DNA from: Selaginella moellendorffii | Taxonomy: Eukaryota > Plantae > Lycopodiophyta | Direction: 5' to 3' | Assembly: GCF_000143415.4 (NCBI RefSeq) | Contig: NW_003314286.1 | Span: 1,239,718-1,303,717, forward strand | DNA: 64,000 nt | In this document: positions 1 to 64,000 of the stretch, one piece after another | Position numbering within the stretch: position 1 is the first letter of the stretch | How the letters are laid out: every line of letters starts with the position of its first letter | Notes under the pieces: model-generated | The model's input: only the letters and a program-made list of their open reading frames with translations | Told to the model about the DNA's origin: nothing | The model's database searches: none | Translations under genes and position numbers: made by a program

Positions 1-1005
1 TCGAGTCTGAGAGGGTGAAAGCCCAAAGCGTTCGTCTCCCAGACCCTGGGGGGTTTGGTGAGCTCCAAAAGTATAGTAGGGGGAGGACTGCAGTGGAGCC
101 AGTTTGGCCAGGAAAGGCCAGTTTGGCCCAGGAAGGCTAGACCCAGTGTTGGGTGATGAGCTGCCCACTGGGAAGTCCAAGACTAGAGTGAACACAGACC
201 GACAAGTGGGGTAGCTTGGTGAAGTGTTCAAGAGCCGGCTTTAGTTCCCCCGGGAGATCGACTGGCCGATGCTCCCAGTCCAAGTGTGGGTGGCACTACC
301 TACTTGGATACCTGGTGTGGCTCAACGGAACCCGCTCTAAGCCCATGGCTAGAGCACCCAAGGGCAGAAGGCGAGGAGAGTACCCAGGTGGCTCGCGTAA
401 GGCCACGGTGTTCCGAAATGTTGTCCCAAAGGCCCAGACTGTGGAAAGGAAGAGGAGCAGTCCTCTGGGTTAGTGACCAAGGACACAGTCGTGTGGTGAG
501 GAAGTCCCAGAGGACCGTGGGACTTAGTGGTCGGGCCTGTGGGTCTCGATCCAGTGGCAGTGTTGGCAAACACGGCCAGGGGCAGAAAGGGACTTAGTGG
601 GGACTGACAGAGGGATATTGGGGAAGGCTATTCCCCTTGTCGGTGGGCATCCTAAGGATGCTAAGGAGTGGATCTGAGATGACCACTCACGGATGGTTTG
701 CCTAGTCTTGGAGGGCCAAGACGGTGATGCAAGTGGTGTTGGACCACCAGTGTGACTAAGGTAAATGGGCATGGCCTTAGCGTAACGGGCCGGTACGTCG
801 GTGATACCTTGGGGTGTCGATCATGGGATCGGACACGTGGAGCACTTGGACCAAGTGCTAAGGTTGAGTGGCATGGATGCCATTCTCGGGGCTAGCAAGC
901 CCCAAGTCCTGAGTTGGACTTATGGAGGTTGTCAATGAGACTCCTCCAAGTGGTCAGAGGTGTGGTTAAGTGACTAAAGTAAAATGCAAAATTTAGTCGC
1001 TTACA
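1..1005 (+). mobile_element. LTR family A, 3' part (5' part lies outside the window), inserted into a chromovirus integrase
   Basis: Near-identical to the distal ~1 kb of 3202-4878. Ends ...TTAGTCGCTTACA at 1005, directly before integrase/chromodomain coding sequence. Confidence 0.9.
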
Positions 1006-1343
1006 CTTACCACCTCCGACTTCCTCGAGAGATGGGGAAGATGCACCTAGTATTCCATGTGAACCTACTCAAGCCGTACTTTGAGGATCCGCTTCGCAAG
1101 GGCCAAGTAAGACCTTTACCTAAGGTTATCCAAGGGGAAGAGGAATATGAAGTTGAGGCCATCCTCAATGCGCGCAAGAGTAAGCGACAAGGACACGAGG
1201 TGAGAGAGTTCCATGTGAAGTGGAAAGGATTTCCACACTGCGAAGCAATATGGGAACTGGACGAGAACCTAGCGAATGTGCGAGATCTAATGGAGGAATT
1301 TCTGCAAGACAGAACTCTATGTACTTATGCAAAGTTCAATTAA
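1006..1343 (+). pseudogene. Ty3/gypsy (chromovirus) integrase C-terminus with chromodomain
   Basis: YHLRLP..MHLVFHVNLLKPY (GPY/F-module region) followed by EEEYEVEAIL...FHVKWKGF..EAIWE..ENL (chromodomain). Confidence 0.9.
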
Positions 1344-1734
1344 AGTGTCAATTTGTGAAGTTGAGCAATGGCATATGTTGGGACCCGAAGGCGCGCCGAA
1401 GGTAAGCTAATTAGCATGGGTTAGCTAAGTCGACCAGGTGTAGAGAATTACACCTGACTCCCCATAGGGATGTTGAATCCATAGATGTATTCTACGGAGG
1501 TTGGGTTCGAGTCCCAACCCCCTAGTAAAGCAAGGTTGGGTTCAAGTCTCAACCCCATATTAGGGCATGGTGGGGTGAGGGGTATAGGGACAACTATATT
1601 CCGTTGTCATGGGCTCTTGGCCGGGGAGGCTAACTTAGGCACACCGCTAAGTGGGGGGATGCCCTCGGAAACATGGTCAACAAGTCGTAGGATGAAGGAT
1701 GTGGGCATCAAACTTCTTTTATGGGTGGTGGAGT

Positions 1735-2856
1735 TGTAAGGAACCAACTCCCCGAGGTGTCATAGGCTAAAGGATCCCCGAAAGCATGACTGAAATGACA
1801 AAGAGTTCATCAGATGGGACCAAGTCAGAGATCGAGTCCAAGACCGACTTTGAGACCGAGTTCGAGATAGAGTCTGGGATCAAGTTCAAGGCCGAATCGG
1901 AGACTGAGTTCAACACCAAGTTCGAGACCGAGTTTGAGACAGAGTCCGAGATCCGAATCAGGTCTGAGACCGAGTCCGAGGTCGAGTCCGAAGTCAAGTC
2001 CGAGATCAAGTCCGAGATCAGGTCCGAGATCAAGTCCAAGACCGAGTCCAAGACTGAGTCCGAGTACTAATATAGGTCAAGGGGTGAAAGCCCAAAGCAT
2101 GTGTCTCCCGGGGGGGTGATGCAGTGGTTTCCAAAAGTATAGTAGGGATAGTGAGGTCCAGGAACCAGTCTTGAAGGAACTCTCCAGTGGTGCTTCCAAA
2201 CTAACTTGAGGTTTAGACTGGGGCCGAGGGGCCTTGGGTGGGAGTGAGCATCGATGCGAGTGGTGCCGGAAGGACCACCCAAGGAAGTGCTCAAGAGCAG
2301 CTCCCACTCTCAAAAGGGAAACCAACTACAGTGCTCCCGGCTCATGTGGAGTGGTGCCCCACTTGAGTACCTTATGGCTTATTGGTCCTTGCCCTTCCTA
2401 GGGGCTTGGGCCTTCCCTTCGGGATAGAAGTGGGGGGGGGGTAGAGGTACCCACACCGGGCCGTTAGGCTTCGGTGTTTCGCCCCGGTGTCCCGAAGCAA
2501 GTGTTACACCCAAAGCTTGGGATTTAGAGGGTCCCATAATTAAGTCTTGTTGTACCAAGGGATGTTAAGAACCTTGAGGCTTGGTGTGCTTAGCTGCTTA
2601 TGCCTGCAGGGAGTGTAGTCGAACTTTAAGTCTAGTCTAACCCGAGGAGGGGGATTGGGAGAGATTTGGGAATCTATGGATGGATGGCTAACGCTTCGTT
2701 GCTCATGCAGTGAGTAGCTAAAACTAAGTAGGACCAAGTAGGAGTTGGTACAATAGGTGGGAACCTTGGCGAGGGAACTTAGCAAAAGCCAAGGCAATGT
2801 TGGTCAGATAAACAAGGTAAGCTGGCAAATTGGAAAGGAAAACTTTGTGGCTTACA
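1735..2856 (+). mobile_element. LTR family B, probably the 3' LTR of the chromovirus
   Basis: TGTAAG...CTTACA termini, preceded by purine-rich GGGTGGTGGAG (PPT-like). Homologous to the inverted copy at 9624-10754 and the fragment ending at 7142. Confidence 0.8.
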
Positions 2857-3201
2857 CAAGTCCCTTTTCTGTCCATGGTAATGTTTGCCAACATTGCCAC
2901 TGCCCACAAGCCCAACCACTAAGTCCCACTGTCCTCTGGGACTTCCTCACCACATAACTGTATCCTTGGTCACTACACCAAAGGACCATTCCTCTTAAGC
3001 TCTATTTCGTTAAAGTGGGAATTGTCATTATCCCACTTGTAAAATAAGGTTTTCAAACCTTTATATAGTATATAAATATAACAAAATTCAACTGCATTGA
3101 GGCACATAGTTCCCCTTCTGGAATATACACCCTCGTTTGCTTGTAATAGATGAGTCTGTTGCATTCTACATAACCTGTTTTCTCTTCTGTTGGAAGCTCA
3201 C

Positions 3202-4878
3202 TGTGAGACACAAATCCCTAAGCCCCAAAGTGGAGCCGAAAGGGTGCCACGTGGTAGTGGCCGAAGCAAAAGCCAAACGAGCATAACACGTTTGGACTAA
3301 AAGGCTCCGACTTGAAAGGTTGAGAGTAGGAGTGGAACTCCCAACGGAGTGCTCAGGGAATGAGCATGAAGCGAGCAATAAGCGAGGCTCCAAAAGGGGG
3401 CCCAAAAGGACCAACACATGACACGTGGAAGTGTCCGAGATGAAGTCCGAGATGGACTTGAGTTGAAGTCCGAGGTGGAGTCCGAGATGGACCCGAGTTG
3501 GAGTCCGAGGTGGAGTCTGAGATGGAGTCTGAGGTGGACCCGAGATGGAGTTCGAGATGGAGTCCAAGATGGACTCGAGATGGAGTCCGAGATGGAGTCC
3601 AAGATGGAGTCCGAGATGAACCGAGACGGAGTCTGAGATGGACCCGAGATGGAGTCCGAGATGGACCGAGACGGAGTCCGAGATTGAGTCCGAGATGGAC
3701 CCGAGATGGAACCCGAGATGGAGTCCGAGAAGGACCCGAGATGGAGTCCGAGGTCAAGACCGAGATCGGGACAGAGACCGAGACCGGGACCGAGACTAAG
3801 ACCGAGACTGAGGCCGAGGCCGAGACTGAGCCCGAGCCCGAGTCCGAGTCCGAGTCCGAGTCCAAGTCCGAGTCCAAGTCCAAGTCCGAGTTCGAGCCTA
3901 AGAGGGTGAAAGCCCAAAGCGTTCGTCTCCCAGACCTAGGGGGTTTGGTGAGCTCCAAAAGTATAGCAAGGGGGAGGACTGTAGTGGAGCCAGTTTGGCC
4001 AGGAAAGGCCAGACCCAGTGTTGGGTGATGAACTGACCACTGGGAAGTCCAAGACTAGAGTGAATACGGACCGACAAGCGGGGTAGCTTGGTGAAGTGTT
4101 CAAGAGCCGGCTCTAGTTCCCCCGAGAGATTGACTGGCCGATGCTCCCAATCCAAGTGTGGGTGGCACTACCTGCTTGGATACCAGGCATAGCTCAACGG
4201 AACCTTGCTCTAAGCCCATGGCTAGAGCACCCAAAGGCGGAAGGTGGGGAGAGTACCCAGGTGGCTCGCGTAAGGCCACGGTGTTCTGAAGTGTTGTCCC
4301 AAAGTCCCAGACTGTGGAAAGGAAAAGGAGCAGTCCTTTGGTGTGGTGGCCAAAGATATGGTCACGTGGTGAGGAAGTCCCAGAGGACCATGGGACTTAG
4401 TGGTCAAGCTTGTGGGCCTCGATCTAGTGGCAGTGTTGGCAAACACGGCCAAGGGCAGAAAGGGACTTAGTGGGGACAGACAGAGGGATATTGGGGAAGG
4501 CTGTTCCCCTTGTAGGTGGGCATCCTAAGGATGCTAAGGAGTGGATCTGGGATGACCACTCACAGATGGTTGGCTCAGTCTTGGAGAGACAAGACTGTGT
4601 TGCAAGTGGTATTGGACTACTGGTGCGGCAAAGGTAATTGGGCATGGCCTTAGCGTAACAAGCTGCTATGTCGGTGGTACCTTTGAGTGTCGGTCATGGG
4701 ATCAAACATGTGGAGCACTTGGACCAGGTACAAGGGTGGAGTGGCATGGATGCCACTCTTGGGGCTAGCAAGTCCCAAGTCCTGAATTGGACTTATGGAG
4801 GTTGTGAATGAGACTCCTCCAAGTGGTCAGAGGTGTGGTTAAGTGACTAAAGTAGAGTGGAAAAATTAGTCACTTACA
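3202..4878 (+). mobile_element. Solo LTR, family A (1677 bp)
   Basis: TGTGAG...TTACA termini, perfect 5-bp TSD CTCAC (3197-3201 / 4879-4883), no internal domain. Confidence 0.95.
3433..3897. repeat. GAGTCC/GAGATG/GAGACC hexamer-based tandem array inside LTR A
   Basis: Visible 6/12-bp periodicity; source of the low-complexity ORFs in several frames. Confidence 0.9.
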
Positions 4879-6994
4879 CTCACCTCTCTAGTGAGCTTTC
4901 CGTGCCTTTAGATTCCTCAGCAACACTTTTTGTGCTAGACCATCATTCTCATATGCTGTCCACACATCATCCCAAAAGGTTACTGTCGCGCTGGATATTG
5001 CTAACTTCAAGCTCACTTTTCAACTTAGCGCATCCGCCACGATGTTGCTCTTCCCAGGCTTGTACAGAATCTCGCAATCAAACTCGGCCAAAGCATTGGC
5101 CCACCGACCCTATTTCCCTCTCAAGTCGGGTTGTGACAAGAAGTGTTTCATTGCCACATTGTCCGTGTAAATCTTGAAGTGTCTCCCAAGGTAGTGTTGC
5201 CACTTCTTGAGCACCTTGACCACCGCAAACAATTCCTTCTCGTGGGCAGGCCACTTCCGTTGAGCCTTGTCCAACTTCTTCGAGAAGAACACTACTGGAT
5301 GGTTGTCTTGCTTCAAAACTGCGCCCAACACAAAGTCTGAAGCATCCGTTTCTACCTCAAAGTCCATACCAAAGTCTGGTAATGCCAACACGGGAGCCTT
5401 CCTCAACTTCCCTTTGAGGTGGACAAATGCCGCCTCGCATTCTACTATCCATACCATCTTTTTTTTTCCCGTTTGGTCCGTTAAGGGCAAGGCTACTCTC
5501 GAATAGTGTGTGATAAACTTTCGATAGTAATTGCATAGCCCCAAGAATGCCCTTAACTCGTGTACATTCGATGGTCGCTCCCAATTCTGGATTGCTTGGA
5601 CCTTCTCAGGGTCCACCTTGAGCCCATCCTTGCCCACCACATGCTCGAGAAACTTTACCTCTTGTTGAGCAAAGTCACATTTGCTCTCTTTAGCATACAG
5701 CTGGTGTTCCCTTAGTTTCTCAAACACTTTCGTCAAGTGTTCGCCATGCTCCTCTAGCGTTTCGCTATAGATCAAAATGTCATCAATATAGATGACCACA
5801 AAGTGATCCAAATAGGGTACAAAGATGTGGTTCATCAACACCGAAAACATTACCGGCACATTGCATGGCCCGAAAGGCATCATCAGAAACTCAAAGCTCC
5901 CATACCTTGTTCGACAGGTTGTCTTTTCGACATCTTCCTCTGTTACCCTGATCTGGTAGTATCCCAACCTTAGGTCAATCCTCGAGAAGTATTTTGTCTT
6001 TCCCAACCTATCAAACAAGTCCTCAATCCTTGGCAAAGGGTATTTGTTCTTTTTTGTATACTTATTGAGCAACCGGTAGTTTATGCACATGCATATAAAT
6101 CCATCTTTCTTTTTCACAAATATACCCTTTGTCCACCAACTCCTATAGTTGGCACTTGAGCTCCTTGAGTTCTTTTTCGTTCAAACGATAGCAGGGACGA
6201 ACCACTACTTTAGCACCCTCGACCAGCTCAATCTTATATTTTATCAGTCATGCGGGGGGCAACCCCGCCGGTAGCTCCTCTGGCATGGTATCCTGGAATT
6301 GGTCCAACACCCGTTGGATCACTAAAGGTACTTCTTCTGTTCCCGTCTTTTTGTCACTCTTCACCGAGAGTAAGCACAAAAATACTACCTTGGTTCCTTT
6401 AGTGAGTTGTCCTCTCGTGAACACCAGGTTTAAGCAGGAATCTTTAGCCTTGCATTGCCCTACCTTTAGATCCTGAGCCTCCACCCTGGATCTCCTTCCT
6501 TGGGCATTTGCTAGTACCACAAAGTTCCTACCTTATCCATGTAGGGTTACCACGAACCGATTAAACCAATCCATCTCGAAGATCACGTCAAATCCTGCTA
6601 TGTCCAACATGGTGAAATCCATATCTACTTTCCATTTCCCTACTTCGACTCTCGCTTGTCGAAGTACCTCATTGGTGCTTTGGCTACCTTGAACAAACTT
6701 TATAGTCCTTGGTTCGCCTAGCCGCTACACCATTAGTCCGGCTTGCCAGACTATGTCTGCAACCACAAAATTATCTGAAGCACTTGTGTCAATAAAGATC
6801 TTAACAAATCTACCTCCAAGTTTCCCTCGAAGGGCTCGTAGATGTCGCTAACGACTCTCTACCAAAGTTGCTCGTATAATGAGTAACTTTGAGCTAGGGA
6901 CTGGATCACATACCTTAGCTTGGATTTCACCTAACTTAATCGCCATATTGGCTCTGGCCTTCTTCGGGTAGGGACATTCCCTCTAAAAGTGTTC

Positions 6995-7142
6995 CTCGAT
7001 CCCAGACTCTATCTCAAACTCGGTCTCAGAGTCGGTCTTGGACTCAATCTTTGACTTGGTCCCATCGATGAATTTTTTGTCATTACGGTCATGCTTCGGG
7101 GATCCTTTAGCCTATGACATTTCAGGGAGTTGGTTCCTTACA
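6995..7142 (-). mobile_element. 5' fragment of LTR family B, joined by a deletion to the end of gag
   Basis: Reverse complement begins TGTAAGGAACCAACTCCC, as at 1735, and runs directly into the zinc-knuckle/protease region. Confidence 0.75.
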
Positions 7143-7599
7143 CATAAGTTGTGCTAGGGTTGTCCACAACCTTATCATTTGGCTACTTTGCCACTCCCTC
7201 TCTTGGAGCTTTCACTTTTATCAAATTGAAGCATTTGGGAATCCATCCTTGGAAACACACTCCCTTTTTTAATATCCATTAGCATCCAACACATTAGTGT
7301 TCTTCACCTAATGTTGCTATTTGTATTCCTTCTAACGTATTCCATGGCCCACACTTGGCCACTAATCTTTTGCTCCTATCCTTTGATGGTTGCACCAAGC
7401 AACATAAGATCACTACCTCCATTCTCGAGGTATTGTTTTGGTTTCATGGCAAAGGCTTCATTTTGCCAAATCCATAGGATGCTTACCCTTAGTAGGTCTT
7501 TTTAGCCTTTTCTGCTACGGGCTCCATTATCAACCCAACTTTCTGACCCTCCTATGGTCTTTCCTAGAGACCACTCTTTTGGACTCATTATACCATCCC

Positions 7600-9200
7600 A
7601 TTGACACACTAATTTCCCTTTTGGTGTCCTTCCCACTTGATCACCTTGATCAAGTCACACCATTATCAATAGTTCAAATCAACACTTTGAACTAAAGATC
7701 TTCTTCCTTAACCTCACAAGGACCCCATCCTTGTTTAGCCATAAGATCACCTAGTGATCTAATCTTAACACCTTAACAAGTTTGCCAATAGGTATTAAGT
7801 CTTCTAGACTCTTTTAAATTGTTAACTATGACCCCGGGGGCATCCCCCACACTTGGCGGTGTGCCTAAGCTAGCTGTTTTGACCAAGGATCCATAGCAAC
7901 CGAGACTAGGTGTCCCCATCTCATTCACCATGTCCTTGGTGCCACTTGCACCAAAGTGTTCAAGTTAAATATGCCGAGCTTTCACTCTAAGCAATCTAAC
8001 TATGCATCACGATTTCAGGGCATCCCCCGCTTGGCGATGTCCGTGTTACGAACACGGCCGGGATCCCGGCCGTGTTCACCGTGTTTCACGAACACGGCCA
8101 TGGGTCGTGTTCCCACGGCCGTGTTCGTGAATAGTGGTCCGTGTTAGTAACACCGACCACTGTTCAGAATATTCTCGTGCGGAATATTCTGGTTTTAGGG
8201 CGCACCATTTCAGGGCACAGCAGCAGCAATCCAAGGCAAACAAGCATGGCGCAGCAATCCAGCATACTGCGAAAGCATCCTTCTTCGTGATGGTGGGATG
8301 AGGTAAGTGTTCTTGAGAGCAGGGGGCATGGCAAAGAGTAACAGACTTACCATGGACAGGACAGCGGATCTGGTTTTTATGGCTTGCAACACCAGGTTGT
8401 TAACCTGCAAAAATGATCGTGATTACGACAAGTTTGTAAGCTACAAAGTCCTGGAGACAGTTCCTCATCCTGAAGACGAGCTTGAGTCAAGACAAGAAGA
8501 GGAAGATGGAGATGATGTCGAAGATCGTGAGGTCGAAGATCATGAGGTTGAAGATGACGATGAGATGCAGGATATTTGAGTAGTTTAAAAGTGTGAAGTA
8601 GTTTATGTGCAAATAAAAATATTAAGAATAATATAATAAAATATAGCATATTCCTATAATAATATAATAAGAAATAGAATATAATTTTTAAATAACATAT
8701 TCTTAGAATATTCAGTAGAATATTCGTGAGCCATCGTGGGCCGTGATCATGTTCCGTGTTCGGGTTCCTGAAATCTGAGGCTCGTGTTCGTGTTCCGTGT
8801 TCGTGTTCGTAACTATGGGCGATGTGCCTAAGCCAATCTCCTCATTGAGAGTCCATGACCACCAAAATATAAGTGTCCTCATACTCTAAACCATCACCAT
8901 GCCCTAGTAATTTGGGATTTAAACCCAAGCACTAAAGGGTTGGGACTTGAACCTAACCTCCGTATATGCATCTACGGATGGCATCACCCAGGATGCCTGG
9001 CGTGACTCCCTATGCTGGTGCACTAATTTATACCTAAAGTGTGTTATAAACCACAGTTTAAGAGCCTAGTTCCTCTACACTGCCAAGTCGTCTCACTTGA
9101 CAAGTCTGTGATCATGTATAGACTCCTCTATGTTTGGCCCCATGAGCCATCCTTTTTTAAGTTAGCACCTTCAACTAGGGTACTTGTTCCCCCAACTTTT
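7600..9200 (-). mobile_element. Decayed 3' non-coding internal region of a related gypsy element, split by the hAT insertion
   Basis: Colinear with 20640-21400. Segment 8826-9020 is the reverse complement of the 1440-1670 region. Confidence 0.7.
8041..8817 (+). mobile_element. Non-autonomous hAT DNA transposon (777 bp) with transposase C-terminal remnant
   Basis: 8-bp TSD GGCGATGT (8033-8040 / 8818-8825). Imperfect TIRs CCGTGTTACGAACACG / CATAGTTACGAACACG. Subterminal CCGTGTT(C) repeats. Remnant NRLTMDRTADLVFMACNTRLL resembles the end of the hAT dimerisation domain. Confidence 0.92.
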
Positions 9201-9278
9201 GGAGTGGTTGAATCCTTGTTGGTTTGAGTTGGGAATTATATTGATCATTAATGATTCTTATTATGCTTGTTATAAAGT

Positions 9279-11003
9279 TGTAAGCAACTAAATTTTCATT
9301 CTACTTTAGTCATTTAACCACACTTTTGACCATTTGGAGGAGTCTCACTCACATCCTCCATAAATTTTATTCCTGACTTAAGGACATGCTAGCCCTATAA
9401 ATGACATTTATACCACTTTGCCTTTGCACTTGGTCCAAGTGTTCTATATGTCTAATCCCACAACAAGTACTTAAAAGCACCATTGACATGTTAGCCCATT
9501 ACACTAAGGCTATGTCCATTCACCATTGTCTTGTGGGTGGTCTAAGACCACTTGTACCATAATCTTGTCTCCCAAAGACTAGGTGATCCATCTATGAGTG
9601 ATCATTTCATGACCACACTTTAGTGTAAGCCATAAATTTTTCCTTTCCAATTTGCCAGTTTACCTCGTTTATCCAACTAACACTGCCTTGGCCTTAGTTA
9701 AGTTCCCTCGCCAAGGTTCCTGCCTATTGTACCACCTCCTACTTGGTCCTACTTGGTTTTAGCTACTCACTGCATGAGCAATAGAACGTTATCTATCCAT
9801 CCATGGATTCCCAAATCTCTCCCAATCCCCCTCTCCGAGTTAGATTCAACTTAAAGTTCAGCTACACTCCTCACAGGCACAAGTAGATAAGCACACTAAG
9901 CCTCCAGGTTCCTAACATCCCTTAGTATAACAAGACTTAATCATAGGTTCCTTTAGATCCCAAACATTAGGTGCAATACTCACTTCAAGGCACCGAGGGG
10001 AAACACCGTGGCCTAACAGCCTAGTAGGGGTACCCCTACTCCTCCACTTCCATCCCAAAGGAAAGGCCCAAGCCCCTAGGAAGGGGCAAAGACCAATGAG
10101 CTACAAGGTACTCAAATGAGGCACCACTCCATATGAGCCGGGAGCACCACAGTCAATTTCCCTTCTGGGAGTGGGAGTTGCTATTGAGCACTTCCTTGGG
10201 TGGCCCCTTTGGCACCACTCGAGTCCATGCTCACTCCCATCTAAGGCCCCTAAACCCCAATCTCAACCTCAAATCAGTTTGGAAGACCACTGAAGAGTTC
10301 CTTCAAAATTGGTTTCTAAACCTCACTATCCCTACTATACTTTTGGACCCCCCCGCTCCCCCCCCTCAAGAGACACACGCTTTAAGCTTTCACCCCACGA
10401 CCTGTATTAGTATTTGGACTCAGTCTCGAACTTGATCTCGGACTCGATCTTGGACTTGACCTCGAACTTGGTCTCGGACTCAATCTCATACCCGACCTTG
10501 GACTCTGTCTCGGACTCGATCTCGGACTCGGTTTCAGACCTGATCTCGGATCTTGGACTTGGTCTCGAACTCAGTCTTGAACTCGGTCTCAAAGTCCGTC
10601 TTGGACTCGATCTCAGACTTAGTCTCGAACTCAGTTTTAGAGTTGGTCTTGGACTCAATCTCAAACTCGGTCTCATTTGATGAACTTTTATCATTCCGGT
10701 TGTCCTTCTGGGGGTCCTTTAGCCTATGACACCTTGGGGAGTTGGTTCTTTACATTTAACATCTTTAGGATGCCTAGAGACATGGGGAACACCCTTCCCC
10801 AATATCACATCTTTGGTCCCCACTAAGTTCTTTTAGTCCACGACTGTGCTTGCCTACACCGCCATTAGATCAGTGCCCAAAGGCCTAACCACTAAGTCCC
10901 ATTGACTTTTGGGACTTCCTTGCCACGTGACTATATCCTTACACAAGAGGACTATTCCTTTTCTTTTCCATAGTCCAAAACTTTGGGATGACATTTTGAA
11001 ACA
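9279..11003 (-). mobile_element. Old, truncated LTR family A copy hosting a nested family B solo LTR
   Basis: Begins TGTAAGCAACTAAATTTT like 14937. Homology resumes after 10754. Many C>T and G>A changes. Confidence 0.8.
9624..10754 (-). mobile_element. Solo LTR, family B
   Basis: TGTAAG...TTACA termini, TSD TTTAG/TTTAA (4 of 5 match), reverse complement of 1735-2856. Confidence 0.88.
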
Positions 11004-12198
11004 CGGGGGGGTTCCAAATGTATAGTAGGGATAGTGGGTAGGTTAGGTATGGCTGACCAACCTGAGGTATAATTTAGCTCCCGTTTGCGTGTCTGTCTTT
11101 ATTTTGCGTCTGGCTTGGGTCTAAACCCAAATTCCATTCCATACTAGCTAGTGGAATACCCATATCCTTGCGTTAGGCCACCGATATGCTGAAATAGTGC
11201 CAAACTCCATTTAACTCTGTTTTGCGTGTTAGTCCTGGCATTGGGATGCTAGATACTCTAGAATTGTTCCAAGTTGCTCTGTGCTCTTGTTCCTTCACTC
11301 TTTGAGTTGTATGCTCGGGAATCATTTCATGCTCTAGTGCCTTCACTCCTTGGCTCTATGCTTAGGAGTTTGGCTTCATTCTTTCGTTCAGTGGCCTAAG
11401 GCTTTGAAACTTGGGTTCCACACCACTATCCTTTGGACATGTGGCATATGGCATGTGACACATGGCACATAGAGGGTTTATGTTCCGCTCCGTGGTTATC
11501 CTATGGTAAATCACCTTAGAATAAAAGGTAAAAACAACATGCACTACATTTGGTATTAGAGGATACGTCTCAACGAGTATTATGCAATGAGATTGGGCAA
11601 CTAGTCTTGTTGCATATGCAGAGAGGAAAACGATGATCTGAGTGGGTACACGTTTAAGTGCAATGACTTTGCAATTGTTCCTTAGGTATAAATTTTGGTT
11701 ATCTTTTTGTACCATATTAAGTGAGCTTGCTCTTAGACTTATAAGATGGATGTGAGATATTCCATTTGCATGAGTTTGCACTTAGGCTTGTGATTGGGCA
11801 CATTAGCAAATCAAGGTTACACTTTGAGTTGGCAAAATTAATGTTAGCCTATCGATAGTTCCATAAGTTGTTCCATATACTATAAGTGAAAATAAACCTC
11901 CCCTGGGTTTGCTATGAGTGGCAATAGGCTAGTCTGTAGCTATTTAGCACGGCACTAGTGGATCCTTCCTAAGCATGATTATAAGTGATCAATCAAGACT
12001 GTAGGGATTAGTTCATTGATTCAAGTAGTCATTGCCATACTCTCTCATAAACTTTTCTTAGATTGGATTGAAGGCAGTGCGAACACAAGCTTAAGATTTA
12101 GTCAAAGATAAGACCGAAAAGAGAGTTAGCAGAGACAAAAGATCAAACACATAAATCATTTTCTCTTCTTGAAGAAATGATTTGCAACGAGGTGTTAA

Positions 12199-13949
12199 TG
12201 TAAGCGACTAAATTTTCCATTCTACTTTAGTCACTTAACCACACCTCCGACCATTTGGAGGAGTCTCATTCACAACCTCCATTAGTCCAATTCAGGACTT
12301 GGGACTTGCTAGCCCCAAGAATGGCATCCATGCCACTCAACACTTGCACCTGGTCCAAGTGCTCCACGTGTCCGGTCCGAAGACCGACACCCAAAGGTAC
12401 CACTGACATCTCGGCCCGTTACGCTAAGGCCATGCCCATTCACCTTTGCTGCACTAGTGGTCCAATACCACTTGCATCACCATCCCGTCTCTCCAAGACT
12501 GGGCCATCTGTTCACGAGTGGTCATCCTAGATCCACTCCTTAGCATCCTTAGGATGCCCACAGACCTGGGGAGTCGCCTTCCCCAAAGTCCCTTTGTCAG
12601 TTCCTACCAAGTCCCTTTCTGCCCCTGGCCGTGTTTACCAACACTGCCACTGGATCGAGGCCCACAGGCCCGACCCCTAAGTCCCACGGTCCTCTGGGAC
12701 TTCCTCACCACATGACTGTGTCCTTGGTCACTACCCCAGAGGACTGCTCCTCTTCCTTTCCACAGTCTGGGCCTTTGGGACAACATTTCGGAACACCGTG
12801 GCCTTACGCGAGCCACCTGGGTACTCTCCCCACCTATCGCCTTTAGGTGCTCTAGCCATGGGCTTAGAGCGAGGTTCCGTTGAGCCACGCCTGGTATCCA
12901 AGTAGGTAGTGCCACCCACACTTGGACTGGGAGCATCGGCCAGTCGATCTCCCGGGGGAACTAGAGCCGGCTCTTGAACACTTCACCAAGCTACCCCGCT
13001 TGTCGGTCCGTATTCACTCTAGTCTTGGACTTCCCAGTGGTCAGTTCATCACCCAACACTGGGTCTGGCCTTCCTGGGCCAAACTGGCCTTTCCTGGCCA
13101 AACTGGCTCCACTGCAGTCCTCCCCCTACTATACTTTTGGAGCTCACCAAACCCCCCAGGGTCTGGGAGACGAACGCTTTGGGCTTTCACCCTCTCAGGC
13201 TCCGGACTCGGACTCGGACTCGGACTCGGATTCGGACTCAGACTCGGTCCCGGGCTCGGTCTCGGCCTCGGCCTCGGTCTCGGTCTCGGTCCCGATCTCG
13301 GTCTCGGTCTCGGTCTCGGTCCCGGTCTCGGTCCCAGTCTCGGACTCCATCTCGGACTCCATCTCGGACTCCATCTCGGACTCCATCTCGGGTCCATCTC
13401 GGACTCCATCTCGGACTCTATTTCGGGTCCATCTCGGGTCCACCTCGGACTCCATCTCGGACTCCATCTCGGACTCCATCTCGGGTCCATCTCGGACTCC
13501 ACTTCGGACTCCAACTCGGGTCCATCTCGGGTCCACCTCGGACTCCATCTCGGACTCCACTTCGGACTCCAACTCGGGTCCATCTCGGGTCCACCTCGGA
13601 CTCCACTTCGGACTCCATCTCGGACTCCATCTCGGGTCCATCTCGGACTCCATTTCGGACTCCAACTTGGGTCCATCTCGGACTCCACTTCGGACTCCAA
13701 CTCGAGTCCATCTCGGACACTCCCACGTGTCATGTGTTGGTCCTTTTGGGTCCCTTTTTGGAGCCTCGCCTTTTGCTCGCTTCGTGCTCATTCCTCGAGC
13801 ACTTTGTTGGGAGTTCCACTCCCGCTCTTGACTTTTCAAGTCGGAGCTTTTGGTCCAAACGTGTTACGCTCGTTTGGCTCTCGCTTTGGCCACTACCACG
13901 TGGCACCCTTCCAGCTCCACTTTGGGGCCTAGGGATTTTGTGTCTCACA
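12199..13949 (-). mobile_element. Solo LTR, family A (1751 bp)
   Basis: TG...CA termini, perfect TSD GTTAA (12194-12198 / 13950-13954), hexamer array at ~13200-13717. Confidence 0.95.
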
Positions 13950-14936
13950 GTTAACTCATTGCTCATATTCACATCATGCAATCAAAAGTCCCTAACTTGA
14001 TGCATATTGAAAATGATGGTCTTATAAGTAGTGAGTTATGGGATAGATAGCAATGAAACACTATACCATTTTGTGTAGACTTGCTTTTAGAAGACTTGTG
14101 TTACAATGTTCAATTCTTTTCCGGGAAACCTTGCTATTGCTTCTTGAGTAGCTTGGTGTTATATTAATTTTGAGTTTGGTCGAAAAAAGAGTGGCATGAG
14201 CTTGTCCGTGTTGTGAACAAAAGATATTGTATTGGGTGTTATAAATCCTTATTGGTGGGGTGTGGCATTTATGTTGCATTTTATTGAATCGAGTTAGCAC
14301 TTGATATTCATATAAACCTTTATAGTAGTGACATAGGTGTTGCATGTGGTGTTGCTCAATTGATGATCAAGTCATTGTAATTTTATATCGTATCCATGTG
14401 ATAGTGAGCAATGTGTTTATGAAGTTTCTTGGTTAAACAATGATCAACCTTAAAGTGGTTGATGGTGAAGCTAGTCTACTTGCACATAATAGCATCGAAG
14501 TAGCTTTGACTAAATTTTCAATAGTGATCCATAATATGCTAAGTTAGTACCTTGTTTCTTTGAGGGTTTGCTAATAAGGTGTTGGAAAGGGTTATAACAT
14601 TCATTTGGTATAGCTTGTTGGTTTATCCATTAATACTTGGAGTAGGTTGTTAGATGGAGAAGATGTGTCATTAATGCATTAGTTTTGTTGGCACTTGTGC
14701 TAGTGGAAATGACATTGTTATGTTAAGTGATAAGGAACTTTCCTTATCCATGTCATTTTTTCTTGTTAGTGTTTTGGCTTCACATTGGATCTTGAAGATG
14801 GGTGAAAAAAAATGTTAGTGCAATGTGGATGTCTGAAAATATAGTCTTCATGATCAAGCCTTTCATGTTCATTTTGCATTTTACAGATGTCAGTGTTGAA
14901 TGTTGGAAATATAGGCATGATATTCGAGGCTTAAAC

Positions 14937-16671
14937 TGTAAGCAACTAAATTTTCCATTCTAATTTAGTCACTTAACCACACCTCCAACCACTTGGAGGA
15001 GTCTCATTCACAACCTCCATAAGTCCAATTCAGGACTTGGGGCTTGCTAGCCCCGAGAATGGCATCCATGCCACTCAACATTTGCACTTGGTCCAAGTGC
15101 TCCACATGTCCGATCCCATGACCGACACTCAAAGGTACCACCGACATGGCAGCTTGTCACGCTAAGGCCATCCCAATCACCTTTGCCACACTGGTAGTCC
15201 AATACCACATGCATCCCAGTCTTGGCTCTCCAAGACTAGGCAAACCATCCGTGAGTGGTCATCTTAGATCCACTCCTTAGCATCCTTAGGATGCCCACCG
15301 ACAAGGGGAATAACCTTCCCCAATATCCCTTTGTCAGTCTCCACTAAGTCCCTTTCTGCCCCTGGCCGTGTTTGCCAACACTGCCACTGGATCGAGGCCC
15401 ACAGGCCCGACCACTAAGTCCCATGGTCTTCTGGGACTTCCTCACCATACGACTGTGTCTTTGGTCACTACCCCAGAGGACTGCTCCTCTTCCTTTCCAC
15501 AGTCTGGGCCTTTGGGATAGCACTTCGGAACACCGTGGCCTTACGCGAGCCACCTGGGTACTCTCCCCGCCTTCCGCCTTTAGGTGCTCTATCCATGGGC
15601 TTAGAGTGAGGTTCCGTTGAGCCACGCCTGGTATCCAAGTAGGTAGTGCCACCCACACTTGGACTTGGAGCATCGGCCAGTCGATCTCCCGGGGGAACTA
15701 GAGCCGGCTCTTGAAGACTTCACCAAGTTACCCCGCTTGTCGGTCCGTATTCACTCTAGTCTTGGACTTCCCAGTGGTCAGTTCATCACCCAACACTAGG
15801 TCTAGCCTTCCTGGGCCAAACTGGCCTTTCCTGGCCAAACTGGCTCCATTGCAGTCCTCCCCCTTACTATACTTTTGGAGCTCACCAAACCCCCCAGGGT
15901 CTGGGAGACGAACGCTTTGGGCTTTCACCCTCTCAGACTCGAACTCGGACTCGGACTCAGACTCGGACTCGGGCTCAGTCTCGGCCTCCGCCTCGGTCTC
16001 GGTCTCGGTCCCGATCTTGGTCTCGGTCCCGGTCTCAGCCTCGGTCCCGGTCCCGGTCTCGGTCTCGATCTCGGTCCCGGTCTCGGTCTTGACCTCGGAC
16101 TCCATCTCGGGTCCTTCTCGGACTCCATCTCGGATTCCATCTTGGGTCCATCTCGGGCTCCATCTCGGTCCATCTCGCACTCCATCTCGCACTCCATCTC
16201 AGTCCATCTCGGACTCCATCTCGGACTCCACTTCGGACTCCATTTCAGACTCCACCTCGGACTCCACCTCAGACTCCACCTCAGACTCCATCTCGGACTC
16301 CATCTCGGACTCCACCTCGGACTCCACCTCGGACTCCACTTCGGACTCCACCTCAGACTCCATCTCGGACTCCACCTCGGACTCCACCTCGGACTCCATC
16401 TCGGACTTCGTCTTGGTCTATCTCAGACTCCATCTCGGACACTTCCACGTGTCATGTGTTGGTCCTTTTGGGTCCCTTTTTGGAGCCTCACTTATTGCTC
16501 GCTTCGTGCTTGTTCCTCAAGCACTTTGTTGGGAGTTCCACTCCCGCTCTCGACCTTTCAAGTCGGAGCTTTTAATCCAAATGTGTTACGCTCGTTTGGC
16601 TTTCGCTTCGGCCACTACCACGTGGCACCCTTCCGGCTCCACTTTGGGGCCTAGGGATTTTGTGTCTCACA
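14937..16671 (-). mobile_element. Solo LTR, family A (1735 bp)
   Basis: TG...CA termini, perfect TSD TAAAC (14932-14936 / 16672-16676), hexamer array at ~15933-16440. Confidence 0.95.
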
Positions 16672-19600
16672 TAAACATACTATGGGTCATGAGAATTGAT
16701 GTTGAGATGAACTTATGTGAAGTTATTAGTAGGAGGAAGTTGGTTGAGTCTTGAAAGTTTGCATTCCTGGACTGAGAGTTATTCTTTCTCTAGGATGGAA
16801 AATTTTTCCATAAATTTTTTTAAACTTTTCCAATGGCTAATTTATTGATCATTTTGCTTGAAAACCATTCCATTTTCGAAAGCTAATACAAACTAGTGAA
16901 GGGGTTGGAGTTGACTTCAATGGGCCTAAACCTTAGTATGTAATTTGTATAATGTAGCCAAGGCAATTGAGTTGGATAGAGCCTGGAGTTGGTGCAGAAA
17001 AGTGGCCATTGTGTTTTTCTAAGAAGGGTGACTCTTGTGCCTTTCTTTTATAGCATTATACTTGGTGGCAGGTTGCATCTTGCATTTTATTAGACTTTAT
17101 GAGAGTAGTGACCTCTCACTGATTTTGACTTAGTCTCGGTGGCCCTATGCCTTGGCTAAGGATAGTGATGTCCAACTTAGTTGTTTGTGGATGAAATGTT
17201 GATACCCATATTATAGCTTCGTCTATGAGGAAGTTGTATACCGATATGAGTCCATCTCATGGTTTTCACTTTAATTTTGACTGAGTGTTAATCATGTATA
17301 ACTAGCCTCTTCAAGGCATTCTTAGAGCTATTGGCTAAACACATTAATGAGCTTATTACGGTTGAGTTGGATTCAAGTGGTTATTTAGTTTATGCTTGTT
17401 TATGAACCTTTATCTTGTACCTGAGGTATTACATTCATATTGGACAAGAATAAAACTCAATGGCATGAGTTTAATGTTTGGGTTTTGTGAAGGCAAGTTG
17501 AAGAGTGATTGTTAGTTGCTTTGCGACTAGTGATTACTTGTAGATTTTATCGAAGACTATTTGACACTTACTTCACTAGATGAAGATTTATTAATGATGG
17601 GTTTGTTTTGCCAAATGGTGTTGCGGAGAATTGTGTCGTTAGACTTGCATGATTTTTCTATGTTGGTATATTGACTATACCTCTGTTAATATCATTTGGT
17701 TGCATTTAGTCCATGGTGTTGGATTTTGTTGAGTCTTAGATGTAATGAATTACTCCTTGATGATGTGTTATTTGTAATTAAGTATTGTTGGAGGATTAGT
17801 CTCGGATACTGAGTAAAGTATCTTCAACATTGGTTAGCATGGTTGCTAAAAAGTTTGAGTGGTGATTCACTCTTGCTTTATGCTAGCTTTGTTCTAGTGT
17901 AGATGGTATTTAAGTAATGTCTTGTCGTTGACATTGTTGATATTGAGATTCAAGTGAAATGAGATGTCTCTCTGTAGGATTGATATTAATTTTCATTAGT
18001 CTCAATAGAGATAGTGTTGATGATTTAGTTGTAGTTTTGTGTTATTGACATTCATGCATTTGCTAGTTAAGCAACTATATTGATGTTCGAACAAATTAAG
18101 TGGCAAGTTTGAGTTAGTTATGTTTTAGATGAGATTGTTTAGTAGGGGTTGAGCTTTGAGCTTTTCCTTGAAAAGTGATTTAGTTATGGACGATGCTAAT
18201 TATACGAGAGAAAGAGTTAATGTTTGATATTGGAATATTTGAGTCCTTTTTGGATTAAAGTTAGGAATATATCTATCATTAATGATTCTTCTTGTGCTTG
18301 TTGTGAAGTGAGTTATGTCTTGCTATAAAAGATGGATTTATAGAGGATCGTTTGATGATCACTTGTTAAGCATAACTCCATTGTGTTTGGCTTTTAAATT
18401 GATGTAGATATGCTCTTCATTAGCTTTAACATTATGAAGTTTGGCTTATAGATATGTTAAGGAGGATATTATGGGTTGTACCATGATTTCTTCTTTAGTA
18501 TTGAAGTTAGTTCATGCAAAACTCGTAATCATTATTAGGCAAGGTTGGCTATAAACTTCTTTAAACTTTTGGTTCTTTAAGTTTTTTTGCTCACTGTTTC
18601 ATTTATTAGGAGTTGTTGGGAAAGGCATTTTGGCTTATTAGTTTTAATGTTGAATTTAACTTTTGCATCTAGTAATCACTGGTGATGATTGACTATCATC
18701 TTGAGATAGTTGATTATCCTTATCAAAGGTTTGCTCGATTATTGTTGATATAGAATGATTTGCTATTCTTCGGGATGGTAGATTCTTTCTTCGATGATGA
18801 TTATGCATCTCTTCATTAATAGGATGATTGATGATCTTTCATGATAGTTAGTTATTCTTTTTTATAGCTTATGACTTTTTACAATACCACATGTTTTTTG
18901 TGGTTTGCTTTGGATTGATTTATTGAGTTTGAGACATCTATATGTTGCTGACATTTGCTTAAGCAATTCTGGTTCCTTGGTGTTGTTGACTAGGATATAT
19001 TGAAATTAGGTAGTGTAATAATTAGCATGCACGAGTGTTTGTTGATCTTACTGCATTCATTCTATTTTGTTGATTGTTACTCTAGTTACATTTGATACAT
19101 TCAAATGTTATTTCCTTCAGATGATACATTCGCAAATATTGTGCTTGCTAGTTAATGATACTTTATATACTTTGAGTTATCTTTCATAAGTTGTTTAGCA
19201 TCCTATCTACAATCTTTAGTAGGTAGTTAAGCTTTATTATTGAGTTTTCTCAATGATACACTTGCTAATAAATTTTGTTGGACAATGAATCCTATGTTTT
19301 CCAATTATGATAATATTGGTGGATCCTATATACTATAATTCTGGTTTATCGAATGATAACTTACTTAAAATACTTTTATATTTTAGTATACGATTTAATC
19401 ACTGATAATTAAGTCTCTAAGATATTATTGTTTATGACTTTGATATTGTCCATCTATTGATCTTTGAGTTTGGGTTAGTATAGGCAAACTGGCTTCAGCA
19501 CTTCGTATGCATGGTGAAATCTCTAGTTATGGGGTAGCTACTGTAGACTGGTCATATCACCTGCTTCTCTGTCGATGTTCCTTATTCCATTCAAAGGGCA

Positions 19601-20639
19601 TGACTGTGTAAACAACTCTAACTTTCTGTTTACAATAGTTTATCTAAACATTACTAACGAGTTTGGTTTCTTTTCTCATGAGGGTTGGGGCCTTTAGCTT
19701 CTCTCTCTATGTCCCTACAGGCAGGGGCGTATCACACTTTTGTAAGCTGGGTGACATTTAGAGTAGCAAAGGTGGCTAACTCTGTTGGTCATTTCCTTGT
19801 TGATAACAGTTGGAAGGTGTCTGAGCTGGTAGCACATTTGCATTACATAAAGAGGTTACCCTAACTCATTTAAGTTGGTGCATTTCTCACATAATGTGAT
19901 CACCATGAACTTTTTCTAGAGTTGTTTCCTTGCTGGTGGTCTAGACTCGAGTATGCATGGACGAGGATATTAATCTTCTCTAAGGGGGGGAGAATGTCGC
20001 AAATGTGAATTTAGGTATCGAAAGTTACTTGTCAACTAGTCCTTTTGGATATTCTTTCCTTACTGCTACAACGGCAAAAGGTCAGTATTGCTGGATCCTT
20101 TATCAGTCTCTATCTAAGCTAGTTGAGAAACTAGTTTTCACGTATGCACTTGACTAGATGAGCATAAGGACAGAATTCCTAAGTGCTATTAGTCAAGTAT
20201 ACTTGACTTGGTTAGAGAAACTCATTTGTTGACTTGCACTTGCTAGTATTGGGAACCCCTGTGATATTGAACTTGGTCCCTCAATATTCACTAAATGATA
20301 GCTTACTGTGTCTGCCAAACACTCTCGCTATCATGCCCTTTATATTAGTCTTAATTCGGTCCCAAATGCTATTTATAGAAAGTGTCTAGATTCGCTCATT
20401 TGGCATATCTATAGAATGTAGAGATTGTCTTAAACACAATAGTGTTCATTTCGTGTCTAAATTCACAATCTAGAAACATTCCATATTTAGTAAGTTTTAA
20501 GCTTGTTCCAGAGACTAACTCTTGGTACTAAAGGAGGCTTGGGGTGAAAACTCAAAGCATGTGTTCCTCAAGGATGGGGGGGGGTGGGGGGGGGGGGATT
20601 ATAAGGGGTTCTAAATGTATAGTAGGGATAGTGGGTTCC

Positions 20640-22756
20640 CTTAGGTGTCTTTCCTATTTGGTCATCTTGACTAAATCACACAATTACCAATAGTTCAAAT
20701 CAACGCTTTGAAATAGGACTTTATTCCTTAACCTCACATGAATTTTGTCCTTGTTTAGCTATAATATCACTTAGTGATAAATGTAACATTACCAATAGAT
20801 ACTAAGTTTGCCAAGCCCTTAAGTTATTGACCATGACCTTGGGGGCATCCCTCACACTTGGTGGTGTGCCCAAGCCAACCCTTCCAGCCAAGGGTCCATA
20901 ACAACTGAGATTGATGTCTCTATCCCATTCACCACGTCTTTGGTGCCACTTGCATCAAAATGTTCAAGTTAAATATACCAAACTTTCACACTAAGCAATT
21001 TAATTGCATATCACAACTCTAGGGCATCCCCATCTTGGCAATGTGCCCAAACCAGCCTCCTTACTAAGAGTCTATGATCACCAAAAAATGAGTGTCCTCA
21101 TATTCTAAACCATCACTATGCTTTAGTGAGTTTAGGACCTAAACACTATAGGTTTGTGAACCCAACCTCCACATATGCATCTACGAATAGCATCACCCAA
21201 GATGCTTAGCATGACTCCCCACACCAGTGCACTAACTTATACATAAAGCACGCTATGGATCATAGGTTAGGAATTTAGTTCCTTTATGTTTTCAAATCCT
21301 CTCACTTGACAAGCTTGTTAATCAGCCTATGATCATACATGGACTCCTCCATGTTGGCCCCATAAGCCACCCCTTTTGAAGTCAACACCTTCAAATATGG
21401 TTTTTATTCTTTTGACTTGTTAATCCCACTTAGCAAGTCTTCTAACCAATATAACATAGTTTTTTGCATAAGCATGAAAGTCCTTAAACATTAACTTTTA
21501 TTCAAAATCATCCTTTTGAATACTTGGGAACCATTTCCCCAACTTTGATAGCTTTGCTTTATGGCAAGTTTCAAGACCACACTTTTGCTACACTACTTTA
21601 ATTTTGTGCATTTTTATAAACCATTTGTATTCGGCTTTCTAGATACTAACATACCCAAAATTGTTCCTGGGAACATTATAGAGACTTTCTCCCTTAACTT
21701 GCTAAAGTTTCTTCTTTCACAAGCTTCTTAATTGCCATATGATTTAACATGGGCAAGTCTATATTTTAGACTTACTATGGCACACAGTTGGCCGTAACAA
21801 CACCTTCGAGCACCGATTTGATTCTCCACTCCTAATTTATATAACTAATCTTAGCTATGCTTTTCAATTTTTATGGTTTGGTTCTATCTTTTTACCACTT
21901 GCTTTCATCCTTACACGTTCCCTTTGGTTATTCTTCTCTAAATTAAAAAGATAACTTTGCATTTTCTACCATGCTTTAGTAAGTATTCTCAAAGATGAAC
22001 CTACTCAATAGCTTATGGAGTGGTTCCTCAATATAGGTATGCTCACCTTGTAATCCCACACACTGAGTTCACTCTAACCTTGAATTCTTCAATGTCACCC
22101 ACCACATGGGTGTAACCTTTTTTTGGCCTTTCCTGGCCAAATTAATTCCACTAGAGTTCTACTTTTGGAATTCCCTCCCTCTAAGGATGATTGTTTTGGG
22201 CTTTCACCCCATAACTTGTATTAGTATTTAGACTCAATCTTAGACTTAGTCTCGATCTCAGTCTTGGTCTTAATCTCAATCTCAATCTTAGTCTCAGACT
22301 CCATTTCAAACCCAGTCTCGGTCTCCATCTCGGACCCGGTCTTAGTCTCTATCTAAACTCCATCTAGGATCCATCTCAAATCTATCTCAAACTTCATCTT
22401 AAACTCTATTTTAGATTGTATTTCAAACTCCATCTCAATCTTTATTTCAAACTTGTTCTTGGACTCCATCTTTGTCTCCATCTTAAACTCCATCTCGGAC
22501 TCTTTCTTGGACTCCATTTTGGACTCCTTCTTGGATTCCATTTATGACACTTGCCATGTGTTAGTCTTTCATTTGTCCCTTTCTAGAAACTCATTCTTTG
22601 TGCTCATTCCTTAAGCACTTCATTGGGAATTCCACTTTCACTTTCGATTTTATAAATTGAAGCTTTTGGTCTAAACATGTTATGTTTATTCATTTTGACT
22701 ATTGCCTATAACACACTTTTGGCTCCAGTTTGGGGTCTAGGGATTTGTGTCTCACA
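20640..22756 (-). mobile_element. Old, internally deleted gypsy relic: LTR-A-like 5' end at 22756 plus decayed internal and 3' region
   Basis: Ends GGATTTGTGTCTCACA like LTR A. Degenerate hexamer array at 22230-22540. Segment 20640-21400 is colinear with 7600-9200. Confidence 0.7.
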
Positions 22757-23862
22757 CTTCACTCTTCCGGACAAGTCACTTGGTTCATGGTATTTTGGAT
22801 GGGGCTACATAAGTATGACTGTGAAACTTATTGCCTTCTGGAGCTTCCTCATTGCTTGTAGTAGGTGGCCAGCATGCTTGCTTTATCCACTCCCAATCCT
22901 GCATTGAGTTGGCAATCTCGTGTTGAGTTGGCAATGCTTATCCTCATGTGTATTGTTGACTTGCTAGCACATCACTAGGTCTACTAAGATATATCTAGGA
23001 TATGCTGGAGGATATCAAATTCCAATTCATCCATCAAGAGTTGCAAGTTTTTTCCCATACACAATTCTCATCCTAGAGAGTAGGATTAAGTGGCATAGAG
23101 GCAAACCATTACTTACACTAAGTCCTACCACCATCGCCTTAGGGAAAAACTTGTTTACCAAGCAGTTGCCCTCTCCCACAAGCGGCAAGATGGATGGTGG
23201 AAGGAATTCCAAACCTAAACAACTCAACTTGGATCAATAATTGTTGATCCCACTGATGACTTCTCCACTTAGATAGCTCACGCACTACAACACTGGTTGT
23301 AAAGGAGGACAATTGCCATGCCAAAATATAACATTTACCAGCAATAGTGAACCCCTGGGACTCGTCACTATATGTGGAGCACATTGGCTATTTTGAGGTG
23401 CCAACGAGTCAATGGCTATGTACACAATGTACTCAAACACCAACAGCATTATGGGTGATTCATTTTTGTATTAGTCCCTAAGGGACACAGAGTAATGTAC
23501 ATATATGTTGCATCAAACACCAAATGGAGGATGTCTTCCATGTACTCAGCCAGCAGCTGCAAAGAGTGGCCTACTACCTTAATAAAATGGAGTGATCAAA
23601 AAGAAAACCAAGATGAAGGATCAATGAAAAATCTTGGAATGTGTGAGGTAGGTTACGCCTTATCTCCTCAGTCCGCCAGAAGTGAACTGCTTATTATCTT
23701 GTTCCCGTCAAATTCTTGCTCCCCTAGTTGAATCAAGAATATGCTAGTCGATTAAGAATATTCGATTGTTTCTGACAAATTATAGTTGGTAATTAAAATC
23801 TTTCATCGTCCCCGTGTGGTTTCGCTGCCGGCCTTGCAGTGTAAATGCGACCTCGCTCCCTC

Positions 23863-23903
23863 TTTATATATCCAATAGCTACGCGACGCCATAGCTAGGG
23901 TTT
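23863..23903 (+). promoter_or_regulatory. TATA box and telo-box upstream of the BTB gene
   Basis: TTTATATA at 23863-23870 and TAGGGTTT at 23896-23903. Confidence 0.45.
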
Positions 23904-24025
23904 GGCCAAGCTTCTTGTCCGAGAGAGAAAGTAGATATTCCTGCTCTCAGGGTTTGATCGATCTTCGTCGGTGCCTTCCATGCGCTCCTAGGTAGGGTTT
24001 TGAGGCGCTGCGAAGAAATCCCGGC

Positions 24026-25933
24026 ATGGAGGTAGCGCCGTCGCCGCGGCATCCGCCCAAGCGCGGCTCGAAATTGTCGTCCGCCAAGCGCCGCGCGGAG
24101 ACGGTGGATACGGAGGGAATGTGGTGCTGCATTGTCCGGCGGCCGGCAGCGGCGATGGTGCGCGCGAGCGGAGAGGAGGAGTGGCGCCGGGGGGGCTCAT
24201 CCGTAGCGGCGGCGCGGCACGACGAGGAGAATGCCACCACCGGCGGCAATGCGGGCTCGGCCAAGAACTCCAAGGAATTCGTGCTCAGGCCCAAGGAGCT
24301 GGAGGCGCTCATTAAGCAAGGCACGGGAATCGTGGTGGAGCGCACCAGCAAGGGCTCGCCCTTCCGGCTTCGTCTCTCGCCAGGAAGAGTGTCGCCCATC
24401 TCCGAGACTGCCATCGTCCCCGTGACGGCTTCTTCTTCCCCGGCTCTTGGCAAGTCCTCCAGCGGGAAGATGCTCATGCCCGCCTCTCCGCCCGTGGACA
24501 AGGCGAGAGCGTCGCCAACACTCATGGAGATGATGGCGCTCGAGCAAGACATCCACAGTTCCAAGCAGTCCGTGATGCTCTCCTTGCCCAGGCCGCCGTC
24601 CGTCCAGGAGAAAGTGGACGCGATTCTCCTCCTCCGGAGCCCTGGCAACCAGTTCAACGATCCATCCTCGAGCGATGTCAAGCTCACCATCACGGGCAGG
24701 GATGGTTTCAGCGTCTCGATCAATGTCCACAGGCACATCCTCACTGCCCAGAGCCGCTTCTTCGCGGCAAAGTTCTCGGATTGGTGGTCCAAGCAGCACA
24801 GGATGCCGCTCAATGCCGTGGAGATCTCCGACTGCGAGGACGTGGACTTGTATCTCCAGACCATCCGGCTCATGTACTGCCGGGATTTGAGGCGGAGCTT
24901 GATCAAGGAGAGTGTCACCCGAGTTCTTGGGATTCTAAAGGTGAAAATTTTCTTCCGTTTTTTTTTTCTCTGTTCTTAACTGGTGTCTTTCTCTCAGGTG
25001 TCTGCGGCAATTCTCTTCGAAGCTGGCGTGGTTTCGTGCCTCGAGTACCTGGAAGCCATGCCGTGGCCAGAGGACGAGGAAGAGAGAGTTACATCGCTCG
25101 TCTCTCAGCTCCAACTGGACAGCGTCGCGTCAATGGAGGTACTCAAGAGGCTGAGCAGCATAGAAATGGTGGAGACGGAAAGCATCGTTGCCAGGCTCTT
25201 GCAGTCAGTGATTCAGGGAACCGACGAGAAGGCCCGGCGTGAGACAAAGACTCTCGTCTCCAGGATGCTTCGCGAGAATCCTTCCGTAGCCAAGGACTCG
25301 TGGGACTCTTGCCGGGGTTGCATATATCGGGCTTGCGAGAGTTGCCTCGAGGCTCTAAGTCGGCTCTTCACACAGGTGATCGAGAGCTCCAATGCGGCCG
25401 GCTATGAAAAGGAAGGAACACTCGGCGCACAGATATCTCGTCAGGCTGATAATCTCAACTGGATGGTGGATATCTTGATCGATCGGGAGATAGCAGATAC
25501 TTTTGTCAAGATCTGGGCTTCTCAAGCGGAGCTCGCCAGCTTATACTCTCGGATTCCAAGCGTCTACAGATACGATGTGAGCCGGATCACTGCTCGGTTG
25601 TGCATGGCCATCGGCAAAGGCCAAGTTTTGGTGCCACAGGACGTGAGGTTTTTGCTGCTCCAGACGTGGTTCCAGCCGCTGGTGGATGACTTTGGATGGC
25701 TGCAAAGGTGTTGCAAGAGCCTGGACAAGAAGTCCGTAGAGGAGGGGATAAGCCAAACGATCCTTACGCTCCCGCTCAAGCAGCAGCAGTTCATCCTCCT
25801 CGGCTGGTTCGACTGTTTCTCGAGGAGCGCTGGTGACTGTCCGAACCTCAACAGAGCTTTCGAGGTGTGGTGGAGGAGGACTTTCGTGAGGCCATTGCTG
25901 GAGACGAGCTGCGTTCACCAGCTTACGAACTAG
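24026..25933 (+). CDS. BTB/POZ domain protein (At1g63850/At5g60050-like), 2 exons
   Basis: BTB motif FNDPSSSDVKLTI...VHRHIL.AQSRFFA. GT-AG intron 24941-24997 joins the two ORFs in frame. C-terminal ILTLPL..QQ.I...WF...GDCPNLNRAFEVWWRRTF is typical of the family. Confidence 0.9.
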
Positions 25934-27387
25934 CGAGCACTAAGGCGAGTCTCTGTCTTTGCTCCTCTCTTTTCTTTCCAACTCGTCTGCCGTCTTTAAC
26001 TTTACATCTTGTGGCCTGGTTGTAGGATGGGGACGAGTGCGTATCAATTCGAGCTGCCAAAACGGGCATGCTGGAAAGAGTACCCGACGGAAAGGCCTTG
26101 GCGCTCACGGGTTTTCCTGTAGAGAGTTCCAGGTCGGTTGGGCTTATTTTATCTCTATAACATGTTTGTGTGTGTGTGTGTACATATAATGTACAAATAC
26201 ATTTCAGATTCTGCCGGAGCACCGTGGCTGGCTGGGCAGGATTCTTCGCTGCGGCAGAAGCAGCAGCCTGGTGTGGAGGTGAAAAAAAGAGAAACCATTA
26301 CCTCAACAGGTAGTGTTGCAGGACCTTGACAAAAATCTCTCCAGTAGCTTGCAAGGCTTTTCAGTCTGGCTTGATCTTGGAGTGTGGTTTCCTGCTTCTG
26401 TTTTTCTATTTTCCCGTTATTATGATTCTTGGAGCTTTGTTGTGTGCTTGGCATTGGCAATGGCATGTGTAGCAACAGTGATACTTTTTCTCGTAAATCC
26501 CGCAGGCCTGCCTTGCTCGTTTGGTTGGCTCGCTGTTTTGGTTTTGCAGGGACGGCCTTCGTTTCCACAGAAGTTAGCAGATCAAACAGGCGATTACAGC
26601 AGCAGCACAAGAGGTACTGTTGTGTTTGTCGGATTGTTTTACTTTCTCGTGCCTCTCACTTTCAAATGCCGACAGGTGCGTTGTCACGGGCGAGCTGTGC
26701 GGTGCTGCAGTGCTTTTTTGTGTCGATCGAGAGCAAAAGAAAAGCACGGAAAAAAAAAAGTGGAGGAGGTGGTGATGACCACTGTCCTGGCAGCGCAGTC
26801 GCGGTGTAAGAGATAGCAATGTGGGAGAACGAAGACTGTTAGGTGCTGCCTATAGTGACTGAGGGTCCAGGAATTATAACTCGTTTGACAATGAGGAAGC
26901 GAGAACTTTGCTACCAGTGTGAGAATTACTCTTGCGCAGAGGTGACTTTCCAGGATCTATAAATCGCGAGCCACTTTTTTGCGCAGAGGCAACTTCTATG
27001 GTCATTGAATAGAAGTGATGTAAACTTCTAAGATAGGAGGGGAAGGAAATAACTCTCCAGGATCTATAAAGCCCTGGCAGCTATCTTCGACAAAAAACTT
27101 ACCTGATGTAATTCCAGGGACTTTAAAAAAACCAGAGACTTAAAATACTTCAGGTCCAGACATGGTGGCGATGGAATTGGTGGAAGAATGTTCGTCATTA
27201 ATGCTTCTCCCTTCCATGCCACCATTGCGGAGATCTTGGCTTCTCTGCCATGTCCAAGCTTGCTGGAACTTGCGAGTAGAGGTCGAGACCGTGAAGCAAC
27301 CATGGACGAGGTGGTGGACCTTTGGAGAAGGCGATTGTGTAACTTTGCGTTGCCAGTGCCTCGCAAAGTTTTGCATGCTCAAGCCTA

Positions 27388-30046
27388 TCAGGTTGCCGCG
27401 CAGTCTATCCAAGTCCCAGTGCTGCTCAAGATGGAATCACGGTTGCTCTCGCCAGAAACTGCCGAGACGGCCTTTCGAGCGCATTCGTCCCACGCTCTAG
27501 CCATGGCTCGGACGGTGACAGGCCGACTATAATCCAATGCCCTGGTGAGCGCCTCTCTAGCCACCGCTGAGAGCGAGTGGCTATCAAACACAACCGGGAT
27601 AAGTACGAGGAGGATGGAGACAAAAACTTACTTGGAGTTTGGATCGAGATGGTCCGACATAAACAGCGGAGCTTCTGGATACGTCGGGGGGACGAACACC
27701 CGCAGCGGTGGCAAAACGGCCTGCCATTACGAGATAGTCAGTCAGGCACACGACAGAAAGAAACTTGGTGGAAGCCAAAGATCGTTTCTACCATGTCTGG
27801 AATGTAAGTGAAGGTGAGAACAAGTCCTTTCTTGCCTTGGGATGCTGCTTCCTCGCTCCCGTCTTCACTGATATCCACCACGGTGTCGATGAGATGGTCA
27901 TTCGTGTCGCGGATCTCTTGCTCCAGGACGTAACTTATCTAGGAGCACAGAAACGAGTAGAAAGAAGAAAACGACACATGAGCATCTGTACCTCGAGCTT
28001 TTGACGCTTCCAGCCGGATATGACCTCGGGCGACTCGAGATCGGCCTCACCACCACCGTCGAGGCTGTTGGAAACACTTCCATCCGGGGAGATTACTGTC
28101 AGCGCAAGGGAATCAAGCGGACGCTTAGAGTTTGGCTTCCCTCGAGTTGATGCCAAGGCTCTAGCTCGTTCCCGGCTGTTTGTCATGGCTGCCAAATCCT
28201 CTCCAACAGCAGCTGTACATCCAGGACCCGGTCCCGTGGCGGCGAGCCTGTCGGACAGATACACGATCGATGCCATTTCCCTCGCGCCCGCGCTGAGAGC
28301 TTTCGGAGACATCGTTCTCACCTGCGGTGTAGGCTGATAGAAACCAATGAAGGAAAAGAGTAGACTTACGATCTTGAGAAGCCTCTCCAAAGGATCGGGA
28401 CCAGCCGGATCAGCAGCTTGCGCAGGACTTGCAGACAAGTCCAAGAAAGGTGACGCTGAGATGCCCGGCGAGAGTACGAGTGGAGGTGCGGTCGACTGGA
28501 TCGCAGCTTTGCTGTCGGAGTCGTCCTCCTCGATCGGTGGAAGAGTCATAAGCGGTGGTGTCACCGGCGAGCCAACTTTGACGTTGTGAGGAGACGACGC
28601 TTGAAAGGTCTGAGGAGATGGAACCGGCTGAGCTGATCGAGCTCTGTGCCGCTTCGCATCCACCATTCCCCGAATGCCCATCTTTGAATCCTCCAGCATT
28701 TTCAGCTGCTGTTGCTGCTGCTGCTGGAAGAGTTGGGACGCTTGCTGCTGCTGATTCGACGTGTGCATGGCATGTGGTCCAGCATTTTGCCCCGGATTTG
28801 TAGCAGGCGGCTGCTGCTGCTGCTGCTGCTGCGGGAGATTTTTTTTCAGTGTATGGAGAATTTGCTTCTCGCAGTTGTCCACCATTTCTAGTCCAAACTT
28901 CTTTGGAGGGTTGTCTCTCGACAGAGATAAGACTCTAATGAACTTGAGTATGTAGTTCATGTAATAATCTAGCTTTGGTAGCTGATCTGCGGGTAGTGAC
29001 TGCATGAAAGAGGTTAGTATCAGCAGCTGGAAAAGAACAGGAAGGAAAAGCTTACCCGTTTCCGTACACAAAGCTTATCCCACACTTGTTGGAAGTGTGG
29101 CAAATGCTTGTCCTTCAAGATTTGAAGCTGAAATAGAAGAGATAAACATACATGGATTGTTTATAAAAAACCGGTTACCTTGTTCCATGCCGCCTCTTGC
29201 TCGTCGATGGTTGGATCAAGCGAAGCTGTGAAGGAAACAAAGTAAACTCGCTCGCGGTCATATAAAGAAAGAGAGAGCGTACCTGAGGGAGTTTCGGCTT
29301 TTATTTTCATCCCGAGAGGCAGACTTTGCTGCTGGTGTTGAAGCATTTGTAGCTGCTGCTGCTGGAAAGATTGAGCACCCGGCGGCAGCATGGACGCTGC
29401 TTGATGCTGGTTGGAGAGTCCAGTTAGATGCTGCTGCTGCTGCAAAAGGCTCGCGGCCTGTTGCAGGCCCTGCTGTGGATTCATCCGGTAGAGCTGCTGT
29501 TGTTGCTGTTGACGAGCTTGCATCATCCTCATGGCGGCTGGGTTTTGCGTGACGCTCACTTGCTGCGCTTGCATGGTGCTGTTACTAGAACTTTGAGCAA
29601 CTTGAGCTTGGGCTTGTCTCATTTGTAACAACTGCTGCTGCTGCTGCATGGTTTGGTTTTGATGTTGAGCCTGCTGAGCCACGAGTGACGAGCTCCCAGG
29701 CGCCACCTGAGCGCGATCGCTGGTCGTGTTCTTCGCGACCAGCTCCGCGGTTATCTTCCTATGATAGTCTTGCTGAAAAAAAAGGGGGGAATTTTTTGAT
29801 GGATCAGAGGTAAAAACTTGCCTCATCCGTGGCGGTCTTGTACACCGCGTCCTCGAGGCGGGACGCGATCTGGAAGAGCTCGTTTATGCCGCCTGGCGCG
29901 TGGAATTGCTTGTGCAGCGTGCCCATCCTGCGGGCCATGAACGATCGTGTCTCAAGGAAGAAAAGCCCATAAAAAACAATCCAGAGAAGGAACGCTTACA
30001 TTCTCTTCACCATCTTCTTCCGCTCATCGCCGCTCCGCCAAGCCAT
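27388..30046 (-). CDS. MED15: Mediator subunit 15 (KIX domain, Gln-rich region, conserved C-terminus), multi-exon
   Basis: Spliced N-terminus MAWRSGDERKKMVKR|...ELFQIASRLEDAVYKTATDE|QDYHRKI (KIX). PolyQ tracts, AAVGEDLAAMT motif, and C-terminal ARAWDECARKAV...GTWIDC ending at stop 27388. Confidence 0.85.
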
Positions 30047-30146
30047 ACGAAAGGCCAAGAAAAAACCCTACTAGGTAGCTCAAACGCCAAAGGAAAAGTT
30101 GATAACGAGATCTTGGTTTCTAGAGAAAAAAAACCATTTTTTCTAG

Positions 30147-31319
30147 CTAGCTCGTTGGCCTCCACTCGGAAACTCCAGGCCACAAGCACTTCGGCAGCTC
30201 TCGCCTCCACGCCGCGAGATCTGGGAAAGCTCCAGTCATGGCGACGCAGTTATCGTGCGGTAAGAACGTCCGGGTGCTCACTCCCCCGCCAGGAAACGCC
30301 TCCATCAACGCCGCCACCGTCTCTCTCATGGTCGCATCCCCGTCCCTGCGATCCTCGGCCTCCACGCACGATCCTCCGCAGTTCACCATTATCCTGCCTC
30401 CCGGCTTGAGCCTCTCGCCGAGCTCCCGCCATGTCCGAGCTCGCTGGAGCGGCGATATAACTCTGCCTTGCGAGAAGAGGTCGACGATGATCCCCGCAAA
30501 GCCACCTTGCACGACCGCGTCGCGAGCCAGAGCGTCGCCGATATGAACTACGAGCTTCCCAAGTTCTTCTCCACTGGAGTAACTCGAGTCATTGTCTTCC
30601 TCGTCCTCGTCCATGCCTGCTAAGTTGCTCGGCTTTCCATTCTCCAAGTCCAGCATTCCAAAGTAGCGCCTTCCAACTCCGACCACGGAAGCGTCCATCT
30701 CCCATCCGTGGATCTCCAGCCGCGGCCAGAAGTGATGGATGATCCTCGCGGCGGTTCCAGCGCCGAGACCCAGGATGGCGATCGGCCCCGGCGGAATTAG
30801 AGGCGGCAGCATCGCGAACGAGTCGTAGTACGAGCCTGTGAGGACCTTGAAGAAGAAGTGGACGCTGTGGATGTTGCCCGGCCTGTCCAGGAGCAACACT
30901 CGCGACCCCGCTAGTGTGGAGTCCGCACGCCGGGAGATCTCGAGCACTTGGACCAAGTTGTGGCGGCTCCGAAACTTTGTGAGAACCTTCACGTCCTCGT
31001 CTGGCACCTCTTGAGACCATCTGCCTGGAAGACCATCTCCTTCTAGATCCTGTTCCACTATTCTCAGCTCTTCCTCACTCCAAGCTGCTGCTGCTGTCGA
31101 TGGAAGAACGGCCGGTTTTTCAGCTATTCTTCCAGCTGACTTTGAGAGTTTCGAGCCATAGAGACTGATTGGTGGCATTGCATGGAAGAATCTAGTTCGT
31201 GAGCGCCTCCAGGCCATTCCAGGCGTTGGATTTTTCTTACCTGGAACGTCAATGGCAGCAGGCTTCGAACGAATGGAACAAGTTACCCATTTCGAAGTGG
31301 AGGTGATAGCTCTCGCCAT
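30147..31319 (-). CDS. SAM-dependent methyltransferase (spermidine-synthase-like fold, At5g63100-like), intronless
   Basis: Motif I ILGLGAGT, plus GWEMD, HIGDA, IIVDLF and LKPGGRIMVN. Start is 31319 or 31217. Confidence 0.85.
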   Translation of the reverse strand: MARAITSTSKWVTCSIRSKPAAIDVPGKKNPTPGMAWRRSRTRFFHAMPPISLYGSKLSKSAGRIAEKPAVLPSTAAAAWSEEELRIVEQDLEGDGLPGRWSQEVPDEDVKVLTKFRSRHNLVQVLEISRRADSTLAGSRVLLLDRPGNIHSVHFFFKVLTGSYYDSFAMLPPLIPPGPIAILGLGAGTAARIIHHFWPRLEIHGWEMDASVVGVGRRYFGMLDLENGKPSNLAGMDEDEEDNDSSYSSGEELGKLVVHIGDALARDAVVQGGFAGIIVDLFSQGRVISPLQRARTWRELGERLKPGGRIMVNCGGSCVEAEDRRDGDATMRETVAALMEAFPGGGVSTRTFLPHDNCVAMTGAFPDLAAWRRELPKCLWPGVSEWRPTS

Positions 31320-31351
31320 GCTATGCTTGTAAAGCCCTAACAAGGTCTTTT

Positions 31352-32944
31352 TCAGACAGTAGTAGTAGCTCTCGCAGCGCTTAGCATTTCGACTATGAGT
31401 GTCTTCACATCCCTGAGGAAAAACAAAAGATAGCTCGCTCAAGTTTCTACTCAAAACAAAACTACTAGGGACTTACTTGCGGTCTTGTGCAGCTCTGGGG
31501 AAAGGAATGCGCAATTTTGTTGGTGTTCCTTGAATTGCAGCCTGAAATGCTAGCACCAAATAAGCCAGGGAAGCGAGAAATGAAAAACAAAATCAAGAAA
31601 GAACTCGCCTTTACGTAGAAACCGAGCGAATCAACGTCCAGCATGAACGCATGATCCACCTGATATCGGATATAACGTAAGAGAGCAAACAATAATAAAA
31701 TTCCAGCTACCTTGACTCCAACAACGTGCTCTACAATAGCTTGCGTGTCGGCCGAATGATCTTTGTTCATGTGTGACTGCATAGTTGACGAAAGTAGCGA
31801 GGCGTTACCTTAAAATTTCTTTTCCTTACCGATATCGGTGTTGAGAACTGAGAAATAGGATCGACCTTGGCGGATTGGAAATTGTCGGAACTGAGGTCTG
31901 TAGAGAACTTACATTGGAATTTTTCTGATGCTTTACATGAAGGCAATACCTTCAACGTCGGCGTGGCCAGTTTTGAGACCAGACACAAAACGCACTGTCT
32001 TTGGCTTGATCTTTGCGATCTTAAAGTCGCCAAAATCCACCTTCGCATGACAAGAGCATATCAGTTCGCAGTTTTCGTCTGAAATATATCCTACCCAGAA
32101 CGCGTGCGGATATTTCTTCAAGTAGACTTCGCGAGCTTCTTTCCAGTCTTCCCCCGATACCTGCAACATACATAAAACTTCGTTGTACTGAAGGCGAAAT
32201 CAAAATCAGGAAACTTACGTATGAAGCTTCTCCAACAACAGTGATGGAGGTGTCCGATTTATCGAGAGGATCTCTAGCAACAAGGAGAGAACATTTTGGA
32301 TTGCATTCCATGTTCTGCAAAGTCACTACTGGACCGATCGAATTTGCTTCGTACGAATGAAATCAATACCAAAATACCTTTGTGTGAGGCGAAAGAGAAC
32401 TAACAGCAAGAAGAGGTTGACCATTAGAATCAGAAGCAAACTCGATGGTCGATGGAACCGGAAATCCTTCGTACTTCTGCAAAAAAAAATTACATGAACT
32501 GAGAGAAGAAAGAAACAGCAAGGCTAGAAGAACCTGTGAAATCGTTGATAGAAATCCAATTTCCTTGTTCGCTAAAAGCGTCCGCGCCTCGTCTGCGTGA
32601 GAAAGCTTCACAGCTTTGCGCTGGACAACTCGAAGAAACAAAAAATCGTTTCCAATTCCCAAAAACTAAGAAGAGAAAACAAAAACACACCTGGTGATCG
32701 CTCACAACCTGCCATATGTTTGCTTCCGCATGATCGCTCGAAACAGCCTGAAAGTCACACAGAAAAACAAAGAAAAAATAAAAAAGAGGAAAGGTGAGAA
32801 ATCTAGCGAAAGAAATCCAGTTACCTGCTGAGCAGCGTCCGCCATGGCGAAATTCCTCGAGGAGAGGCGCAGCCGCTTGGCGCAGTGGCCGAGAGCAGCG
32901 CCTCGCAAAACTGGAGTCGCGGAATGGAACCCTAGCGCCCCCAT
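31352..32944 (-). CDS. HOZ: HugZ-like / pyridoxamine 5'-phosphate oxidase-family plastid protein with DUF2470 C-terminus, about 12 exons
   Basis: Transit-peptide-like exon 1, then spliced segments EARTLL..GFLSTISQ|KYEGFP..SSLSPHTK|..YLKKYPHAFW|VDFGDF..|SHMNKDH..|LDVDSLG..|LRIPFPRAAQDRK|DVKTLIVEML. Confidence 0.85.
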
Positions 32945-33157
32945 TTCGTAACAACAAGAATACCACGAGCTGCTATTGGTAGTATACATCGGCAACCATT
33001 GAAATACAGAAGAAAGAGATCCTTTTTAGTGAAGAAAATCACATTTTTGCTAAGTTTGCTCTCTAGAAAATCTCAACCATCTCTCAAGTTGGAACTTGAC
33101 TTCTCTGGGCGTGTGGCGGCCATATCTCTTCGGCAAAGGCCAAACGAATCTTGCAGT

Positions 33158-34332
33158 TTACTTTGAGATCGAACTGGAGGTGTCCGGGAAAGGATTGCAC
33201 TGGGGAGACACTTTGCTCAACGAATTACCTGACAAAAAATAGCATTTTTGTCAAACAGAACAACGAAGCTGGAGGCTTCCAAGCAAACCATAAGAAAAAG
33301 AAATTTGAAGCGAAGCAAAGAAGAATCAAAGATCCTACCTTTCGCGATTGCCTCGAGCATTCTCACAACCTCGCTCATGCGGGGCCGCTTATCCGGATTC
33401 TTCTTCCAGCAGCGCTTCATCACGTACGCGAGCTCGCCGGGACACGACCGCGGGATCTTGGGCCGCAAGTTCCGATACACGAGCCCCTTGGTGATGTCTG
33501 CCAGGCTCAAGCACACCAATCCATACGCCATGTCGCAGCTATAGATCTCCAGCAAGCAAATCCCAAAGCTGAAAACATCCGACTTGCAATCGTATGCCCG
33601 CCCGTCCATCACCTCGGGCGCCATGTATCCGAAAGTTCCAATCTCCCCGCTCATGGCCTGATCGGCCTCCATCAGGATCCTGGCCGAATCAAAGTCACCA
33701 ATCTTGGCGCGGAGAGCCGAGTCGAGCAGGATGTTTTTGGTCTTGACATCCCTGTGGATGATCTTCCGCGAGTGCAGGTACTCGAGCCCCCTGGCTATGT
33801 CGATTCCCAGCTGGATCACGAGCTTGTAGCTCAGCCTCTTGTGCTGCGACATGAGATACTCGCGCAAGCTTCCGGTGGACATATACTCGGAGACGAGGCA
33901 GCAAACGTTGGAGAAAGCGTTCTTGTCCGCCACGCCGGGCGAAGCACCGATGAGCTTGACGATGTTTGGATGATCCAGCTTCCGCCAGATTCGCAGCTCC
34001 CGCATGAGGCAAACGCGCCGCCAGTCGGAGATCCCGTCCCCGGCCAGCCCCGGCTTGCTGCAATCCAAGAGCTTGATGGCCACTTCCTCGTTGTTGTATG
34101 TTCCCCGGTGGACCTTTCCAATCGCGCCGAGGCCGATCACTTCCCGGATCACCAGCTTGGACATATCGATCGTCTGGAGAGGCTTTGGAGCTCCTGCTGC
34201 TGCTGCTGGTGTTGATTCTTCCTCCTTGAACTTGCGCGATCCTGATATCGATCCGATGCTCATCGTTCTGCTCCACTGCCTGTCGAGAATTACATCTAGC
34301 TTCACGAACTTACCTTGTTCTTGAGGAGTCAT
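33158..34332 (-). CDS. Raf-like (group C, ATN1/MRK1-like) protein kinase
   Basis: GLGAIG, VAIK, LDHPNIVKLIGAS, HRDVKTKNILL, DFD and GTFGYMAPEV motifs. Probable 3' intron at ~33229-33339 gives stop 33158 (unspliced stop 33217). Start is 34332 or 34263. Confidence 0.88.
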
Positions 34333-34346
34333 ATCGCGAAGGAGGG

Positions 34347-34350
<4 letters not shown>

Positions 34351-34414
<64 letters not shown>
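34351..34414. repeat. (GA)32 microsatellite in the kinase 5' region
   Basis: Perfect dinucleotide run. Confidence 0.97.
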
Positions 34415-34416
<2 letters not shown>

Positions 34417-34652
34417 CGCCCCTCTTTCCCTGCAAATCGCTATCGTTCACTTTTGTTTCCGAAGTCTTCCCAATCGCTATATAGGCCATGGGAGAGGGGG
34501 TCAATAATTTCGACAGTATGTTCCTGTGCATATACCTAAGTTAACGATTTGTGAATTCCAGATAATCAACACTCCATTTGTGAGGACATAACTAGTTAGA
34601 CAGCGTCCATGCATGGGTGGATAATACTATTTCAATCAAATCAATGATAAAA

Positions 34653-36854
34653 CTATATAGATTGAGAGTTTAGATTCGATAACAAAACATATGGCGACGA
34701 CTCTTCCGGATCCAATTCCATCACTCTCTCTTGGATGTGATCTCCACTACCCCGGGCATTCCCATCTCCACTCTGGCACGCCCCCAGCACCGTCGTCCAC
34801 GACACCACGTCCGGCTCAAACGGCATGCTCTGGACGAGGTCCTTGGCGTCCCGAATATACCCCGCCCGGCCCAAAAGATCCACCATGCACCGGTAGTGGT
34901 CTGCCCTGTACGGCAGCCCGAAATCCAACCGCGCCGACCAGAAGTACGTCAGCCCCGTCTTGCACTCGCCCGAGTGGCTGGAGACCGCCAGCATTATGGT
35001 AAATGTCACCTGGTCGGGGGGCACGCCCTCCACGTGCATGGCGTGGAAGACGTGTACGGCCTCGGCGTGGCAGCTGAACTGGGCGTAGGCCGCCAGCATC
35101 GCGTTCCAAGTTATGGTATCTTTCCGTACCATGCTCGAGAAGACGAGCTCCGCGCCGTGGAGGCTACCGCACTTGGCATACATGGTAACCACGGCGTTAC
35201 CGACGGTAACGTCCCAGCTCAGGCTGCTGTCGCCGATGTGGGCGTGGATCACACGGCTGAGAGGCAGCGAGCCTACGGCCGTGCACGCGTCCACCACCCC
35301 CACGAACGTGATCTCGTTAGGCCGGACTCCCTCGACGTCCATTGTACGGTAGAGTTGCAGTGCCTCGTGGCCGCGTGCGTTTTGGGAGTAGCCCGAGATC
35401 ATCGCGTTCCAGGAGACGAGGTTCCGGACGGGCATTCGGTCGAACACGTCGCGGGCCTCGTCAAGTTGCCCCCGTGAGGCAAATGCGGTTACCATGGTCG
35501 TCCAGGAGATCACATCCGGATTGGGGATTCGATCAAAGAGCTTGCTCGCTTCGGTGATAAGTCCTGATTGAGCGAATCCGGAGAGAAGTGCGTTCCACGA
35601 GACTAAGTCGCGGTATGGCGTCCGGTGGAACATTTCCCTGGCCTCCTCCATATGCCCGTGTTGGGTATATCCCGTAATCATGGCGTTCCAAGATACCATA
35701 TTCTTGTCTGGCATCTTTTCAAAGAGCTCCTGGGCTTCTCGGAGATGCCCGTTTTGTGCGTATGCCGAAATCATTGCGTTCCATGAAATAGTGCTTTTCT
35801 TTNNNNNNNNNNNNNNNNNNNNNNNNNNNNNNNNNNNNNNNNNNNNNNNNNNNNNNNNNNNNNNNNNNNNNNNNNNNNNNNNNNNNNNNNNNNNNNNNNN
35901 NNNNNNNNNNNNNNNNNNNNNNNNNGCGAGATCGTTTGCCTGCGCGTACGCGGAGATCATCGTTGTCCACGAGACAATGTCACGGTTGGGCATCTTTTCG
36001 AAGAGCAATTGAGCGCGGTTTACTTGCCGGGTGTGTACGCGAGCCTTGAGCATCGTGTTCCAGGATATGGAATCCCTCTTGGGCATCGCAGCAAAGAGAT
36101 CCATGGCTGTTTGGAACTGGTTGCTCTCGGCGTAAGCCGCCAGCATTGCGTTGCCGCAGTAGAGATCATCGGGGCCATAGCTCTCATGGATGAGCTTTGC
36201 TTCGTGGATTTGGCCCTTTTGAGCGTAGCCCAGCACCATCACCGTGCACGCGATCCCACTCTTCTCTGGCATTCGATCGAAGAGATCTCTCGCTTCCCTG
36301 AGTTTTCCTTCCTTGGCATAGGCAGTGACGATCGTGTTCCAGGAAACTTGATCTAGAACAGGGCTCTCATCAAAGAGCTTCCTGGCTTCTTGGAGATGCC
36401 CGTTTTGGGCATATGCCGAGATCATCGTGTTCCAAGAGATCACATTCTTGTTTTGCAGCAAATCAAAGACCTTTCTCGCTTCGTCAACTTTCTTGTTCTG
36501 TCCATAGACAGCGATCATTGCGTTCCACGTCGCAAGGTTTTTCAAAGGCATCTTCTCAAAGAGCGTCGATGCTTTCTCGAGATGCCCGTTCCGGGAGTAT
36601 GCCAGGAGCATCACATTCCACGAGTAGACGTTCCTCTGCGCGATTCCCTCAAACACATCGACCGCGTCTTTCAAGCTCCCGCACTTTCCGTACATCTCTA
36701 TGAGGAGGTTCTGGAGATAGGTGTTTTGCTGCTCGTGGCTGCCAAGGATCTTTACGTGGAGACGCTTGCCTTCGGCCAAATCTCTGGTTTTGCCACACGA
36801 TTTAAGCAGCGAGGCATAGAAATGCGTATCAATCGTCGCAAGCTCCACCTCCAT
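34653..36854 (-). CDS. PLS-class PPR protein with E domain, no DYW (spans an assembly gap)
   Basis: Tandem 31-aa repeats (MPxRNxVSWNAMI.AYAQNG), then HYRCMVDLLGRAG, MPFEPDVVSW and SPYVLLSN. Confidence 0.93.
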   Translation of the reverse strand: MEVELATIDTHFYASLLKSCGKTRDLAEGKRLHVKILGSHEQQNTYLQNLLIEMYGKCGSLKDAVDVFEGIAQRNVYSWNVMLLAYSRNGHLEKASTLFEKMPLKNLATWNAMIAVYGQNKKVDEARKVFDLLQNKNVISWNTMISAYAQNGHLQEARKLFDESPVLDQVSWNTIVTAYAKEGKLREARDLFDRMPEKSGIACTVMVLGYAQKGQIHEAKLIHESYGPDDLYCGNAMLAAYAESNQFQTAMDLFAAMPKRDSISWNTMLKARVHTRQVNRAQLLFEKMPNRDIVSWTTMISAYAQANDLXXXXXXXXXXXXXXXXXXXXXXXXXXXXXXXXXXXXXXXXXXKKSTISWNAMISAYAQNGHLREAQELFEKMPDKNMVSWNAMITGYTQHGHMEEAREMFHRTPYRDLVSWNALLSGFAQSGLITEASKLFDRIPNPDVISWTTMVTAFASRGQLDEARDVFDRMPVRNLVSWNAMISGYSQNARGHEALQLYRTMDVEGVRPNEITFVGVVDACTAVGSLPLSRVIHAHIGDSSLSWDVTVGNAVVTMYAKCGSLHGAELVFSSMVRKDTITWNAMLAAYAQFSCHAEAVHVFHAMHVEGVPPDQVTFTIMLAVSSHSGECKTGLTYFWSARLDFGLPYRADHYRCMVDLLGRAGYIRDAKDLVQSMPFEPDVVSWTTVLGACQSGDGNARGSGDHIQERVMELDPEESSPYVLLSNLNSQSI
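35803..35925. other. Assembly gap (123 N)
   Basis: Run of n characters. Confidence 0.99.
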
Positions 36855-36868
36855 CGCTGCTGATCAGA

Positions 36869-38743
36869 ATGGAGCTCGCGGAGTGCATCCGCCTCGTTCA
36901 ATCCTGCCACAGCATCGCATCCGCGAGAGAAGTTCACTCCAAAATCGCCCACCACTCCATCCCAACCAGCGCTTTCCTCGCAAACAAGCTCATCGAGATG
37001 TACGGGCGATGCGGCAGCGTTCCAGACGCCCTGGCCGTCTTTGATTCCATGGGCCCGAGAAAAGATGCCTTCACCTGGGTGTTCATGCTGTCGGCATATT
37101 CTCGAAATGGGCATCTCGACGAGGCCCGGAAGCTCTTTTGCGACTGCATGCCGTACCACAGCCTGGTGGGGTGGACGGCCCTGCTGGATGCGTACGGACA
37201 GCAAGCTAGACTGGATGATGCTCGCCACGTGTTCGAATCTATGCCCGAGTGGGACCAGGTGTCCCTCAACGCAGTGCTATCGGCATACACCCGGCATGGG
37301 CATCTAGCATTTGCGGAGATTATATTCTCTGCCATGCCACAGAGGAACCTCGTTTCTTGTAACGCAATCTTAGCAGCGTACGCTCAAAATGGTCAGACCG
37401 TATATGCAAAACAAATATATGATTCAATGCCGGAATGGGATTTGGTGTCGCTGACTACTATCGTTGTAGCATATGCCGTTTCAAGGCATGTAGAGAATTC
37501 GAAGATATGTTTTGACCAAATGCCGCTCAGGAACCTTGTGTCTTGGAATTCGATGCTGAGCTCCTACACTCAAAACGGGCATTCAGCGGAAGCTAAATTG
37601 TTTTTTGATAGCATGCCACAGCATGGTCTAGTGTCACTGAATTTGATGCTTTCCTTGTATGCCCAGAATGGCCTCCACGACGAGGCAAAGTCTCTGTTCT
37701 ACCAAATGCCACAACGTGATGTTGTCTCTTGGAACACGATGATCTCGCTGTACGCAGACCGGGGAGATGTTGGGATAGCCACAAAGCTCTTTGATGAGAT
37801 GCCGTACAGGAATATCGTCTCGTGGAATGCCCTGCTTAGTGCTCACAGCCAAGCTGGGCATGTTGAAGAGGCCAAATGTCTGTTTGATCAGATGCCACAG
37901 AGGGATCTGATCTCGTGGAACTCAATTCTTGTGGCATTTGTCCGGAATGGGCATTTTGAGTATGCAATGAGGACTCTAGAGACCATGCCCGAGCAAAGCC
38001 TTTATGCTTTGACTGCTATGATAAGCACGTATGCCCAAGTCGGGCATATCGAGAGCGCTTGGAAAGTTTTCAGTATCGTTTCTGGAAGAAACACTGTTTT
38101 GTGGACTGCGATGCTTGTCGCTTTTGGAGAAAACGGCTATGTTCAAGAAGCAAAGCTTTTGTTTGATCAGATGGAAGGAAAAGATGCCGTTGTTTGGAAT
38201 TCAATGCTGTCGGCGTATGCCCATAAAGGGCATCACGCTGATGTCTCAAAGCTTCTTAGAACGATGCCTGAGCCAAGTCTAGTGTCTTGGAATGCTGCTC
38301 TCGGTGCATATGCCCGTCACGACCACAACTCTAGCAAGGTTTTCAATTCTTTATACACCATGAACACGATTGAAGCAGTTGACGAGACGTGCTCTAGTTT
38401 GGTGCTCCTGGCTTGCAGCCACAAGGGCGAAGTTTACGTTGCTCGACGATTCTTTATTTCAATGGTGTGGGACTTTGAAGTGGTGCCGACCAAGCAACAC
38501 TACTGCTGCATGGTTGATATTTTGAGTCGCGCCGGTCACTTGGCCGATGCCAAAGAGCTCATCGAGACCATGCCTTTTGTGCCCGATTCTTTCGAGTGGC
38601 GGTGCCTGCTCGCGGCTGGACGATCCCACGATAATCTTGGAGATGGAATTGCAGCAGCAACTAATGTTTTTGGTCTGGATCGCAGTGATGCAACAAGCTA
38701 TGTGTTGTTATCTAATTCTTACTCGATCATCAAGAGCAGTTGA
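36869..38743 (+). CDS. PLS-class PPR protein with E domain, no DYW
   Basis: 624-aa ORF of 31-aa PPR repeats, then HYCCMVDILSRAG, MPFVPD and SYVLLSN. Confidence 0.93.
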   Translation: MELAECIRLVQSCHSIASAREVHSKIAHHSIPTSAFLANKLIEMYGRCGSVPDALAVFDSMGPRKDAFTWVFMLSAYSRNGHLDEARKLFCDCMPYHSLVGWTALLDAYGQQARLDDARHVFESMPEWDQVSLNAVLSAYTRHGHLAFAEIIFSAMPQRNLVSCNAILAAYAQNGQTVYAKQIYDSMPEWDLVSLTTIVVAYAVSRHVENSKICFDQMPLRNLVSWNSMLSSYTQNGHSAEAKLFFDSMPQHGLVSLNLMLSLYAQNGLHDEAKSLFYQMPQRDVVSWNTMISLYADRGDVGIATKLFDEMPYRNIVSWNALLSAHSQAGHVEEAKCLFDQMPQRDLISWNSILVAFVRNGHFEYAMRTLETMPEQSLYALTAMISTYAQVGHIESAWKVFSIVSGRNTVLWTAMLVAFGENGYVQEAKLLFDQMEGKDAVVWNSMLSAYAHKGHHADVSKLLRTMPEPSLVSWNAALGAYARHDHNSSKVFNSLYTMNTIEAVDETCSSLVLLACSHKGEVYVARRFFISMVWDFEVVPTKQHYCCMVDILSRAGHLADAKELIETMPFVPDSFEWRCLLAAGRSHDNLGDGIAAATNVFGLDRSDATSYVLLSNSYSIIKSS

Positions 38744-38785
38744 ACTTGTTTCGTTCTCAATTGGCGCACACCAAGATCATGGTGA

Positions 38786-39721
38786 TTATGGCTTTGAAGA
38801 AAAGCTGGGTTTAAACACAAAGCTATCTCTATAGCTATCTGGACACCACGCTCCTTTAAGCCACTCCCATTGCCGTCGAACTGGATAGTATGTAACTATG
38901 ACACCTCCAGCGGCTTGCCGGTGAGGCGCGGTCACGTAAAACACGATCACGTCGTCGACCAGTTCCATTCGGAGCGGATAAACACTGAGCTTCGAATCTT
39001 GCAAGTCACTTCCAAATCCCAGGTTTGAGACCTGCACAGGCCGCATGCAATCGTCCAGTTCCCAAATCCGTAAACCGCAGAATTTCAGGCTGTCAATGTC
39101 CCTCCATTCCGTGGCTACGATGAACTTGTCACCACATACACACTTCCCAACGAAAAGCTCTCCTGTCAATACCCACGAATCTGATCTGTGGTTTTCCCTG
39201 CGAAGATCTATGCACGTTTTCGATGCATTTGGTTTTGCAAAAGGTCCTGACCACCCTTTTGACTCCTTTGACGAGTCGTATGTGTACGTGTACGTGTTCC
39301 CGCCACCTTTCAAGGTCAAACCAATTTTATACACTCCCGTAAACGGGTCATGCCTGAACTCCATGTTGGAAACATGTAGATTGAACTGTCCCAAGCTTAA
39401 TCTCTTCCATTTTCTAGTTATCGGATTCCCAACAAATATGTATGGCCATTTCATGCCACAGACGAGCCCAGCAGACGAAGCCCAGAGAGACGCGCTGATT
39501 CTTGACAATCCTTCCACTGGCCAAGCCACAGTCGTCGCAAGTGGATCCCATAGGTGTAAACTATTCCCAAGGTGCAATAGAACGACTAGATTCCTCGCTG
39601 TAAACCACGGGGATTGGACTAGCTCGAGCCACTCCTTGCAAACCAAGCGTGCGCGGAAGAGACTTTGTATGTCAAGGCGCGAGAGAACGTCTAGCATGAG
39701 ATGGTGATCGAGGGGTTCCAT
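38786..39721 (-). CDS. F-box protein with beta-propeller-like C-terminal domain
   Basis: LDHHLMLDVLSRLDIQSLFRARLVCKEW (F-box), ASSAGLVC, VGNPITRKWKRL and C-terminal FVFKPSF. Confidence 0.88.
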   Translation of the reverse strand: MEPLDHHLMLDVLSRLDIQSLFRARLVCKEWLELVQSPWFTARNLVVLLHLGNSLHLWDPLATTVAWPVEGLSRISASLWASSAGLVCGMKWPYIFVGNPITRKWKRLSLGQFNLHVSNMEFRHDPFTGVYKIGLTLKGGGNTYTYTYDSSKESKGWSGPFAKPNASKTCIDLRRENHRSDSWVLTGELFVGKCVCGDKFIVATEWRDIDSLKFCGLRIWELDDCMRPVQVSNLGFGSDLQDSKLSVYPLRMELVDDVIVFYVTAPHRQAAGGVIVTYYPVRRQWEWLKGAWCPDSYRDSFVFKPSFSSKP

Positions 39722-39792
39722 TTGCGCTAAAAAGGAAGTTTTTACCCAATTCAATAAAAGGAGAGAAAAAGGGATCAATTCACCTTTATGTT

Positions 39793-41838
39793 ATGCCCAT
39801 CTCTCCTGCTCAATCTAGCCCATCCAAATGTATTGAGGATTTTTCTTCGTCAATCCGCGAAGCCAACCACCTCATTGAGATGTATGGAAGATCCGGGAGC
39901 GTCGATCGAGCACGGCAAGTGTTTGACGACATCGCGGCTAAGGATCAAGCATCGTGGTCGCTGCTGCTGTTGGCGTATTCCCGGAATGGGTATGTGCGAG
40001 AAGCCAATAGCGTTTTTTATGCCATGCCGGAATGGTGCATGGTATCGCTCAATTCTATGCTGGGATGCTACGTGAAAAATGGGCTGCTGGAGGACGCTGA
40101 GAAGTTCTTTTTTGATTGTATGGCCCTGTGGAGTGTGGTGTCGTGGAACACTGTTATATCTGGCTATGCCCAGTCTGGGGATTGCGAGGATGCGAAGAGG
40201 GTGTTTGATTTGATGCCTTGGAAGAATATGGTGTCGTGGAGCTCGATGCTTGTGGCTTATGCTAATGACAAGAAGCTCAAGGACGCAGAGGAAATATTTT
40301 GTGAAATACCTTTGCTTGACACTGTCGCCTGGACATCTATGCTGGTTGCATATGCCCAAAACGGGGTTTTAAACAAGGCCGAAGAGATTTTTGGCAAAAT
40401 GCCAGAGAGAAACTTGGTGTCCTTTAATGCAATGCTTGCAGCATTTTCACACAGCAATAATGTCTTAAATACGGAGTATTTCTTCAAAGAGATGCCAGAG
40501 AAAAATGTGGTTTCTTGGAATGCCATGCTTGCAGCATATGCCCAAACTGGGCATTTGGAAAACGCTAAGCTCGCGTTTTGCTCTATGTCACAACGTAATC
40601 TCTTCTCTTGGAATTCAATGCTGGCTGCCTACGCCCAGTACGGTCATTTAAAAACCACTAAAGATATGTTTTACTGGAAGATGCCGCAGTGGAACTTGGT
40701 GTCATGGAACACCATGATAAACGCTCACTTGCAAGCCGAGGATTTGGGTGGCGCCAGAGAAATCTTTGCTGCGATGCCGCAGCACGACACCATCGCCTGG
40801 AACTCGATTATGGCAGCGTACGCTCAGCAGGGACTGGTGGAGAACGCAAAGCAGATGTTTGATTCCATGCCTCAATGGAACCAAGTCTCATTCAACGCGA
40901 TGATCTCCGCCTACTCGAATCTACACGAAAGTCATGGCGAAGGATTGGCAGCAGCGAGAAAACTCTTTGATCTCATGCCGCAGCTCTCGCTCGTATCTTG
41001 CAACTCGATGCTATCGCTGCTCTCGGAGAACTCTAAAGTGGAGCGAGCCAAGGAGATGTTCGAGGAGATACCCCAGCGTGACTTGGTTTCCTGGACGGCC
41101 ATGCTCGTTGGGTATGCCCGAGCTGGGCATATCGACGAAGCCAAGAACTTGTTCGATGCAATGCCGCAGTGGGACGTGGTGAGCTTCACGTCGATGCTGC
41201 TGGCATTCTCTCGGAGTGGCCTGGTGGCGGAAGCCAAGCAAATCTTCGACGCCATTCCGCAACACAACTCCGTCTCCTGGGATGCGATGCTGGTTTGCTA
41301 CGCGCAGAGCGGCGATGCTCACTCTTCCAAGCGTCTTTTCGATGCCATGCCGGAGCACGACCTGGTGGCGTGGAATGCGCTCCTCGCGGGGCATGCCCAG
41401 CTCGGGCAGCCCGAGGCTGCGGCGCAAACTTTCGACGAGATAAAAATGGTGGAGCGGCCGGATGCGATCTGCTTCGTGTCGATCATGACCGTTTGCGAGC
41501 TGGAGCAGTGCCGTGAGTGCTTTGTTTCGATGGTTGGAGACTTCGGAGTGGTGGCGAGGAAGCAGCACTACTCGTGTCTTGTGGATGTGCTGGGACGAGC
41601 CGGGCATATCACCAAGGCCATGGATCTCATCACCAACATGCCCTTTGAGGAGGACTGTGTGGATTGGATGTGCTTTCTCGACGCTTGCAGGAGGCACAGC
41701 GATGTGGCCCATGGAGCGCAAGGAGCAAAACGCCTCTTGGAGATTGATCCAGGAAACTCAGCTGCTCTGGTGGTGCTGGGATCCATGTTTACCTTCGGAA
41801 AGGGAGTCAAGGTGGTGGATCAGGTTCTTGGTAAATAA
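39793..41838 (+). CDS. PLS-class PPR protein with E domain, no DYW
   Basis: 681-aa ORF of 31-aa repeats, then HYSCLVDVLGRAG and MPFE. Confidence 0.92.
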   Translation: MPISPAQSSPSKCIEDFSSSIREANHLIEMYGRSGSVDRARQVFDDIAAKDQASWSLLLLAYSRNGYVREANSVFYAMPEWCMVSLNSMLGCYVKNGLLEDAEKFFFDCMALWSVVSWNTVISGYAQSGDCEDAKRVFDLMPWKNMVSWSSMLVAYANDKKLKDAEEIFCEIPLLDTVAWTSMLVAYAQNGVLNKAEEIFGKMPERNLVSFNAMLAAFSHSNNVLNTEYFFKEMPEKNVVSWNAMLAAYAQTGHLENAKLAFCSMSQRNLFSWNSMLAAYAQYGHLKTTKDMFYWKMPQWNLVSWNTMINAHLQAEDLGGAREIFAAMPQHDTIAWNSIMAAYAQQGLVENAKQMFDSMPQWNQVSFNAMISAYSNLHESHGEGLAAARKLFDLMPQLSLVSCNSMLSLLSENSKVERAKEMFEEIPQRDLVSWTAMLVGYARAGHIDEAKNLFDAMPQWDVVSFTSMLLAFSRSGLVAEAKQIFDAIPQHNSVSWDAMLVCYAQSGDAHSSKRLFDAMPEHDLVAWNALLAGHAQLGQPEAAAQTFDEIKMVERPDAICFVSIMTVCELEQCRECFVSMVGDFGVVARKQHYSCLVDVLGRAGHITKAMDLITNMPFEEDCVDWMCFLDACRRHSDVAHGAQGAKRLLEIDPGNSAALVVLGSMFTFGKGVKVVDQVLGK

Positions 41839-41964
41839 TCGTTGTGAATAATTTGATCAAAAAAGACTGTATATACACTTTTACACAACAGACTCTTTAC
41901 AGAAGAATAACTTAAACTTGTAACAACTAGGGATCAAACAGAGTCCAAAAGGTTCTATCTATTG

Positions 41965-42295
41965 GAATCTACACGAAAATCATGGCGAAGTATTGGCAGC
42001 AGCAAGAAAACTCTTTAATCTCATGACGCAGGCATTAACGAGCATGGTTGGAAACTCCGTCCACTTTAGAGGTAAGCTTCAAGTTGCAAGAGTCGGGGAG
42101 TGCTCTTGTTTCAATGGCTGGAGATTCCGGAGTGATGGCGAGGAAGCAGCACTAGGGATCTAGCGGGGCACCTCAGCAAGTGGATCTGAGGAGGACCCGC
42201 GGAGTGCACGGAGCAAAGCAGCTCCTGGTCGATCCAGGAGACCGGCTCTGGAAAAGGAGTCAAGCAAGTGGACCAAACGCCGTGCTTGGTAAGCA
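41965..42295 (+). pseudogene. Collapsed duplicate fragments of the adjacent PPR gene
   Basis: 41965-42031 matches 40918-40983. 42097-42295 matches pieces of 41515-41835 with deletions. Confidence 0.8.
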
Positions 42296-42455
42296 AGTCG
42301 TCGTCAATGCTGAAGTCTTCTGACACGACGCGGCGACGCTTATAATACATGAAACTGGGCTACTATAAAAACTTGGCAAATGTTAGAGCCATTCCACAGT
42401 TCAGAGTTCTTACTTGTCTTCGATTACTCGTCACCCAGTGTTCGCAGTAGCATTC

Positions 42456-43046
42456 ATGGCTTATCACCGATCTTCGGCATTCCTTGTGCTCTTCTTGGCT
42501 TGCATGGGTCTGGGATTGTCAGTGGCAGCTGCGACGAGGGAGAGTTTCACGTGCTACTGGACTCCATCTGAGAGTGGTATATGCAGAGGCAAGGCGGCGG
42601 ACACGGCCATCGAGACCTGCGATCCTAAGCAAGAGATAGCTAAGGTGTGTGGCGATTTCTGGAATAAGATTCACACAGAGGGCGCCGGGAAGTTGAAGGA
42701 TGGGCGATACGTGACTTGCCAAGACGGCAATTGCTACTGCTTCGGCGTGACGGATGGTCCCAAGGGCAGCAGAGACAACAACTTGCACCTCTACGTGTCG
42801 ATTGCGGTTCCGGGCGAGAAGTATCCCTTTGGAACGAAGCTCGAGATAAGTCAGCTGAAGGGGCTGGTGCTTCCCGGCGGTGGGCGACACAACGGGTGTG
42901 TTCGGGTGGACGACTCGTGCACAAGCTGTAACATGGACTTCTACGTGGGGCGGAAGAGGAACTACGATGCTATTGACGCGCAGGTCACTGGTGCCTGGGA
43001 TGTTACAAGCGGTTCGAACTGCGAGATTTGGAACTATGGTAATTGA
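42456..43046 (+). CDS. Secreted Cys-rich protein with a 3D (MltA-type, double-psi beta-barrel)-like domain
   Basis: Signal peptide MAYHRSSAFLVLFLACMGLGLSVAAA. SIAV...YPFGTKLEI...HNGCVRVDD...MDFYVG matches the 3D-domain pattern. Intronless, with TATAAAA at 42364-42370. Confidence 0.75.
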   Translation: MAYHRSSAFLVLFLACMGLGLSVAAATRESFTCYWTPSESGICRGKAADTAIETCDPKQEIAKVCGDFWNKIHTEGAGKLKDGRYVTCQDGNCYCFGVTDGPKGSRDNNLHLYVSIAVPGEKYPFGTKLEISQLKGLVLPGGGRHNGCVRVDDSCTSCNMDFYVGRKRNYDAIDAQVTGAWDVTSGSNCEIWNYGN

Positions 43047-43128
43047 GACCCTCCATGTTCTGCTGCACTCTTGAATAGAAGATCGTGATCAAGCCTAATG
43101 GACCTTGCTGCCATGAGTAGCTCCCAAA

Positions 43129-44218
43129 TCATCCCGGACTCTCGAGTAGCTCATCCACAGATAGCTGTAGAATGTTGTGCATGAAACTCGATTTTAGGAA
43201 CTTGGTAGCTTCTCCAGAAGGAAAATGTTCTCCTTGTCATCTCGGCCGACTCGCCAGCTCTCATCCAGGTAGCTTTGGTTTGTCAGGAAAAACTAGCAAG
43301 AGCTGTTGCAAAAGGATACGTGATTTCAAGCCAGCCCGCGGGATTGAAAATGCCTAGCAGGAGGTCGTAGTTCTTCTCAAATAGGTTCATCAACTGCAAG
43401 CAAAAGAATCTAGCACAACTTAGAAACTCTTTGTAACAGTGATGACGGATACCTGGTTTGGAACAATTGTCGATGATTCATACGTGATATCTACGTGCTA
43501 ATCCCTTGAATCCAAAAGACTTAACAATGAAACCAAAGAGAAGAATGCGAGCAAACCGTGGGCGAAGTGATTCGATACGAAGCCGTGATGGTAAGCGAGC
43601 CTCTAAACATTGAAAATGCGGGAACGGTAAACTCGATCGTGTTCACTGCTTTCATCTGCGTTAAGGCAGGCATGTCGAGGAAACAAAAGAGAAACACGAA
43701 AGAAGCCATCGCTAAACCTTCGCTATGTCAATCGTTTGAGTAAAGTCTCCAAGAGAGATGAAGTCTCGAAGCCCGAGTTTAGTACGTTTCGAGCCGAGAA
43801 TGGAGATGGTGCTGTAAAGAAGCTGCCAGTTACCATCCAGCTGCGACAATGAAATCGAAAATCCTTTTAGTGTTGAACAACGAGCATGCGACCTTTGGAA
43901 GATTTTCCATGGGGTTTGGGCATGGATTCAATCTCTCGAGCTCCATGATAAGCTCCTCAATCGCGATTTTCTTTGGGGTCTGGACTCCAAATATCCCCCT
44001 GTTGATACCTACGCGAAAGGAGGCATAGACACATTGTCCTAGAACAGATAGAGCAAGAACAGACCTTTTAAGTTATCCTTGATGGAAGATTTTAGATCTC
44101 GCAGCTCTGGAGCAGTGAGCGCAAGAGATTCCTCCTTGCAGGCCAATCTTGTGCTGATGCTATTGCAGCAGCGGCTTGGCCACGCCCAACAAGCACCGGC
44201 ATTGATCGCTGCCGCCAT
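43129..44218 (-). CDS. FBN5: Plastid-lipid-associated protein / fibrillin-5, 7 exons
   Basis: Manually spliced with GT-AG introns: MAAAINAG...NLK|[22 protein letters not shown]|[36 protein letters not shown]|..|..|[21 protein letters not shown]|[21 protein letters not shown]. Confidence 0.92.
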
Positions 44219-44269
44219 AGAACACTTTAGGGTTTGTCCTCTTCGTGGGCGGGAGGTTTATTCAAATGT

Positions 44270-46231
44270 ATGTCTCGCGAGGAATTGCTACTGATCGTTC
44301 GCTCCTGCCACAGCTTGAATGCCGCCCAGCAGCTCCACGATCGCATCCGCGAGCTGATCAAGTACCCCGATGCCCACTTCTCGAATCACGTCGTGGACAT
44401 GTATGGGCGCTGCGGCAGCGCCCATCTCGCCCAGCAAGCGTTCGATGGCATCGCCTCCAAGAATTCTTCGTCCTGGAACTTCCTCCTTGCCGCATATGCC
44501 CGAAATGGGCATTTGGAAACCGCCAAGCGCCTCTTTGATTCCATCCCGCAAAGAAATCGTTTCACCTGGAGCATCATGCTAGCGGCTTTCACGAAAAGCG
44601 GCCACGTGGCGGAAGCTCAGGATCTCCTTGATAGGGCTCCAGAATGGGATCTAGTCTTCACAACCGAGATGCTCACCGCATATGCCCGAAGCGGGCACCT
44701 TGAAAAAGCCGAAAGAATCTTTCACAGCATGGCCGAGTGGGACCTCGTGTGCTTCGGCGCGATGATAACGGCATATTCGCAGTCCGAACACGTGGCAAGA
44801 GCCGAGAGATTCTTTGACTGGATGCCGGGGTCGAACCTCGTGTGCTGGAACGCCATGCTGGCTACTTATGCCCAAAACGGGCATCTGCTGCGTGCCAAGG
44901 AGCTGTTTGACCGGATGCCACGTCGGAATCTGCTGACGTGGAATTCTATGCTGGCGGCGTGCTCCCAGCACGGCTACGAGCAGGAGGCGAAAGAGGTGTT
45001 CGATCGCATGCCGGAGTGGGATCTGGTGTCGTCTACGTCGATCCTGACGGAATTTGCCAGGATCGGACGGTTGCCGGACGCCATGCGATTGTGGGAGGCG
45101 ATTCCGGAGCAGAATCGCTTTATTTCGACGGCGATGGTGGCCGTGTGCGGAAAGAACGGGTTGTTGGTTGAGGCCAAAGAGATCTTTGATCGGATGCAAG
45201 AGCGTGATATGCCGTCTTGGAATGCGTTGCTCGCTGCGTATACCCAGAATGGTCATCTTGTGCGAGCTAGAGAGGTGTTTGATTTGATGCCGCGGCGAAA
45301 CATGGTCTCGTGGAACACAATGCTGGTGTCATTTGTCCAAACGGGCGACCTCGACTCCGCGGAGACGCTGTTTTATAAGATCCCACAGCAGAATATCGTC
45401 TCTTGTACGGCAATGCTCGTTGGCTTTGCCGAGGGTGGTAACCTCCACAAAGCCGCTAGAGTGTTCCGTGCGATGCCCACACAGGACGTGGTTTCATGCA
45501 CGGCAATTCTTTCTGCATATGCCCAATCTGGGCATCTGGAAGATGCTCATTTTCTTCTCCGTTCAATGCCGGTCCAGAACCTTGTTTCGTGGAACGCAAT
45601 GTTATCTGGCTACGCCAACTTTGGCCATCTTGACGAAGCGTATTCTTTGTTTGTAAGCCTCCCTGAAAAGAATCTAGTTTCCTGGAACTCAATGCTCGCA
45701 GGATATGCCCAAAACGGGCATGCTGAAGCCGCAGTGACGGTGTTTCACGGCATGCCCGAGAGGGACATCGTGTCCTGGAACTCCTACTTGGGCGCGCTCG
45801 CGTTTAACCGGGGTAGCGTTCGCGTCGCGCTCGCCCAGTACGAATCGATGAAGCTCACGGACAATCCCGACGAGGTGTGCTTCGCGATCGTGTTGCTGTG
45901 TTGCAGCCATGCCGGGAAGATCCGGGGCGGGATCCAGCGCTTCCTGGCGATGAGCTTCGATTTCTCGGTGGCCGCGACGAGGAATCACTACTGCTGCCTT
46001 ATCGATCTGTTTGGGCGCACTGGGCATCTCGCCGAGGCCGCGGATTTGATCGCCCATATGCCATTTGAGCCCGATTCTCTGGAATTGCGATGCCTGCTGG
46101 GGGCGTGTAGGACGCATGGGAATCTCGAGCACGGCGCGCGCGTTGCGAGCTTTGTGCTGGGATTGAGAAGGGAAGAATGCGCCTCCTATGTGTTCCTCGC
46201 GAGCATCTACACGCACGCTCTCAAAATTTAG
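44270..46231 (+). CDS. PLS-class PPR protein with E domain, no DYW
   Basis: 31-aa repeats, then HYCCLIDLFGRTG, MPFEPD, LLGACRTHG and SYVFLASIY. First ATG is at 44270. Confidence 0.93.
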   Translation: MSREELLLIVRSCHSLNAAQQLHDRIRELIKYPDAHFSNHVVDMYGRCGSAHLAQQAFDGIASKNSSSWNFLLAAYARNGHLETAKRLFDSIPQRNRFTWSIMLAAFTKSGHVAEAQDLLDRAPEWDLVFTTEMLTAYARSGHLEKAERIFHSMAEWDLVCFGAMITAYSQSEHVARAERFFDWMPGSNLVCWNAMLATYAQNGHLLRAKELFDRMPRRNLLTWNSMLAACSQHGYEQEAKEVFDRMPEWDLVSSTSILTEFARIGRLPDAMRLWEAIPEQNRFISTAMVAVCGKNGLLVEAKEIFDRMQERDMPSWNALLAAYTQNGHLVRAREVFDLMPRRNMVSWNTMLVSFVQTGDLDSAETLFYKIPQQNIVSCTAMLVGFAEGGNLHKAARVFRAMPTQDVVSCTAILSAYAQSGHLEDAHFLLRSMPVQNLVSWNAMLSGYANFGHLDEAYSLFVSLPEKNLVSWNSMLAGYAQNGHAEAAVTVFHGMPERDIVSWNSYLGALAFNRGSVRVALAQYESMKLTDNPDEVCFAIVLLCCSHAGKIRGGIQRFLAMSFDFSVAATRNHYCCLIDLFGRTGHLAEAADLIAHMPFEPDSLELRCLLGACRTHGNLEHGARVASFVLGLRREECASYVFLASIYTHALKI

Positions 46232-46247
46232 GGTTTAGCTAGGGTTT
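46229..46247 (-). promoter_or_regulatory. Two telo-boxes (AAACCCTA) directly upstream of UTP10
   Basis: TAGGGTTT at 46229-46236 and 46240-46247. Telo-boxes are typical of plant ribosome-biogenesis gene promoters. Confidence 0.7.
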
Positions 46248-46256
46248 TGGAGGAAA

Positions 46257-60435: not shown

Positions 60436-61807
60436 ATGAGGACACCGGCAGCGCCGCGGCCAGTCTATGGCGGCTTTAGAATGTAAGTCCCGCAAGAGAA
60501 AAAAGGAAGAGATTTATCTTGGTACCTTTGATGGCGTGACAGGCCCACGGCAGAGAATCTCATTCCCATGAGGCTCGACATCGAGCTCGACTCCCACCGC
60601 TTCAAAGATTCCTTCTCCTGGAACGCTCACGGTGAGTAAAGTCTTTGTGCCTGGAATGGAAGCTCACGTTTTCTTCTCACTACCTACTTTACTTGCTTGT
60701 CTAGAGAGGGACTCGGAGATCATGCCTTTCGCTCGGCGCCTAGTGGCCGAAATGAACCTCCCGCCTGTTTTCACTCAGCACATTGTCCAATCCATGCAAG
60801 TATGTTCGAGAAAGCTGGAAACTGGCAACTCTTACGCTGTGTTTTTCGGCCCTTGTGTTGATGTTTCCAGGCGCAGCTGAACGAATTCCGCTCCCTGGAA
60901 GCACAGCAGCTTAGCACTGAAGAGAAAGTCCTAATGCTGAAGGTAAGTCACCTCTTTTGTCAGTGATAGAGAACCTCCTCTCGTTTACTTCTCCTTTTTC
61001 TCGCGCAGCTGGACCTGAGAATCAACAACATCGTTATACGTGATCAGTTCTTATGGGTAAAACTTACGAGAGAATTTTTTGTTGGTCTCAAAACTGACGC
61101 CCCTGTTCAGGATGTTGGTGACTTCGAGAGCGATCCAGAGGGTTTTGCGAGAGGCTTGTGCAAGGACCTTGAAATCGAGGATCCTGAAGTCGCGGTATGT
61201 TTTAACTTCAGCCATAATCGTTTTGACTTTTTGGCAATTTAGCCGGGGATCGCGTTTGCAATTCGAGAGCAACTGTACGAAGTAAGCACCCCTTTCACCT
61301 CTTGATCATAAAATCTTTATTTCCTCCTGCAGATAGCCAAACAGAATGTAACATCAGCCCGAGAAACGAGGATAACAAAGAAAGCTCGTCGAGAGAGGGG
61401 GATAGAATTCAACCATGCAACGTAGCCATCTTCTATACCAATAAGTTGAGGGTGATACTGATTGACAATCTTTTTCTTTCTCTCTGGCAGCACCTCCGGA
61501 ACAACTGCACTCAACTTAATGCGACGGCCCAATAATAAGATCAGCATAATCAGGTGAGTTCAAGAACCTTCGATTTGTTTGAAACGCGAGCGAGCTTCTC
61601 CTTGCAGGAAGAAAACGGAGTGGGAACTGTTCGAGCCTTTCGTTGAAGTTCTCACGGAGGAGGAGTCGAATACACTGGATGCAAAAGAAAATGCACGGTA
61701 AGCAAAATTCCATACCGTACCGTGACTTGGCCCTTGATAAATGCAGCCTGAAGAAGCTTATGGAAGAGAAAGAAGACAGTTTTGCGTCTCGCTACGTCCG
61801 TTCGTAG
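60436..61807 (+). CDS. BSH: SWI/SNF subunit SNF5 (BUSHY), about 11 exons
   Basis: Spliced: FRM|PTAENLIPMRLDIE..RFKDSFSWN|..|LDLRINNIVIRDQFLW|DVGDFESDPEGFA..CKDL|..IAFAIREQLYE|..WELFEPFVEVL. Confidence 0.93.
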
Positions 61808-62319
61808 CATCACCTATAAGTGGAAGTGAAGTCATTGCACTTCAGCTGTATGTAGTAAGGTGTCAATTACCTGGCTGATTTTCGGTCGTGGCTGGTTAAT
61901 ATCTTCGGTTTCGAGGCAATGTGTTTGTGAGAGAGAGACTGATTCGTGTCTGTCTTGTGCTTCGCGCTGTAACAGATGCACCACCACCAAGCTGTCATAT
62001 CTCATGTTGTATCTCTCTCTCGCTCGCAACTTGGTAGCATTGATGGAAAAAGTTTCGGAAGAAAAAAAGAGAGATGCCGATTCTGTACTGACAAGTCGTT
62101 GGTCTCCTCTCTGTTCAAACGTTTGTTTCGTCTGGAATCATACGGGTCCCAAGATCTAAAAACTCCACGGTGTGTGATCTGCAGAAGTTTCCACCAACAA
62201 AATCAGCTCTCGTCTTACTTTTCGTGCTGCTCGCTGACTCGAAAAGTGGTCATGAAATGGAAGATAGAAATCATCGTCACCTCTCCTCCATGTCCGGTCG
62301 ACGTAGCATCTGGAAGCCA

Positions 62320-64000
62320 CTTTAGAAATCATGTTCATAAGAAGATGGGGTTCCAAGCGCTGAGGCTGCCAACCTGAGCCCATTATTATCACAATTCGTA
62401 CTCATTAAATGCAAAGGAGATGCCACGAAAGCGTACCTCAAAGCAGTGTGCGTGCTGGAAGGAAGAAGAAAACCAAAAGAAAGAAGGCCAATAATTTTTG
62501 TCACAGCAACAGTCCACTGTGCCAGCAGCAGCAGCGGCAGCCCAGTGAGTGGGGCAAGAACTGTTTCCAAAACAGAAGGCTTTGGAGTTGGAAGAGAGCC
62601 GCTCCTGCCTGCCATCATCTCCATGCTCGTCCTTGGCCTTTTACGATGCACTTATCACGTGGCTGGCCGTGGCTAGGCCCTCCGCCAAAGCAGCAAGCGA
62701 ACAACCAAAAAGCATCTTGCTTTGGTGGGTGGCCACACTTTCGTGAGCTCTAGAAACTTTAAGAGATGCTTTCTGGGAATCAGAGTCGGTCCTTCGACAC
62801 CTGAGCTCCAATCTAAACTGTTTTACTCCCTCCTAAACACAGCACACACACTTAGGAGTCCACCACAGCCTTTGAAAACCAACAAGAGGAACTTAACTTT
62901 TGTCGTCCACTTGCTCTTCGCTTGACAGAACTCGAATTTGTCTCGCTGAACATCAAAAGCTGAAAAGCGACATGACAAAGCTTACCTGTGCAGCGTCCGG
63001 CCTCGCAGATCTGGTACTAGCTTCTCCAGACCTTACATTGACACCAGTTCGTCCAAATCGCGCTACTGGGGTAGTGGTGTCTAGGTAGTCAATTTGCACT
63101 GATATTCTCTGCTCCAAATCCTCCACTGTTCCACAAAAGGTAAGCACGTCATTTCAAGTCTAACACGCGAAAATGTTGGCCAACGTCCTGTACTTGCCAA
63201 ACTTTTACCTTTTAGAACCTCTTCATGCTGTATTTCAGTGATACATACAACTCCTCCAGCCCGTCTGTCAGATGAACTAGTTAAAAGAAGAAAAGTGTAC
63301 AAATCCCGCCGGCGGAAAACGTCAAAGCACATTGAATCAACACGCCAACAAATCTAACCTTTTGAAAGCACTGTTTGAGCTCCAATATGCGCTTTTGTCT
63401 TCTGGCCTGAGGAAAGGAACACGTCTATTAAAAAAGGAAGCCCGAGAATGTAGAGCTTACGCAGGAACAAGACGTGGCGATGTTGAGGCCGAATTCCATC
63501 AGCATGTCTGAGACCTTGATTGAGAGTCATGGCGTTGTTGCCTTGCGATCAATTAAAACTGCCAGTGCGCCACAGATGAAGTGTCGCGAGGCTGCAGTGA
63601 TACAATAGGAGCTTGTCTCCATTTTAACTTGTCTGGTATATATATCAACCGCGCCTTGAGAGCTCTCTGGACGATCCACATCTTTTCTTGGTTCTATTTG
63701 CTGAAGTTGGATGATTTTAACTTGTAGAACCCTGGCAGCAGCAAATAACGCCGATGTGAAAGCGGTACAGTAACCCAAGAGAAAGCATACAACAGTTTAC
63801 CTGGATTTTGCGCCAAGCTTAAAGTTCACTTTGCTGCATTAAAAAGCGCGCTACTCCTCTTGCCCAACACTTGACTGGCATAGCCGGACCCGGCCTGGCG
63901 TCCACTGGATAACAGCAAAGTTCTTATCAGTTTTTATAGCTAGGCAGTCCGGATTCTAAAGCGAAAAAAAATGCCAGTACCTGGAGAAACGCTCCAAGCC
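62320..64000 (-). other. Probable 3' part of an unidentified multi-exon gene or pseudogene continuing beyond the window
   Basis: Regularly spaced minus-strand donor/acceptor sites (plus-strand CTTAC/TACCT and CTG..AAAA) with short open segments. I could not build a complete frame or recognise a domain. Confidence 0.4.

What the first reader, a model, noticed from the sequence alone, without database searches (positions are those of the whole stretch)
42456..43046. Intronless secreted 3D/MltA-like protein in a land-plant gene island: candidate horizontally acquired cell-wall-active enzyme
Seen: a 196-aa ORF with a clear signal peptide, 11 Cys in the mature part, its own TATA box and no introns. 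It carries TCYW...EGAGKL.DG...SIAV...PFGTKLEI..L.G..LP.G..HNGCVRVDD...MDFYVG. Knowledge: this follows the 3D (three-Asp) domain of MltA-type lytic transglycosylases, a mainly bacterial family that I also recall from some fungi but not from typical seed-plant genomes. The second Asp (VDD) and the Asp equivalent to the MltA catalytic residue (MDFY) appear kept, while the first (IAVD) is replaced by Pro. Inference: a microbe-derived gene domesticated as an apoplastic peptidoglycan/glycan-cleaving defence protein or a loosenin-like protein. It sits between a PPR gene and FBN5, so contamination is unlikely.
Basis: partly seen in the sequence, partly recalled or inferred. Interest (0 to 1): 0.85.

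Follow-up and report, generated by a model that had tools for sequence, protein, structure and literature searches.

The report
Fungal-type MltA-like enzyme gene in Selaginella
A spikemoss (Selaginella) carries an expressed, intronless gene for a small secreted protein with the fold and active-site residues of bacterial cell-wall-cutting MltA enzymes; its nearest relatives are in early-diverging fungi, so it was most likely gained by an old horizontal transfer.

Summary
In detail: 42456..43046 (+) is an intact, intronless 196-aa ORF with a signal peptide, 11 mature-part Cys and a TATA box. It is transcribed in four independent transcriptome studies. The window is syntenic (97-98% identical) with S. 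moellendorffii SELMODRAFT_405120 on a 4.3-Mb scaffold, so contamination is excluded. The protein itself hits no Pfam, NCBIfam or PDB sequence. However, 20 of 62 aligned homologues hit PF06725 (3D), and a confident model (pLDDT 91) matches MltA best (Z 11, about 160 residues), well above expansin, kiwellin and barwin (Z 7.5 or less). Profile alignment maps D161 to the MltA catalytic Asp308, D153 to Asp297, T32/Y34 to Thr99/Tyr101, and Pro119 to Asp261. Named relatives are Zoopagomycota and Mucoromycota fungi. The deeper relatives are Myxococcota. No other plant appears except one unresolved Diphasiastrum scaffold. The tree nests Selaginella among Entomophthoromycotina with moderate support, but AU tests do not reject the alternatives. 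Enzyme activity and a defence role are inferred, not shown. The scan had already reached this reading on another piece of the same genome (s1-380557). I found no paper describing it in the library.

The parts
42364..42371 (+). TATA box (TATAAAAA)
   Evidence: Sequence. Transcript contigs begin about 35-45 nt downstream at 42406 and 42416. Contigs cannot fix an exact start.
42406..43252 (+). Transcribed region as covered by the longest colinear transcript contig (X1 record 4, 838 nt)
   Evidence: The runs are shown to be RNA because they skip six GT..AG introns of the neighbouring fibrillin gene. There is no joint inside the ORF.
42456..43046 (+). CDS of the 196-aa secreted MltA-like protein (stop included)
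   Evidence: 94% identical to SELMODRAFT_405120.
42456..42533 (+). Predicted signal peptide (residues 1-26, cleavage near AAA/TRE)
   Evidence: Hydrophobic core. Low pLDDT with a helix at 8-17. Structural and sequence homology begin at residues 19-30.
42546..42566 (+). First barrel strand FTCYWTP with Thr32-x-Tyr34, equivalent to E. coli MltA FTGYYTP (Thr99/Tyr101 mature, T119/Y121 precursor)
   Evidence: T is found in 123 and Y in 141 of 152 family rows. Listed as substrate or catalytic-site residues in PMC8562663 and PMC6667503.
42561..42785 (+). Cys-rich insert (residues 36-110) at the topological position of MltA domain 2; contains EGAG (residues 75-78, nt 42678-42689) matching MltA QGSG
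   Evidence: 158-163 residues align to MltA, more than its barrel domain can supply within the aligned range (inference). Motif comparison, with Q182/S184 from PMC8562663.
42606..42626 (+). Allelic hypervariable loop (residues 51-57: 5 of the 11 differences from P0001)
   Evidence: Variant cluster 42607-42624 seen in runs X1 and X6 but not X2 or X5.
42759..42950 (+). 3D-domain core (residues 102-165) aligned to E. coli MltA residues 264-332 (precursor numbering)
   Evidence: hhalign probability 84%, E 7.8e-6. hmmsearch of the family profile against MltA.
42810..42812 (+). Pro119 at the position of MltA Asp261 (first of the three Asp)
   Evidence: This family column holds N in 67 rows, D in 65 and P in 5; P occurs only in the Selaginella clade.
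42912..42914 (+). Asp153, equivalent to MltA Asp297 (D317 precursor)
   Evidence: Present in 151 of 152 family rows.
42936..42938 (+). Asp161, equivalent to the MltA catalytic Asp308 (D328 precursor)
   Evidence: Present in 142 of 152 family rows. Asp308 is the single general acid/base catalyst per PMC8562663.
39793..41838 (+). Upstream neighbour: intronless PPR gene (681 aa)
   Evidence: Pfam PPR E 3.8e-105. Same order as in L003.
43185..44209 (-). Downstream convergent neighbour: fibrillin (PAP_fibrillin) gene with six small introns; coordinates by synteny with L003
   Evidence: spliced joints at 43272-43320, 43393-43453, 43497-43557, 43655-43718, 43840-43893 and 44006-44063.

Best explanation
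The ORF is a genuine, transcribed nuclear gene of Selaginella moellendorffii, allelic or syntenic with SELMODRAFT_405120. It encodes a secreted, disulfide-rich, compact MltA-type protein of lytic transglycosylase family 2 (3D domain). The protein is a double-psi beta-barrel carrying a reduced insert domain, which together should form a glycan-binding groove. It keeps the MltA active-site set: Thr32/Tyr34, an E-G-A-G motif, Asp153 and the catalytic Asp161. The most likely mechanism (inferred, not shown) is as follows. After ER-dependent secretion to the apoplast, the protein binds beta-1,4-linked GlcNAc/MurNAc-type glycan strands and cleaves them with Asp161 as the single acid/base catalyst. 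The substrate would be bacterial peptidoglycan, or possibly chitin or chitosan. The role would be antimicrobial or elicitor-releasing defence. The gene belongs to a subfamily rooted in predatory Myxococcota and expanded in Zoopagomycota and Mucoromycota fungi. The plant copies most likely derive from an old fungus-to-lycophyte horizontal transfer, followed by duplication and birth-and-death turnover.
For: Gene reality: intact ORF; transcript contigs in four runs from four studies, which are shown to be RNA by the spliced fibrillin introns; long-term dN/dS of 0.27-0.33 between paralogue groups. Host integration: same gene order and 97-98% identity over 20 kb with a 4.3-Mb S. moellendorffii scaffold; PPR genes on the flanks; GC3 of 0.67, equal to the neighbours. 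Family: 278 homologues in the exhaustive search; PF06725 in 20 of 62; the profile hits YuiC; model pLDDT 91.2; the top 14 Foldseek hits are all MltA; VIA Z 11.1 and 11.0 with 158-163 residues aligned, against 7.8 or less for generic DPBB proteins; Atlas TM 0.80 over 174 residues to a Myxococcota PF06725 cluster. Active site: hhalign maps D161 to D308, D153 to D297 and P119 to D261; FTCYWTP corresponds to FTGYYTP; conservation of D153 in 151/152, D161 in 142/152 and Y34 in 141/152 rows; residue roles come from PMC8562663 and PMC6667503. Origin: the nearest named relatives are Entomophthora, Conidiobolus, Neoconidiobolus, Tieghemiomyces, Dimargaris, Mucor and others. In the careful tree the Selaginella clade (100/99) is sister to a Conidiobolus protein (85/79) inside an Entomophthoromycotina group (69/85), rooted on bacteria identified by gene context. 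The bacterial reservoir is Myxococcota.
Against: The protein itself gives no hit in Pfam, NCBIfam or PDB sequences even at E up to 10, so family assignment is transitive and structural. No enzymatic data exist for any eukaryotic member. The first Asp is Pro, although that position is variable across the family. The AU tests do not reject plants lying outside all fungal, animal and viral rows (p 0.117) or lycophyte monophyly (p 0.33). The Conidiobolus sister is a long branch, so long-branch attraction is possible. Only part of the 278 hits could be given a taxon name. Recent allelic and paralogue pairs have dN/dS of about 1, which could reflect relaxed constraint rather than an arms race. Expansins also keep the equivalent Asp without known lytic activity (PMC4755413).
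Confidence: 0.7

Rival explanations
1. Same fold and origin, but not an enzyme. It would be a non-lytic, expansin- or loosenin-like wall-loosening protein, a glycan-binding protein, or a kiwellin-like decoy or inhibitor acting in the apoplast.
For: DPBB relatives such as expansins, loosenins, kiwellins and a papain inhibitor are structurally detectable (Z 6.5-7.5). Expansins keep the equivalent Asp with no demonstrated lytic activity (PMC4755413). The paralogues sit beside kiwellin-ectodomain receptor kinases. The Diphasiastrum relative has lost the catalytic Asp. Recent dN/dS is about 1.
Against: The full MltA active-site set (Thr, Tyr, E/Q-G-x-G and two Asp) is kept in all intact Selaginella copies and is nearly invariant across 152 family rows. 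The MltA match covers about twice as many residues as any non-lytic DPBB protein.
Confidence: 0.22
2. Vertical inheritance: an ancient eukaryotic gene retained only in lycophytes among plants and lost everywhere else.
For: The AU test does not reject plants lying outside all non-plant eukaryotic rows (p 0.117), and lycophyte monophyly is not rejected (p 0.33). Codon composition is fully host-like.
Against: No other plant or alga appears among the named hits of searches over 15 billion proteins. The ML tree nests both lycophyte lineages inside Entomophthoromycotina. This scenario requires very many independent losses. Even within fungi the family is confined to a few phyla, and it also occurs in springtails and a giant-virus-like contig, which is a pattern typical of transfer.
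Confidence: 0.08
3. Direct transfer from bacteria (Myxococcota-like) to the lycophyte, independent of the fungal copies.
For: The bacterial clade shares nearly the same motifs and compact fold. Soil Myxococcota live alongside plants.
Against: The best bacterial-clade hits are weaker (E 1e-11 or worse) than the fungal ones (1e-28 to 1e-19). In the rooted tree the bacterial rows form a separate clade (100/99) and Selaginella sits among the fungal rows.
Confidence: 0.06
4. Assembly contamination, or a microbial gene not really in the plant genome.
For: None beyond the microbial affinity of the protein.
Against: The gene is embedded between plant PPR, F-box, kinase, fibrillin and HEATR1 genes in two independent haplotypes or assemblies. 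It is found in runs from 10 studies. Transcript contigs run on into the neighbouring fibrillin exons. GC3 matches the neighbours.
Confidence: 0.01
5. A plastid peptidoglycan-remodelling enzyme, since non-seed plants keep a plastid murein pathway (my own knowledge).
For: It is an MltA-type fold in a lineage said to retain Mur genes. This was not tested here.
Against: The N-terminus is a classical ER signal peptide rather than a Ser/Thr-rich transit peptide. The 11 Cys suggest folding in the oxidising secretory pathway. The gene is absent from mosses and ferns, which share that pathway.
Confidence: 0.03

Closest known systems
MltA (membrane-bound lytic murein transglycosylase A; LT family 2; PDB 2ae0, 2pi8, 2pnw, 7esj; LtgG 6qk4)
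   Same: It is the best structural match (Foldseek E 6e-6, VIA Z 11, 158-163 aligned residues). It shares the DPBB barrel with an insert at the same topological position. The catalytic Asp308, Asp297, Thr99/Tyr101 and the QGSG-like motif have equivalents.
   Different: About half the size (roughly 170 mature residues against about 340). The insert is about 75 residues and Cys-rich, instead of the roughly 130-residue domain 2, and no family member hits PF03562. There is no lipoprotein anchor, only a eukaryotic signal peptide. Asp261 is Pro. An invariant His-Asn/Asp-Gly-Cys motif precedes Asp2, and E. coli MltA lacks it. Sequence identity is only 13-18%.
Sps/YuiC-type 3D-domain proteins of Firmicutes (PDB 4wjt, 4wli, 4wlk) and Pfam PF06725
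   Same: Shares the 3D core. The family profile hits YuiC at E 0.006, VIA gives Z 8.5, and 20 of 62 homologues hit PF06725.
   Different: YuiC is the bare barrel, with only 93 residues aligned. This protein has the extra insert and an N-terminal Thr-x-Tyr strand like MltA. It does not itself reach the PF06725 model.
Uncharacterised '3D domain-containing proteins' of Zoopagomycota/Mucoromycota fungi and Myxococcota
   Same: True full-length homologues: 33-42% identity with E down to 6e-28, Atlas TM 0.78-0.80 over 170-174 residues, and the same motif and Cys framework.
   Different: The host is a vascular plant. Asp1 is Pro only in the Selaginella clade, and the window copy has an extra Cys33. 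No member has a tested function, and I found no paper on them.
Plant DPBB proteins: expansins, kiwellin, barwin/PR-4, EG45-like; fungal loosenins and cerato-platanins
   Same: Shares the DPBB core fold, secretion, a Cys-rich mature part, and cell-wall or defence contexts.
   Different: Much weaker matches: Z 5.3-7.5 with about 80-87 residues, and Foldseek E above 0.09. No Pfam hit to their families. They lack the MltA-type insert and the Thr-x-Tyr strand.

Membership tests
Pfam PF06725 (3D domain) | The protein itself matches the PF06725 profile | tested here: not met
   No Pfam family at E up to 10. The closest fungal homologue, P0005, reaches only E 0.0036 and 17.9 bits against a cut-off of 23.8.
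Pfam PF06725 (3D domain) | Transitive homology: significant full-length homologues match PF06725 | tested here: met
   20 of 62 aligned homologues match, best E 1.7e-15. Bacterial relatives P0079 and P0047 carry PF06725.
MltA / lytic transglycosylase family 2 | Double-psi beta-barrel catalytic domain with MltA as the best structural match | tested here: met
   Model pLDDT 91.2. The top 14 Foldseek hits are MltA. VIA gives Z 11.1 and 11.0.
MltA / lytic transglycosylase family 2 | Catalytic Asp (E. coli Asp308) | tested here: met
   D161 aligns to D328 precursor, which is D308 mature. Conserved in 142 of 152 rows.
MltA / lytic transglycosylase family 2 | Second conserved Asp (Asp297) and the substrate-site Thr99/Tyr101 | tested here: met
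   D153 aligns to D317 precursor. FTCYWTP corresponds to FTGYYTP (that segment of the alignment is weak, but it is the only T-x-Y in MltA and lies where the structural alignment predicts). The residue list comes from PMC8562663.
MltA / lytic transglycosylase family 2 | First of the three Asp (Asp261) | tested here: not met
   Pro119 occupies this position. The column is N or D in the rest of the family.
MltA / lytic transglycosylase family 2 | MltA-specific insert domain 2 (PF03562, about 130 residues) forming the groove | tested here: inconclusive
   No member hits PF03562. A 75-residue insert with an EGAG motif matching QGSG sits at the same position, and the number of aligned residues implies partial overlap with domain 2. 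I had no access to model coordinates to verify this.
MltA / lytic transglycosylase family 2 | Formation of 1,6-anhydroMurNAc products from peptidoglycan | not testable with these tools
   Requires biochemistry.
Expansin / kiwellin / barwin (plant DPBB families) | Profile match, or best structural match, to these families | tested here: not met
   No Pfam hit. Z 5.3-7.5 with about 82-86 residues, against 11 with about 160 for MltA. Foldseek E is 0.095 or worse.
Horizontally acquired gene (fungus to plant) | Patchy distribution: absent from other plants, abundant in the donor group | tested here: met
   Named hits are Selaginella, one Diphasiastrum scaffold, Zoopagomycota and Mucoromycota fungi, a springtail and bacteria. 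Only part of the 278 hits could be named.
Horizontally acquired gene (fungus to plant) | Recipient sequences nested within the donor clade with statistical support | tested here: inconclusive
   The ML tree nests them (85/79 and 69/85 for Selaginella; 97/82 and 96/87 for Diphasiastrum). The AU test for plants outside gives p 0.117.
Horizontally acquired gene (fungus to plant) | Physical integration among native genes | tested here: met
   Synteny across two haplotypes or assemblies, PPR, fibrillin and F-box neighbours, and transcripts.

The most novel reading that the evidence does not exclude
Lycophytes acquired a working lytic transglycosylase from an Entomophthoromycotina-like fungus, possibly once, before Selaginellales and Lycopodiales split. 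It now acts as an apoplastic immune enzyme whose glycan fragments (muropeptides or chitin oligomers) are sensed by the neighbouring receptor kinases with kiwellin-like DPBB ectodomains. That would make the locus an enzyme-plus-sensor module built from two DPBB families, and the first plant lytic transglycosylase.
Probability: 0.1. Interest if true: 0.85.

Novelty: new variant of a known kind. Interest (0 to 1): 0.6.

Why it matters
MltA-type lytic transglycosylases are regarded as bacterial and phage enzymes for peptidoglycan turnover. An expressed, constrained, secreted copy with an intact active site in a vascular plant would extend this enzyme class to plants. It would also add a well-anchored case to the short list of fungus-to-plant gene transfers. 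The work also exposes an uncharacterised compact subfamily shared by predatory Myxococcota, insect- and fungus-parasitic Zoopagomycota, Mucoromycota, springtails and a giant-virus-like contig, whose substrate (peptidoglycan or chitin) is unknown. The protein is small and its catalytic residue is predicted, so the hypothesis can be tested directly by recombinant assays.

Tried and rejected
- Direct Pfam, NCBIfam and PDB-sequence searches of the protein gave nothing.
- Folding with the 4-sequence Selaginella alignment gave an unusable model (pLDDT 42). Only the 62-sequence alignment worked.
- The A2 alignment was too diverse for the search for related loci. A tighter bacterial alignment, A3, was used instead.
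- A word-indexed search from the Diphasiastrum protein found no further plant relatives.
- P0168, which looked like a KWL1 plus MltA-like fusion protein, is a chimeric gene model over degraded copies, so I reject it as a real fusion.
- The apparent 15-kb intron-rich Diphasiastrum gene is a single-exon domain with a doubtful 32-aa tail. Whether that TE-rich scaffold is plant or fungal could not be settled.
- AU tests of lycophyte monophyly and of plants lying outside the fungi were both non-rejecting.
- Literature searches found no description of eukaryotic MltA/3D proteins or of this transfer.
- Richards et al. 2009 (Plant Cell), which lists fungus-to-lycophyte transfers, is not held in the library. 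From memory it does not include this family, but I could not verify that.

Full report
**1.
The + strand carries an ATG at 42456 and a TGA ending at 43046, giving a 196-aa product. Residues 1-26 form a typical signal peptide, with Arg5, a hydrophobic core at 9-19 and SVAAA/TRE. Cys16 lies in the signal peptide, and 11 further Cys lie in the mature part. TATAAAAA sits at 42364-42371.

**2. The gene is real, host-integrated and expressed.**
- The best database match (94% identity) is S. moellendorffii SELMODRAFT_405120.
- Its locus on the 4.34-Mb scaffold GL377568.1 has the same gene order as the window: two long ORFs, an F-box gene, a 681-aa ORF, this gene, a PAP_fibrillin gene, another long ORF and HEATR1.
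- The two loci are 97-98% identical over 20 kb, so they are alleles or haplotypes.
- The long flanking ORFs in the window are PPR genes (Pfam E down to 1e-120).
- GC3 of the gene (0.67) equals that of its neighbours (0.55-0.68). Contamination is therefore excluded and any transfer is old.
- Sequencing runs from 10 studies hold the stretch.
- In four runs from four studies, contigs skip six 47-62-nt segments of the neighbouring minus-strand fibrillin gene. The skipped ends are CT..AC, which is GT..AG on that strand, so these runs are transcriptomes.
- The same runs carry contigs colinear with this gene (for example 838 nt over 42406-43252) with no joint inside the ORF. The gene is thus transcribed and intronless.
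- A variant cluster at 42607-42624 is seen in two of the four runs. It corresponds to the P0001 allele, so both alleles are expressed.

**3. What it is.**
- The protein alone matches nothing in Pfam, NCBIfam or PDB sequences, even at E up to 10.
- An exhaustive phmmer scan of 1.84 billion representatives finds 278 homologues at E 1e-3 or better, and 45 at 1e-10 or better. Most are full-length matches at 33-42% identity.
- Of 62 aligned members, 20 match PF06725 (3D domain), best E 1.7e-15. The family profile also finds B. subtilis YuiC.
- With this alignment AlphaFold gives a confident model (pLDDT 91.2, pTM 0.82).
- Foldseek's top 14 PDB hits are all MltA-type lytic transglycosylases (E 6e-6 to 3e-3). 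Barwin, cerato-platanin, expansin, loosenin and kiwellin follow at E 0.095 or worse.
- An independent aligner gives MltA Z 11.1 and 11.0 with 158-163 residues aligned, YuiC Z 8.5 with 93 residues, and expansins and kiwellin Z 7.5 or less with about 83 residues.
- MltA's barrel domain can supply only about 120 residues within the aligned range. The match must therefore also include part of MltA's inserted domain 2. This is an inference, since I had no access to the coordinates.
- The ESM Atlas search finds full-length matches to a Mucoromycota cluster (TM 0.78) and to a Myxococcota PF06725 cluster (TM 0.80, 174 residues, 2.3 A).

**4. The active site.**
- hhalign of the family against E. coli MltA, taken from NC_000913, gives E 7.8e-6. 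It aligns Pro119 to Asp261, Asp153 to Asp297 and Asp161 to Asp308 in mature numbering.
- Asp308 is the single general acid/base catalyst of MltA (PMC8562663). The equivalent D343A mutation abolishes LtgG activity (PMC6667503).
- E. coli MltA has a single T-x-Y motif, FTGYYTP. The family profile aligns it to FTCYWTP, at the place the structural alignment predicts.
- The insert carries EGAG where MltA has QGSG (Q182/S184).
- So five of the seven substrate-binding residues listed in PMC8562663 have identical or conservative equivalents.
- Across 152 family rows, D153 is kept in 151, D161 in 142, Y34 in 141, T32 in 123, H145 in 151 and G147 in all 152. The Asp1 column is N or D, and is Pro only in Selaginella.
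- All intact Selaginella copies keep the full set.

**5. Origin.**
- Named nearest relatives are Entomophthora, Conidiobolus, Neoconidiobolus, Tieghemiomyces, Dimargaris, Dispira and Piptocephalis (Zoopagomycota), and Mucor, Spinellus and Bifiguratus (Mucoromycota).
- Deeper clades are bacterial by gene context. A genome scan shows 268 loci, almost all in Myxococcota, mainly Kofleriaceae, Haliangiales and Polyangia. They carry nearly the same motifs and Cys framework.
- In a careful ML tree (58 rows, 180 columns, LG+C20 PMSF) rooted on the bacteria, the Selaginella clade (100/99) is sister to a Conidiobolus protein (85/79) within an Entomophthoromycotina group (69/85).
- The only other plant entry is a Diphasiastrum complanatum protein on an unplaced 65-kb scaffold. 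It nests in a starred Entomophthoromycotina subclade.
- AU tests do not reject lycophyte monophyly (p 0.33). They also do not reject placing the plants outside all non-plant eukaryotic rows (p 0.117, delta lnL 19).
- The HGT inference therefore rests mainly on the patchy distribution together with a favourable but not decisive topology. I put fungus-to-lycophyte transfer at about 0.75.

**6. Family dynamics in Selaginella.**
- There are three intact types (405120/window, 416208, 431484) and several decayed copies. These include P0004 with an internal deletion, fragments in L006, and the chimeric model P0168.
- dN/dS is 0.27-0.33 between the two paralogue groups.
- It is 0.92 between the alleles (13 nonsynonymous and 4 synonymous changes) and 1.1 between 416208 and 431484.
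- Both recent values exceed the long-term rate (binomial p 0.033 and 4e-5), and neither differs from 1.
- Five of the 11 allelic amino-acid differences cluster at residues 51-57 of the insert.
- This pattern fits a defence-type birth-and-death family, but it equally fits recently relaxed constraint.

**7. Mechanism and its status.**
Shown:
- an expressed gene under long-term constraint;
- a secretory-type N-terminus;
- an MltA-like fold;
- conserved catalytic and substrate residues.

Inferred:
- secretion to the apoplast;
- cleavage of GlcNAc/MurNAc-type glycans by Asp161;
- a defence role.

The ancestral setting in predatory Myxococcota favours peptidoglycan as substrate. The enrichment in insect- and fungus-parasitic fungi and in fungivorous springtails leaves chitin or chitosan open.

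**8. Comparison and novelty.**
It works like MltA. For membership, the fold, the catalytic Asp, Asp297 and Thr/Tyr are met. The first Asp and a direct Pfam match are not met. Domain 2 is reduced, so that feature is inconclusive. It is not an expansin, kiwellin or barwin.

I found no paper in the library on eukaryotic MltA/3D proteins or on this transfer. I re-derived it independently here.

I rate it a new variant of a known kind, with interest 0.6.

Noticed in passing
L004:3421-7534, L005:5107-13701, L006:5822-7741: The Selaginella paralogues of this gene lie directly beside receptor-like kinases whose ectodomain is a kiwellin-like DPBB domain (PF24300 KWL1 + Pkinase). This could be a defence gene cluster linking two DPBB families. 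The loci may not be independent, because they could be duplicates or haplotypes of one another.
   Followed up: partly
L006:8001-12481 (P0168) and P0004: SELMODRAFT_413345 (516 aa) is a chimeric gene model. It joins a KWL1 domain, remnants of one MltA-like copy and a second copy that lacks its first strand. Frame-shifted fragments follow at 11801-12481. SELMODRAFT_423500 (132 aa) has an internal deletion.
   Followed up: yes
L002:10001-10588 and L002:7007-7415: The Diphasiastrum complanatum homologue (O6H91_Y164800) is single-exon for the whole domain. It has lost the catalytic Asp (VQWYVG) and has a degraded second copy 3 kb upstream. The unplaced scaffold is TE-rich (gypsy and copia fragments) with 38% GC, and I could not decide between plant and fungal-contaminant origin.
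   Followed up: partly
L010:10001-11305: The springtail Allacma fusca has homologues (P0017, P0166). P0017 has introns and sits on a 99-kb contig among animal genes (MIF4G/MA3, OCIA), which suggests a separate transfer into Collembola.
   Followed up: partly
L009:8001-8786: A family member (P0032) lies on a 27-kb contig that looks like a giant virus. It has dense ORFs without Pfam hits, an intein-containing DUF5906 primase-helicase, a P9_TM hit, glycosyltransferases and dNK.
   Followed up: no
L011-L090: The compact Cys-containing 3D proteins with the HDGC..ADD motif are almost entirely from predatory Myxococcota (Kofleriaceae, Haliangiales, Polyangia): 268 loci among species-representative prokaryote genomes.
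   Followed up: partly
window:43150-43320: Transcript contigs of the MltA-like gene continue into the last exons of the convergent fibrillin gene (joint 43272-43320 in the same contig). The 3' ends of the two genes therefore overlap or abut. A 9-13-nt indel polymorphism lies at 43154-43156.
   Followed up: no
window:34653-46231: A cluster of four long intronless PPR genes (34653-36854 on the minus strand; 36869-38743, 39793-41838 and 44234-46231 on the plus strand) surrounds the gene. A short PPR-like remnant ORF lies at 41993-42163.
   Followed up: partly
window:42606-42626: Five of the 11 amino-acid differences between the window allele and SELMODRAFT_405120 fall within residues 51-57. Allelic dN/dS is 0.92, against 0.27-0.33 between paralogue groups.
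   Followed up: partly
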